In this document: piece by piece, positions 1-64,000 of the stretch
Layout: each line of letters begins with the position of its first letter
How positions within the stretch are numbered: the first letter of the stretch is position 1
NCBI GenBank assembly: GCA_010015805.1
Contig: ML978129.1
Span: forward strand, 1,612,001 to 1,676,000
Direction of reading: 5' to 3'
DNA from: Rhizodiscina lignyota
Lineage: Eukaryota
DNA: 64,000 nt
Made by a program: the position numbers and the translations under genes
Notes under the pieces: generated by a model
What the model saw: only the letters and a program-made list of their open reading frames with translations
What the model was told of the DNA's origin: nothing
Databases searched by the model: none

Positions 1-1647
1 AGGAATATCCTCTTTGGTATCTGCCATTCCACAACCGGGGCCTTTTTTAATTCCTTCCCAAGCTCTGCCTCGATCAACTGTACTTGATTAGAGTCTCTGA
101 AACTGCACAATGAGGAGTTGGCTTACACTGTTGTACGAATGGTCTAAGAAATCCTCCAGATTGTAGGACTGCTTCGTAAATTGCTCTGATATGATCTTTG
201 CTAATGTTGCAACATTTGGGTGATAGTGAGATTGCAAGGTTACAATCTCCCAAAGACTGCTTTCAATAGCGTTGGTCATCATAGGGTCTGGTTCGTTCAT
301 GTCGAATGGATCGTCCATCCCTTCCGCTTCGAGGCTCTCTTTGTCATCAGGATCGTGCGTCTCTCTATGTACCATATATGTGCATTGGGGGTGTTTCTTG
401 AACATGTTGTAAATCCATGGGACCACCATAACGATGCCAGCAGGCGGCGCTTGAAGTGACAGACGTGAGAGCCTTTTGATGAAGCTTGCAACCAACTGCG
501 CGGGCAAGTGAGAGGATTCCATAAAGGTATCGAGAAGTCGGAAGAATCGCGACCTATGTTTCGAATGCAGTATTCCGCCGTCCAACAGCGAGTAAAGTTT
601 GGCGTAAAAAGCGGGATAGTCGAGATTTCGCTCTTGAATCATGGTGAAGAGACCTGACAGCGCGAGCAGTGAAGTTGCACCACCTTCGTCGAATGAGCTT
701 GTGAGAAAGTCCATGAGCAAGTCGACTTTTATGAACCACGGAACCACTCTCTGTGTCATGGACAAGAGGATTTCCTTTCGTTGTTCCTTTGTCAGATCCG
801 CCTGAAGAACAGCAAGCCATGCTTTTTGCGCCTCATTTTTATGGGCGATCAATGAGTAAACACCGTGCTTCGGGTTCTCTGGTGCCTGTCCGTGGAATTT
901 GGATAATACAGCACCACTTTCAGTAGGTGGCTCGAGTGCTAGAAGGAGAGCCAATGGATTTGATAGCGCGTGCTCCGTGGCGTCTTCTGCAATGGCAAGA
1001 TTGTTAATGACGGTTGTTATGGCACCAAATGTCCAGTAGCGGATGTCGTCGTACTCTACAAGGTATGACCGAGTAAAGCAATCCAGTGCAGGATTAGGGG
1101 ATGTTGAACTCTCAAGCATCTGTCGCATTGCATTGGCGAAAGTTCCCAATTTCCACACTTGATCTCCCTGATTGCTAAGATGAGCCGATTCTTCCTTTGT
1201 AAGTCGCATAAGAAGCTCGACAGCAATTTCGTGTCTCTGGGGCTCCCGGTGTGAAAGGAGATTCAGAAGTGTCTCGGTGTATTCCGCGTATTGGCTTCTG
1301 AGCCATTTGATAATAACGAGCTCAGACTCCGCAGTCGTTCGACTCTTTGTCATACTTCCACCCGCCATCAACAGGCTAAACACGCGACATAGCGCCACAG
1401 AAGCTGAGATTGAGGTATCGGAATCGCCGTCGACTTTGGCAATCGAAACTAGCTCGGCAATGTTGTTATAGTTCCGACGTGATTCAAGTATTCCAGCTTC
1501 GAGCCGCTTGATTTCATTTTCGACATCTTTTCTCTTGGTGGACCTCTTAGATGACGACGCCTCGATGTCGTCCTCCGCTGTGACGCGTTTCGGATCGGTT
1601 CGTTTTCTCTTCTTCCCTCCGGTTCCTTGGACCTCGAGGAAGGGCAT
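1..1647 (-). CDS. NOC4: Nucleolar complex protein 4 (CBF/Noc4 domain, 40S biogenesis); 3' end runs off the window
   Basis: ORF 88..1713 with ATG at 1647. It contains LSGLF..LDYPAFYAKLY, HLPAQLVASFIKRLSRL and SSLWEIVTLQSHYHPNV. An intron at 78..126 restores LIEAELGKELKKAPVVEWQIPKRIF. Confidence 0.9.
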
Positions 1648-1921
1648 AGTGGCCCAAGTTTTTCTAGTGGCGCTTAAAGTTTGTGACACCGTATGGCATA
1701 CACAAAGTGGCAATCTCCGATCTGTAAAGGAAGGTAATAGACGATTTTCGACGGGTTATGCATTGTATGGCATGCGATATCAGAAAGTTTCGACAGATGT
1801 TCAAATTTTCTGAATCGGGGCTAGCGCATTTTCCCGCCAAGCCCGCAGGTCTTCGATCCCGACAGCAGCACAAACTCGGAGCAACAGCACAGCTCTGATC
1901 TCCCCTCCACTATCATCAGCC

Positions 1922-2841
1922 ATGGCTTCACGTCTCGCAAGGAGTGCAGTCGGTATGTAACCCTCTGCTGCTGTCGCAATCGCCGCCATTGAGCATCTCA
2001 CTAACCAGGCACAGGAGCTGCGCGCCTCCGCCCGACTCTCTCCGTCCGAGCACTTCCTGCAATCACCACACAGCTTCAATCCGCTCGTTTCAATTCGAAC
2101 GTACCTGCGGAGGAGCCAAAGAAGAAAGCTCAATCCATCATTGATTCGCTTCCGGGCAACAGCGCAGCGTCGAAAATTGCCATTCTCTCCGCCGGCACTG
2201 GTCTCTCCATCGCAGCGATCAGCAACGAGATTTACGTGGTCAATGAGGAATCGATCGTAGCGTTTTGCTTGTTGACCGTGTTCTGGGCGGTAACGACCTA
2301 TGGTGGGCCGATGTATGCGCAATGGGCAAACGGTCAGACCAACAAGATCAAGGACATCTTGAATGCTGCTAGGCAAAATCATACAGAGGCAGTCAAGGCG
2401 AGAATTGACAATGTCAAGGACTTAGGCAATGTCATCGATGTCACTAAGACTCTCTTCGAGGTCTCTAAGGTGGGTTTCACTTCATGGTTTAAGACATGCA
2501 AAGACGACTTGAGGTGGCTAACATCAAGTAGGAGACTGCCAAACTCGAAGCCCAGGCGTACGAGATGGAGCAAAAGACAGCATTGGCAGCGGAGGTGAAG
2601 TCTGTCCTCGATTCGTGGGTGCGTTATGAGGGCCAGGTCAAGCAGAGGCAGCAGAGGGAATTGGCGGAGTCAGTTATTGCCAAGATCGAGAAGGAGCTTG
2701 AGAATCCCAAGGTGCTCAAGCAAATTCTTGACCAGAGCGTGGCTGATATTGAGAGTAAGTCTAACCAAATGAGTTTTGTGAAATGAAAAACTAACAAGCA
2801 CTATAGAGATCGTGCAGCAGAAACCTAGTGCCGCAGCATAA
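1922..2841 (+). CDS. ATP4: Mitochondrial F1Fo ATP synthase subunit 4 (b), three introns
   Basis: MASRLARSAV presequence, SIIDSLPGNS, NEIYVVNEE, VLDSWVRYEGQVKQRQQRELAESVI. Canonical introns join the ORF pieces; stop TAA at 2839-2841. Confidence 0.95.
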
Positions 2842-3296
2842 AAGACCCTTGGTCAATATACTCCTCTACCCGGTCTCCCAAACCCTCACATTCGCCTGTT
2901 AAATAGCTACTTCTTTCCGCAAAATATCGCCTCATTAAATGAGGGCTGTGTTATATAGCAGTAGAGGAAAAAAGACCCTTGTTTTGGTCCACTCTATACT
3001 TCTCTACCTCATGAAAAGCCTCTGCAGTGCATTTCCGATTCCTTATCATGCCATCCATGATCCCGGAGCCCATGGTGTTGGATCATTTCATAAGCGCGTA
3101 TTGACAGCTCAGCAGTTAACGAATAGAGGAAGGTATGTGGTCATGAGATCTTTCTTGCCAGTAGCAGATGGTTGAAGGGTTCAATATATCTACAGGGTAT
3201 TGTATCAAATATGCAGAAAAGTCTTTTTTTACATGCCCCTAGGAATCGTCTCGTAGCATATTCTGTACAATGTACATCTTAAAAATGTTCTCCCGT

Positions 3297-4214
3297 TCAT
3301 ACACTAACGTTCGGCGTTTTCTCTACCACGATTTCACTAGCCGAAGGTCCGTCAACGATACTCTCCATCTCTTCCAGCTCTTCCAAGGACTTCAGTCTGA
3401 TCTCGCTAATCCTCAAACAAGTGTATCGGTGCTTGCTTTTGATGTGCCTCATATGTCGGTTCCTTTGCTTCTTCTTCTCAATAATCCTTAATGGCTCCGT
3501 TTCTACGCTCATGATGATGGCTCGACAAACGAACAGTCGGTCATCTAGATATGCAAGCTTCTTTTTCCTCTTTTCCTCTAACCTCACCGCCTGCTTCTCG
3601 TTCATCATTGGGTTAGTAGGGGCATTGTTGATCGGCGAACCGGCATGTGTCGATGGTGTGTAGCGGACGGAGCCGGCTTTGAGCGTGAAATCTCTTGACC
3701 CAATGATGCTGGCGCAGTCGAGTCGAAGAACGTCGCCTGGGTTGACGTCAGGCATTAGAAATGGTAAGCGTATTGTGTCCCCTTGGGTAATCAGGTATGA
3801 TTTCCCGTGGATATGTATGGTCATGTAGTGAGGTTGTTGCGCTTTCAGGAGTGGTAACATTATGCGCAGATTCTCTGATAGTGCAAGAGGCGTGGCATGC
3901 GCTGTGGGTGCAGAAGGAGCTTTTCGTCTTGCTGGTTCGGATGATGAAGGTAGCGGAGATGAGGGAGGTGCGGTGGTCTGGTGGGGTAATTGTGGCATCG
4001 AAGTAGCCGGTTGAGGTTTTTGAGGGTTCGTAGCCTTATTGGATGTGACATGCTGTGCAGAGGATATCAAGGGCTCCGGAACATTGTCTGGTTCGACATG
4101 GTGAGAGATGGTGGTGAGGTATGCGCGTGTCCGTAAAGGGAGAAGAAATGGAGGAGGGAAATGAGCTGGCCATTGCGACTCCAAAAGGAGTCTCCTCGAT
4201 GCTCTTGAAAGCAT
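3297..4214 (-). CDS. Mitochondrial ribosomal protein bL21m (Ribosomal_L21p family, yeast MRPL49-like)
   Basis: HIHGKSYLITQGDTIRLP, GSRDFTLK and KKKQRNRHMRHIKSKHRYTCLRISEI motifs; N-terminus resembles a mitochondrial presequence. Confidence 0.85.
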   Translation of the reverse strand: MLSRASRRLLLESQWPAHFPPPFLLPLRTRAYLTTISHHVEPDNVPEPLISSAQHVTSNKATNPQKPQPATSMPQLPHQTTAPPSSPLPSSSEPARRKAPSAPTAHATPLALSENLRIMLPLLKAQQPHYMTIHIHGKSYLITQGDTIRLPFLMPDVNPGDVLRLDCASIIGSRDFTLKAGSVRYTPSTHAGSPINNAPTNPMMNEKQAVRLEEKRKKKLAYLDDRLFVCRAIIMSVETEPLRIIEKKKQRNRHMRHIKSKHRYTCLRISEIRLKSLEELEEMESIVDGPSASEIVVEKTPNVSV

Positions 4215-4414
4215 TTCTGAAAGTCAGCAGTCTTTGAACGAACTGTGAATACAATTGAAGGACCGATTGTTGCGCCCTAGTAAAGGGAGCTGTCCAGGAT
4301 CGAAAAGTCGCGGTCGAATTCGGCAAATTCCGCTGCCAAGATTTTGACCTAGAAAATCGCCATCGTCCAAAGTCAACATCTACCGAGTGACAGAATTCCT
4401 ACAACGACACCAAA

Positions 4415-5425
4415 ATGCCTCAGAATGAGTATATTGAACGTTGGCAGAAGCTACACGGCAAAAGGCAGGCTCTCATATGCCACAGATCTCGAATACAGCG
4501 TGACAGCTAATCCTCATGTAGATTCGATTACGAAGAGAGAAAACGGAAAAGAATTGCACGAGAAGGCCACAATGCCTCCGAGAAGGCGCAAAATCTTCGC
4601 GGCCTACGGGCTAAGCTGTACCAACAGCAGCGGCACAAGGAGAAGATACAGATGAAGAAGCAGATCAAAGCCCACGAAGAGCGAAACGTCAAGTCCTCTG
4701 CACCTACCGAAGACTCGTCCACACCCCTCCCGCAATATCTGCTTGATCGTAGCAACCAGACAAACGCTAAGGCTCTTTCAAGTGCGATAAAGAACAAGAG
4801 AAATGAGAAGGCTGCGAAGTTCTCGGTACCTTTACCTCGGGTCCGAGGTATAGCGGAAGAAGAAATGTTCAAGGTGGTCAAGACTGGCAAGAAGACTGCG
4901 AAGAAGTCGTGGAAACGCATGATTACAAAGCCTACGTTCGTTGGACCAGACTTCACGCGGCGGCCTGTCAAGTACGAGCGCTTCATCCGGCCAATGGGTT
5001 TGCGATATAAGAAGGCCAATGTGACGCATCCTGAGCTGGGTGTGACAGTGCAGCTTCCGATTCTCAGCGTCAAGAAGAACCCACAGAATCCAATGTACAC
5101 GCAATTGGGAGTCCTCACTAAGGGTACGATTCTGGAAGTCAATGTCAGCGAATTGGGGTTGGTAACAGCAGGTGGAAAAATCGTATGGGGACGATGGGCT
5201 CAGTAAGTCCTTCTTGTTATACAAATATGGTTTGGCATCGACTACAAAGCGGCGTAAAGGCCAAAACTGCATGGCTTTCTTCCTCGAATCTATACTGATT
5301 GTTGCAACCCAACAGAGTGACAAATAATCCAGAGAATGATGGCTGCGTAAATTGGTAAGAACTTGGACTTACTGTTTTCTGAGTTGAGCGACCACTGACA
5401 TTTCGGTAGTGTTTTGCTCGTTTAA
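4415..5425 (+). CDS. NSA2: 60S ribosome biogenesis protein Nsa2
   Basis: [17 protein letters not shown] start, [25 protein letters not shown] and C-terminal [12 protein letters not shown]. Introns at 4465..4521 (GC-AG), 5203..5315 and about 5353..5409. Confidence 0.96.
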
Positions 5426-5662
5426 ATATGGGGTATCGTGGCATGAATCGATGACATCCAGCATCATGAGGCGTAAGGTGTTTCAAGAGGGCAAACGGCC
5501 ACTAGCGGTTGTCATGACGATACTCACATTATCATAGATCTCACGCTGTCAAGAGAATTCAGGTCACTTTGGACAAGAGGACACTGCTGATATTGCATGT
5601 TCGTAGGAATAATAATTCCAACAAGCAGATGGATATCATTAACTGGAATTTCAAGAACGAGG

Positions 5663-7735
5663 TCAAACTTTCTCATCGTGTACTTCAACTTCTTCTTCGC
5701 CCCTTTCACCTTTGTGAAGTGTTCCAGCCACAATGCCGTGTTTCTCCTTTCCAATGGTTGGAGCGAACCAAGCACAGACGATGGATACACAGCCAAAGGC
5801 CACGGATGTCAGCAATACATTGCGGAAAGCAATGGACGCTGCTTGACGGTACGCATGCGTCGCGGTAGTCAGGATCTCGGGCGTAAGTCCTGCGACTGTA
5901 GCTGCCTTTGCCTTGCCAGTCAGAACTTGGATCAACTGCGCAACCTCCGTCTTCGGCAAGCCAGCTTTTATGGCTGCTGCTGGCACATACTTGGGGATTT
6001 GCTCCGACAAGGTATTGCGAAGCACACTGCCGTATGCTACCGAACCGATGGCGCTGATGCCAGAACGCGCGGACCCAGCGAGTCCACCACCAGTGCCAAT
6101 CTCTCGTTGGTCTCTGAGAGCCATTGTGGCAAAGGTGCCGCACACCGCTTCTTGAATGCCGACCAGAAGGAAACCGATGACGACTAATACAAGGACCGTC
6201 GTTTGATTGTACTCGTTGGCACAGGCGGCACCTCCGATAAAGGCCGTACCCGCGAATGTGCCTGTGAGTAGGATCAGTCGGGGACTGACTTTGCTCGCCA
6301 AGAAGCCACCGAAGGCTTGGCCGACAATGAGACAACCACCTGTTGTCGCGGACATCCAAGCATATTTGTCTCCTGTAACCGGCCACAGCGCTTGAATCTA
6401 ATATGTGTCAGCATCACTCCGGTATTCTGTGTCTCTCCAACTCACCATTTGCGGCCAGACTAAAGCCATGGCATAGAACTGTGCTGCGCCGACTAAAGCA
6501 AGTTTTAGCGAGTTGTGCACCCCCGATTATAGTTTGACTTACTCCCGAGGCATGTAATCATGCACACCCAGCGCCAGTTCTTGAAGAGATGCATCGGCAT
6601 ATAAGGTGCCTTCAAGTTGCCGTAGATCTCTGGTCATCTCGTCAGTAAGCATCTCCCTCAATTTAAAGAGAGTTCCTTTACCCCAGAAAACGAATGCAAT
6701 GATAGAGAAGAAGCCAACAATGATAGGTGCAATGACAGCAACGCTATCCCAAGGGTATTTGGCACCGCCTTCGCTCAAGCCCATCAACAACACGAAAAAC
6801 CCTCCTGTGAACAATATCAAGCCAAGATAGTCAAACTCCCTGAGCGCTCGCATTTTCGACTTATCCTTCTCGATGTCATGGAACGTGGGAGGATAATAAA
6901 ACAATACGAAAAGAACAGTAGCGAGCGCGTCTAGCGCTGCAAGCAGATAAAAGCATGATCGCCAGCCGGATGCCGTGTGCAGCGTCAAAGTCAATCCAAA
7001 CCCAGCACCGAAGCCGCCGAATGGAATTGCCCATGAAAACATGGTGGCCATAACGATAAAGCGCTTGCCGAGAGGCACAAGTTCGCCCATGATGATCTGA
7101 AATGACTGGACCTTGTTAGAGTAGACGGTGCAAAGGGGTTTCTTTGAACTTACGATTTGGGTTGAGGAGGCTACGCCGAGTATCGTCATGGCGCCAATAA
7201 CCATGTTGACGCTTTTTGCTCGCGAACCGATTATGGCGCCAATCATAGAGAGGAAGTTGCCACCGATAAAAAGATATCTTCGGCCAAAGAGATCTCCCAA
7301 ACGACCGATTAGAACATACGCACAAGCGGAGCACTTCGCAACATTAGTAATGGGATCTTGCGAGCCACATGTGCAGGTCTTTTTCGCACATACCAAGGTG
7401 TACGTGTATCCAATCCAGACAACGTTAGCATCAGGACCCAACTCATTGTTAATTGTGTTGAGCAAGGGTGCGATGATTGCAAAGCTTCCAGTGCCGGCGA
7501 GCACACTCACAGCAACCGCCTAGCTCTCGTCAGAGCCTGTCACGAAATTCGCGCCGTCTGGAGTACTTACAAAATACGTTCCAATGAACAACTTGCTTCT
7601 GAAATAGCCGGGAGGAAGCTCATCATCTTGCGCCAGCCGCGCTGGGGGCTGCTCTTGATATCGATGGCTCTCTTCCTCGAGCTGCTCTGTTTGGTTGACA
7701 GACATCTCGATTATCTCGACCTTCTCTGGTGCCAT
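5663..7735 (-). CDS. MFS efflux transporter, fungal TRI12-like (14-TM) family
   Basis: LPPGYFRSKLFIGT N-terminal signature, GRLGDLFGRR MFS motif A, SGWRSCFY and many hydrophobic segments across several exons. Confidence 0.85.
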
Positions 7736-8545
7736 TTTGAAAGATGAAACGAAAAGCCTTGATATTTTCAATTGGAATAATTGTGGAGATCAAGGGCTTT
7801 GAGTGTGGAATTGATATATGGAGCTGTTACGATCTTCCGGGCATCAGAACACACAAACTGGAGCCTCGTACAATGATTTCCGGGAGTCCAGACCAAGCTG
7901 CTACAGACATCAAGCCACGATTTCGCGTCAGATGTGGGGAATGTTGTGGAGAGTGCCATTGATGAAGAGTTCAAGGCCTACACTACGCGAGTCTTGCTAA
8001 TTCAACAAGAGTATTAACAGCTGGATTACACTGGGATAGGCTAAGGAGCGCTCCCGTCTGAAAAGTGCGCTTCGTGACCTTGCATAAATCGCCGAATTAG
8101 GAAAAGTCAAGGCCAACCCCGCGATCCCCAGCTTTCGACATGCAATGTCATGTAGCGCCATCCGGATCCTTGGGGTCACAGATTTCCACTCTCAATTTCG
8201 CACCGCCCCTTTTCTGAACAGAGTGGCACTGATGGATGTTAAGCAATATCATGATCGTCCGATGTCGACGACGCATCAACCGTTTGGCGGAGAGATGTGT
8301 GGATCCCACAGAGGCTGCCTAAACAATTCCGTATTCCGGTCCTGAGCGAGTGCATGGCAGGATCCAGAGAGTTCGAAAGAATCCCATGCTAGTGATGTTT
8401 TTTTGTTAAAGTTTATTGCGATATTTGTATTCTCACAGACGGTTGAAGAATCCTACTCTCAATATACAGTCTACCAGCTTCACAAACCTCTCGAAAAGTT
8501 TTTCGATCCAAGTGTGCTGCTGTTTATTCACTTATATCCCAAAGA

Positions 8546-10535
8546 ATGCCTCACCAAGACAACAACCTCACCAAAGCCCCCCTGGACAGAGTGGAAGAAA
8601 TAGCCGAGATCGACGAAGTGACACCTTTGCTCGGTTCTACATCGACTGCATCGACGGTCTACCATGTCAGTTTATATTATGCATCACCGCTTGTGGACCA
8701 AACTTAACATTTGATAGAGTGTACAGGATGATGAGGAGCGTCAAAACAGGAAACCAGCCGAGGATGGCAATTCGAAAGAGTTGAAGTCTCTCGTTGCAAT
8801 GATCTCAGTCCTTCTCATCGGTATGATGCGACTCCCGTGGAACTCAGCAATAGAACTAATCCGTCACAGGCGTTTTCATATCGCAAGCCGATACCTCACT
8901 CGTGCTTGCTACATATGGTCAGATATCATCCGAGTTCCACGACCTTGAAAGCGGTTCATGGCTCCTGTCCAGCTATATGCTTGCCATGTGCGTCGCTCAA
9001 CCACTCTATGGGAAGCTTTCAGACATATTTGGTCGCAAACGCTGTTTGCAAGCGGCATACATACTTTTCGCGATTGGTACAGCAGGCTCTGGACTTGGAT
9101 TGACAATGAGTCAAGTCATCGCAGCTCGAGGAGTGCAAGGGACTGGGGGAGCGGGTATGGTGTGCATGGTATCAATCCTTCTCACAGACCTAGTTCCGCT
9201 GCACGAAGTCGCCGCGTATAGGAGTTATGTGAACATCGTCCAGACTGTTGGTCGGAGCTGCGGTGGTGTTGTTGGAGGATTGCTTACACAAACGGTCGGC
9301 TGGCGATGGTAAGACAATCAGATATGTATGTCCGATGCCTGCTGACGAATAACAGGGCCTTTTTATGCCAATTTCCGCCCACGGTCATCGCCATAGCCCT
9401 CGTCGAATGGAAGCTTCACGTGCCTCAGAGGGACACACATGGAAACCACAATACTTGGGCGAAGCTGAAGCGGATCGACTTTGCTGGTGCTTTCTTCATG
9501 AGCCTCGCTATATTGTCGGCGCTTTTAGTCCTCGACATGGGAGGCCAGAAGTACCCGTACAACCATCCAATTATTATCATCTCCATTTGCCTCGCAGTTG
9601 CCGGCAGCATCATCTTCTGTCTCATCGAAAAGTATTGGGCGAAGGAGCCTATCTTTCCACTTCATCTACTGACACACTTTGTTGTGGTTACATCTTACGC
9701 TATCCTCTCACTTCAGAACGTCGCCCAAACTGCGGTATGTATGACCCCATTAGACCTCGAAGTTGACCATTAATATCTAACAACATCCAGCTCATGTTCA
9801 TCATTCCCATCTATTTCCAGGTTACCAAGAACGCGACTCCAGCTGTCGCGGGACTATATCTCATCCCTGCAGTCGTGGGCAATACTATCGGCGGTCTGGT
9901 GACGGGAGCTTGGATCAAAAAGACTGGCAGTTACAAGATGCCAACAATTCTCGCGAGCATTAGCTCTATGGCTGCGTTCACGCTCCTCCTTCTTCTGTGG
10001 CGCGGTGATACGAATCTCTTGCAGTCTTTATTTATCTTCCCAGGTGGCTTTGCAACAGGCGTTGCTCACTCCGCGGTCTTTATCGGACTCACATCCGGTG
10101 TTGCTGAAGACGAAGTTGCCATCGCAGGTTCCGGTTTATATCTGAGCGGCAACGTCGGTGCTGTGTCTGGCGTGAGTGGGGCCAGCGCTGTCTTCCAGGT
10201 TGCACTACAAGAAAGTCTGCGGAAGCGCCTGCAAGGTAGGCAGGATGCTGCTGAGGTATGTGCTCTTCCATCAATCGTGATCTCACAGACTGAGATGATA
10301 TAGGTAATGAAGAAAGCTCTATCCGATATCAACTACGTCCAACGCGCTCGCGGTCAGCTGCGTGAAGCTTTAGTGCCCGCTTACATTTTTGCAACTCATC
10401 AAGTCTTTGGTACGACTTCAGTCCCTCTTATATGACCAATAAAGAGTCTAACACTCAGCAGTTCTTGGCCTTCTGAGCGCCGCGGTCGCATTAGTTATAG
10501 GCATAATAACCCGTGAGAAGAGACTTGTTCGGTAG
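8546..10535 (+). CDS. MFS transporter, DHA2 / Vba-like (probably vacuolar)
   Basis: N-terminal acidic dileucine DEVTPLL, QPLYGKLSDIFGRK, GWRW and WAKEPIFPL motifs; multi-exon. Confidence 0.85.
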
Positions 10536-11026
10536 TTCTGAAGGTAGTTAAAATATCTTACAGCTTGCTGTCCAGATAGATTGATAGTATGAAAGTATAA
10601 CAACTTGAAAACTGTGTACAGTATTCAGGAGTAGCCTCTCAAGGCCTGCAGCTGAAAGTTGAGAAAGTGTTTGGCAATCCACAAGGTCCTCCGCAGTCAC
10701 TAACTCCGCAAGTTCCAAGGCCTGGTGGCTTCAGGCTCCATACGGGGTTTCTTCTGTTGTGTCCGAACACATACTTCGAACACGGTTTCAACGCTTCCCG
10801 CTTCTCTGCTCCTGTTTGGGTTGCAGCGTCGAGACATGGTGTTTGATTGTTTTAAAAATCAGTACGGCCTGATAGCGAAGCTGCGAAGGTACGGCTACTT
10901 AACAGCCTAGTATTCTTCCGAAGCTCTTGAAATTCACTGGGCGTTTAGAGTGAGCGCTTCTCGTGCCTGCGTTAAGCAATACTGTTGACCACTGTCAAGT
11001 TCTTTTGACTCGGAGTGCGCTCTCAA

Positions 11027-12611
11027 CTAGGGTATATCAGGCTCTTCTCCACAATCTACTGACCGGGAACTCGGGACACATTGGAAGAAAGGGAAATCTT
11101 CCATCACTATGGAAGCCATTGTCCAGTTGTCCAGACTGCGGATGTGTACTTCAAATGCGGGGTTCAATCTCAGCTCTGTCTTTGACACAGAACGAAAGAT
11201 CTTCGATGGATCTTGGGGCCAGTGCACCGAGATGTACTTGCACCCAAGTACTCTGAATGTTTCGAATTGGGACCAATCCATTTCTTGCAAAACCGCATCT
11301 CGACCTTGTGGCCTATGTATTGATTCAGTCAATATGGATTGTGCAGCAGATTATCAATAGAACTACGTACCATGTTATGACATCAACCCAGATCGGATGA
11401 GGTATCGAGAGCTGAGTCTCTGTTGGACGCAAGAACTCAGGCATTGCATCATAATTCCGCTTCGTTGGAGAAATCAGCCACTTATCGTTGTTAGTGAATG
11501 ATATTCATAGTCATATATAATACCCGGCAATGCACACACCCTAACCATGAGACACATATTATACATCATCCCAATTTTCAACGGCAAGCTTGGAACATTC
11601 AGAGTTACTCTGCCATGTTGCCCAATAGCTGTCGATATCGGATTGGTGGAATTGTTGCTCTTTGGGTTGAGGAGTGACGCCACGCTTGGGAATGGTTCGG
11701 AGTGAGTTAGCTCAGGGGTGATCCGTTGACGACTACATTGAACAAGCTCTAGAAGAACTTGATCCAGTCGACAAGTCGGTGCAATATGTTGTGGAAGCCG
11801 CTCCCAGGGATGTGTCCTCTCTGGCACATGCAGTGGTGTTGGTGAGATATCTGATGTCTGTCCCCAGTAGGACGCGTCGGAAGCGTCCGACACGAACGGA
11901 TCGGAAAACGATAGAGAGAAAGCATTATCCGCGAAAAATTCAGAAGCTAGCAATTGTAAGTAAGAGTATTGCGGATCGATCAACACCAGTCGATACGTAC
12001 GAAAAGATTGGTCCCAGAATTGCATGCCTGTCTCAAAATCTGCACCCAGCGGCATACCGAACGATAGACCTGTTGACCGATCCCTTATGGCAAAAGAGGT
12101 CATGTCATCAAAGGATGGCGAAGAGTCGTCCAATGATGGGGTACTGATGTCTGCAGTAAGGGGGGAGAGAGGCATTTGAGCGTTGTTAGCCTCCGTCTGA
12201 AAGGGGGATGCTTCGTTCTCTGCATCTTGGAGCGGCTGCTTCTGCGATGTAGGCGTATGAGATGATGTTGCGGGGGAGGAGATCTCATCTCTATCTCGAG
12301 TACGTTTAGGGTTCGGCTGCTGAATCGTAGAGTATGCTGTGCAAATCGCACTTCGGAGAGTTGCTTCGCTGGCTCTCAGACGCTCGAGCTCGTCCTCAAC
12401 CCGCGCGAGACGCGCCTTGAGCTGTGCATTTTCCCCTTCCAGCTCTGCAATCCTGTTCTTCTTCTTGTCTCTGTATCATCGTCAGTCATCTCATGTTCCT
12501 CAGGAGAGGTCACAGATACCTCGATGCTCGCTGATTCGAGCGGTCATACGCGCGTTTGCGATAGAGTTGAGTTGTTGTTAGAGATTCAACGCGTCTGTCC
12601 GTCATCCTCAT
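11027..12611 (-). CDS. bZIP transcription factor with C-terminal DUF3425-type domain
   Basis: Basic region YRKRAYDRSNQRASR|DKKKNR, zipper IAELEGENAQLKARLARVEDEL, and C-terminal SVHWP...LNPAFEVHIRSLDNWT. Confidence 0.8.
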
Positions 12612-13110
12612 CCGTCATCGCTGCATGGCAATCTGCAGTATCTCCCATCGAGACCACCAAACTTGACCATTATCTCCTCCCGGACAAATCCGTGCAGATT
12701 CCACTTGGAACTCAATCCACCCCATCGGCACGTGCAACGCTACCGACTCCGGGGAACATTTTCCAGGAGGCGCTTCTCCGCGAACTGACGCGGGAGCGCT
12801 ACATGACCTCGCAGCACGCTAAGTCAACAGCGTCTACCGACATGGCGATCTTTGTTCACTTCATACACTTCACGATCGTATCGTTGAGCAACCAAACGCT
12901 GGATATGAGTCTCCGCAGTTCTTGTGAGACACCAGGATCTTTGGCGCGCCAGAACCATGGCAGGGAGCTTCTACCATGTTATTGCTTAGACCCTGGGTAG
13001 TCGGTATGCATTTCCAAAGCTCTCATAACTGTAAGTCGCCTCTGGGTCCTGACTTGCTCTGTATTCGTATATTTCTGTACCTTGCCTTGTCTTCGACCAA
13101 GCTGGGAACA

Positions 13111-15039
13111 ATGGCTCTTTCACTCATTTCCAAATGTGTCTTGTTACTCTGTGCTTCTGTAGCTCTAGCAGCTAAGAAGCCAAACATACTGTTCATTCTC
13201 ACGGATGATCAAGATTGGCATATGCAATCAATGCAGCATATGCCATTCTTGCAGAAATATTTACTCCACGAAGGCACACTCTACGCGAACCACTATTGCA
13301 CAGTGGCTCTCTGCTGCCCGTCTCGAGTCAACCTGTGGACCGGGAGAGCTGCTCACAATACTAATGTCACTGATGTTTTCCCTCCCTATGGTGGCTACCC
13401 GAAGGTCGTCCGTGAAGGTATTAACGACGACTATCTGCCAGTTTGGATGCAGGAAGCCGGATATAATACTTACTACTCCGGAAAGCTTTGGAACGCTCAC
13501 ACGGTTGACAACTACAATTCTCCCAGGGCGGGTGGATACAATGGCTCCGACTTCATCCTCGACCCCTACACATACGAATACTACAATGCTTATATGTCTC
13601 GCAATGGAGCTCCACCAGTCAGCTACAAGGGCCAGTACTCTCCAGACATCACTGCTCAAAAAGCTTACGGCTTCTTGGAAGAGGCTACTCAACACAAGGA
13701 GCCGTGGTTCCTCACTGTCGCTCCAATCGCGCCTCATGGGAACATAGTGCTTGAACCCGCAGATATGTATGAAGCCGATATGCCGCGCTATGCATCACGA
13801 CACGCACATCTGTTCAAAGACTATAAGATTCCGCGCGATGCAAACTTTAATCCAGAGAAGGTGAGCATTATTCGGCAGCATTATATAGAGTAGATGGCTG
13901 AAAGAACTTACAGCAAGGTGGAGTGGCATGGATCAAGAACTTGCCGCGCCTGAACGATACCGTCATTGCTTACAACGATGAGTACCAGCGCGCCCGTCTC
14001 CGAGCACTCCAATCGGTCGACGAGATGGTTGAGACACTTGTCAAGATGCTTGAAGAGAAAGACCTTTTGAAAGACACCTACATCTTTTACACTACTGATA
14101 ACGGCTATCATATCTCGCAGCACCGTGAGTCGGCTCATGTACGTGTACGCAACGAAGACTAAAACCTAGGCAGGTATGCACCCAGGCAAAGAGTGCGGCT
14201 TCGACACGGACATACATATTCCCCTTATTGTTCGCGGCCCTGGCGTTGCGGCTGGACGTGTCTCCGAAGCTGTGACCGCGCATACAGATTTGTCTCCGAC
14301 AATCATGTCGCTTGCTGGTCAATCGCGCGATGACTTTGACGGCGTTGCAATTCCTCTTGAATATGATAAGGAAGATACCGAAATCGCCCAGACGAGGCAT
14401 GAACACGTAAACGTTGAATATTGGGGCATGGCTATTCCAGAGGGCTTGTACGGCAGATATGGGAACGCTGGCAGCGACATCGGATTCAAATTTGCTGTGA
14501 GAAACAATACCTATAAAGGCTTGAGATTGATCGGAGATGACTACAGCCTGTATTATGCGGTATGGTGTACAGGTGACAAGGAATACTACGATGTCAAGGT
14601 ATGGGCTTATTAAGTGTCCAGGGACTCCTGTTACTGACTTACTTTGAAGCTCGATCCCGGCCAGCTGGACAACTACTTCGATGACTCGAGTCTTCACTCC
14701 TCGTACAGCATTGCGGATCGTCCATTCAAACACATCGTCAACAGGCTCGACGCGCTGATGATGGTCCTGAAGTCATGCAAGGGTCTCCAATGCACTGATC
14801 CGTGGGGAGTGCTTCATCCTCATGGTGGCATCAAGACGCTCAAAGATGCCTTAACTTCCAAATTTGATGCGTTCTACCAGGGCCAGCCGAAAGTCCAGTT
14901 TGACGCCTGCGAGCTGGGATATATCCGAGAAGCTGAAGGGCCGCAGCAGGTCAATGTCTTTGGAGACGATGGTGCTCATTTTGACCTGAGAAGCCAGCCA
15001 TCCTTCAAGTATCAAGGGCATTGGTCGCTTTGGACTTGA
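13111..15039 (+). CDS. Secreted arylsulfatase (fungal/algal type)
   Basis: Signal peptide, KKPNILFILTDDQD, formylglycine motif CCPSR, YSGKLWN, YTTDNGYH and RLDALMMVLKSC. Confidence 0.93.
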
Positions 15040-15866
15040 GCTTGGAAAATTGCCGGAGGGGGTGTTTAAACAGTGTTACTGTTTCTTGTCGAGAGCTGCA
15101 TCGGGTAATCTTGGTTCTAAGTCGTCTGGGGGAAGGCTCCGCGATTTCCAATTAACTCTCTGTTGAATGCAATCGAAATACAATGAACCAAATGTCCTTC
15201 TATAATCGCTTTACCCGTTGCTCTCAGTAGTACTCATTTCCGCCTACTAGACGATTGCTAGGCACTAGATTGATATACCATGCAATGCCCGTTTGTTCCC
15301 GTGTAACTCTGCGCCACATTTGTCTTCCCTCGGTGATTGTCACAGCAGCGCTACCCTCGCTGGCGGCCACGATCACTTCGCCATGGACAGCAGTGGGATG
15401 TCGCACGCCTTTTCAGCTTTTCCAGATAGTAAGGCAGTGCAGTATCTGGGAAGTAGCAAGACGATGCTCATAACTTCTTTACCATTATCGTGAAAGGGGC
15501 AATGAAGGTCCCGTCGTCAGGATCCATGATTGGGGAAGCCTGCCCGTGGTGCTGTTGAGGTGTGTCAGTTCCATCTGGGTAGTATTCTTTTCTCTTTTGC
15601 ACAGATCCAAAACTGTTCCTGCTCCAAAGGTTGCCTCGGTGAATGTTTAAGGGTACAGTAATTCAAGCGAAGGTTAAAGATTGGAAGGTTGGAAGGTTAG
15701 AGTACCCATGCCCGCGGAAAGGCGGTCGCCGAAGGAGCTTCCGGTCGTTGATGACATCTGGCCGCAGCTTCATACTCTCGCGTCCGTTGCTTCGCGCTTT
15801 GTCCCAAACATCAACCAATTCAACGCAACTTTCTTTCTTCCTTCAATTCCCCAACTTGCGCCCGCT

Positions 15867-17660
15867 ATGAAGAGCTTCTGGGCTCTCCCAGCCATTCTGC
15901 GGCTTGCGCTCGCAAGCTACGCGACGTTTACCGCTCTGGACGACATCATATCTTTCCCACAGGTGCAGGAGCTCCCCATCACTCTCAACCCTATCTGTAC
16001 TGATAATCTCGATAGTATGAGGTTGGACTCTCGAATTCCGTACTTTCCGAAAGCGAAGCACGAGCGAAAATTGCCGCTCTCTCCGCAAAAACCTCTCCCA
16101 CAGCGGCTCCTGCAGAAGTAGAGCCCTCACTAGACGTTCAGCAATTCAAGCCGAATGACGGCTCTCCACAAGACTCACGAGACGACTTGTCACCACATGA
16201 TGAAAGTATACGAGACTATGAGCTCATGGTCTGGCACAATCAGCGCTTTCTCTGCTCCATACCTGCCGTGGATCTGACCGCGGACAACTCCACAGTTGAC
16301 GCGCCATCGCCGGAGGATGTGGAGAAGGAGCTTGCACGCGCAACAAATCATGGCGAGGAGCTCCTACGAGGTATGGAGGGTAATTGTATCTTCTTCAATA
16401 CTGGATGGTGGACGTACAGCTTCTGCTACAATCAGAGTGTAAGGCAATTCCACAGCTTGCCACCAAGCAGACAAGTGCCACTGTACCCACCAGTGGAGGA
16501 TTCTAGCGTGCAGAGTTACGTCCTGGGACAGTTCCAGAGTGGCCAGAAGGTTGGCGGGGGGAAAGGCAAGGAGGACGTCAAGGTCGATGGAGCAAAGGAG
16601 AAGGCTGGAAGGGAACAGTCGACCGAGACCGGTCTTGCAAAGCTTGAACAAAGGGGAGAGTTGAAGTATTTGGTGCAAAACTTGTCTGGTGGTACCACAT
16701 GCGATCTCACTGGCAAGGACAGACGCATTGAGGTTCAGGTATGTCTTCTGATTGTTGGTATAGTTCACGAACGGTCAATCTTCTGACATTTAGCTCCAGT
16801 TCCACTGCGTCCCGAACTCACATGATCGTATAGCTCTCATAAAGGAACTCGCGACCTGCACGTATTTGATGGTGATCCACACACCCCGACTCTGCAACGA
16901 CGTCGCTTTCCAGCCTCCACAACGCGATAAGCCGCACCGAATACGCTGTGCCCCCGTTATTCCAGACAACGCGGATGTGAAAGACTTTCCCGCTCTAGCA
17001 TATATGCTTGGTGAGAAGGAGCATCAGCAAGAGCAAGCTCAGGAGCGGGAGCAGCAAGATTTCGTAGAAGAAGATTCCCCCATAATGATTGGCAACATCG
17101 AATTTGGTGGCCATCGCATCCTCCCCAGATCCCCTCCACCCGACTCCTCCATCGAGGACTCAGATGTCCAAGACGACCTGGAAAGTGACAACACCCATCC
17201 TTCTGGCTGGCTGCGCGATCGTGACTCCCTAGCAAACTCACTTATCCTTGGCGGTCAACGCGAAAAGCTGGTCGCAACGGTGGCCTCGAGTCACAAGCCC
17301 GCGCTGAGCGAGGAGGAGCTGAAGAACCTGAACGTGCGAGAGCGCGAGGTGAGCGAGATCAACCGATTCCGAAAGCAGATGGAAAATTTGAGCAAAGGCA
17401 AAGGATGGCGATTAGACATTGTCGAGACGGCGCGGGGAAGGGAATTCAGGGGCATTATCGAGACTGATGATGAGATTGTCGGTGTTGTAGACGGTGAAGG
17501 TGACGACGGACAAAGGCAGAAAGAGACTGGGGCGAGTGTCGGCGGAAAGGAACGCGAGGACACGAGTGGTGGCAAGGAAAACAAGGAGAAAGAGCAGGAC
17601 CTTAGAAGTTCGAACGACGCTCATGATGGCAGCGAAGAGAGGTATAAAGAGGAATTGTGA
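15867..17660 (+). CDS. YOS9: ER lectin OS-9/Yos9 homologue (MRH domain)
   Basis: Signal peptide, GWWTYSFCYNQSVRQFH, GTTCDLTGKDRRIEVQ, MVIHTPRLCND and a C-terminal KEEL ER-retention-like signal. Confidence 0.9.
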
Positions 17661-17949
17661 GAGGCTTGGAAACCTGGACTGTGTTTAAAACAGCAGTTCT
17701 GTTCACCTTATTCAAAAGATGATAACTCTTTCCCTCGATTCTTACTAGGCAATCCTTTTCGGCTCTACTTTAAAGACCACTGTTCGCCCTCTACTCCGCG
17801 GCATTTTTGAATGCCTTGACTGTTAAGCGATGTGGCGCCCAGCGTTGCATGCAGCGGCACAGCAACAGTTCGGGGCTTTGGCGGCCGTGTATTCCTGTCG
17901 GATTGTTTCCGATTCAAGCGGTCAACTTACCGTGGCAGGGCCTGTTAAA

Positions 17950-18460
17950 TGGAACTATGCTAAAGAACAGACATCGTAAGGTCCTACTCCATGAATTGAG
18001 ATACATAGCCTGGAGCACTGGCGGACTTTTCTCGCCGATTTTCTCGCTCGAGATCGTCGGCTCTGTGATCCGGGCCGTGCACAACCTTCAGGTCCACGGT
18101 CCACGGACGGTGTGTGTGTGAGATGTTGAGTAGGTCTCCAAAAGTCTCCATCTGACCAATGGTTAGCGCTGTGGGGTATAGTAAGACCAGTGTCCGTCGG
18201 AAACACTGGACGAGCGGTGATTAGCTCGCCCAGCATACCACAAAATATCCCTACGAGTCGTAAGATAGCCCAGGTTCGGAACTTCGGACACGATATAATG
18301 AAGCCCCTGGGCCGATCGTGGACGATCTTCTGGCTAGAGAATTTCTTCAGAGAACGCGCTTCAAAGCAGTTCATCTGTTCCTTCTGTTTAGCCGGTACAG
18401 ATGAAGTCGTCTTCCGAGCAGCGAGTGTTCTGCGTTCGAAACCTGGTTGGCCGAGACGCT
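17950..18460 (-). pseudogene. Possible heavily degenerate CMGC/DYRK-like protein kinase relic
   Basis: Fragments in shifting frames (SLYR..SEV, GLSYDS*, GMLGELITARPVFPTD, QMETFGDL) resemble kinase subdomains VIII-X. Judged by eye only. Confidence 0.25.
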
Positions 18461-19296
18461 ATCCAAAGTGCGCCGAGTAGAGGCGCCACTCGTGCCGACA
18501 CCAGGCCCCCAGTAACCATATTTGAACTCGCTTTACTTCGTCTGGAATAGCCAGCTGTGTAGCAGGTAAGAGCCATGTCGAATCCGGGATCTCATCTGAC
18601 AGGATGCGCCGTATCATCCGTCTATTCTGAGGTTGGGCGGCCGGCGACAGCAAAGGCGAGAAGGAGACTACAGAAAAGTGTACGGGAGAAGGAATCGGGA
18701 GTTGACTTGACTTATATCTTACTACCCTAGCTCCCTAAGCCGCATGCCGCGTGGATCCAAAGTACCCAAGTATGGAGTTCGGTCGTCTCCTCTTGGGCTT
18801 AGTCACGGGGATGGCTCGGAGCTCGGACGGCATCGTGGCCAAGAAAAGGCTCGACAGGGGCCCCTTCTTAGCTGCAGCCGCTCCACGCCTCTTCCAACCA
18901 CCATTCAGCTTGTGCCATTCCATACCCCGCGCTCTGCATGAGATGACGAGTGATCGGTGAGGGGCTATCCTGGAGACAATGTGCCTCCGCGTGAACAAGC
19001 TACGCCTTACCACTCCACAACTTACCGCGTCCGAAAAGCACTGCGCGTGCACGGCTACTGACGGCGGCGAGGGAATTGGAATCTAATCGGCTAGTAACTG
19101 TCTAGGGAGGCAATACATAGTTGTATATAACGACCACCTCTGTCCTCTGCTCGATTTCAAATTCCTTGGAGACGAAGCGTTTACCCTTTGCCTCTCTTCC
19201 ACCGCTTCCGCAGATCATATTCCTTGACTTTGTTTCTCACTCTGCTATTAGTGTTAACACGAGGCCTTTCCCATTCCGCGCGACTAACCCACCGCC

Positions 19297-20923
19297 ATGT
19301 TTCTCGAAAATTTCCTTACGCCTTGGACATTGGCCGCTCTTCCTGTCCTATTCTTCCTCCTTCCATACCTCCGCAACTGGTCCATCAGAGATATCCCTGC
19401 ACCATTCCCAGCAGCATGGACAAATCTATGGCTTTTGTATCAATGCCGTCGTGGAAGGCGATATCTAGAAGTCGACGCAGCACATAAGAAATATGGAAAG
19501 CTTGTCCGGATCCAGCCGCATCACATCTCAATTGCAGATGACAAGGCAATTCCAATTATCTACGGGCACGGTAATGGATTCCTGAAGAGGTACACCAAGC
19601 TTGCACACGCCAGTCATATCGAAGAATTCCGTTATGCTAATGCTACATCTAGTGAATACTATGATGCCTTCGTCTCTATCCGCCGTGGCCTCTTCAACAC
19701 TCGAGATCGTGCCGAGCACACTCGCAAGCGCAAGACCGTCTCACACACATTCAGCGCCAAATCCATCGGCCAATTCGAACAGTATATGCACGCAAATTTG
19801 GAGCAGCTGGTTACACAATGGGACCGGCTCTCTTCTACAGCTCCACACAATAGCTATGCCAAGATGGACGGCCTGCACTGGTTCAATTATCTGGCGTTCG
19901 ATATCATCGGAGACCTTGCTTTCGGTGCGCCGTTCGGCATGCTCGAGAAAGGCAAAGATATTGCCGAAGTACGAATGACACCCGATTCTCCACCAAAATA
20001 TGCACCCGCTATTGAGGTCTTGAATCGCAGAGGCGAGGTCAGCGGCACGGTAGGATGCATGCCACAGATCAAGCCTTACGCGAAGTACTTTCCCGATCCG
20101 TTCTTCAGCAAGGGCATCAAGGCCGTGGAGAACTTGGCGGGTATTGCGGTAGCCAGAGTAAATCATCGTCTTGCGAATGCTGATAAGATTGACCGTGTGG
20201 ATCTCCTCGCGCGATTGATGGAAGGTCGGGATGAGAAGGGCGAGAAATTGGGAAGGGAAGAGTTGACCGCCGAAGCGCTCACGCAGTTGATCGCTGGAAG
20301 CGACACCACGAGCAACACATCATGTGCGATCTTGTTCTACGTCTTGAAGAACCCGCACGTCCTTCCAAAGCTACAGAAAGAGCTCGACGACGCATTACCG
20401 GACAGTGCGGTTCCAACTTTTAACCAGGTTAAGGATCTGCCATAGTAAGTTTCATTATTTTTGTGGTTAACTGCAGTACTCTGAAAACTCCCACAGCCTA
20501 GACGCCGTCATCAAAGAAACCATGCGTATCCATTCGACCTCCTCTCTCGGCCTTCCGCGCGTCGTTCCACCCGGGCCCGGAATAACGATCCAAAACCATC
20601 ACTTCCCACAAGGCATTGTACTATCCGTTCCATCCTACACTATCCATCACAGCAAGGAAATCTGGGGCGCGGACGCCGATGAGTTCCGGCCAGAGCGTTT
20701 CCTTGACCTTACTGAGCGGCAGAAGGAGGCATTCATTCCATTCAGCCACGGGCCTCGTGCGTGCGTAGGCAGGAATGTTGCGGAGATGGAACTGGCGCTG
20801 ATCGTGAGCATCACATTTAGACGGTACGAGTTTGAGCTTTACCAAGACCAGATGGAGACGAGGGAAGGCTTTTTGAGGAAGCCGTTGGGATTGATGGTGG
20901 GTATTCGCAAGAGGAGTGTTTGA
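19297..20923 (+). CDS. CYP53A: Cytochrome P450 CYP53, benzoate 4-monooxygenase (bphA/bzuA-like)
   Basis: [54 protein letters not shown], heme motif [10 protein letters not shown] and TREGFLRKP. Introns at 19590..19652 and about 20445..20497. Confidence 0.95.
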
Positions 20924-21091
20924 GTTCTGCTCCCTACGTACCTTGAAACTCTTCTGATGAAATTGTATATTGGATATCGGATAAGAGGGACAGCCCGGCG
21001 CCGAGCTGAAGGTGAAAAGGCTCTGACTCTCAAAAGCATGAGGAGGAACAGGACAAAAGATTATACAACTAAACAAGAGATAAAGTTATTG

Positions 21092-22211
21092 CTATCTATT
21101 ATACTGCGAAGTTGGCCTCGTGCCCTGCAGAACTTGACCAACTTCATCCCATACCCTCTTCTGCCACTTCAGGGCCAGATCGCTTTCGACTAGCTTTCCG
21201 GGCCTTAAAAGCCTTGTCAGCATTCATCTATTCTTATAAGATACGGTAGTGCGCTTACGCCTCAATAGCATCATTATGAATCCACTTCCCATGGCCTTCT
21301 TCTTCCAAGCATGTCGCATAGACCAGCGTCCTGCTCCCCTCTTCTGTGGTCTTGCATATCGTCGCCTGCAACACCCATAGAACAAAACTCTTGACCCAAC
21401 TCGTGTGCCACTCCCTCGCAAGCTCGGACTTGCACGCACCGGGGCAGCTGTAGTTCACAACGACCTCCGGTCTCCCGCCCTCATCTATTGACAGCGATGT
21501 TGCAATTTCACGCACACAGTAGATGAGAAACAGTTTTGAGATCCCATAGCGCTGGGAAGTGCCATCGAACGTTTCGGGCTTGTTCAGAGCAGCCAACCAG
21601 TTAAGTTCTCGTTGCCATGGGCCGTTTTGTTTGACATGCTAGTATGCACGCGAGGCTAAGAACTCAAGCTTGGGTATCCATTCATCTCCAGTATCACTCT
21701 TCCTCCGCGACGCGCGAAGTTTCGGGAGGATAAGCTGCGCGCGAAGGATATTGGAGAGGGTGTTAACCTGTAGCGTCTCTTCCCAGCCATCGTCGGTAAA
21801 GCTGAAGCACGTTTTGCTAACAGCGGCATTGAGGACAGCAATATCAAGAGAGTCCAGTTCTTTCAAGACCCTTTCTACAAAGGTGTAGACAGAAGCAAAG
21901 GAGGCAAGATCCAGTTCCCAGACTTCAATGGTAGTACCCTTGGCATCTTCGTGCTTGCTGCTCGTGCTCGGCTGCAGGCTGTCTTCGATATTCTGTTTCG
22001 CGGTCTCGCCTTTCCGTAGTGGCCGGACACCAAGGATAATTCGAGTGGCCCCAAGGCGTGCATAGTGCCGTGCGGCTTCGAGACCAAGACCTGTGCTTGC
22101 GCCGGTGACCAGCACGGTCCGACCTGCTATGCTTCGTGGCGTGAGATAATCGAGAGATGGGGCGGACCAGCGGTTCCGGAGGAAACCCCAAAGGACATGC
22201 AAGCTTGACAT
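21092..22211 (-). pseudogene. Short-chain dehydrogenase/reductase (retinol-DH-like) interrupted by an in-frame TAG
   Basis: TGASTGLG, WELDLASF, LNAA and YGISK motifs. ORFs 21639..22298 and 21255..21596 share one frame and are separated only by TAG at 21639-21641. Confidence 0.8.
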
Positions 22212-22714
22212 TTGATGTGGACAATAGGAGACGTGTTTGAGATTGCTACAAAGTAGGGACTGAGAGTTGAAAGAGATAAGAAACCTAAAGTTCCCCAAGG
22301 TTATTAGAACCCAAGCTCTATATACTTACCTCTGAGCCATATCGCAAATTTACAAGTCTATCGGAGGTCTTGTTGCTCCGAGTGGGTATATCTAAGTTTG
22401 ACATACAATTGAGGCCTGCAGAGCTTGCGAAGATTTAAGGCGCAAGTTAAGCTTTTCCGTATTAGGTTAGTCTTGTAAGCAGTCTGCAGATGTTGGCCCA
22501 AGCTGTTTTCGTCTCCTTCTCTACTCCACTGCCCGGAACTAAAGCTTCTCCTTTAGATGCCAAAATGGAAGCTGAGGTTCTTGGAATCCTTATTGCGGCC
22601 TTGGTAAGGTCTTGGCTTGTAAGCATGCGGCATATATCAGGTCGAACTCGCCCGGTGTAAGCGCTCTGCATGTAGACGTCGTTGTCTCATTCATCCGGGG
22701 AGAATCAAGCCACA

Positions 22715-23794
22715 ATGTCCGGTACCGAAACGGTTCAGATTGGTGAAATGAGCCAGTTGGCGGAGGTAATCTCTTGAATACATGCAGGACTCTAGTTGCC
22801 GTCATTGACGCACTCACTAGGCTACCAGCGCGAGAGATGACTGGACGGGCATTGCAGACGTTAAAGAGAGGAGAAAGAGGCAGAATCGTTTGAATGTGAG
22901 AGCTCATCGTAAGTATCTATGAGCCTCATATTTCACACTTTGTTGCATAGCACGACTAAAGAATTTGACAGGACGGCGTAAGGCGTTAGTAGCTGAAGCC
23001 TCAAAATCGCATGCAACGCAGACGTGCCCACAACAGAGCACCACAACGTCGGAGCATGCTATTATGCATCCCCCTTCCCACTGCCCAAATGCCGGAACTC
23101 CGATTCGGTCACGCTCTGCAGTGATCAGAATTGAGGATCGTCTCGCTTCGCTCTGCTACCCGATATCTGCAGACCACAAGCTTATCACTTTGATAGCCCT
23201 TAATGTCTCTCGCGCGGTCCTGACGAACTATGGCATCTTGTCTAATGCGCAATGGCATTTCCCAGCTTCGTACTCTTGTTGTTCCGAGAGGCTGTCTCCA
23301 ATGCCACCGCCTCCGAAGACGTTAGCACCTGTCCCAAAAGCATTGGAATCCACGAGCTTGCAGCAATGCATTCCACACCCGAGCTGGATTGACATCTTTC
23401 CATTTCCACAATTTAGGGACAATGTATTGATTGCAATTGCGGAGATGGGGCTAAACCCGTTAGAGCTCGCAACAGATCTCATCGGAATTATATTCGACTG
23501 GATGGACTGCGAAATGTCTGTGCGACCGAAGGCCAGAACTTTGAAGGCACATCATCTGTTGACAGCACTTCACTTAGCACAACTCCTCTGGATGATGCCG
23601 CTGTGGATATCTCTAAGCCAGAGACCCTCGGAGTCGTGGCCTGGACGGATCCATGGGAAATTGCTGGCTGGGAGCTCACAGAGGATTTCGTCACCAAATG
23701 GTCGTTCTTGTTTGTCGGCTGTGCAGAAGTACTTAGTGCGACGAATGCGTGGAGAAGCAAAAGAGGCGAGGAGCCATTAGTCATCCATTGTTGA
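22715..23794 (+). CDS. bZIP-like/DUF3425 fungal regulator; C-terminus needs a weak intron or a frameshift
   Basis: DDWTGIADVKERRKRQNRLNVRAHRRRK, HPSWIDIFPFPQFRDN and WTDPWEIAGWELTEDFVTKWSFL..TNAWRSKRGE. The last motif is in a different frame from ORF 22965..23780. Confidence 0.8.
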
Positions 23795-23916
23795 GTGCTT
23801 CAAGTTGATCATGAGGCGCTCCGGTCAGCCAAACAAAATCAGATTCTACTTGGAAGACACCAGCAAATTAGACAAAGCATAATTACAACGCGTGACACTA
23901 CAAAACAATTTCTGGT

Positions 23917-26499
23917 CTAGTTGACGGTCATTTTCGGTACGCGGCGGCTGGAGCTTGTTGGCCTGTCCTCATCATCGGACGTTGGCGCGCTCTCGACATG
24001 CGGCTGTGGATAGGCACCTGGGCTTGGACTGACTGAAGATTTCCCGGTACGAACCGATGTCGAACTTCTACCTGAACTGACCCCTTGAGAAGGGCCCAAA
24101 GATGCTCCTCGCTGGTGCCGAGGCGTCCGCGCGCGAAGATGAGACGTACCAGTCCCACCACTGCGAGCGAACCCCGCTGGAGGAGGGACAGCCATAGCAT
24201 TATGCGAAGTTGCACTCTTCGAGTTCAGCGTTTGTTGGCGTTGGCATGTCTGCAATCCCGCTTTCAGTTTCTCAAGCTTCGACTCCAATTCAGCACGCTT
24301 CACACCGACTTCGTCCGACTCAGAACCAAGAAGGTCTATAGTTTCATCGTCCATTTCGAGAACGACAGTTGAAGCGAAGATTCCCGTCAGGCCTTCGAGG
24401 AGAGCGTTCTCTATCAAGAGTGCCGCTACGTTGTCAATGAATGTGCGCAGTGACACCTGGAGAGGTCAATATGTCTGTCAATATGGTGTGACACGAAAAT
24501 CACCTACCTCATAATATTGCCACATGTTACACAGAACCCGGTCCAAAACGCTCGTCGGCTCCTCGTACCTGTATGTGTCGCACCACAGGGTCACCATTTT
24601 CTGCTCTCTTCGCCATTCGTATGAAGGATTGAACGTAATGGCCACTGAAGATTTATGAGGCTTCAGAATCTCTTCAAGTTTAACCAAAAGAGCGGCAAGC
24701 TTCCCTTGCATCGCTGGATTGACATGCTCCCTAAGGATCGCAGCTGCACATGCTCTATCCGCAATGCTGTTTATTACGTCGTCAAGGAATCCCCGGCATG
24801 CTTCCCAGACGATTTTCACAAAAGCTTCGGCAATTTGCTCCCAATGGACGGATTGCCTTCGGAATAGGTGGCCAATCGCGAGTGGATTATAGTCTCCAGG
24901 AAGCTCACAGCCACCAGTAGCTTCGATGGAAGCCTGCACCACCTTGTCCATTTCCTTGTCGCTTATTATTTTTCTTGACATTTGAAAAGTTACCTTTTTT
25001 TGATATCGGTCAATTGGCAAGAGCTTTCGATTGTTCAACTCACAAACGCCACTGTCGCATGTATGTCCGAATCGTTCCATGACGTTGACGAAGGCTAACT
25101 CCAGCTCCTTGATTTTTGCTCGCAGCCCTGGCCGTGTCACTTCAAGCGACGTAAAAATTGAATCTCGTTCTGTGTCTTGATCAAAGAATGGGTGATCGCA
25201 AGTTCCGCTTACACCGGCTCTGACAATAAGCGGAAAGCTTTCGGCGATCTGCATGAGGTACATTCTTTTTTCTGCCATGGCCGATCTAGCAGTGCCGAGA
25301 ATCTTGACTTCGGAATCTGATTTGATAATCTCGGCTTGAATATCCGCAATAACGCCACCCAGAGATTCACATATCTTCTTGTGGAGGATCTTTCGTAGTC
25401 GTTCCCGCAAACTAATGATCCCCACGTGCCCATGGGGAAGGTCAGACCAAGGAGCCTTGTCGAAGAATTTGTGCTCGATATGGTCGCGTTCTGTAGATGG
25501 GCAGTTGCGCGTCTGGCGTTGATTGTCAGTGACGTTCCTAGCTTCTGATTTACTACGCTCACATTATAGTCTCTGTTGCGCAACATATGCCACCCAAGAG
25601 TGAAAATGAGTGGAGCCTTTTGATTCTTGGCAAGAGCGAGGATTTCCTTCTGAGCGTCCGAGCCATCATACGTCAGATCCGGCTTCGTTATGACCCCAAG
25701 AGTTCGCTCGCCTTTCTCGTCTATCTCGCGAGCCCAGGTGAGGATAACTTGAGTCGCAGCGTCATTACTCGCGGGTATGACCGCTAGAATAATACTTCGC
25801 GAGTTCCGCATGTACGATTGCACGAGCTGGCTAACAGTCTGGATATCTTCCGCAGTTTGTCCTCCGGTTTGCGCATGAATGATACCTGGAAGGTCTACCA
25901 TGGAGAGCGTGGGCCCATCGGGACGGTATACAGTCAACCTAAGAACATCTCGAAAGAAGATTGCAGGCCCAGATTGGGAGGAGAGTGCCATTTGTTCTTT
26001 TGCCGAGTCAATGATTGAAGGCAGTTCTTCAAGATCCACTGAATCTTGCTTGAACTCGTCGAATCGTTCTTTGTCCGACACTGACCTATCATCGTGCGCA
26101 ATAATAGCAACTGAAGCCGACGGCATGTCCGATCTCCGAAGAATGACTTCCGTTGCGAACGTGGTGCAGAGAAGGTCCGCAGTTGGGAATTTGACTCCGG
26201 AAATGGCTTCGAGAACCGAGCTCTTGCCAGATGATTGGTCGCCGACCACAACAATCTGCGGTAACTCAATGTGATCACCCACACCTAGAAACCGAAGTTC
26301 ATCAATAAGGTCGAGTAGCTTGCCCTGCTCCTTGTCCGATAGTTGGTCCAATATGGTCACTCCCTCCACCTCCGGTTCCTCTGGTGCAAGAGGAGTTGAT
26401 GTCCCACGGCTCTACTCAACCATAGGTAAGTAAATCGAAGGAATAGCGCTAGCAAATATTACTCACCCCGCTAAGAGAGAAAGAATTCAGTCCGTGCAT
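23917..26499 (-). CDS. Mx-like dynamin-family GTPase A (GTPase-middle-GED, no PH domain, S/P/R-rich tail)
   Basis: LPQIVVVGDQSSGKSSVLEAIS, CTTFATE, DLPG, TKPD and GED FIDNVA. Introns at 26412..26466, 25513..25562 and about 24458..24508 give a continuous frame. Confidence 0.9.
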
Positions 26500-27200
26500 T
26501 ATTCTATCCACCATTGTAAGGAGTATTGGTACAGATATATCTGGACCGAAATGAAGGAAGTTTAGAGGATTTCGACTTTCTCAGAGAAATTTGAAGAATT
26601 CACACAGTAAATTTGTGTGGCAATTTGTTCCCAGACTGAAAAGTAAACTATTTCGTAGTACTTACCATCACACCGCCGTCTTTGCTGGCTTTATCAAGAC
26701 TTTCTCACCAGCTAGCCACTGCCCACAGTGACCACAAATCAGACCGCGTATGTTACGTGCAATCTTGAGCCATCCTCCATTCTCTAGCATATAGTGCTTC
26801 TAAAGCGTCTCGCGTTAGAGGTATTTCGAGAGACTTAGAAACATCTGCTAGAAGTTCAATGGACATCAGAATCTGGACGTCAGCCATGAACGTTGCTAGC
26901 GCTGTGGAAAATTCCAAGGAAAGGACAGTTCAAGATGGATGAGTAGACTTTTGTGAAACAATGTGTACTACAAATATTAGGTTTCAAAAGCAAGTATGGG
27001 TGCTCCATCCAATCGACTGTTGCCCAAAGTGTCTTATCTGCATCACTTGGAGCACGCAATGACAGATAAGTTAGTGACGCAATTCCAGACGCGGCGATGC
27101 CTCTTGATAAAGGATTGTTCGAGTCGCTTCAGGGATTTACATCTAAGTTTGTAAAATTTGCCCTCCACGCTGCTGGACGTGCTGTTCGTATGTCCAGTGA

Positions 27201-27343
27201 CATGCTCAACTGTTGCTGTGCCGCACAAGGGGTCGCGACTCCAACCAGGTCTTTGTGGCATGGCGTCAACGTCTGTTTCAGGAGTTAGGAATCAGCATCT
27301 CTCTCGAACATTGCAAGGAAGGAGATACGATGGAAAGCGATGC
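27201..27343. repeat. Conserved non-coding element upstream of dynamin A (copy 1)
   Basis: CTGTTGCTGTGCCGCACAAGGGGTCG at 27210-27235 is identical to 31172-31197. 27260-27281 matches 31225-31246 at 20/22 positions. Confidence 0.85.
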
Positions 27344-27898
27344 GACTTTAGATGAGAATGTGATACTTCTCCTAGATAGGCTATGTATCGCGGTTAGAGG
27401 AGTGCAGCGTGACACCCCTTATAAGCCATAATGATGAGGTGAGACAGTATTATGAATGGTGCTTCTGAATGGTGGAGAACAGCAAGAAGGTTTGGAAGCC
27501 AACCGCTGCCAGAAGCTCTGGGCTTAAACGGCAATTCGGCCCCCATATGAATTGTGCCACGCCAAAATTGATTTCATTGATCAATGTGATATCGTAATTC
27601 ATCAAATACACAATCTTGGCATATCTACCAAATGCACTGGATTTTTGAATTCCATCAGTCGACATGAACCGCCGCTTCAATGATTTACCCAAAGGTTTGG
27701 AGAGCGACCCATCAAAGACACGCAGCTCAACCACTCAGACATTTGGGCTTCATGAAGCCTGTTTCAGCTACGTAAGTTGCCAGCACCTAAAGAAATACAA
27801 AGAGACATAACCGGTCATGAGATCACAAGGAGATCCATCATCAAACCTCGCCACCTTTTTTCCTCTGTAGCGGACATTGGTTGCCTGCCTTCTAGGCC

Positions 27899-30513
27899 CT
27901 ACTTCTTGTGCAGAGTGAATGAAGGCGGACTCAAAAGTTCTTGCTGTTTCCCCTCCTGACTTCCTGTCGTAGATCCATACGAGGTCATTGACGATGAGGA
28001 AGACGTTGACTCCGGAGAACTGTCGTCAACGTTGTGTGCTGACACTACACTTACGGTACTTCGAGTGGGCGAAGAATCCTGTGGCCTCGCATGAGGTGTT
28101 CTGGCAGGCGTTTCCGGAGTAAAATCATCTCCAAAATGAAGGTTGTTTAGGCTTGAGTCAAGATCATCGATTCCGAGGTGATGTCTAATCTGCGCTGTAT
28201 CTGATGAGACATTACTCGGCGATCGCTCTCCTGGGCGGGTTCGGGCTGAACAAGTACTTCAGCTCGTCTGCATCAGAGTCAAGGAGTTCTCTGTACTCAC
28301 CAGATACTGGTCGGTGTTTCCAAGGTTTGAAGAGTTCCAAAGCTGCGTCAAGATCTTTGATCTCTGCTTCCAGTTCCGCGCGCTTCTTGACGGTGCTCTC
28401 TGCCTCGGAGACAATGCTTGCTACTGTCTCAGGATCCATAGGGTATACAGTCTCTGGAGTGAAGATCTCCGGTAGATCATTCAGCAATGTCTCGTTTATT
28501 ACGAGAAAAGCAACGTTGTCGACAAACTGCAGGATTACGTGCTGTGAATCGGTCAGCGGAACGCCCCTGACGGTCGAGATCTTTGGACTCACTTTATAGT
28601 ATTCAAGCATACAATCAATAATATCGATACGAGTCGTTAGTTCGACATCATATTCCTCTTTCATCCAGCCCAGCGACGACAGTTGTGCCGCATTCTCGGC
28701 CGCAGCAATGCGCTCCTTATTCTTCTCGAACGCGGCGCTCATGACTCTGCTTCGCCTCTCTCCCTGTTTCGTAGCGACGATTACATCAAAAAAGGGGCTG
28801 TAAGTTACCATATGTGCTTTCTCGAAGGGTGCAATAACGAGCTCGAAGGTTTTCCACATGGCGGGCTTTCTTCTGCGGAGTTTTTCATTGAGGAGATAGT
28901 CGCAAAGCGCATTGTTCAGCTCAGCATCTGCACCTGTGACGTCTTTGGCCAACAATCTGATCCAATCTTCGATAGTCTCAAAAACAAGCTCGAGGTGCTC
29001 TTTGGCCAGCCGCCTCCAAGGTTGGCTTTGGTGGCGGAAGAGACCTTGGATAACAGCAGGATTGATAGTACCGCTGGGTTCGTTTGCGTGACTTACGTCA
29101 ATGAATTTTCGAACAAGTTCCAGGAATTCTTCAGTGAAGATTGGTTGAGGCGTCGCATCGTCCCCAGAACGTGGGCCAGCCGTTGCAGGTCGAGAGTCGC
29201 AGATCTCCCACCGGTGGCCATGTTCATGCATTCGTCTTGAGAATTCGTTGTTCAATTTTCGGACAATTGCACTTATTTGCCGAGGGTCGACTTCTTCAAG
29301 CGATACAGGATACTTGTCTAGTTTGCAACTTCCGTCTATGAGCCTCTCAATAAGCCGCGAGAACTTGAAACTGAGGCCGATCAAGAATTCCTTGGGATCT
29401 TCTGGTCGTGGAGGCCCAAGATTGTCCTTCTCTGCCTGCTTTGCGTCACGGAGAGTCCGAACATCGTTCTTGACGCCATCATGCGCTTGCAGGATCTTTT
29501 GGTAGAGTTTGTAGCTAAGTCGTGATCGAAGGGCTGCAGCACCAACGTGCTCTTTTGGAATTGCCGCCCAATCACCATGGGAGAAGAACCGGTCTTCTTC
29601 TTTATCTCTCTCGGCGGCCGAGAGCTTCTCTTGCTGTTTATAGCTTAGTACGCGCTCCTCACTCAATTGTGGAATCGCTTACCCCAGAACCTCTATTCTT
29701 CAGCACATGCCATTCCTGTTTATATCGTGGATTCGTTCCCTTTGCGAAAGAGATATAAGTGTCTTTGCAAGCCTCGTCATTTGTTGCATCGGGTTTTGTG
29801 ATCACCCCAAACGTGCGACGACATTCTGGGTCAGCCCTTTCCGCAATCTCCAATGCCGCTTGACAGTAGCGCTCGTATGCCGCGGAGACGATTGTCATGA
29901 TGATGGCCTGAGGATTAGAGACATATTTCTTGACCAGGCTGTTCACAATTTCCTTGTCGTTTGACTCGATGTTGTCTGTTGATTGAATCAGGCCTGGAAG
30001 GTCTACGAGATCCAGTGGGGGAGTGTCTGGGCCAGAGATCTCCACATGAAGGGTATGGTCTGAAAAGATGGACATTTCAGGGGTGCGTTTCTCTTTGATG
30101 TACTGTTTTGCCTTCTCGATACATTCAGGAACTTGCTCAGGGGATGAGCAAGAGGCGCGGAATTTTTTCATGGCCTCAGCCACCTCTGGGGTGCTTTGTT
30201 CCCCAGGCACAATGGAGACGGACCCTCTCCAGGCTGGCTCGGTGCGCATAATCAGCTCTGTCGCGAAGGTTGTGCATGTTCCAGGCTTTGACGGGAAGCG
30301 AATCCGAGATATTGCATCCAGGACAGAGCTTTTACCAGATGACTGATCGCCAACGACAACCAGTTGGGGAAGGTCGATGTCGCGAAGCTTAAGCCCTTTA
30401 AGGGTCTTGATTGTGTCAAGAAGTTCTCGCTGCTCGTCGTTTTGGAGTTGCTGAAGTGCCTCCTGACTGGAAGTGTCAGCAACAGAAGCATTCTCTTTGT
30501 TATTGGCGGCCAT
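27899..30513 (-). CDS. Mx-like dynamin-family GTPase B (GTPase-middle-GED, Ser-rich tail)
   Basis: LPQLVVVGDQSSGKSSVLDAIS, CTTFATE, DLPG, TKPD, LKNR and GED FVDNVA. Introns near 29633-29681, 28543-28593 and 28201-28301; last exon inferred. Confidence 0.88.
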
Positions 30514-31162
30514 TATGTAGATTGACAATAAATGATTCGCTTCAGAATAAGGGAAAGATTAAAGGTTGACAGCTTTGAGGAAAGATGTTCGAAGAGATAG
30601 GGAGATGAAGTCAATATATCCTGTATATATTGTTCTGAAGTTTTCTTATCTGTGTACTTCTCTTCTGTTTTTATAACTTCAGATCCTCGAAGTAACTGCT
30701 TCGTTCCGAGGCTCGACATCCGGAGTCTAATCTTAGCTCCGCTTCGATGTGCGCCAGAATCTCTAACATGACCTGAGGTACATCAGGCGGCCCCATGGAT
30801 TGAAATGGTGGTCGCAAGGGGCATCATTTGGTCGTTGAGTGAACTTGATGTGAAGGATTCTGTTGGTCAATTGGTAAGACACTATCACGCGCGTTCTACA
30901 CGAATGGACGCGCGAAGACGAATGAGATACCAACATATCAACCATAAATGTGGTACCTAGGCGCCCGAGGCACTAAGCGCTTGATAAAAGTGTGTGGCGT
31001 GTATCGTCATGCGGCGATCTGCCACAAATGTGGAAACGGACCGAGGGCTTCGTGCTCAAGAACCCAGGACGTTGGGCTCACTGCTTCGCTGAATTGTATT
31101 GAGGCATTATTTTGGGTTGCCAGGAACCATACAGTTGGAACTTGATCGTGAGAATGTAGTGC

Positions 31163-31311
31163 CATGGCGAGCTGTTGCTGTGCCGCACAAGGGGTCGAGA
31201 CAGATGCCTCCGGGGCTTCGCGGGATGGCGTCGACATCTGTTTCAGCCTTTCCAAAGGCAAGGATGCCTCTTCATCTATTGCCAACGGGAAGAGATGTTT
31301 GGAAACGATGC
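31163..31311. repeat. Conserved non-coding element upstream of dynamin B (copy 2)
   Basis: Direct-repeat homologue of 27201..27343, same orientation relative to its dynamin gene. Confidence 0.85.
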
Positions 31312-31702
31312 TGAGTGGGAAGACTGTGGGGCGTTTGGAGTGGAAGACGATGAGTTGAGGTCGGAGCGATCCCGAAGTCGGAGAATGGCCCATGCCCGAT
31401 TCGGAATTCTGATGAACCTACAACAGCGATGTGAAGATTCCTCTATGCTGTGTGCAGAGCTACCTCCTTTTTAAAGAAGACAGGTCTCTTTTATCAGGGA
31501 AGGACACCCATTGCGACATCTAGCGCGGAAGCACGCAATTGTCCTTCAGACTTTGAGCTGACAAACAAACTTGTTTGCTGTTGAAGTTGAGACGTATTTT
31601 CCTATCTATAATCCTTTCGAACTCGTTCTAAAGAGACCCGTTGTAACTATTGAGCCTCCCTATTATACCATTAAGCTCCTATCGTTCCATTGCCGCACAA
31701 AT

Positions 31703-32716
31703 ATGGCCGTTAACGGGCAAGAGGAGGATTTTTGGTTATTCGGGTACGGGTATGTACAGATGTACCAATTTGCAGTTACCGAATCTCTTCGTACTAAGCA
31801 TGTTTCAGGTCACTGATATGGAAGCCCCCTCCACACTTTGGTTTGTCTATGTCTTATTGATTTTACTGCTATATGTTCACACTTCCAGATATTCGCCTAC
31901 CGGGTTACATAGAAGGATACGTGCGCCGATTCTGGCAGGTAAGCACCCGCTGCCGTATCGACGAATGATGACCGACGCTCTGTTCTAGGCTAGGTTAGAG
32001 ATATCTCATGATATCGAGTTCCTTTTTGACTAACTACCGGATAGTGAGGATCATCGCGGTACTCCCGAAGGCATGCTACTAACTCCCACATAACTTTGAC
32101 ATGACTGATGGACATGAATTGCAGCTCCTGGACGTGTCGTCACGCTCATCGATCTCGAACACTGGAGAACTCTTACAGATCACGTATGTTAAACTCTGGC
32201 TCATCCTCATATTCCCTCTGGGCTCAACTTTCTCAGCATGTCTCAGCACCAGAGCGAGTATGGGGTGCAGCCTACCACATCCCGCCTGAGCACGTGTCGG
32301 AGGTGCGAGACTACCTCGACATCCGGGAGATCAACGGCTACAGCATTCAATACACGCCATTTCACCGCTCGGACTTAACACACGAGACTCTGAACTGTCT
32401 GGTCTACATCGGACTTCCATCAAACCCACAGTTCCTCGGCCCTCAGGATCCGGATGCATTGGCACGGCACATTCTCAAGAGCAAGGGCCCAAGCGGAGAG
32501 AACAAGGAATATCTCTACATGCTTGAGGAAGCACTTGAGGGACTCAGCAGCGAGAGTGGTGATGAGCACATCAGTGATTTGGCGAGGAGGTGTAAGGCGC
32601 TGGAGACAAAGGGATATGCTGGACCCGGACACGCTGACGGGGATCAGCCATCGCACAGTGAGCACTTGCACAAGGTTGGGAGCACAGAAGAGCAAGAAGA
32701 AGTAGAAAAGGTGTGA
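31703..32716 (+). CDS. ChaC-family glutathione-specific gamma-glutamylcyclotransferase (Gcg1-like)
   Basis: Spliced product [64 protein letters not shown]. Seven exons, including a 5-nt microexon. Confidence 0.92.
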
Positions 32717-32885
32717 AGCCGACTCCTATTATCATCGCATGATTTCATGTAAGCTCAAGGAGACTGTCATAGAGGCATAGACCTTAGAGAATTCCTGCCG
32801 TCGTTTCTTCGACTGTCTGTCCTCATTGTGTCTAGACAAACTTTTGCGCACCGTATTGCGAAGGTGGAGCAACCGTGTTGAACTT

Positions 32886-33921
32886 CTACAAAAACTTGCT
32901 GGCCAGGCTCATGAGGCCGCCGCCGCCGCTTCCGCCCATCTCAGACTTCATGTACCTGTATGTATTATCAGTGTTCTATTTGAGTTCGCATATCATGTTT
33001 CACTCACATCTTCAGCGCCATCTGCGCAGCGGAAGAAACAGCATCCTGCTTGCTGCCCATCGCATTGCCCTGGCTGCTCTGCTGATCGAACAGTTTCGCC
33101 GCCTGGCCCATCGCCATGCCGACGAATGCATTCTGGCCTCCTCCGGAGCCTCCACCAGAACCACCCGTAAACATCTTCAACGCTTGCATAGCAGCGGCAG
33201 AGCCCATACTTCCACTGCTTGCGCTACCACCGCCACCGCCGCCACCGCCATAGAACTGCTGATGAGCTTGCACGGCGCCTTGCTCGTCCACGTCCTCGTT
33301 CTGGAGCTGACTCTTCTTGCCGCCGAGCATACCGAGCACGCTGCTGAACATGCTCCTGTCCCCTGAATCCCCGGAATGCTGCTGCGCATGCGACAAGGCC
33401 GAGGACATGTCGTTATCGTCATTGGACCCTGCTCCGCCGCCACCATAGGATGTCCCAGTGGAAGACTGTTGACCATATGACTGATCGCCGTAGCCACCTC
33501 CTTGACGACGATTTTCGCTGCTGCCGTAGTCTCCACCTCCCGAGCCACCATACGAGTCAGACTGGTTGTTGTATTCCCCTCCAGCCCCGTGACGACGGCC
33601 TTCACTGCCACCGCTATCTCCGCCGTATCCTCCACCTTGGCGGCCTTCGCTATAACCTCCGCTGTCCCCACCATATCTACCTCCGCTTTGGCCCTCCCCT
33701 CCGTAGTTTCCACCACCCTGGCCGCCGCCGTACTCATTTCCTCCCTGTCGGCCGCCATATCCACCGGAATCTCCATACGATCCCTGGCCTCCATCATTGC
33801 CACCATATCCTTCTCCTTGACCTTGACCTCCACGCTGTTGTCTACCGCCATATTCCCCGGATTCACCACCATAGCTGCCTCCTCCACGGCCGCCTTGGTT
33901 GTAGTCGTCGTTGTAGGACAT
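32886..33921 (-). CDS. Glycine-rich conserved fungal protein (resembles 'beta-flanking protein' family)
   Basis: Gly/Tyr/Ser-rich N-terminus, then AHQQFYG, SMGSAAAMQALKMF and GMAMGQAAKLFD. One intron gives the C-terminus YMKSEMGGSGGGGLMSLASKFL. Confidence 0.8.
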
Positions 33922-34417
33922 TTTCAGTGCGTATCCTTTTGGTCTGACGCTGAAGCGTTTGGGCTGGGATATTGCCTGATGGAACATTGTGAGATTGTGC
34001 TTTCTGAGTTTTCAGAAGTAATACAGAGTTTCTGGAACGGGGACAGAGGTACGAGGAAGAAGCTCAGCAAGGAAGCATTTGAAAGAAATTCGAGGCAAAT
34101 AATGAGAGAAGCCTGTGAGCTTGAGGCACACAACTGTGACAATTAGCAAATATACGTACCTGTGAAACCGCCGGATTGCAAGCGCTGAGCTCTTGACGCT
34201 ACTCAGTACTTCAATGAGGTTGGTGAAGGTCGAGAGTGGGTGAGAGCTGGAATTCAACAAAATCGAAGACAGTAGCAGAGCTGAGGATTTAAGTCTCCCA
34301 GAATGTCGTCAATTAGAGCTTGGTTCCAAGTTCTTCGTGGTTTGATTTTCAGCTGTGATGTGCCTGATCGAATGGAGGGATTGGGTGGATCGGTGACCCC
34401 GCGATGACGTGGGCTGT

Positions 34418-34533
34418 TTGACGCGCATGAAAAGGTGATGTGGGGCAGGGAGCCAACGCGTGTCGTGGTGTGCGAGTCAAGTAGCAAGGCAGAGGCGCAC
34501 AACATGAACGTGGCTGGCTGGCGTAATTGTGGA
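34418..34533. repeat. Diverged direct repeat, copy 1
   Basis: Blocks TTGACGCGCATGA, GTGATGTGGGG, GCGAGTCAAGTAGCAAG, AACGTGGCTGGC and ATTGTGGA recur in the same order at 36395..36476. Confidence 0.85.
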
Positions 34534-35214
34534 ACGTGACTGAGATTACTCCTTTACCTCTTATTGCAATCTACATCCTCTCCTGATAGACGACCTCTGA
34601 AGTAAAAGTCCCTTCTCTCTGGAAGACAAATCTGACAACAGAATGAATCTATACTAGCTATTTTATGCTATGATTCCTATTATCTGGGAGGCATATAGAA
34701 CGCTGTACGTTTCTCCTGAGACTGCCTCTCAACAGAGGCCTTTCACAGGCACCCGACTTTTGGGTATTGCGGCCTCATTATAACAGTTTTTTTCTTCCGA
34801 GATCACTTTTCCGTGAGGACTTGAATGTCGCACCTCACTATCCATCACTTTGGATGCCTTCCCATACAGGCGCGCCTCATTTTGAGGACTTCGCCGCTTT
34901 GGATGATCTTCCCATGAAGGCTTGCTCTCTATGGAATTAGAGAGAGGCGACCTGAACTTAAGCTTTGGTGGATCGCAGGATGTGATCACCTTGATGGCCT
35001 GAGGAATGAAACGAATGAGGGCGGAACAAGAGCAAGGAGGAGGGTGTCTAAGTTGATGATGGGCAACTCACATGCACTATGTTCGATGACTGTATCCTTC
35101 CACGAGAGACGGCTAGAGGCTGGAGAAGCTGTCTCTTGCATACGGACAAGCTTCTGAGGCAGACAGGAGAAGTATCACCAAGGAGGTCAAGATAGGTGGG
35201 AGGAGTGTCCGGGA

Positions 35215-35538
35215 ATGGTCGAACGGCAGCAAGCGATTGAAAATCTGCCGGAGAATCTTGCTAGGCTGAGAGTGGAGCTAAAGAGCTGGCGGCAGGACGG
35301 AGGAGTGGCGCCCATTCCTACGCCTTTAGGATTAGATGGGACAATCCTATTGGGTGCACGTGTGCGATGGGATGAAAACACTGGACTTTTCATTCATGGA
35401 GTGCCGACAAGGAGGTACGGACTCAAAGGACCAGTGCAAAGGATGGATATGGAAATTGATTTGGCAGAACATGAGGTGTCCATTGACGAGCTGCAAGACT
35501 GGGTCAAGACAAATATCATACACGCACATAGGACATAG
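35215..35538 (+). pseudogene. Orphan 107-aa ORF, possibly the 3' remnant of a decayed gene
   Basis: Protein-like composition. The same frame stays open upstream to about 34920 except for one TGA. No family recognised. Confidence 0.25.
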
Positions 35539-36394
35539 CCAGTAATGATCAGTCATAGAAATAGTTGCAATGATAAAGTTTTTAGGACTATTGAAAACGA
35601 TGATCGATTTGATCGCTTGTATGAGCACCCGGAAAGGGCATCGGATGAGTCAAGTAGTAAAACCAACCCAACACTACTGCCACGAATGCTTTGGGCACGA
35701 CGTACGAGTGAATTCCGCTGATGTTTATATTAATGCTCGTCAAACACCCGAGATTTAGCATTTAAGGCTCCTGAATTAATAGAATTGATGCTGTATATTC
35801 CAGCGGGAATAGGTATCTGATAGTCGGAGATAGTGGTAGTCATGTATGTTACCCTACTACCCGAGAATGTTACCGACAAGCCATTCGGGAAGTAGTGATA
35901 TTTTCCTAGGTCCGTGTACGCCGTATGAATAGATCCCCAAGGTCTACTGGTCTTACTGGATAACGATGAGGGTGCCGTACAGTGGATCGGTGTCGATCGC
36001 ACATTTATCTCGCTTATACCGAATCATTCTCAAACATTCAATGTCGGTATCCACGAATTTAACAGTATTAACGTATTCGTTGCATATCGACGATTCGCCT
36101 TTTACAGAGACTACGTCTAAGCGGCCGATGTAGCGTCTCTATTAGTTCTTCAAATGATTGATCGAGTAATATCAAAATTCCTCACGAGGCCGGGCACTAC
36201 GGCAAACCTACGCGATTTCACGGTTCGACAGGCAAAGCAAATCGGCTTCGGACAACCGGAGCTCGTAATTAATTATATTGATGCTGTTGAACGTACACGA
36301 ATTAGTGTTTGAAGCTTCTAACTTCAACGAATTGATGCTCGATTTCACGGCGTCCAAAAAATCGCGTCCGGAAAGAACCATGCGAAAGGTTTGC

Positions 36395-36476
36395 TTGACG
36401 CGCATGAGTGATGTGGGGTCAACGCGAGTCAAGTAGCAAGACAGGTGTTGTACAACGTGGCTGGCGTGATTGTGGA
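36395..36476. repeat. Diverged direct repeat, copy 2
   Basis: Shorter homologue of 34418..34533. Confidence 0.85.
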
Positions 36477-36736
36477 GTAATTCTGAATTGATTCTGCAGC
36501 AGTGCGGGATCTAAGTTCCCTTGCTTGAGAGCGAATCACGGCTGTCTTCTTCCCGCTTCCTTCGAGATACGTCGTATTGCTCAGCTGAAGCCTCACACAT
36601 GCTGCATCTCTCCTTGCATCCCGCAGCAATTGTGGAGATTAGAATCGATGGAGCTGCATCCAGACAACAGCTCGCCTCAGTAAAACCGGCTTTGGACCCA
36701 CTTTCGACTAAAGGTCTGGTGGGTGTAGTCGTGGCG

Positions 36737-37636
36737 TTACATCTCGCCACACTGACTGATCACTACATCCTGTGAAGGCTTCTCTCCATTCTTCCGCGTA
36801 TTCTCGATTTTCCTGACGATATCCATGCCATCGACGACCTTCCCGAAGACGACGTGCTTGTTGTTCAAGAACGGCGTAGGGACTGTGGTGATGAAGAATT
36901 GGCTGCCATTGGTGTTCGGGCCGGAGTTCTACAAGTGCTATTAGTCTTCATTCATAATATCAGTTAAGTGCAAGAAAAAGATCGAAGACGCAATGAGAGT
37001 AATTAAGGTCCTCTTACAGCCATACTCAGCAGACCTTCGGTGTCGTGCCTCAATTTGAAATTCTCGTCGGCGAAAGAGCGCGTGCCATATATTGATATCG
37101 AACCGGTGCCATCACCATTGAGGAAGTCACCGCCTTGGATCATGAAATCTTTGATCTGTGTTTCAAGTAAGCGACTAGTGCTTGAAATTGTTTGAGCTAC
37201 AGTCAAGGGCAGAGTTTGATATAAAGGAGCCGTCGACGTTTGAAGGGCATACCACGCGATGGAATTTGCTGCCTTTGTAGCCCTGAGGGCGACCTCGAGG
37301 GTTCTTCGTCTCGCCCGTGCAGAACTGGCGGAAGTTTTCTGCAGTCTTGGGAGTGACATCGGCGAAAAGCTCCATCTTGATGCGGCCAAGCGGCTCTCCT
37401 GTTGGGAGGGTGAGTACGCCATAGTGAAAATTTTGGAGATGTAGAGAGAGTGAATTGGATGTTCAGATGCGAGAGAAACAATTGAATCAGGGATCACGTC
37501 GGATTCACTATGCGAAGAAAGGAAATGAAAGAAGTATATCAAATCTCTCAATTACGCGAAGATCCACTGCGAGGCTAGAGCTGGACTAACCTCCGAGAGT
37601 GATATCGAAGAAGACGATTGGATTAGGCGTCGCCAT
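36737..37636 (-). CDS. PPIH: Peptidyl-prolyl cis-trans isomerase H (cyclophilin H, U4/U6 snRNP-associated)
   Basis: [78 protein letters not shown] and CGEM*. Confidence 0.92.
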
Positions 37637-38896
37637 GATTGTTCGAGATGCGTCAGCAGGATGCGCGCCGTATCTGTGGCTGGGGAGGTATGTTCATGAG
37701 AGAGACCAGATCTGTGCCTGGATGTTTGCAGTGTTGTGTGCGCGGCGCTTGGCTTACTCCATCAGGGGGGGGTGATAGCGGGCAGGTGAATGGCTGGGGT
37801 GAATGCAGGGCAGTCTGACTCTGCATCTACATTCAGGCTATCCTGTCCGTGACGACGCTGAATAGGAGTGTGTCGCAAAACCCCCCCTAAACAATGTGCT
37901 ACAGAAACAACTGGCTCCTGTTTCTCATGATACACAATGGCCGGATGGGAGCTGCAACGAGACAATCGCCTGCGCGCACAGGGGTTGGGAGACGAAGGCG
38001 GCACGGTTACGGCATCGCGCCCGCAAAATGACGCTCCAGCACAGCAAGATTTGGAAGAGGGCGTGGGCACTAGCAGGTATAAGCAAGAAATCGCGCAGAT
38101 CCAAGGCCGGCCGGCGCATTCAGATATGGAAGTGCGGAGAATGCGTGCAGCCTGTCCAGCTCCCCGTGGTGCGTGAAGCTACAATTCAGCAGTTGCTGCT
38201 CTGCTTGAGAGCGCTCTTTCGCCCTCCCTACTGTCTACGTGCCAACAATAGCAGTGCAGTAAGCGTGCCTGGTGTCAGCAGCCATTATATCTGCACTCAC
38301 CTTTCGCGGCGTTCGCTGAGGCGTGAAACTCGGCAGAGCGCGCAGCCGGGCCAGGACTGTGTTTCTCCGTCACTGCAATTCCAACTTCCCACTCCAGGAA
38401 CACTCCTCCAATACATACCACTAGCACCGCCCATCGCTTGGCGCCATCCTCTCCTCCACCGCCAGAGGAAGACTTGCTCTATACCTCTGCTTGTTGCAGT
38501 CGTTCCCTTCGACTGAGGAGCAGGCTCGAGAGTACGAAGGTGCTTCGACCTCTCCACTCTACCTCACCCTGGTCTGGCTCCCGCCTCTCTATCCAGAGAG
38601 CACGCCCGCCATCTCCACCTCGCCACTCGCTCCACACTCTAGCCGTCATCGAACGGCCATCAAAGGTCATCTGCAACGTGCGAGTGGAAAAGATAGAACA
38701 GTTGCACCACCTCAAACACCTCCTGTGGCCCTTCGAATCTCGCCGGCTTGCTTGCTTTTCCGAGCGCTTGCACCCTCATTCCGGGGACAACCGTCGAATT
38801 CGGTCCACGCCAGAGCCTCAACCACGGCTCATCTTCACCCATAACCACCTATAATCAGCTTTCAGAGGCAGGTGAATTGCTGGATGAACTGTCGAA

Positions 38897-40543
38897 ATGT
38901 CGTCGACCATATCTGCCACCATTGCCTCAAGCGTATCGAGTGCTACGAGCAAGGCGACGAGCGCTGCACACTCCGCAATCGCCTCCACCCTTACTTCTAG
39001 CCAAACTCCCTCTACAACAACTTCAAGTGCACCTTCTGCGACCTCATCAAGTAGTGGCGGCGGTGGCGGAGGACCTACAAGTTCTCCGCTACTTTTCTTC
39101 GTCGCGTTGGGCTTCGGTGTGGTTTTCACTAACCTTTGGTGAGTATTTCCCCGATCTCACACGTATGTCATGTCAGCCTTATCCGGACGCAACGGGTAAG
39201 GCTCTGCATGTCACGATCAAGACGCTTACACACGCCACCACAGGATCATCGTCGGTGTGAAGTACTGCTTCCGATATAACCAGCGTAACCGCGCTCTCCG
39301 TCAAGCTGCAGATGGCGAGCCCATCGACCTTACCAACATGCCTCGCCCACATCGGAGACGAAGGGAAAAGAAGCTAATGACGATGGAGGAGGTGAACGAG
39401 AGGTTTCCACTTATTAAATACAAGACATGGCGTGCGAACCGCGAAGAGGAAGGTCTGCCAGCCGCAGGCGGGATCACTGCTCCACCAAGTCGTGCCGTCA
39501 GTATCAAAGATGGAATTACAATGGAGACTCGCGAATCAGTGGATGCACGCAAATCTACCGACACCGGACGTCCTGGCACAGCAGCTTCGCATGCCCATAA
39601 CCGCCTCTCCGTAATGTCCACCGATTCCAACCGTCCTTCAACTGCCCCAGCCCCATCGAGCGCACCGGCCAGTGCTCCGGCAACTACCGAAAATGACATA
39701 GAGACCGCAAAGGAACCTGTAGTGACCACAGAGACAGCCAAGTCAGAGTCGGAGAAGGAGAAAACCGTCATAATCACCACTTCCGATGAAACCGGCAGTT
39801 CCGCTCCGGCGACTCCATCGCACCCTCCTGATGCGGCTCGGCAAGCGTCCGTCACCTCCGCCGACGACGAAGATGATGATGATGACCCCATCCGTGCTGC
39901 TGCTCCCGGACATATGCTAGCCCAACCGCCTGGTGATACATGCGCCATCTGTCTCGATAGTCTTGACGATGACGATGACGTCCGTGGCCTCACCTGTGGT
40001 CACGCGTTCCATGCTGCATGCGTCGACCCATGGCTCACTAGCCGTCGTGCGTGCTGTCCGCTCTGCAAGGCAGACTATTACGTCCCCAAGCCCCGTCCAG
40101 AAGGCGAACAAGAGGCCAACGCCTCAAATGCTCGTCGGACTGGCACGATGGGTAGCAGCGGGTATGGATGGTTGGGCAGACGATACCTCCCCTCTCGGCC
40201 GCGAATGGTTCTTCTTGCCGGCCCAAGAGGCATGGTCAATTTTACTGGCGGGTCCAACAACCAAGAACGGAGGAGTCAAAGCGCAAGTCGCCAGAACTCG
40301 AGAACGAACACAAACTTCACGATATTCGTGCCCACTCGCACAAACAGCACTGATCAAGGACGGCAGAGCCATCCAAGTTGGCGGACGAGGCTGCACGGCT
40401 TCAGGAATCATCAACGGAGAACGAACGCGGGGCTGAGCATGCCCAGTTTACCCAACCCATTTAGGAGAGGTTATGGTGGCGCCATTGCTGGAGAAGACGC
40501 TGCCGCCGCCACTCCTGGCCAGCTAGAGGCTGGTACCAGATGA
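38897..40543 (+). CDS. Membrane-anchored RING-H2 E3 ubiquitin ligase
   Basis: Ser/Thr-rich N-terminus, TM segment SPLLFFVALGFGVVFTNLWIIVGVKY (across an intron) and CAICLDSL..CGHAFHAACVDPWL..CPLCK. Confidence 0.92.
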
Positions 40544-42093
40544 GGCTTTCCGTGAGCTAGCTTACGTAGACGATTCTCGTTCGCCTCCTAACGCCTACGA
40601 CACCCTCCCACGATTGACGAACACACGACTTTGCCTCTTATCTCGACCACTCAAAGCGTCCTATATGTACAGGCGCGTAAGGCGTCGAAAATACTCCATG
40701 CCAGCCCTGGGATAGCCTTTTCTTGGGTGACCGATCTGTACAAATGCACTTTCCATTAGCCTCGTGATTTTCTTCGCCTTCTTGTTTCTGATACTCTCCT
40801 TTCTACCCGATTTTTTTTTTCAGGAGTTGCCGTGCTGGAAGGCATGGCTCTGGAATTTGGATCTGGCTCTAGCGGCGAGCAATGCATAGCAATTTCTGCT
40901 AGCTCGGATCTTCCGTCGAGGAGGATCAGGGTTGAATGTATTAGGGAAGGCAGATACCCTCTTGTTGATGTTGAACATGCATCTTTAATGCATATTTGCT
41001 CCGTGGCTTCCACGAGTTTGGAGTCTTCACACTTTTCAGTTGCGCAGCGTTGCAAGAAGAGCGGGTATGATTTGATCATGGTAGTACGACTGGAATTTCC
41101 GGGAGACCGGGGGAATATGAAACGAAAGCTATTTGATTTTCTCTGCACCTTCAGTCCGAATTCAGTAAATGGGATGCCATATGGTGATGTACGAGTCATC
41201 GAGATCGTGAGGTCTATTGATGCAACTTGACGCAAAGTCATTGCCGATGTCAGCAGCCACTTACGGACCCAGCTCCGGACATTAGCGCCTCTTTCATGTT
41301 GTCTTCTGCAGAGATGGTTCGAGGAGACTCTCCCTCACCTTCCCAGATGGATATGAATTGTCTCGATTTCAAATATTACAAGATCACAAAATCACCAAAA
41401 GCAGCGGTCTCAGGTGTGTAGTCAGGACTGAGAAGAGGGGCCTTGCCTGCTAATAAGCAAGAGAGTCTTCCATAAGTCTCGACTCCCACGACACGGACCC
41501 AGCTCCAGCGCCCCGGGCGACCGTTGCAAGTGATATGCGGCCAGGAAGATATGCACGGCTCTTGGGCGGTCCGAATATACGCATCTACAAAACATATTTC
41601 ATATATGGAATCACGCAGACAGTGCCACGTCCTGTTGCGATCCGAGTACACCTAAGGGAACCCGGGGGTGAGGAAATCATTCTCGATTTAGTTTAGTGGT
41701 TTTCTCGGCCGAGAGAAAGTGACTAGCCGGCTATCAGTAATCGGAATAAGGTCCTTATTCTACAGAAGCGCCCCAATCAAACGCCAGCTGAGACGCTGCT
41801 CTCCTCATGTCTGTGCAAACCACGTCCAAATAACCTTCGTACTACTGGCTTACAAGTAATGGTACGTAAGCCTTCTTGATCCTTCAACTTTTTTTGCTCT
41901 GGGGCCCGAGGTTAGGTAGGGTAGATCGGCCTTCAACCTTCCAGGCAGTTCCAGCGACATTGATGCGAATCGTTCAAAGAAAGGGCAAGTCTTCCGTAGG
42001 CGAAGTTCCGCCGTAGGATTGCTGCCCGTCTCACCCTCGTTTGGAGGATTGTGAAACTTTGCGGTCGTTTTTGGCAATCTCCCCCTGCTCTTT

Positions 42094-43396
42094 TCAGCCA
42101 TCAGTGTCCATCGCACTCCCCTGCTCCTGCGCCACATCGCCCGTCTTCTCCTTTGGCGGGCCAACTAGATTGTCCAGATGCACGACCATCTTCTTGGCCT
42201 TCTGCTTCAATATGCGCACGCTTTCCAGAAATACCTCGTCAGAAGTGAACTGACCCGTGCTCTCAACCTTGAAGATGAAGTGATCCATCGCCCTGCCCAA
42301 CCGGACCTTGCCTTTGAACTCAGGATGACGAAGGCACTCTCGGCTCACTGTGTCCTTGAATGGATCGCTGACCACCGCCTTCATCTCGCCCTCGTGGCCC
42401 TCGTAGCCGCTCCCCTCTCTGCTCGCCTCCTCTTCTGTCACTCGTGACTTCGTGATGACACCGCGGTTGAAGCAGCGAGCGAACTTGTCAGCGTCGGCGC
42501 CGAGAATGGGCCGAGTGATTTCGATGACAGGGAGCATGCGGTACGTTGCGGTCGCGACTGGAGAGAATTTTGCGTGGTCTTCTCCAATGCCTTTAACCGC
42601 GAAGGCGAGGATGTCGATCTTCTGTCCCGGGCGCATCTTCGCGATCAGAATCTCCGGATTGACGGGCTTGATGAAACAGGCCGGGAAACGGTCAGTCTGC
42701 TCCTTGCTTGGCACGAATTCGAGCTGGTGCGCGTAGATGCTGGAGTTGTTGTACAGCTGCTTCGGATCTGTCTCGCCTTGGCGCGCTCGCTCCTTGCCTT
42801 TCTCCTGCCACATGCACTCGACCTTCAGCTCCAGGGCGATGGAGTTACCCCAGTACGGCGCACTGCCGCCTTCTTGACCCGGTTCGACGTACTTGAACGG
42901 TTTGAGGTCTTCCAAGAAAGCGGGGTCGCCCGCGAGCGGGACGAGGCCGAGTCGCTGCGCGAGGATCTCGTCATGGATGATGGACGTGTTATTCTTGATG
43001 TAGACCTGTTCAAGTGCGAGCGTCGGCACCTCTGCGATCATGATACGACGGAAGGCATTGGCGATGGAGGCGTCGATGCCGATGAGGGAGAAGGACGTGT
43101 CGAACGGCTTGTGTTCGTGGAACGTGATTTCGAGGCCCTGCTTCGTGTTACTTCTAAGAGTTTGAGTTTTCTTCAAGCGAGCGGTACTTCTTGGAATTTC
43201 CTCAGGAACCATGATGGATCTTCCACCTGGTCACTGGTGGTGTAATGGTGGGGGAAGTCTTTGGAGGATACATTTGTTACGGTTTCCTCGTTGACACCAA
43301 TGATCTGCAAACTGGCGTTAGAGTAGTAGTATGCGTGCTGCGAAGAGCCAATCGTACTTTACGCCGCGCGAATGCTTCATCTGTTCTTGCGCTCAT
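42094..43396 (-). CDS. RPC40: RNA polymerase I/III shared subunit AC40
   Basis: DASIANAFRRIMIAEVPTLA, NNTSIIHDEILAQRLGLVP, AKMRPGQ, DHAKFSPVATATYR and DHFIFKVESTG. Two 5' introns. Confidence 0.93.
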
Positions 43397-43892
43397 CTTG
43401 ACTGCAGGTGAAGGTGTTGTTGTTCGTGTGACCGTGAATTTCAAAGTCCCCGCGCTCGCGAACTTTTTTTTGGAGTCGCGTCGTGATGTGGCGCACGTCA
43501 TGCCGATGAAAAGCCGTGCTTCCGACGCCGACGGAACGGCTCGCCCACCATGTGGCGTTTCGCAAGGCTGCCCCTTTTGCTCCCTGTTCGTCGTCTGCTC
43601 ACCGCCCGAGATGACAATGCATTTCAAATATCTTACAATTTTGGAGCTCGAATATTTGCAATCGAATCGGTATATACAACTGGCGCAGGAAGCTAACGCT
43701 GAATCGCAAAAGGTTCCGCGTGCGAGCTGGCGAGCTTGCTGCCCTAAGGTTGTGCAATTACGCACGTGCGGCCGCTTCGTAAAGTCCCAACCCAAAGCAA
43801 CACTGCAGAAGCCAAGGTTATAGCGGAAGAGGGACAGTCTCAGGCCGGAAAGTATGAACAAGTGAATAGCAAGTACCTCAAGTGTACGAGTG

Positions 43893-45891
43893 TCACCGTT
43901 CAGCCTTCCGCCGTGTCCTTTGCCAGACGTCCATGGCCCTCTTGTCGAACCTCTCCTTTACCCAGAGTAAGCTCTGCAGTGCCTCTACCAGTTGATCTGC
44001 ACTCTCAATGCCCCATTCTCCGCATGCCTTGACAAACTTCCGTTCAATTTCGTCTTGCTGCCTGCTCCCCTCTGCACAGATCCCCCCGACCGTGCACACC
44101 CACAATCTCAAATCGGGGTCCCACTCCACCTTTGCCTTGTCCGTAGCTCTAAGAGCACATCGCAGCCAGTTTGTTGCCGCGAAGTGCAGTGCATCCAGTG
44201 GTCTCGTAGGGTCGTTGGTTGCACGGACAGTAAACATTACTAATGCGACTGCGACTGCTTCCGCCATTGGTTCGAATTCCCTCTGGCTGTTCAGGAATCT
44301 GACTAGGTTCTGCACGATTAAGGAGGAGAAGTTGCCCAGATGCATGAAGTCGGGCGCTTTAGGTTCAATCCGCAGCCAGGCGGCGACTTGGTGAGAAAAG
44401 TCAATTACGTGCTCGGTGGCGGAGATGATTGTTTGTGGCAGCTTGGAAGAACGAAGAAGGTTGAGGATTCGGTTTTGCCCAAGGTAACATCGGTCAGATT
44501 GGTAGAAGTCACGGATGATGCGGTCGTACTCTGAGTTGTCCAGTGCAAAGTCGGAGGCTTGGAACGACGCAACGGTATGTGCTGTGCTGTGCCTGTGGAT
44601 TCCAGTCAGTTCTAATCGACACATGATTCGAAGTATTTATCGTATACGTACCAAAGGAGGAAAGAGTATAAACAAGGATTGGTTCGTAGAGAAGTGAGAC
44701 CACCCCGAAGTTGCACCATTCGCTTCAGCCCCTCGAGGTGCACTAGTCTCTGAGATCCCTCGCTCTCAGGAGGTGACGGGTTTTTCTCGACGTTGGGGAG
44801 TGGGAAGGTTTCGTCGACACAGAGAAGATTGAAGACGGCACCAATGTTGCCATCCGTGACTCCAAGGACAGGATCAGCAAGAGTTGAGTTCAACTCGGTC
44901 ATTGCATGTGACTTGTACTGAAGGATTGCCCAGTAAGAAGTTTGGCCGAGAGCGTATAGGTGAGTCGCGGCGGCACATAGAACGCTGTACATGAACGCAC
45001 GGCTGGCGAAGGCCGCCGCGAACCATGCCTGACTGATTGCCGTGTTTGACCGTCCATCTATTCCAACGGATTGTGACAAGCTGAGAAGATCTACGGGAAG
45101 ATCGGTTAGTCATCATATGCTGAGATAGTCCCAAGGTTTATTTTGGGATGATCGTCGGAAAGTGTGAGGCATTTTTCCGCGGCAAAATGACCAAGAAATT
45201 GGAAGTTGGATGCAAACGAACGTTTGACGATACGACTCGTATACGAAATGTAAACGCGAGAGTTACAGACGCAATGTATATTGAAAATCGTGGCAGTGTA
45301 GACAGAATGACAGATAAGCTTACATTGGTCAAGCATCCATCGAGATGCAGGGTCCAGTCGTACAGGAAGCGCGCAGTAGGGATCCAAAGCCCAGTCCGAG
45401 TTGACGAAAGGAATGATATCAGAGCCTCTGCGTATTTTGCATCCGATACAGGGGTCTGCAGAATTATGCGGTCCTTTGCATTGTGGGTCGAAACAGCCAG
45501 AAGACCGGCTGCCCTGTGATTGCAACTGGCTTCGATAGATCATTCCTTCCGTTGCCCGTCTCTTTGTTGCGGGACGTTTGTGACCGTCCGTCAACGCAAT
45601 GATCGAAGCTTCCCCTCCAGCTTCGAAATGGTCAGCTTCCTCGGATGAGCATCGTGATGAGTCGTTGGTCCAATTTACGACGCCTTTGCTGGTCGACCAT
45701 TTCCTCTGACTCCGGGCATGCTGCATCACATGGGACCGCATAGGTTGCCGGCTCTGCTTCGGTATTTGGCCCTTCTTCGAGTTAACGAAGAGGAAGTTTG
45801 TGTCGCCCGAGGTGCTCCTCCGGGCAGCGGGGCGCGCCGGCTCTGGACATGGCGGAAAGGCAATCGTCTGGTCGATAAACTTCATGGACAT
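43893..45891 (-). CDS. Fungal-specific putative transcription factor (FLFVN/RSHVM N-terminus, DUF3468-like helical domain)
   Basis: FLFVN..RSHVMQH, LDPY..LPV and HLEGLKRMVQLRGG motifs across several exons. Start uncertain (45891 or 46026). Confidence 0.7.
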
Positions 45892-46935
45892 AGTTTGGGC
45901 CTCTGACGACGATGTCGAAGAGAGGGCGCGGTGATGGTTAATAAGATCATAGTAATAGTGGAGCTTTGGCGCGGAGCATCGTATATCAAGATTCGGGGCA
46001 TTCGCTCGTCGACCAACGGAAGCCATTGCCTCTTGCAGCGACTAATACACCCTTTGTAAGCGAGCTCAGGCTAATTCATGCGCCTCTCACTGCAAGTCAA
46101 CTAGTTGTGCCCGCGCTGTGCCCGCGAGCCGTGTGACGCGCCAATCCTCCCCTGGGCTGCTCTCTCACTACGGCAAATGCAACGCCGATGGGAAACTCCA
46201 GCGAGTGGCCGCTCAGTCGCCAGGCTATGGCGCGAGCATCGGTGAGCATCATGGGTGCTACTCGCCCCCAGGGGAGCCAATACTGTGCCCAGTTTCCGAT
46301 CCCTATCATAATATCTTTGTCATCTGCCGTGCGAGAGACGTGGCGTGATGACACTTAGAGAGAAGTAGACTAGTGGTGCCTAGGGACTCCCTGCAGTCGG
46401 GCCCAACGTCGCATTGATCTAACCTTAACGCCCTGCGCATCGAATTCATTGTGAATCTCTCTCGGTATGCCGAATTTGCGCGTTCCGGCACGCTAGCTGT
46501 CGTAGTCAGCCGGCGAGCAGAATACGTACCTGAAAAAACTTAGCATTCTGGCCTCAGACACTGCTGTCTAGCCGACATGGGACGCAGGTGCCCTTGCACG
46601 CACGTGTAGTGCTTCAGTGCTTAGGAGAGTTTTATAAGGCTTAGACGCCGCGCCCTGACTCTGACGTCCCCTTAAAGTTAAGCTTCGGTTCGGCAACTTG
46701 TATCCGAGCCCGCAAGGCCCCGAGGTTTAGCCGCCACGTCCGCGCGAGACAGCTGCATCCGGATCGGAGTGAACCGTCAGCCACACTTGGTGATCTCCAC
46801 GTTCTGCCACGTTCCCAGTCGACGATTCTATTTCTGACCTCAAGGCTGATGAGCGTGCATGCTCGACGACCCGTTCATACCTTCAGAGATCATGAATGCG
46901 ACCCTAATTCGCGTGGATAGTAATCCCTCGAGACC

Positions 46936-48431
46936 ATGACTGCCGCAGCTGCCGACAATGCTGGGAACGGGGACATCTTCTTTGTCGAAGGAGAGCTTGT
47001 AGACATCTCTGGCGCGCATTGGCAAGGCCTACCAACAGAGCTTCTCCAGACACTACTCGCTCAGCGTCAGGCCGGCGATGAGCGACCGGCCTGCGGCTCT
47101 GGGAAGCATCGTGGGGCTTACAATACGCCTATACATGTATTCGCGTTATTTCTAATCCTCTTCCTTAGCACTGCAGGTAGGTCTCGTTCCGCAGGCGCAT
47201 GTGGATCGCATCAGAATAGCTGACATGGCTCCTAGCATGCGCATTCCCAATCATTGTCAAACGCTTTCCTAACCTCTCCATCCCTCACTCGGTCCTCTTC
47301 ATATCACGACATTTCGGGACAGGCGTCCTCATCGCAACCGCATTTGTCCATCTCCTTCCAACGGCCTTCGTCTCGCTCAACGATCCATGCCTACCATACT
47401 TCTGGAACACTGGCTACCCGGCCATGCCGGGGGCGATAGCCATGATTGCAGTTATTGTGGTGGTGGGTGTAGAGATGTTCTTCGCATCCCGAGGCGCTGG
47501 CCACTCTCACAATGTCGATTTCGAGGCGCTTGCGGATCCTACACGTCCAATTGATGCATCTCACAGGCAAGGACAAGGCGTGAATAGCATGAATCGCTTT
47601 AAGCGTACGAGCTTTGATAGACCACCACATCTGCATCTACCAGAGGAGCCAGAGGGTGAGAGCGAGACCGACAATCTTGTCGCGAACCGCTCTCCATCCA
47701 CTGCCCAACCATCACCATTGCCACAAGGACCCCACTCGAAACGTGATGAGGTTGAACCGGCAGATTCTGAATCAGACATGGAGCTAGAACTTGACGAACT
47801 GGACCCCATGCCCGTAGAATCAGCATCCCATTCACGCAAAGCTTCTTATCAACCGCTTCGGAACGGGAAGTCGCGCAAATCCCATCCAAACTCTCGGAAC
47901 GACCCTCAACTCGACTCAACTCTCAAGTCGCATGCAGAGCAGCAGAAGCTCATCCTCCAATGCCTGCTCCTGGAGGCCGGCATTCTCTTCCACTCCGTTT
48001 TTATCGGTATGGCTCTGTCCGTTTCCACGGGACCAACATTCATTATATTCCTCGTGGCCATATCGTTCCATCAGACCTTCGAGGGACTCGCTTTGGGGGC
48101 GCGCATCAGCGCGCTCGCATTTCCTCCATCCTCTCCGCGTCCATGGCTGATGGCTTTAGCATTCGGCACGACGACGCCATTTGGACAGGCACTTGGTCTG
48201 GGAGTGCGACATCTCTACGATCCACAGGGTCAGACGGGCCTGATCGTCGTTGGTGTGACGAACGCGATTAGTAGTGGACTGCTACTCTTTGCGGGGCTGG
48301 TCGGCCTATTAGCAGAGGACTTTTTAAGCGACGAGAGCTATGTGAGCTTGACTGGAGCGCGGAGACTGAAGGCATGTATAGCGGTCGTTGCCGGCGCAGC
48401 GTTGATGGCCCTCGTGGGTGCTTGGGCCTGA
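46936..48431 (+). CDS. ZIP-family zinc/iron transporter
   Basis: YNTPIHVFALF, HFGTGVLIATAFVHLLP, GHSH loop, LEAGILFHSVFIG and FHQTFEGLALG. Intron at about 47177..47234. Confidence 0.92.
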
Positions 48432-48937
48432 TCGCTTTCTGAACTGCCGGAAACTCTCTGAGATCCAAGTTCTGGACGTCCAGGCGAAACTAGAGTATTA
48501 TTTTATTATTTGACTTCGCATAGCGCTGTACGAATTTCGTTCAGCGATGTTTCGAGTAGGCATGGTTTGGCGTTACATACTAAAGAGCGAACTCACGTCG
48601 TTATTTACGGCATCTAACGGATATAACGGGCCAAATCATTTATTTCTCATTTACATGAGCCATATACGGAGTACTATGACTAGAAATGGAAATGAATCTC
48701 AGGTGCTGAGTAGATTAGTCATTGTCATGATCCACACGAAGCTCTACCAGTTATCCCGACTTCCTCAGCGGTGGATTTTGCCCCACCCAGGCACAATGGA
48801 ACGCCCAAAAAATCTTCACGATCTTATTAGAACACTTGAAATATATTTCTTTGGCCTGATATAATTTTCAGCGTTATGACAAAAAGCGCTAAATTTTTAG
48901 CTATATATTTGTTATACAGATTTCAGCGATGCTGCTA

Positions 48938-49036
48938 GCCTGCATGGCCGAGTGGTTTAAGGCGACAGATTTAAGTCTTCTTTTAGAAGGTACTCTGTTG
49001 GAGCAATCCGCGTGCGTTCGAACCGCACTGCAGGCA
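48938..49036 (+). tRNA. tRNA-Leu(UAA) with 17-nt intron
   Basis: Acceptor stem GCCTGCA/TGCAGGC-A, D-arm TGGCCGAGTGGTTTAAGGC, anticodon stem ACAGA/TCTGT with TAA at 48972-48974, intron 48976..48992, long variable arm GGAGCAATCC and T-loop GTTCGAACC. Confidence 0.93.
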
Positions 49037-49048
49037 ATATTCGGTTTC

Positions 49049-49065
49049 TTTTTGGCACTTTTTTT
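49049..49065 (+). terminator. Pol III terminator T-runs
   Basis: T5 and T7 tracts just downstream of the tRNA. Confidence 0.7.
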
Positions 49066-49410
49066 GGCCGACCCTACGGGACGGTACGGAAGTCCCAGAA
49101 GGGAAAGCACGACGTAGCGTAGCCAGATGTGGGTGCGGTAACGACTTGGCAAGGATCCACTTCATCGTTCGTCTTCAGGGGACGCAGGCAGATGAGTCCC
49201 GATATGAACAATATCCGAAGACATATAGGTTCCATGGAAGTAAAGCGTAATCTCAAGTTTCAATTTCTCTCCTTTCTTAAATATCAGATATATCGACTGG
49301 ATGTCATTCTCTAGGTGCCTTGGTAATTCTGGCCCCTGAGCTAGGCGAACACAACGGAGACACTCGTTTTCAATTCAATTGAACTGGACTTTACATCTTC
49401 CCGTAAAAAA

Positions 49411-50906
49411 ATGTCAGATCCAAAGACATTTCAGAAACTCCGTCCAGCTGGTATAACACATTATCGACTATGGAGATAGATCACTAAGTCATCTCAGGAA
49501 GGCTGGAGAAGTTCTCAACAGCGAGACATGCGCTCGGGATCTACAACAATGTCTCATCAAGCGCTGTATATTCAACTTCGAAACCGGGCCCAAAATCGAT
49601 TGAGACGCTCATGTTCCGTACCCTAGCAGCGGTCATTGCTCAGCATCCATCATTAACCGCGATCCCAGTGGACGAAGACAAGGAATCGACGTACTTTGTG
49701 AGATTGCCGAAGGTTGACCTGAAGGATGCGGTCATCTTCCTTGATCGGGAGCACGACTTTGACGAGACTGGCGGGGCCTGCGATGAGGAATTGGACAATG
49801 TTGTCGAACGATATCACAACCACGATCAGAAAGACCGTTATGGCGAGATACCATTCTGGAAGTTGATCATTCTCCGAGAACCCAAAAACAATTCGAGATT
49901 TGCTGCAGCTTTTATATTTCACCATGCTGTTGGCGATGGAATGTCCGGACTAGCATTCCACAGAACATTTCTCACGGCTTTGCAAGGAGTAGAAGCAAGT
50001 GATAGCCAGGACGAGAATTTCTGCACCGTTATTACTCCTCCAGATATGCCAATGATACCAACACTGGAAACGCTACATCCGCTTCCTCTGTCTCTCTTCT
50101 TCCTCTTCAAAGCAATAATAGCGGAGTTCGTATACGGGCCACCAAAAGACCATTGGAATGCTGAACCAATATCTCTCGATCCCGACAAGCGACGGCGGCG
50201 ATTTCGTTCCATATCGCTCTCATCCGACTTGACGCAGAAACTAGTTGCGGCGTCTCGCGCACACTCCACATCTGTCACTGGCGCACTGGTAGCATGTTTC
50301 GCTGATTCTCTGTTTGCCAACCTCGAACCCGAGAAGTCTGCTGCACTCCTTGTAGACGGGGCTGTCTCATTGCGCAGATTCCTTCCGTCCAATGTCATCA
50401 ATGAGGACAGCATGGGCTGCTGGGTCTCGCGTTTTGAGCACAAGCATCTTCGAACATCGACTACTGTTGATGCGAAGTCTGGAGGCTCACCATTTCCTTG
50501 GGAAGAGGCAAAAGCGGTTAAGGACAGCATTGATGCGGAACTTGCAAAGAACGGGAGGGATGCGGTTACGGGCCTGCTCCGCTGGGCTGGCAATATGAAT
50601 CAGTTTTTCCTGAAGAAGAATGGCAAGACGAGAGGCAACAGCTTCGAGTTGTCCAATGTCGGCGTCTTTAAAGCACATCCTTCGACAAAAGTCAACGGTA
50701 CTGATCATGAGGATAGCGGTTGGCGGATTGGCAGGATGTTGTTCAGCCAGAGCGCAGATTTGACTGGTCCACCAGTCCATGTCACCGTGGTGACCGGAGG
50801 GGATGGATGTCTGAGCATCGGCTTCTCATGGTTGGCAATGAACTTTGAGGATGCTTGGTTCGAGAAGGTGTTGAAGGATTTTAGGGCAAGATTGGACGGG
50901 ATCTGA
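49411..50906 (+). CDS. Alcohol acetyltransferase (AATase family)
   Basis: KLRPAG|RLEKFSTARH start, catalytic HHAVGDG and SFELSNVG. One 5' intron. Confidence 0.9.
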
Positions 50907-52369
50907 AGGGAGACGTCTCTTGATATCATTTCCGCAAAGGGGAGGGAAGGACGCTCAATAGCATCTTCAGGATATTCCCACAAATTTAGAAGCTGCAAAA
51001 TATTTGGAGAATTCCCAATAACTTCGATTGCAAGCTAGCTTGGATCGCTCCTCCATGTGAGGTGCGTTGCCTGGGGGAAAGAACACCCAGCTGAGAATAA
51101 TGGTCTCTTGAAGAGAATCAGGTTATACATCCCGAATAAGGCCATCTCGACGATCCCAGGAAATATTTCCCAGAGCCGCTTTGTTCTTATATTACTGTTG
51201 TGACAGTAGTAGGCAAGCTCGTAGTCAGGCAGGCAAAAATGATACTATTAAGACGTGGGGGTCCAGAAGCGATCACTTGAGCCTTCAGAAAACGACGTTG
51301 GAGACCTTCCACAGAGGCTGAAATTGCAGTGCGAGTGTCAACAAGTGACACAAGTGATAGCCTTGGACATGTGGGTCGAAAATGGCAAGCAGCAGGCAGA
51401 GGGTATTGCGTGATACTGAAATAGCCCGCCGTAATTTAGCAGCGCACTACAACTAAACTGGCGACTCTACCCCGTGCTTCGATTTTTGTTCGGCCATTAA
51501 GCATAGCAGGGGACTTTCCTAACCCTTAGATTTTAGGATATCATATATAGCGTCTCCAGATCCTATACTACTACTCTAAATGCCTCACCATTCTAGGGGA
51601 AATAATGCCTTGGAATCATTGAAGTATCCGCGGTATCGTCTCCGGCTCAATGTCGGAATCTCAAATACTCCGACGTCAGGACGTCAACGTAGATATCGAA
51701 CTGCTGCCTAATCCCTCACCTCTTCTTAATTATCGTTCTTGAATTTCAGTTCTGCTCGACATTATTTAAGGACTTCTCTAGTCGATGTTGAAACTTCCCT
51801 GACTCCGAGGCCACGTACGGCTTTCCACGCCGATATTTTTCGATTGTGCCCGGAGTTCAGCATGGGTTCTAGTATCTGCCTCCACTCCCGTGTCCTTTTT
51901 CATCATCCAATATCGATAGGGCGTTAATAGCCGAATAATTTTGCAATCGGTCCTCGCAAAACCTTGTGATCTCGTGCTTTGTTCCTCTCTAGTTCCACGG
52001 CTTAGCTAAGTCCGTTTCTATCTCCTGTTAAAGCCGACCTTGCGGCTCCACAGCATTTAGATACACTTGAAGCCTACCTTAGTTTCATGCGGAAACGGAA
52101 TGAAATTGTGACCGGACAATCAGAAGAGCCCTAGATACAAGTGACCGTAGCGTATTCCCAAGGTCGGATTCTGAGTTCCCCCGGTCGAGATTGTTTTCCC
52201 TTTATGGAAGCATGCGTCTTGCTTCAGATCCACGCTCCCTCACAGAGCAAAAGTGCACTTAATTTTCGGCCTATAAATTTCATATCCCCTCCACCCTTTG
52301 AAGCCCCAAAATATCAATCTGATCCTATCTTTCAAATTTCGTTATTCGCAGGTTCTCACATTGACTGTA

Positions 52370-53399
52370 ATGTCTCAAACCAAGCATCTTGAACGAGTTG
52401 CTATTGTCGGCGTAAGTCAACGTAAATCCAGGCCCTACAACAAACGATGACCATATATAGGCCAGCGGCCGTATCGGCGGTGCTTTTGCCGAGGAGTTGC
52501 TCAAGACCGGCAAACACACAGTCACGGCCATAACACGCCCAGAGAGTCAAGGTACCCTGCCTGAGGGGGTCAAGGCGGTCCAAGTCAACTACGATGACGA
52601 AGAGTCTATCGTCTCGGCGCTCAAGGGGCAAGAATTCCTCATCATCACGCTCTCCGTCACTGCACCTGCAGAAGTCCACACTAAGCTCGTCAAGGCAGCG
52701 GGCAAGGCTGGCGTTCCTTACATCATGCCCAACGTGTATGGCTTGGATATCGAGAACAAGGCCCTTTGCGGGTCCCACCCCTACGCAGCCCAAGCTCTCC
52801 AAAAGCTTGCAGAGGTCGAGAGCGTCGGTGCCTCGTACGTCGTGCTAGTGTGCGGATATTGGTACGAATGGAGTCTTGCGCTGGGCGAGCCGTGGTTCGG
52901 ATTCGAAATCAAGAAGAGAACGGTCACATTCTTTGACGACGGCAAGACGCGCATCAACGGTAGCACTTGGCCCCAGTGTGGACGTGCCCTAGCCGCACTG
53001 TTGAGCTTGCCCGAGAGCGGCTCATCCCCAAGCTTGTCGGATTGGAAGAACAAGCCCTTGTACATCGACAGCTTCAAGTTCAGCCAGAGGGACATACTCG
53101 ACAGCCTCCATCGTGTTCTGGGCACGACCGATAAAGATTGGGAGATTACGTACCAGCCGACAGATGAGCGATTCAAGGAGGGTCTTGAAGAACTGAAACA
53201 GGGCGAGAGAAGAGGCCTTGCAAAAGCCATGTACGCTCGTGTTTTCTTCCCGAACGGGGACGGCGACTACGAATCGAACAGGGGATTGGCTAATGATGTG
53301 CTTGGCTTGAAAAAGGATGATTTGGACGAGTCGACTAAGCGGGCAGTGGAGATGGTCGAGGCAGGCTGGAGCCCATTCATTCCACAGGTGAAGTTTTGA
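52370..53399 (+). CDS. NmrA/isoflavone-reductase-like oxidoreductase (CipA-like)
   Basis: VAIVG|ASGRIGG Rossmann motif, AAGKAGVPYIMPN, CGYWYEWSL and STWPQCGRA. Confidence 0.9.
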
Positions 53400-53528
53400 T
53401 GAAGATGATGTGATTTATTACAGTACTGTCCGCCTTTAAGATTAAGCTCTAAAGAAAGTCTCAAACGTACAATCGTATCCAACTTGATAATGTATGCTGT
53501 TTCTCTATTGCTAGAACACGGAGACAAT

Positions 53529-55808
53529 TCATGACCTCATCAACCTTTCAAACCTGCCCTCGCGAGGCGGCGTATCGTCAAGCACGCCGGCCGTCTGTCC
53601 TGCGGTCTGTCCACCTCGTGCGTGTGTATGCTCTGCGGGGACACCACCACGCATTCTGGCCTCCATAGTCTGTAACTCCTCCCGCATCAGGTCCTCTTCT
53701 GCCGACCCATCATTCTCCTGATTCCTCTGCCACGAGGGCAGAGTCCTGAACATTGAGCGTGGTGGCTCAGGTGGTCGATTTAAGAAGCCACGCGAGGGCT
53801 GTGGAGCACTGCCGTGATGGCTCGCGGGATATTGTTGCGTCTGATGGTGATCTCTCGGTCTCGCACCATGGCTGTACGGTCGCTCTGGTCTGCGACTCGT
53901 ATGCACAGTTTCACTTCGTGTCAGTGCCGACGGAACTGGAACGGGGAGAGAGCGACGATTCAAAATCATGTGCGGGTTGGGATAGCGCCCATAGTCGTCG
54001 AAACTGTCCAAGCCTGGAGAGAAAACTGCAAAAGTGCGGTTGCTGGATGCGGTCTGTGGAACAGGAGTACGACGACCGCTAGGGAGGGGGAAGGTCTCGG
54101 GAGTCTCGAGCCATCCTGGGTTCCACAGATTGGCAGACTGCCCCTGAGTTAAAAGCGATGAGGGGCTTCGGAATTTGGCAGGCCGTGTAATGTCAAGAAC
54201 GCTATCCGAGCGACTAGGCTCTGCTGTCAAAGCCGGCGCATAAGAAGGCGGGGGATATGTATATGGTTGAGCATTACGAGGATGTTCAATGTGGGTGTGG
54301 AGTGTCTGAGAGTATCGACGTTGTGATATCCCCTTAACAGTGCTTGATCGATGCACATGTGTCCGAGCTGGCTCCAGTCGCACGGGAGACTGTAGTGGAG
54401 GGGGTAAAGCCACAGATCGAATCCGAACAGGAGATGGAGAGCCAGCAGTGACTTTAGCAAGCAGTGCTTCTGAGTTGTCTATAGAAGAGCTTTCGACCTC
54501 TGGAGTATCTCCTGTTCCAGATGAAGGCAGTAGCGGAGAAGACTGTTTATCAGGCGAGCCAAACGAGGGAAACCGAATGTGTGAGCCCATTTCGTGTGTT
54601 CTTGCCGTGTGGAAAGATGTGATTGAAGGGGCGCTTGAGTACTCGGAAGAAGCATCCTGTTCAAGTTGCTCAAGCGGAGATATGTAGTCGCCAAGAATTT
54701 CGAGAATTGGTGACCCAGCAGAAAAGCTACGATGAGTTCCAAGGTATGAGCTTCTCCGAGGGTCGTGTGGCAGGGAATGTGTCAGCGGCGTGTTCGGTCT
54801 AATGCTGACAGACGAAGTGCGGGAGTGAATTATCTCGGAAGAGACAATGCGCGATGTCAGGTTCGGTGTAGACATACTTGATATTCTCTGGGTAGATGGC
54901 CGCAAGAGACCCGCAGACCGTATACTCATGCTAGTGGCACCAGAATGTAATGGTTCATGCGAGTTCTGAGATCGTAGGGTCATAGGCTCCTCATATTCAT
55001 TCTTCGCTCGATATTGCATTGATGCGGCAGGATTTGTGAAGGGACCATACGAAGTTGTTGTGTACGGTTCTGCACTAATGGATCGGTCACCGGTATAATG
55101 TTGTGGGCGGAGGTATCCATCGTCAACAGAACTGTCGTTTGAGTACGTCGCAGCTCTTGCTTTTTGGAAAGTGGCAGTGCGCATGGGAAGAGAGGACGAT
55201 GCTTTATGTTCCAGGTCTAGTGTTATATTTCGCTCAGGAGAGCTGACAACATGACTCTGGTGCAACGGTGACCTTGGAAGGACGGGGTTGTGCCGAAGTC
55301 GGTGGACAAATGGCAGTTGGTGTGATGGTACCGGGAGAGGATCGTCGCCGCCAGGAGCATCCACAGCACCATCGAGAGTCAAACCAGAGGAAAATTGTTG
55401 TGACAGCAGTGATACAGAGTCAATAGAGCGAGGAACGCCGAGCTTGGCCAGATCTTTGCGATATCGCGGAGGGCTCAGCTCCGCTTCCTGCCAATTGGAA
55501 TCTGATATCTCCGAGCCAGCTCCAGTTGAGCTCTCAATCGAAGAACTTCTGGTCCTCTGCGCATCTGGCCAGTGTCCATGATCCGCTTCCGTGGCGGCAT
55601 ATTCCAAGTTGGCTGCAGCTGGCGCAAAGATTTGGTTATGGTAGGTGAATGCATCCTCCCATGAACGTAGTGCTCCGCGCCGCACCCGTGGAAGAGGCAC
55701 TGGATATCCTTGTTCTGCAGCTGCAGCATCTCGCATCGCCATGCGACGAAATGCATGATCAATGTCTGGCATGGTCAGCGTGATCGCAGTTGGAGGGCAG
55801 CGAAGCAT
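53529..55808 (-). CDS. Long Ser/Pro-rich hypothetical protein with Cdc26-like N-terminal peptide
   Basis: Uninterrupted ~760-codon ORF starting MLRCPPTAITLTMPDI; NQEN motif near the C-terminus. Confidence 0.75.
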   Translation of the reverse strand: MLRCPPTAITLTMPDIDHAFRRMAMRDAAAAEQGYPVPLPRVRRGALRSWEDAFTYHNQIFAPAAANLEYAATEADHGHWPDAQRTRSSSIESSTGAGSEISDSNWQEAELSPPRYRKDLAKLGVPRSIDSVSLLSQQFSSGLTLDGAVDAPGGDDPLPVPSHQLPFVHRLRHNPVLPRSPLHQSHVVSSPERNITLDLEHKASSSLPMRTATFQKARAATYSNDSSVDDGYLRPQHYTGDRSISAEPYTTTSYGPFTNPAASMQYRAKNEYEEPMTLRSQNSHEPLHSGATSMSIRSAGLLRPSTQRISSMSTPNLTSRIVSSEIIHSRTSSVSIRPNTPLTHSLPHDPRRSSYLGTHRSFSAGSPILEILGDYISPLEQLEQDASSEYSSAPSITSFHTARTHEMGSHIRFPSFGSPDKQSSPLLPSSGTGDTPEVESSSIDNSEALLAKVTAGSPSPVRIRSVALPPPLQSPVRLEPARTHVHRSSTVKGISQRRYSQTLHTHIEHPRNAQPYTYPPPSYAPALTAEPSRSDSVLDITRPAKFRSPSSLLTQGQSANLWNPGWLETPETFPLPSGRRTPVPQTASSNRTFAVFSPGLDSFDDYGRYPNPHMILNRRSLPVPVPSALTRSETVHTSRRPERPYSHGARPRDHHQTQQYPASHHGSAPQPSRGFLNRPPEPPRSMFRTLPSWQRNQENDGSAEEDLMREELQTMEARMRGGVPAEHTHARGGQTAGQTAGVLDDTPPREGRFERLMRS

Positions 55809-56923
55809 CGTCAAAGATATATAGAGAGGTTCGTTGTGACCTGGTGCGCAACTGAGAGAGGCAGAACGCGGATGAAGTCTTTAGAGTTCCGCATTCAACA
55901 ACTGAAATCAAACATGATTGAAGCAAACAGAGTTTTGCCATGGTGACAGGGAGAATAAGGGAAAACAAAGCGCATCCGAGAGTGGCTTCCTCATGTTTGT
56001 ATTTACAACGGCTTCAAATGCTGTCCCTAACCACAAAGGTAGGCTCAACTGAGCTCCGAGATACAGATCTACATAAGATCTCGGTACTGGTCGTGATTGC
56101 GTCCTGGGATATTGTGTACCACGGCTGCACTTTAAAACAAACCAGGAAAGGACGAGCGAGGGTGAACAAGCCAGCAAAATGGATATCGGACACAGAGAAG
56201 CCATGACGTCGCAGATGAGCCGCCTGCATCGTCAGTTCAACTCCCATGTGCTAGAGATATATCCATTCTCGAGCGCTACAAAGTAGTCAAATGCGACCTA
56301 GGCTGTAACATTTGGCAACGGAACCGCTGTTCGGAGTGCATCCGGTGAAAGTGAGGGGATCTTTGATTGCTTGACTGTTCTTCGTAGTTTCTCATCAAAG
56401 AAAAGGAAAAGGCAGACTGCCGGAGATTAGCCGATGGAAGTCTAGGATAGCACGCTAAGAGCATAAAATGTCCCAATACGGAAGTGCGGAGGGCGATTGG
56501 TGGAAAGACAGAATCTTGTGTTCCGCCATAACTTCGCCTAGGCATGATTCCTAATAGTTGTTTCTCTGTGTGAACCTGTATGCTAGGTCTTAGAACAGGA
56601 TCTTAATAATAGCAACAGGAGGTATAATGTTTGATGCGGCAGAGCGGAGAAGCGATGCTCGAGGCGTCATGCCGCGCGCGTGCCGCATTGCCCCGGCGAG
56701 TCACAGCTTGAGGATGATGCGGAGATATGAAAGACTGTCTGGATCTCATTAATCATTTAAGCATCTAGAGCCCTCGCCGAAGGATTAGAAGTTGACATTG
56801 GGAGCAGACGAATATAGGGATTCAGGGAGGCTATCAGGCATAAGCCTTTCCCATCTCAGATCTTGAGCCTTTCGAAGAAGCTTCCCAACTAGCTACACAA
56901 ACGCATCTTCATCTCAATCGAAA

Positions 56924-57805
56924 ATGTTGGACATGTGGTTTCACCCTGTCGCAACTGGCGAGGCGGCAGTAACAGTGGAAGCACACAACAAACCTCAGGA
57001 TCTGACTCTCTGGTCCACCTGGTTTGATCCATTTTCGCATCGTCCATGGATTGCTCTTGAGGAGAAACAAGTCCCATACCAATTCAGAAATGTACGTTGC
57101 CTCTCCAAGATGTTCATCTCTGCCGTTCTGAACCTCCCGGGCAGACCAACCCGTTTCTCCAAGAGCCATCTTTCCTCGGCGTCAGCCCACGAGGCCTCGT
57201 TCCAGCCCTGACAGTTGCCGACGGCCGCCCCGTAAATGATTCCATTATCATTTGCGAGTATATAGAAGACGCTTTCCCTTCGGCTCCGTCTCTTTTTCCG
57301 CAAGACCCCTATGAGCGATCCGTTGTACGGACGTGGGTCGACCGTGTCAACAAGGGCTTCGTGCCATGCTTCTTCCGATTGATGCAGGCGCAGCCCACAA
57401 CGGAGCCCGAAGCGCATGAGAAAGCGCTACAGGAACTGTACGACGAGCTGAGCGCTGTATGTGCGAATTGGAAAGGGCCATTTTTCCTTGGTGAGAAGTT
57501 CAGCCTGGTGGACATAGCAATAGGGCCATGGGCGGTCAGAGACTTCATTGTGGAGAGGTATAGAGGGTTCGAGAGGCAGAAGGTGAAAGGATGGACGGAG
57601 TGGGCCGAGGCTTTGGCTTCAAGACCGAGTATAGCAAAGACAACGAGTGTGAGTGCAATGCATTTGGATGATATCCGCAATGGAAGGAGCTGACTAGGAT
57701 AAATAGGAAAAGGAGAAGTACGTTGAGTTCAACCAGACCTTTTTAAGGAACGAGTCGCATAGCCGAGTCGCTATTGCGGCAAGAAGTGGCAGATCAATTC
57801 TATAA
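56924..57805 (+). CDS. Glutathione S-transferase (fungal omega-like), atypical active site
   Basis: HPVATGEAA..WFDPFSHRPWIALEEK, SPRGLVPAL, DSIIICEYIED and GPFFLGEKFSLVDIAIGPW. Two introns. Confidence 0.9.
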
Positions 57806-58245
57806 GGAGCTCTTGCTAGAAGAGCAGAAGAGGAAAGATTCGTTGAGGCATGAAGAGAATCATTATGACTATCAGGAGACGGGTGACAAATGGAAGTGAT
57901 GCTAATAGATAAACCCGAAGAGGCAAAATGAGACCACGAGGTGACGCCCAAATGATGCGCTGTTCTGATTGCCGACGCTCGCGGACGACATGAGTTTTTA
58001 ATAAACTTGGTAGTGCATCAGGCCACAAGGTGACCTATATGTAGTCAGTCTTGAATCTCCATGCATCGATATAGTGTTACCCACCACGCTCATTCTCAAA
58101 CTCTCGCTGAGGGCGAGGAGAGCCAGCAATTGGGTACGGCAGTGATGTTTTATTTTGGCGCTCTTTGACTGAGAGGGAGCCTTCAGCCCAAGTTGGTCAA
58201 GCTCCCTGGGCTAATCTACAAATACATCGAGTCATGACGGCAGCC

Positions 58246-59916
58246 TCATGTCGTGTCCATTTCCAGCACTGGCGGCCTGCTTCCCGGCAACTCTGCAAGG
58301 TTACTTTGTCCGTGGACTTCATGTCTCCGGTCGTTGGGCGGAAGCTCACCCGGCTCGACTGATTCCAGCTCTGCGGGCTTCACCATCGAATCATTTGGCA
58401 GCTCTGCCTTTTCAAAACGTCCGCCAGCGTCTGCAGAAGCCTTCGCCTTTCGCTTCTGACGCCTCCTGTACCAGAGAAGGCAGGCTGCAAGGCCCGATAC
58501 AAGAATCACGCCCAGCGAGATTCCTACGCCAATGCCAGCCTTGGCTCCTGAGCTTAGGCCAGATGACTGGACAGCTGTATTTGAGGGAGATGTTGCTGCG
58601 GCTGTGGATGCTGATGTACCGGTGCTTGTTACGGATGTGGAAGTGGTATGAGGTGACCCGACAGCGCCCGGCACTCCGTTCTTCCCAGGTGTGATCTGCA
58701 GAATGTTTTGACTTGTCGAATTGAAGTTCGTCTGTGCAAATGACATCTCGTTGTTATCGAGGTTGTGCACAAGGTATGTACTGCTCAAGAACGTGTCGCC
58801 AAGGACGTACGGCTCGCTGCCGTTCACGATGCCAAAGAAGCATTCGACGTTGCCCTTGCTTCCATACTGGTGGATGACGAGCTCTGCTAGTGATACATTG
58901 ACAGTGGGCCATGAAAGGGTGAAATCCAGCGTAGTTTGATTGTTCGCCTGATCACAGTCGATCGACCAGAGGCTTGCATTGACGTCGTACTTAGTGGCTC
59001 CTACCAACGCAAGGATTGTACTTGTTATATTGTCTGGTAGGACGGTGTACCTTGTAGAAGCATCTACAGCCACTGTAATGTTGCCTTTGGTCAATATTGC
59101 GGTGTCGCCAAACCGGAGATCTGTAAGCGAAACTAAGAGATTCGCTTGAGTCCCGCCTTGCGATGTGATTGGGATCGTGCGCAGAGGGCCGGTGTACTTG
59201 TCAGAGTCCACGCCACCAAATAATATCGAGCCTATCCCACTGGAAAGATCATTCAACCAGAGACTGTACGCATTCGATTTGATGACACCCTGATCCACTA
59301 GGAGTTGCGGGAAGTTGGAATACGGCTGTTTGTTTTCACCGTAGGCTTGATATTCCTGCTTCGTATATCCAAGACCGAGAACTCCCTGATCAGCGTTCGA
59401 GTCCAGGGCTATTCCAAATTGAACACCGTCTAACGTCTGGCCTCCCGCGAACCGGATAGTGTCGGTGGCGTACGCGCCTGTGACAGAGTTGCCGTCGCTA
59501 TACAATACTGAGAAGTTGTTGTTAACAGTGGCATATGTGGAAGACTCGTCTGGGTTGTATGTGCCGAACGGTGCGCAGTTATTAGACTTTGATTCGCAAT
59601 AGCTTGATGAGGGTACATTGACCCAAGTATCGCCAGCAGAGAGGTCGACTAAGAGTTCCACAACCTGCGCGGGAACTCCTATTGTGAGGTTGGCCTGAAA
59701 CGGTAGATATCCTGAGCCTGATTGGAGGGTTAGATCGACAGCATCGCGCCTGCCAACACGGATGAGTCTTTTGGCAATGTCATCTGGCTGAAATCTGCGC
59801 TTGATGTCGAGACTGAAGACGCCAGGCTTGAAGACGTCAGGGTGGGTTGACGCCGGGACAATACCGCACGCAGTCATGAGCAGTAGCCATGACTGACGTG
59901 AAATAGCAGCTGTCAT
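58246..59916 (-). CDS. Yapsin/SAP-like aspartic protease homologue with C-terminal TM anchor
   Basis: Signal peptide, GVLGLGY, AYSLWLND, LFGGVDSDKYTG, LGDTFLSSTY, Ser/Thr linker and TM GAKAGIGVGISLG. Confidence 0.88.
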   Translation of the reverse strand: MTAAISRQSWLLLMTACGIVPASTHPDVFKPGVFSLDIKRRFQPDDIAKRLIRVGRRDAVDLTLQSGSGYLPFQANLTIGVPAQVVELLVDLSAGDTWVNVPSSSYCESKSNNCAPFGTYNPDESSTYATVNNNFSVLYSDGNSVTGAYATDTIRFAGGQTLDGVQFGIALDSNADQGVLGLGYTKQEYQAYGENKQPYSNFPQLLVDQGVIKSNAYSLWLNDLSSGIGSILFGGVDSDKYTGPLRTIPITSQGGTQANLLVSLTDLRFGDTAILTKGNITVAVDASTRYTVLPDNITSTILALVGATKYDVNASLWSIDCDQANNQTTLDFTLSWPTVNVSLAELVIHQYGSKGNVECFFGIVNGSEPYVLGDTFLSSTYLVHNLDNNEMSFAQTNFNSTSQNILQITPGKNGVPGAVGSPHTTSTSVTSTGTSASTAAATSPSNTAVQSSGLSSGAKAGIGVGISLGVILVSGLAACLLWYRRRQKRKAKASADAGGRFEKAELPNDSMVKPAELESVEPGELPPNDRRHEVHGQSNLAELPGSRPPVLEMDTT

Positions 59917-60729
59917 TATTCAATACAGCTAGAAAGTCTGCGCCTAATAGCGCAGGCCGACGCGTATTTTTTATTTTTTTGGAAGCTCAAAACAGGAGAT
60001 GTTCATGAGGCTAATTGGGGGGCAGTGCCACCTTTTAACTCTAGTTTCCAGCCACTGAATCCTGTTCGGATATGGATCGCAATTAGGCATGTTTCCCGAT
60101 TGGAAAAAGTCACACTTCAAGTCTATCAACTAGTGAATGAACATTCGACTGACAAGTGGATCTACCTGACGTTCGTATAGAAAATGTCCATATGAATGTA
60201 TATTCACTTTTGTATCCATTTAAAGGCTGAAAAGCCGACGATGCCCCTGCATTGAACGCCCGAGCCGACGTTTTAAGACTACTGGGATCCATTTTATGTT
60301 AATAAGAATACTTTAATAAGTACTGTAAATGCTGAAGCGAGAAGCACGACAGTCGGAATAAGGCGAGTCACCTTGCTTGGGGCAGGACGCGGGTTCAACA
60401 AACACTGTACTTAGAAACTGAGCAACTCCTGAGACTGGGGTGGTTTGATGGGGAAGAGAACATCGCATATTGTATGACCCTCTTGAGAGAGTGTGAACTG
60501 TTACGAGCTCGTTTGTTAGCCTTGAAAGGGTTTCCCTTCGGGGTAGAGGATATGGCTTGTTGGGCCTCTCTTGTTTTAATCCCTACTGTTTGTCAATCCA
60601 AGTATCTTTATCCTGCACAAACGCCTGGGTATATATAGACCTCCAAAGATAGCAAGCTTCTTACAATCTAAGCTTGCTACTCCGTTCTGTAATCCCACGG
60701 AACAGGTCCAATGATATATGCACTCGTGA

Positions 60730-62102
60730 TCATTTCGATTCTCCTTCATCTAAGGAAGAATCCGCGTCCGTTTCAACATTCGGCTCCCAGCCGCCAAAAC
60801 CATCAACTGCAGCAACATCCATCCCACTTAATCGTCGCATTATCTCACGGATCCCGTGAGGCATGACGCCCAGCCATCCCATATATCTCGAATACATCGG
60901 CATACTAATCTCTCCGCTTCGGCCTTCCTTAATGTAGCGCACTATTTCACGGCCCAGTTCAACTGGTTCGACGATTGGCGCTAGGAAGTTGGAAGGTGTT
61001 GCCACGTCGGCGAACATACGTGTATTCAATTGACCTGGGGACACAAGAATTGTGCGAATATTCGCCGCCTTGGGGTTTTCGCGGGCTAAAACATTAAGAT
61101 CTGCTCGTAGAGAGGCATGCATTGAGAGTAGCGCGGCTTTGGTTGAAGTGTACGCTGCTTTTTGGAAGTTAGTATCGCACAAAACAACGAGTGCGGTAAA
61201 GATGAGAGCATTGAAGCTCGAGGGACCGTTTGCAGGACTGAAACACATACAGAGATTGGCGCAGCCGACCTTTCCCATTACACTTGAAATAGTCACGACA
61301 CAGCCTCGTCTTTTCTTAATCATGTCTGGAAACCATAAATGGAGTGCGTGAAAATGAGACAAGACGTTTATGCGATAGATACTAATGACATTGTTAGGGA
61401 CTGCCATTCTCTCCCATCAACAATTGACGCACCGTTCGACTTCTTCAATGGAAACGCCGAAGATTGGTCCCGGGCTCACCACGGCGGCGTTATTGATCAG
61501 GACTGTTGGAACGACGCCAAACTATTTGGATATTAACGGAACGGAATGCATCGTACAGGAGGCAAGAGCTGGGTAATGTATTTGAGAGCACTTGGACCAC
61601 TACTTACCTCTTTTCTGATCTTCTTGGCAACTTCCTCCATCTCCTTTTGGCTGCCAACATCGCATTGAAAGAACGTAACGCCTCGGACCTCTTCGAGGTC
61701 CCGTTTTGGCTTATCAATATCAAGGACAATAACAGTAGCCCCATTCATGCCCAACATTTGGGCCAGGCTTAATCCAAGGCCATTAGCACCTCCAGTGATG
61801 ACTACCACCTCTTCTCCCAAGTCAACTTCTTTAGAACCGGGAAAGGCGACGGCATCATCAATATAGAAGAACAAATGCACGGCATTGACGAGCACGGCAA
61901 AGATGCATGTCCCAATGACGACAGGGTGATAAGCTGATCGTCCAAGGGAAATGAGAGAAAGCGGGACAATCCAAGATATGAAGGGATGCAGGAAAGATCG
62001 TTGAAGGACGCGCCAGAGAAGATCAATAGTAATGTGATCGAACCATGATGGGCCCTGAGAACCATGGATCTCCCGCGCAAGGGTTTGGGTTGGACGTGAC
62101 AT
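60730..62102 (-). CDS. Short-chain dehydrogenase/reductase (Tda5/17-beta-HSD11-like), membrane-anchored
   Basis: VITGGANGLG, CDVG, LINNAA and YTSTK motifs; several introns. Confidence 0.9.
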
Positions 62103-62628
62103 GGCTCTCTCGTGCTTCGAAAACGAGGAAGTGTCTCGCTAGGACATTGTGAAAGTCTTGAAGATATTCGCCGACGTGTGAACTCGGCGCTTAAAGGGGA
62201 GCAGGTGAGAAATGTGGCCAATCAGGTGGAAGTGCTTCAAAAGTGTTCGGAAGAAAATGTTTCTCCTTGATGCCGACTGGCTTTTCCGCATTAGGAAAGG
62301 CGCGCTACGGCCCCTGTCGGTCGGCATCATCCAAATCCAGTCCTCCATATGCTCCGCGCTCCACTGCGCCTTCGACTCTCTTTCGCAACACATACCAAGA
62401 ATACATATTGAAGTGGATCTCATTTTGTTCGCCTCTCGGTCCGGCGAGCATCCCCCGAGGTTTACCCAGTACTATTGAATCTCACAGTCACCTATACTCC
62501 GCACAAGAGCTTCGAATCCCTGCCACCGCAACGCAAGCTACTCAGTTTCACACAACACATCCGCAACAACCCAACTTTGTATATCGATCAGCATCTGAGA
62601 TTGTCACGAGAGGTGCATCGCAGTAGCG

Positions 62629-64000
62629 ATGGCACCGAATCGCAGCATATCTCCCCAAGATGTCCCCATGGTACACCCCACAGCGTCTCCCCCACGGCAG
62701 ATTTCTAAGATCGAGAAGAAACGCAGCCAGATCACCGACAAGCTCAGCCTAATGATCAAGGAATTCAATCAGAATCTCCGACCGCACTATGAAGCGCAAC
62801 TCAACGCCATCCAAGTCGACATCAACCTCATTACGCGCGCCGATCCTTACCAGACCACGCCTCTCCCAGACAGCCCAGAAGAGGTCCAAAAAGTCATACA
62901 TGAGCTGTTCGGAGGTCAGATACCAGCGGACCCAGTCGCTGCGGAAGACTTCACAGCACAGGCTGGGAAGCTGTACGAGGAATTCGCGATAAAGGTGAAT
63001 GATTTGATGGAGCAGAGAGACGTGGCCCTCGCAATGCTTGCGGTAAGCTAATGAGTCCTTGCTCCAAACCAACAAAAGCAGAAGATATATCTCTAAGACA
63101 GTGTACTTCCAACAGAACAAACACGACAAAAGCCTCGACGAAGTGGAACGGAGACACAAGTTTCATGTCCAACTCGCCCAAGAAGAGCACAAGCTCCTCG
63201 CCGACACTGTTCGACAGCGCCTGTTTGCGACTCTTGAGAAGAAACGAAGGACCCTATTAGCGGAGAAGGAGGCCCTAGATATTGGCGACAGTAATGCCTC
63301 ACTCCTCCACCCCGACCAATACCGCCACATGCACAACCCATCCAGCCCTGGGGGTACACAGAACGCAAGGAAGACTAGGAACGCTAGGCACCGAGTCGAC
63401 CTAGACGAGCTGCCAAGTGCTGCCGTTGCGCAGGAGAATAGGAGGAAGCGCAAGGCCGAAGATGCTGATGAATCACCGGGGCCAGGTACGAAGCATCATG
63501 GTCCAGGTTCGCCGTACCGCGACGCCAAAGCAAAGCAAACCTTCGCGCAGTACGGCGCATCGGCATTATCCATCGAGCGACTCTTTACGGAAAAGGAGCT
63601 TGCATTAAACATGAACACCGCCGCCCTCGCGGCGACAAATTTCATGGTCCAGCTCAGAGATGCGCCCAAAAACTCGGAAGCGACAAACGGCATGAACGGC
63701 TATCAGACAGACACTGAAGACGCGCCCGGCGCATCCACATCCATTCCCACCATCATGAACGAAGCCACAGACCCAGAAGACGACGCCACACCCGCCGCGG
63801 CCCCCGAAATGGACCGCACTGCCAACACGTCGCAGTACGCCCATCAAACCCGCGGCGCGACGCGCAACGCCCTCGCCGACCTGGCAACCATCGCAGGCGG
63901 CCAGCTACCATTCCCAGCGCACAGTATCCCGACCTACGTCCCAGCCATCATGGGCGCAAAGGCCAACGGTGCAGCACCCACACCCCAAAGTCTAACGGGC
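62629..64000 (+). CDS. Sds3-like subunit of the Rpd3L histone deacetylase complex (3' partial)
   Basis: EKKRSQITDKL, YEAQLNAIQVDINLI, EEHKLLADTVRQRL, DIGDSNASLLHP, RKTRNARHR and SIERLFTEKEL. Confidence 0.8.

Follow-up and report, generated by a model that had tools for sequence, protein, structure and literature searches.

The 64,000-nucleotide stretch of Rhizodiscina lignyota DNA analyzed here (the window; contig ML978129.1) contains two adjacent dynamin genes, A and B. By the ranking of solved protein chains, both are Mx-like and belong to the fungal Mx-like family (MxF), not to Vps1, Dnm1, or Mgm1. The two genes are probably MxF paralogues that became adjacent through an old tandem duplication, diverged strongly, and act either independently or as sub-functionalised copies.

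Gene models and shared layout of A and B

Gene A is a minus-strand gene extending from 30513 to 28212 or 27899, depending on the model, and is co-oriented with gene B. Exon 1 (29683–30513, 277 codons) starts at the ATG at 30513–30511, encodes the BSE N-terminal helix and the G domain (Dynamin_N, 1.7e-27), ends at a GTAAGC donor after 29683, and is identical in the public model P0001. Exon 2 (28593–29633) encodes the middle domain or stalk (Pfam Dynamin_M, 5.4e-14), lies between a CAG acceptor before 29633 and a GTGAGT donor after 28593, and also agrees with P0001. The next intron (28592–28542, 51 nt) is in frame and was spliced out in the public model. Exon 3 (28301–28541) carries the GED part, with the last stalk helix and a BSE helix (AlphaFold helices 607–644 and 672–693). 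In P0001 (733 aa), exon 3 was read through to a stop at 28212–28214. We predicted a possible exon 4, absent from P0001, at 27899–28200. It follows a 100-nt GT-AG intron (GTGAGT donor at 28300, CAG acceptor at 28201), encodes a Ser/Thr/Pro-rich tail of 100 codons, and ends at a TAG stop (27899–27901). The four-exon model gives an open frame of 804 aa with canonical GT-AG introns, and the tail assignment of A depends on this predicted exon.

Gene B, on the minus strand at 23917–26514, was modeled with four exons encoding 813 aa, with all introns GT-AG and no internal stop. The putative exon 1 (26467–26514, 48 nt, 16 codons) begins at the sole in-frame ATG upstream of the P-loop and is followed by a 55-nt intron between a GTGAGT donor and a TAG acceptor. 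Exon 2 (25563–26411) encodes the G domain (Dynamin_N, 6.5e-34), with a GTGAGC donor after 25563, and exon 3 (24508–25512) encodes the middle domain or stalk (Pfam Dynamin_M, 5.6e-14). After an intron of the form GTAGGT...CAG (24507–24457), exon 4 (23917–24456) supplies the GED part and a Ser/Pro/Arg/Gly-rich tail, ending at the stop at 23917–23919. The public model P0004 (607 aa) is labeled 'partial', has no start, runs into intron 3, and contains neither the predicted exon 1 nor the GED exon. Three parts of these models are predicted (the B start, the B GED exon, and the final A exon), and this counts against our preferred explanation of the pair.

Four-exon A stops 1,384 nt before the ATG of B (1,697 nt with the public A model), and the description of two co-oriented, apparently intact dynamins about 1.4 kb apart in the initial annotation was confirmed by the open frames and GT-AG introns. 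GDQSSGKS, DLPG, and TKPD were found in both proteins, as had been stated, and the G1–G4 residues were fully conserved across a 25-row alignment containing A and B. Pfam detected no PH domain in either protein, and each GED part is followed by a low-complexity tail of about 100 residues, rich in Ser/Thr/Pro in A and in Ser/Pro/Arg/Gly in B. The reported absence of a PH domain and presence of a tail were thus reproduced, with the A tail taken from the predicted exon. The reported GED in both proteins held in part: the exons aligned at 36% identity and the helices were modeled for A, but Pfam GED gave no match at E <= 0.01 in A or B.

Two intron positions, earlier described as equivalent, were exactly so in the A/B pairwise alignment, and both were in phase 0. 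Their contexts in one paralogue and the other were KNRGSG/QEK against RNRDYN/TRN and YYK/ against YYE/ (the slash marks the intron). Both introns were missing from 80 metagenome relatives, in which the matches were unbroken at these points. The two proteins showed 30% identity over 699 columns (280 bits), falling from 38% (G domain) through 36% (GED exon) and 27% (stalk exon) to 19% (tail). The middle domain is more diverged than the G domain, though not dramatically. Judged by sequence, and for A also by its AlphaFold model, A and B retain the requirements of a working GTPase, with intact G1–G4, BSE, and helical stalk.

The neighboring genes encode a P450 (19288–20923), an SDR (21255–22325), and ChaC (32105–32716). 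The SDR frame is interrupted by an in-frame TAG at 21639–21641, in agreement with the decaying SDR locus that had been noted beside the pair.

Membership in the fungal MxF family

The best solved relatives of A and B by sequence were MxA and MxB, and all Mx chains outranked all other chains. The Mx match reached E = 1.2e-29 for gene A and 1.4e-33 for gene B, against 2.1e-19 and 4.8e-26 for the best non-Mx chains. The values for Vps1 (6def) were 9.6e-18 for A and 4.8e-26 for B, and those for Mgm1 (6ql4) were 2.1e-15 and 5.2e-25. The AlphaFold model of gene A (pLDDT 85.9) showed long stalk helices and C-terminal BSE helices, with only a short beta hairpin (419–443) and no beta-sandwich. In Foldseek searches with this model, the top matches were the MxB structures 5uot and 4whj (about 690 columns aligned), closely followed by the dynamin 1 and Drp1 filaments, and the alignments to all three proteins were full-length. 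MxA and MxB thus ranked first by sequence, with an Mx protein first by fold for A as well, which supports the earlier view that the pair is Mx-like and distinct from Vps1, Dnm1, and Mgm1.

Relatives were abundant. At E <= 1e-10, the G domain of B matched 5049 of the 7998 scored candidates and A matched 2645 of 7998; 3308 representatives also passed this threshold, and thousands of ascomycete relatives exist. Many came from Pezizomycotina and were labeled 'Interferon-induced GTP-binding protein Mx' or 'dynamin GTPase'. The database relatives included proteins of A. fumigatus, Neurospora, Beauveria, and many Dothideomycetes. The best full-length relatives of A and B were 33–38% identical, and the sole closer relative found was a 283-aa fragment with 63% identity to A and 41% to B.

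The family of Mx-like proteins from fungi (MxF) was defined by Langley et al. (2025; PMC11789081). That paper counts five A. fumigatus copies, describes 'extreme dynamism in copy number' with gains and losses among fungi, proposes an antiviral role, and presents Vps1, Dnm1, and Mgm1 as single-copy and conserved in most fungi. Its authors also found no bacterial orthologues of the Mx-like genes. Of the 6 loci returned by our scan of 185,579 prokaryote species, every one came from a MAG or draft record, and the 4 long enough to examine had fungus-like G+C and ORF density. The A/B locus adds members to an already described family, and no new principle is involved. The initial annotation had proposed a lineage-specific pair; its family had already been published as MxF, with high copy-number turnover and a proposed antiviral role (PMC11789081).

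Like A and B, the fungal MxF proteins combine a G domain, BSE, and stalk without a PH domain, have MxA and MxB as their nearest solved structures, and are multi-copy and variable in number in Pezizomycotina (PMC11789081). A and B are unusually divergent for MxF proteins: no full-length match exceeded 38% identity. They also stand in tandem, whereas the word 'tandem' has no occurrence in the main text of PMC11789081. The dynamin superfamily, the G-domain fold, and the stalk are common to Vps1, Dnm1, Mgm1, A, and B, although the first three are single-copy and conserved in most fungi according to that paper, unlike A and B. Classical dynamin has a PH domain between the middle domain and GED, which A and B lack. 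Animal MxA/Mx1 and MxB/Mx2 have the same domain order and intact GTPase motifs as A and B, with about 20% identity to A in the structural alignment. Animal Mx proteins are not known to have a disordered tail after GED, whereas A and B carry one of about 100 residues. Fungi are not known to have an interferon system.

Origin of the pair

Trees were built from relatives of A and B only. The careful LG+G4 tree placed A beside the small clade that contains B (support 53/82), and holding A and B together gave a log-likelihood 32.5 above the free quick tree, with p-AU 0.913. In a FastTree analysis of 360 rows, A and B fell in separate clades, and the smallest group uniting these clades comprised 69 rows. 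In the PMSF quick tree, A and B neighbored two different 12-row clades, and both placements were weakly supported (77 and 15). The end branches of A and B were long (1.0–2.4), and that of A was the longest in every tree (1.2–2.4). Because both end branches are long, the sisterhood may reflect long-branch attraction. A and B may be sisters, as this arrangement was not rejected by the AU test, though the trees disagree. The initial annotation had suggested a phylogeny as a check; with the relatives used here, sister paralogues were compatible with the AU result, but two trees separated A from B.

Two G domains were found together in 3 of the 86 fetched loci (3 of the 30 that reach 15 kb or more), representing 2 distinct pairs. 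One is a co-oriented pair with 47% identity (L015), and the other is a divergent pair with 40% identity (L008 and L040). These are other paralogue combinations, and no conserved pairing of an A-type with a B-type gene was found in the 86 fetched loci. A Lachnellula protein (P0005, 1430 aa) consists of two dynamin units, the halves of which grouped in a single clade of 6 rows (support 1.0); this apparent fusion may be two recent duplicates annotated as one gene.

Since diverged paralogues also stand side by side at other loci, a tandem duplication with later divergence accounts for the A/B pair, and diverged neighbors of other combinations in other fungi indicate that adjacency is a product of tandem duplication in MxF. 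The co-orientation, adjacency, two identical phase-0 introns, LG+G4 tree, and p-AU of 0.913 point to the same origin. One MxF gene would have been duplicated in tandem long ago, after which both copies diverged strongly. The present genes would be independent or sub-functionalised paralogues, possibly under one common regulatory input, rather than an obligate two-part machine.

Shared upstream block and possible function

The sole significant match between the upstream regions of A and B was an 89-nt block with 79% identity (E = 3e-16). The A copy lies at 31158–31246, 645–733 nt upstream of the A ATG, and the B copy at 27196–27281, 682–767 nt upstream of the B ATG, where it belongs to repeat families D1 and D2. 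The copies share an identical 25-nt core (27211–27235 in the B copy; 0 matches expected by chance) and an 11-nt palindrome (31179–31189 in the A copy). Given a protein identity of just 30%, the block is under constraint or was homogenised recently. It could also be a short coding sequence or a mobile fragment, because 6 of the 7 differing codons of the core are synonymous in one plus-strand frame. The block is compatible with co-regulation of A and B.

The block exceeds what independent paralogues would be expected to retain. Its fit with co-regulation, which a two-component module would predict as well, stands against the duplication reading.

By analogy with MxA, MxB, and dynamins, each protein would oligomerise through its stalk, with the G domains of the oligomers forming dimers that hydrolyse GTP around a target. 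As this target, we tentatively favor a mycovirus or another parasitic or non-self element over a housekeeping membrane, an assignment that is close to evenly balanced and draws on the turnover of the family and the antiviral role proposed in print. The fungal MxF proteins are proposed ancient antiviral dynamins, for which the A/B locus is a compact test case with two intact, highly diverged, adjacent paralogues and a single sharply conserved upstream block as a possible handle on their regulation. Mammalian MxA and MxB divide tasks, and the A/B pair could reveal a comparable division among fungal Mx-like paralogues.

It is unlikely that A and B are ordinary membrane-remodeling dynamins that serve organelle or vesicle dynamics of filamentous growth and have no immune role. 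Their complete dynamin architecture and intact GTPase motifs would suit this function, the Foldseek TM-scores of the A model were higher for the dynamin 1 and Drp1 filaments (0.60 for 7ax3_A) than for MxB (0.43 for 5uot), and the low-complexity tails sit where dynamin carries its PRD and might recruit partners like the proline-rich domain of classical dynamin. However, no PH domain, transmembrane part, or other membrane-binding insert was found by Pfam in either gene or in the AlphaFold model of A. The full-length identity of 33–38% and the gain and loss in the family are also unlike the single-copy Vps1, Dnm1, and Mgm1 (PMC11789081). Moreover, an A. flavus 'dynamin GTPase', a candidate MxF protein, was reported among the genes that responded to partitivirus infection (PMC10372822).

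The initial annotation had proposed that the pair acts together as a two-component system. As a co-regulated, hetero-oligomeric module for antiviral or non-self defense, built from mixed stalk filaments or G-G heterodimers, this is quite improbable. Both genes are adjacent, co-oriented, and intact, the upstream block stands at a near-equal distance from the two ATGs, and a fused double dynamin is annotated in Lachnellula. However, pairs are uncommon in the family, those found elsewhere are different combinations in both orientations, the Lachnellula case may be a merged model, and the block may be coding or mobile. No sign of joint action was found in these comparisons, and tandem duplication accounts for the adjacency. 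It is very doubtful that the block is a response element of one virus or non-self pathway and that the stalks co-assemble, with recognition and assembly or GTPase activity split between the paralogues. If true, the module would represent a eukaryotic equivalent of the bacterial defense systems built from two dynamin-like proteins. Bacterial DLP pairs (Campylobacter DLP1/DLP2, Bacillus DynA) are side-by-side or fused dynamin-type GTPases with a proposed role in defense. They are only distantly related to A and B. The analogy drawn earlier concerns side-by-side genes and a proposed role, with no common ancestry of the pairing behind it.

Finally, it is highly improbable that A or B is degenerating or no longer functional, its intactness being a gene-model artefact: the public B model is partial and its start needs the predicted 16-codon exon, the A branch is the longest in every tree, and the stop in the adjacent SDR indicates that decay occurs in the region, but the reading frames of 804 and 813 codons are uninterrupted and have canonical introns, all G1–G4 residues are preserved in both proteins, the A model is confident, and the 283-aa fragment from another source indicates that the A type is retained elsewhere.

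Gene structure and domain architecture of the dynamin pair

On the minus strand of the window, which comes from Rhizodiscina lignyota according to the source records of identical proteins, two neighboring dynamin genes, A and B, were arranged head to tail. Gene A, with its start at 30513, contains exons at 30513-29683, 29633-28593, and 28541-28301. Its public protein model, P0001 (733 aa), continues past 28301 to a stop codon at 28212-28214. An alternative 3' end, with a 100-nt GTGAGT...CAG intron followed by a 100-codon Ser/Thr/Pro-rich exon (28200-27899), gives a protein of 804 aa. Gene B encodes 813 aa in four exons (26514-26467, 26411-25563, 25512-24508, and 24456-23917). Its public model, P0004 (607 aa, labeled 'partial'), is without a start codon and runs into the third intron of B, and the GED exon is missing from it for this latter reason. 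All introns of both genes are GT-AG, and no broken frame was found in either gene. The 16-codon first exon of B and the last exon of A are predicted exons.

The motifs GDQSSGKS, DLPG, and TKPD were present in both proteins. Pfam searches matched Dynamin_N in A (1.7e-27) and in B (6.5e-34) and Dynamin_M in each at about 5e-14, and neither a PH domain nor the Pfam GED model was matched by these searches in A or B. The AlphaFold model of A, based on a 50-row alignment (pLDDT 85.9), displayed the G domain, BSE helices, and a long helical stalk, and this model contained no beta-sandwich insert. All catalytic motifs and the complete G-BSE-stalk architecture are retained in A and B, neither carries a membrane-binding insert, and both end in disordered tails where a classical dynamin has its proline-rich domain.

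In pairwise comparison, A and B were 30% identical over 699 columns. Identity was highest in the G domain (38%), followed by the GED exon (36%) and the stalk exon (27%), and lowest in the tails (19%). Two intron positions were exactly equivalent, in phase 0 in each gene; the first lies three residues past the NR motif and the second follows YYK in A and YYE in B. The motifs, the Pfam domains, the lack of a PH domain, and these equivalent introns confirmed the intact, co-oriented dynamin pair described in the initial annotation.

The pair is flanked by a P450 gene (19288-20923) and a short-chain dehydrogenase (SDR) gene (21255-22325, minus strand) on one side and by a ChaC gene (32105-32716) on the other. 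The 3' end of B faces a convergent DUF3425-domain gene (22923-23780, plus strand; Pfam 3.1e-09). The SDR reading frame is interrupted by a TAG at 21639-21641, which separates the Rossmann part from the YxxxK part and has no plausible intron around it. The SDR locus had been called decaying, which looks right on this evidence.

Family membership and relatedness of A and B

A and B belong to the fungal Mx-like dynamin family, MxF, described by Langley et al. 2025 (PMC11789081). When all solved structures were searched, each Mx1/Mx2 chain outranked every other dynamin for both proteins. The best Mx chain scored 1.2e-29 for A, compared to 2.1e-19 for Drp1, and 1.4e-33 for B, compared to 4.8e-26 for Vps1. 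This ranking bears out the earlier assignment of the pair as Mx-like rather than Vps1, Dnm1, or Mgm1. A Foldseek search with the model of A placed MxB (5uot, 4whj) first, followed by dynamin 1, Drp1, and MxA, with about 690 columns aligned in each case.

The family is large. In separate searches with 7998 scored candidates each, 5049 reached E <= 1e-10 for the G domain of B and 2645 for A. A HMMER search of all 1.84 billion representatives recovered 6524 proteins at E <= 0.001, including 3308 at E <= 1e-10. The named matches came from Pezizomycotina and were annotated as 'Interferon-induced GTP-binding protein Mx', 'dynamin GTPase', or 'dynamin family protein'. According to PMC11789081, MxF consists of two old clades, MxF1 and MxF2, and shows 'extreme dynamism in copy number', with five copies in A. 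fumigatus and zero in yeast. The locus adds new members to an already described family.

The best full-length relatives of A were 33-37% identical (Neofusicoccum P0124, Glonium P0059, and Patellaria P0128), and the best relatives of B were 34-38% identical (Bogoriella P0235, P0253, P0289, and P0135). One 283-aa fragment, P0230, shared 63% identity with A and 41% with B, and therefore an A-type gene occurs elsewhere.

For the FastTree analysis, 356 of the 368 non-replaced database proteins were kept, and the other 12 were excluded because their lengths did not fall within 560-1000 aa. The spliced models took the place of P0001 and P0004, and the double-length protein P0005 was split in two, giving 360 rows. 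A grouped in a clade of 13 rows (0.88), B grouped in another of 4 rows (0.98), and their common ancestor spanned 69 rows. An IQ-TREE PMSF mixture analysis of 51 rows from the FastTree clades placed A and B beside different 12-row clades with weak support (77 and 15). A careful LG+G4 search recovered the grouping (A,(B,P0235,P0253,P0289)), with support of 53/82 for the five proteins and 95/68 for the four including B. In the AU test under LG+G4, a model more susceptible to long-branch attraction than the PMSF mixture model, the tree holding A and B together exceeded the free quick tree by 32.5 in log-likelihood (p-AU 0.913). The end branches of A and B are both long, so long-branch attraction may aid this sisterhood.

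An old local duplication is compatible with these data, which mildly favor it. The adjacency of the genes and their two shared introns likewise favor it. Both introns were absent from the 80 metagenome relatives, in which the matches ran unbroken.

Paralogue pairs at other loci

We sampled 86 loci encoding relatives, 80 from metagenomes and 6 from prokaryote-labeled records. A G domain was found in 83 of the 86 loci, and two G domains were found in 3, all of them within the 30 loci that measure 15 kb or more. These three loci represent two distinct pairs. The pair in L015 is co-oriented, with 47% identity. A single divergent pair, with 40% identity, occurs in both L008 and L040, where the contig also bears a third copy at a distance of about 13 kb.

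The Lachnellula suecica protein P0005 (1430 aa) contains two complete dynamin units, at about 1-671 and 700-1427. The units are close paralogues, both within one 6-row clade (support 1.0). P0005 may be a genuine fusion, or the annotation may have joined two tandem genes. Diverged neighboring paralogues thus recur in varied combinations and orientations, a pattern that tandem duplication is expected to leave in a family with high turnover. This recurrence does not point to a conserved module of A plus B.

The 80 nearest metagenome relatives were intronless and about 620-690 codons long, and A and B have three or four exons each. A prokaryote origin of the intronless relatives of 620-660 aa was rejected, as the ORF density (0.19-0.68; 0.49 in the window) and G+C content of the sampled loci were fungal, not bacterial, and as the prokaryote genome scan yielded no more than the 6 loci with relatives, all in MAG or draft records. 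Three of them (L081, L083, and L085) lie in one 6.65-Mb record titled as a Lapillicoccus MAG (OZ255840.1), which carries Mx-like dynamins, and L082 is an Acidobacteriota MAG with an Mx-like dynamin. Their G+C content of 0.46-0.50 and long-ORF density of 0.28-0.44 resembled the fungal window and not bacteria. The records of these four loci are probably eukaryotic (fungal) sequences filed as bacterial MAGs.

Shared upstream block and possible function

A single piece of similar DNA was common to the regions 5' of both genes. The A copy of this upstream block lies at 31158-31246 (645-733 nt 5' of the ATG) and the B copy at 27196-27281 (682-767 nt 5' of the ATG). The two copies span 89 nt with 79% identity (E 3e-16). 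The core contains 25 identical nt, for which the chance expectation is zero matches, and the block includes an 11-nt perfect palindrome. With the proteins only 30% identical, neutral DNA would long be saturated, so either both copies of the block are under constraint or copying between the two took place recently.

The block could represent a converted segment, a very short coding sequence, or a regulatory element, and the simplest reading would be a regulatory element shared by both genes. As for coding, 6 of 7 differing codons in the core were synonymous in one plus-strand frame, with an indel of 3 nt; a minus-strand frame was nearly as good, and neither frame had a conserved start. For structured RNA, no Rfam match was found in 23000-32000 at E <= 1, no tRNA was found across the window, and the block did not fold better than shuffled sequences (z-scores 0.99, -1.37, 0.47, and -0.59).

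No copy of the block was detected in the 86 sampled loci. Within the window, no further copy was found except a 17-nt exact match to part of the core at 17854-17870 on the opposite strand (E 0.001), which may be due to chance. Among the contigs of one DNA run, probably that of the source assembly, the source contig alone was matched at 80% likeness, an approach with little power to find a 90-nt repeat. The initial annotation had proposed a two-component system. Beyond adjacency and the upstream block, this proposal found no support.

By analogy with Mx proteins and dynamins, the A and B proteins would assemble via the stalk around a target, where dimers of their G domains would hydrolyze GTP. 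A defense role is a tentative suggestion, at slightly less than even chances. A mycovirus or other non-self target is suggested by the family turnover, by PMC11789081, whose authors argue for an antiviral role of MxF as a proposal, and by a lead in A. flavus. A non-immune membrane role for the pair is unlikely.

In literature searches on MxF, fungi, and antiviral function, PMC11789081 was the sole relevant paper among those listed. Searches found no paper joining 'Interferon-induced GTP-binding protein Mx' with mycovirus, and the papers listed for dynamin and heterokaryon incompatibility included nothing concerning the Mx-like family of A and B. In A. flavus, the 'dynamin GTPase' AFLA_042270, a candidate MxF protein, was among the genes commonly changed upon partitivirus infection (PMC10372822). 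The nearby P-loop NTPase AFLA_042300 was likewise among these commonly changed genes (PMC10372822).

Follow-up and report, generated by a model that had tools for sequence, protein, structure and literature searches.

A DNA island common to the upstream regions of two neighbouring Mx-like dynamin genes in Rhizodiscina lignyota: a candidate cis-regulatory module

The mammalian genes MX1 and MX2 lie in tandem and are co-induced via shared promoter elements, the interferon-stimulated response elements. Fungi are not known to have an interferon system. Among the short elements of fungi, the STRE (AGGGG) is the Msn2/Msn4 stress response element of yeast, and the arginine attenuator peptide of arg-2/CPA1 is an example of the conserved-peptide upstream ORFs and small ORF genes. 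PMC11789081 describes the fungal Mx-like genes ('MxF') as recently recognised and uncharacterised, with the fast copy-number turnover, or gain and loss, that is typical of defence genes. In the 64-kb window (the whole stretch of DNA analysed here) two dynamin genes, dyn1 and dyn2, follow each other on the same strand, and the presence of a similar island of DNA upstream of both, which had been noticed in a first-pass annotation of the sequence, is confirmed.

The dynamin pair and its upstream island

Both genes encode a dynamin-type G domain and a middle domain (Table 1). As read from the sequence, dyn1 starts with a tiny first exon (ATG 26497-26499) followed by an intron. The start codon of dyn2 is at 30511-30513, where the public dyn2 protein begins with MAANNKE, and the first exon of the gene (278-aa query) is 100% identical to the N-terminal part of NA57DRAFT_78531, a public Rhizodiscina lignyota protein of 733 aa. 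The best matches of dyn2 among solved structures were Mx2 (106 bits) and Mx1 (105 bits), with Drp1 (72 bits) and Vps1 (67 bits) scoring lower, which places it nearer to Mx than to Drp1/Vps1. By the domains found in both proteins and the Mx-versus-Drp1 scores of dyn2, the pair belongs to the Mx-like dynamin family (the MxF of PMC11789081).

Table 1. Positions of the genes, island copies and candidate reading frames in the window.
Feature	Positions	Strand	Description
dyn1, dynamin-family (Mx-like) GTPase	23917..26499	-	Pfam Dynamin_N 1.6e-33, Dynamin_M 6.1e-14
Candidate small ORF, copy 1	27155..27355	+	stop to stop, 66 codons; in-frame ATG 27260-27262
Island copy 1, statistically secure part	27196..27281	.	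697 bp upstream of dyn1 start codon; BLASTN
Invariant core, copy 1	27210..27235	.	palindrome TGTGC-c-GCACA (27217-27227) and AAGGGG
Weakly similar collinear extension, copy 1	27282..27343	.	ends in third block ...GGAAAGCGATGC; MAFFT, not significant in BLASTN
dyn2, dynamin-family (Mx-like) GTPase	28212..30513	-	Pfam Dynamin_N and Dynamin_M
Candidate small ORF, copy 2	31093..31314	+	stop to stop, 73 codons; ends ..KRC*; in-frame ATG 31225-31227
Island copy 2	31158..31246	.	645 bp upstream of dyn2 start codon; BLASTN
Invariant core, copy 2	31172..31197	.	palindrome at 31179-31189
Weakly similar collinear extension, copy 2	31247..31311	.	ends ...GGAAACGATGC; MAFFT
ChaC-like gene, divergent from dyn2	31704..32716	+	Pfam ChaC 5.1e-28; ATG read from sequence

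The two genes diverged long ago. Identity between the proteins is 38% in the G domain (260 aa) and 24% in the middle domain (297 aa), and the synonymous sites are near-saturated. In the gene tree dyn1 and dyn2 are on long branches whose placement is unresolved and a dyn1+dyn2 clade was not rejected (p-AU 0.254), so that the tree does not date the duplication with respect to speciation. Given the age of the genes, neutral DNA that is equally old should be unalignable; that the island still aligns means that it is under constraint or of later origin than the genes.

A BLASTN comparison of both whole upstream regions returned the island as the sole significant match (89 columns, 78.7% identity, one 3-nt indel, E 1.6e-16). 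Outside the island the numbers of common 8-, 9- and 10-mers were not enriched (58 versus 48.9 +/- 8.8, 14 versus 12.2, and 1 versus 3.3, respectively), which agrees with the first-pass reading that the rest of the upstream regions cannot be aligned. The element had been put at about 145 bp. This length is secure over 86-89 bp, and the remainder is a weaker collinear extension, the third block of which is not significant in BLASTN. The second block (27260-27281 versus 31225-31246) is identical at 20 of 22 positions, as first described, and the third block was found in both copies (at about 27321-27343 in copy 1 and 31288-31311 in copy 2). Copy 2 has 60 nt between the second block and the CGATGC anchor, 3 more than copy 1 (57 nt). 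Sixteen differences (7 transitions and 9 transversions) were counted in 86 columns. Relative to their dynamin genes the two copies are oriented alike and lie at a nearly equal distance; copy 2 is located inside the 1190-bp intergenic region common to dyn2 and the ChaC-like gene, 458 bp before the start codon of the latter, which is on the other strand. Copy 1 was assigned to the repeat families D4 and D7. A larger duplicated unit including ChaC was considered and rejected, as no ChaC relic adjoins copy 1.

Within the island the 26-nt core CTGTTGCTGTGCCGCACAAGGGGTCG is invariant. An exact search of the window gave only the two positions that had been reported for it, and the count stayed at exactly two when up to 3 mismatches were allowed, with no core match in 100 dinucleotide-preserving shuffles (2 observed, 0 expected). 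The core-to-start distances of 711 bp (27210-26499) and 659 bp (31172-30513) were likewise reproduced. Read in the plus-strand frame discussed below, the core (about 8 codons) is without any synonymous-type change, while 6 of the 11 other conserved codons have one; an unchanged core next to silent changes outside it suggests constraint at the nucleotide level.

The core of both copies also contains AAGGGG, with the AGGGG pentamer starting at 27228 and 31190, and this pentamer had been taken as the STRE consensus. It is indeed present, but can be given little weight: AGGGG/CCCCT occurs 79 times in the window (one per 810 bp), and the pentamer counts of the two upstream regions, 3 (in 1712 bp) and 2 (in 1190 bp), are close to the roughly 2.1 and 1.5 expected, i.e., there is no clustering above background. 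Since the pentamer is common window-wide, its presence in the core says little.

Copies elsewhere and the age of the island

An obvious origin for two similar non-genic sequences would be a dispersed repeat (a MITE, a solo-LTR fragment or a satellite) that came to lie near both genes by chance. This is extremely unlikely. Among the 15,746 contigs of one run (34.2 Mb, the run being covered whole) a single contig matched, namely the window's own, and it did so at both places of the locus. As a positive control the core of copy 2 (30 nt) was recovered alongside copy 1; the search could miss copies that do not contain some 30 nt of near-exact match. The check for further genomic copies that had been proposed for the element thus yielded only these two in the 34.2-Mb contigs, and a dispersed repeat was not borne out. 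Neither terminal inverted repeats nor target-site duplications were found at the island edges: the 20 inverted-repeat pairs listed for 24000-36000 include no pair that flanks the island on both sides, and its edges (AGTG.. and ..TTTCAG) show no complementarity. All that speaks for a repeat, beyond the two copies themselves, is that half of the core recurs exactly at 17854-17870 (17 nt), a site with unrelated flanks. A 22-nt piece of the core had no exact match in metagenome contigs, viral contigs and prokaryote genomes.

For comparison with other members of the family, 78 fungal dynamin-relative loci from metagenomes (513,796 nt; distant relatives at 38-45% identity) were searched. Results were at chance level for blastn-short with the island (best E 0.06), for tblastn with four reading frames (best E 0.10 and 0.21) and for motif counts, and in an hmmsearch of the plus-frame profile against six-frame ORFs the next match after the two window ORFs had E 0.29. 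A 13-nt match in one locus (L075), located 117-129 nt before the gene ATG in the matching orientation, was dismissed as chance (E about 0.9). With the island found in none of these 78 distant dynamin loci, it is not a family-wide promoter element.

The same absence would also be expected of a functionless relic, in which some 90-150 bp were copied from one upstream region to the other well after the duplication of the genes, through ectopic gene conversion or as a templated insertion during repair, from 4 kb away, and have been drifting since. In line with a younger age, silent-site-like divergence is lower in the island than in the genes: codons for identical residues differ in 6 of 19 cases in the best frame of the island and in 107 of 167 in the genes (Fisher p = 0.011). 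We nevertheless regard such a relic as quite unlikely, for four reasons: (i) the like orientation and near-equal distance of the copies (697 and 645 bp) would have arisen by coincidence, for which our rough estimate is about 0.05, (ii) conversion requires flanking homology and none was found, (iii) given 16 mismatches in 86 columns (81% identity), a perfect run of at least 26 bp has P = 0.027 under even drift, and (iv) with 7 transitions and 9 transversions the differences give no sign of repeat-induced point mutation.

Coding and transcript readings of the island

The main rival to a regulatory role would be a small unannotated ORF on the plus strand, divergent from each dynamin gene, in which case the duplicated unit would have been an Mx-like GTPase gene plus a small gene with a bidirectional promoter between them. 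The plus-strand frame is the best of the six, with 7 synonymous and 6 non-synonymous codon changes over 86 aligned bases, and the conserved residues R, P, G, G, S and T each have a silent change. In copy 1 the candidate reads ..V.VAVPHKGSR.LQPGLCGMASTSVS...GR..KRCDFR*. Neither copy has a stop in this frame up to the end of the third block, and the stop follows 3 (copy 1) or 0 (copy 2) codons past KRC; the indel in the secure part and the difference in third-block anchor spacing are both 3 nt. An in-frame ATG with G at -3 and GC after it is conserved, giving shorter candidate ORFs of 31 (from 27260) and 29 residues (from 31225), and the left edge of conservation falls in both copies at an AG resembling a 3' splice site. 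Of the 10 differences in 27240-27281, 8 are in one phase (p = 0.010).

Against this reading, the phase bias is not significant when all 16 differences are included (9/16, p = 0.15), and the six-frame-corrected permutation tests are marginal (p 0.065 for most silent changes, 0.040 for fewest replacements). Codon-usage log-odds of the two copies (-6.8 and -5.6) resemble those of intergenic DNA (-8.1, sd 7.6) and not of true exons of the window (+7.6, sd 4.8), and codon usage of the island is non-coding-like in all six frames. Copy 1 has no ATG upstream of its most conserved part, and the conserved ATG is downstream of that part; enumeration of ATG-plus-intron models gave 11 for copy 1 and 15 for copy 2, none of them common to both. 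The absence of silent changes in the core also goes against a coding explanation. A word-indexed search ('near' and 'longer' lengths) retrieved no homologue and no public protein of 40-2000 residues covering the frame, Pfam gave 0 matches for six candidate peptides, and the ESM Atlas had no usable match. A similarity of the form 'D.GL..SL' 60-90 nt further upstream was discarded, as it is weak and joins different frames in the two copies. In sum, a plus-strand gene is possible but on the unlikely side.

A micropeptide had originally been suggested for a minus-strand frame, ETDVDA[M/I]P..PG..DPLCGTAT. The frame exists and carries silent changes, yet these are 5 in 14 codons where two had been described, and an in-frame TGA is found a few codons upstream in both copies, not in copy 1 alone. 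The marginal tests above weakly favour the plus-strand frame as the better micropeptide candidate. The silent changes of the minus-strand frame, the equal orientation relative to both genes and a conserved 3' splice site-like sequence on the minus strand, CTGAAACAG, would fit an element transcribed from the dynamin strand as a leader or other non-coding RNA, be it a 5'UTR exon, an upstream ORF or an RNA that is structured or promoter-associated. We consider this improbable. Besides the upstream TGA, copy 2 has no ATG in that frame before the conserved part, and a conserved GT donor is missing at the downstream edge (after ..CACT) on the dynamin strand, which leaves the suggested 5'UTR exon of the dynamins unsupported. 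TATA-like runs located about 100-115 bp before the dyn2 ATG would imply a short leader. Nor was the suggested structured RNA recovered: the structures predicted for the two copies differ, with eight fold z-scores of +2.16, -1.05, +0.31, -1.15, +1.22, -1.47, +0.52 and -0.65, Rfam 15 gave 0 matches on both strands of 26400-31800 at E up to 1, and two sequences give little power for covariation. A profile of the minus-frame peptides (stops as X) had 0 matches at E up to 0.001 among 1.84 billion protein representatives. Inspection by eye for snoRNA-like boxes and for several transcription-factor consensus sequences likewise turned up nothing convincing.

A putative control module and its counterparts

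Our preferred, though tentative, reading is that the island is a retained cis-regulatory module co-controlling the dyn1/dyn2 pair. An ancestral Mx-like dynamin gene would have been duplicated in tandem together with its upstream activating sequence, and selection would have kept the module at both genes. One or a few DNA-binding factors would dock at the core, which combines the TGTGC-c-GCACA palindrome with AAGGGG next to it, and the neighbouring, less strictly conserved 60 bp may represent auxiliary sites. With one module at equal distance and in equal orientation at both genes, dyn1 and dyn2 would be switched on together.

Several observations are consistent with such a module. The same orientation and near-equal distance fit co-duplication with the gene better than independent insertion, and a non-dispersed island in like positions fits a constraint tied to the two genes. 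A perfect run of 26 bp beyond what the overall divergence suggests, free of silent changes, supports the module further, as do the marginal coding tests combined with non-coding-like codon usage. The island is also GC-rich (0.558 in copy 1, flanks 0.43-0.47; 0.629 in copy 2, flanks 0.46-0.47) within intergenic DNA that is AT-richer, which we count in its favour. The position of copy 2 in the middle of a 1190-bp divergent region suggests a natural spot for an upstream activating sequence, and one that would be crowded for an extra gene. Counting against the module are the codon-like pattern of differences and the length of the island: at about 80% identity, an 86-bp stretch exceeds what is usual for transcription-factor sites in fungi where neutral sites are saturated, and islands of that size are often transcribed elements. 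The lack of further common short motifs upstream and the absence of the island from the 78 loci also count against it.

Of the initial proposal, which joined selection with a shared enhancer, a structured RNA or a 5'UTR exon, it is the enhancer that accords with these data: the island is the only alignable DNA, equally placed and not dispersed, which fits constraint. An enhancer is, judged from sequence features, the most economical reading. What the sequence shows is the homology of the two copies, their uniqueness among the 34.2-Mb contigs, their position and the far larger divergence of the surrounding DNA; selection, a function at the DNA level, co-regulation and the nature of any factor are inferred from this. 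An intermediate arrangement, which we consider unlikely, would couple each Mx-like GTPase gene to a tiny divergent gene encoding a peptide some 30-70 residues long (..VAVPHKGSR..PGL.GMASTSVS..KRC), with the DNA doubling as a shared control element and the core constrained at the nucleotide level as well, so that the conserved unit would be a two-gene module.

An island in front of two long-diverged paralogues provides a small, concrete target for studying the regulation of Mx-like genes, although its present weight is modest, the finding being based on two copies in one genome. Should it work as a control element, it would provide a first way into how these genes are regulated; a translated small ORF would mean that the family has a partner gene missing from the annotation, and a relic of a patchy copy event would be ordinary.

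Compared with the known systems, the island resembles the STRE in that the invariant core of each copy includes AGGGG, and differs from it in having a single pentamer and a conserved block of 26-86 bp, far beyond a pentamer. With the conserved fungal upstream ORFs (arg-2/CPA1) it would share a short candidate frame that is conserved between the copies, has silent changes at conserved residues and lies near a regulated gene. In contrast to these, the best island frame is opposite to the dynamin strand and cannot therefore be an upstream ORF of the dynamins; it lies 390 bp before the ChaC-like start in copy 2 and has no downstream gene on that strand in copy 1, its codon usage is non-coding-like and its searches gave no homologue. 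Two of the 78 comparison loci have a second dynamin gene within the fetched flanks, one as a tandem pair (L049; G domains 3971 nt apart versus 4108 nt here) and one as a head-to-head pair (L050; about 550 nt apart), and neither contains anything like the island, the search of L049 having been made without the upstream region of its first gene. Mammalian MX1/MX2 elements are unrelated in sequence and promoter-proximal, whereas the island is located about 650-800 bp upstream; the likeness is one of arrangement, with neighbouring Mx-type paralogues each having the same short element upstream, from which, by analogy, co-induction of dyn1 and dyn2 would follow.

The conserved upstream island and its extent

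When the complete upstream regions of dyn1 and dyn2, two neighbouring Mx-like dynamin-family GTPase genes, were compared using BLASTN, a single significant match was obtained (E 1.6e-16), hereafter the island, with an alignment of 89 columns, 78.7% identity and one 3-nt indel. The two copies have identical orientation, lie 697 and 645 bp from the start codons, and have a GC content of 0.56 and 0.63 versus 0.43-0.47 in the flanks. The invariant 26-nt core, which contains the palindrome TGTGC-c-GCACA, was found at exactly two sites in the window, a count that stayed the same when up to three mismatches were allowed, and at none in 100 shuffles. The first-pass annotation had reported this core twice, and its distances of 711 and 659 bp to the start codons were correct; the second block (20 of 22 positions) and the third block it described were both recovered in the two copies. 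Its proposed total length of about 145 bp was borne out in part: the third block is collinear, but by itself has no significance in BLASTN. The remaining upstream sequence had been called unalignable, in agreement with the lack of a second significant BLASTN match between the complete upstream regions; beyond the island, 8- to 10-mers common to the two regions showed no enrichment relative to shuffled controls.

Coordinates of the dynamin genes, the island and nearby features in the window
Feature	Position	Strand	Domains or setting
dyn1	about 23917-26499	minus	Pfam Dynamin_N + Dynamin_M
dyn2	28212-30513 (ATG 30511-30513)	minus	Pfam Dynamin_N + Dynamin_M
Island copy 1	27196-27281		between dyn1 start and dyn2 stop
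Island copy 2	31158-31246		within the 1190-bp region from dyn2 to the divergent ChaC-like gene
Core, copies 1 and 2	27210-27235; 31172-31197		within island
Third block, copies 1 and 2	~27321-27343; 31288-31311		weaker extension of island
Plus frame, copies 1 and 2	27155-27355; 31093-31314	plus	candidate small ORF across island
17-nt partial core match	17854-17870	minus	1.6-kb stretch with no Pfam-supported gene, flanked by genes for a PRKCSH-domain protein and a P450
Recurring core 10-mer	31691-31700		4-13 nt before the ChaC-like ATG (31704)
DUF7721 ORF	33004-34011	minus	DUF7721 domain (E 1e-33); adjoins the ChaC-like gene

Further copies in the genome and in metagenomes

Positions 27150-27400 were searched at 80% likeness against 34.2 Mb in 15,746 contigs (one public run, read whole), which is probably the source assembly. 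A single contig matched, in two pieces: one corresponds to copy 1, the other, 3962 nt further on, to the core region of copy 2 (30 nt). Recovery of the copy 2 core served as a positive control, and more diverged copies lacking a near-exact run of this kind could escape detection. A dispersed repeat, against which the first-pass annotation had advised a genome-wide check, is nearly excluded as the identity of the island. An exact scan of metagenome, viral and prokaryote collections with a 22-nt piece of the core gave no matches.

The island was also not found in 78 loci from JGI metagenomes coding for dynamin relatives (38-45% identity; 513,796 nt) by DNA search, translated search (four frames) or profile search. 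Since these are distant relatives and not orthologues the test is a weak one, and it hints that the island may not be a family-wide element.

Within the window, the left half of the core (AACTGTTGCTGTGCCGC) has a 17-nt exact match (BLAST E 0.002), the flanks of which do not align with the island; because the sequence is CTG/CAG-rich a chance match is plausible. The core 10-mer TGCCGCACAA recurs near the ChaC-like start codon at chance level (blastn E about 3). The DNA of the DUF7721 ORF is filled with short direct repeats (families D1, D3, D6, D8, D9 and D11 in 33130-33900), which suggests a repetitive, low-complexity product, possibly Gly/Ser/Tyr-rich.

Coding potential and RNA structure

Across the 86 aligned bases 9 of 16 differences fell in one phase (p = 0.15), as did 8 of 10 in 27240-27281 (p = 0.010). 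The wobble position of the favoured phase is common to two frames. The minus frame (ETDVDA..DPLCGTAT), raised earlier as a weakly possible micropeptide, is present with silent changes, but these number five and not two, accompanied by eight replacement codon changes across the 86 bases, and an in-frame TGA lies shortly upstream in both copies; its profile had no match among 1.84 billion proteins. The plus frame, which reads V..VAVPHKGSR.[L/M][Q/P]PGL[C/R]GMASTSVS, has seven silent and six replacement codon changes, contains a conserved ATG (27260 and 31225) and is open for 66 codons in copy 1 and 73 in copy 2. Neither the indel of the secure part nor the difference in spacing to the third-block anchor, each of 3 nt, breaks this frame; it crosses the third block (..GR..KRC) and then stops after 3 (copy 1) and 0 (copy 2) codons. 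Permutation using the best of six frames (p = 0.065 for the silent-change count, 0.040 for fewest replacements) was suggestive, not decisive, in favour of a coding plus frame.

A small ORF on the plus strand, running divergently from each dynamin gene, would explain why the differences are phased, why the frame is open and why the indels measure 3 nt, and we regard it as a serious rival, if an unlikely one. However, its codon-usage log-odds (-6.8 and -5.6) are nearer to intergenic DNA (-8.1, sd 7.6) than to the true exons of the window (+7.6, sd 4.8), no ATG precedes the best-conserved part in copy 1, and the two copies have no ATG-plus-intron model in common. Searches gave neither a homologue nor a public protein model spanning the frame. 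The core carries no silent change over about 8 codons, unlike 6 of the 11 other conserved plus-frame codons, and coding constraint alone therefore fails to explain it.

The earlier suggestion of a structured RNA found no support: z-scores of eight folds, covering each copy on both strands at two lengths, ranged from -1.47 to +2.16, the copies folded differently, and Rfam gave nothing for the island region at E up to 1. A leader or RNA element on the minus strand, ranking after the small ORF, appears improbable.

Age, gene linkage and relation to Mx-like proteins

The proteins of dyn1 and dyn2 share 38% identity in the G domain (99/260) and 24% in the middle domain (72/297), and at identical residues 107 of 167 codons differ, which is near saturation. 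Since neutral DNA of this age should be unalignable, as are the other 650-700 bp that separate the island from the start codon, it can be argued that the island is more than a duplication leftover. Its identical orientation and almost equal distance to both start codons argue that it moved together with the dynamin gene, the only neighbour common to both copies; a ChaC relic adjoining copy 1 was looked for and not found.

As judged from these comparisons, the island is a real element that is putatively under constraint or was homogenised more recently, and it is linked to both Mx-like genes. A functionless patch copied later is doubtful and ranks behind the small plus-strand ORF. Our most likely reading, still tentative, is a cis-regulatory module which was retained upstream of both genes and would co-control the pair; it would account for the nucleotide-perfect core with its palindrome, the divergent-intergenic position and a codon usage of non-coding type.

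The branches of the two genes in a tree built from 16 G domains were very long, at about 1.7 (dyn2) and 1.2 (dyn1) changes per column versus a median of 0.39, which fits fast-evolving, defence-like Mx relatives. Since a dyn1+dyn2 clade was not rejected (p-AU 0.254), the pair may have arisen by an old tandem duplication specific to the lineage, followed by fast divergence.

A second dynamin gene was present in 2 of the 78 metagenome loci, once in tandem (L049:48-4795; G domains 3971 nt apart, near the 4108 nt of dyn1/dyn2) and once head-to-head (L050:2670-4789; about 550 nt apart), and the pairing of Mx-like genes may be recurrent. The window comes from a fungus: over its first exon, dyn2 matches the N-terminus of NA57DRAFT_78531, a public protein of 733 residues from Rhizodiscina lignyota (Dothideomycetes, Aulographales), at 100% identity. 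Because the top matches of dyn2 among solved structures were interferon-induced Mx2 (106 bits) and Mx1 (105), ahead of Drp1 (72) and Vps1 (67), and several homologues are labelled 'Mx' by their sources, dyn1 and dyn2 appear to resemble the Mx-like 'MxF' proteins of fungi, which PMC11789081 describes as not yet characterised and as varying strongly in copy number.
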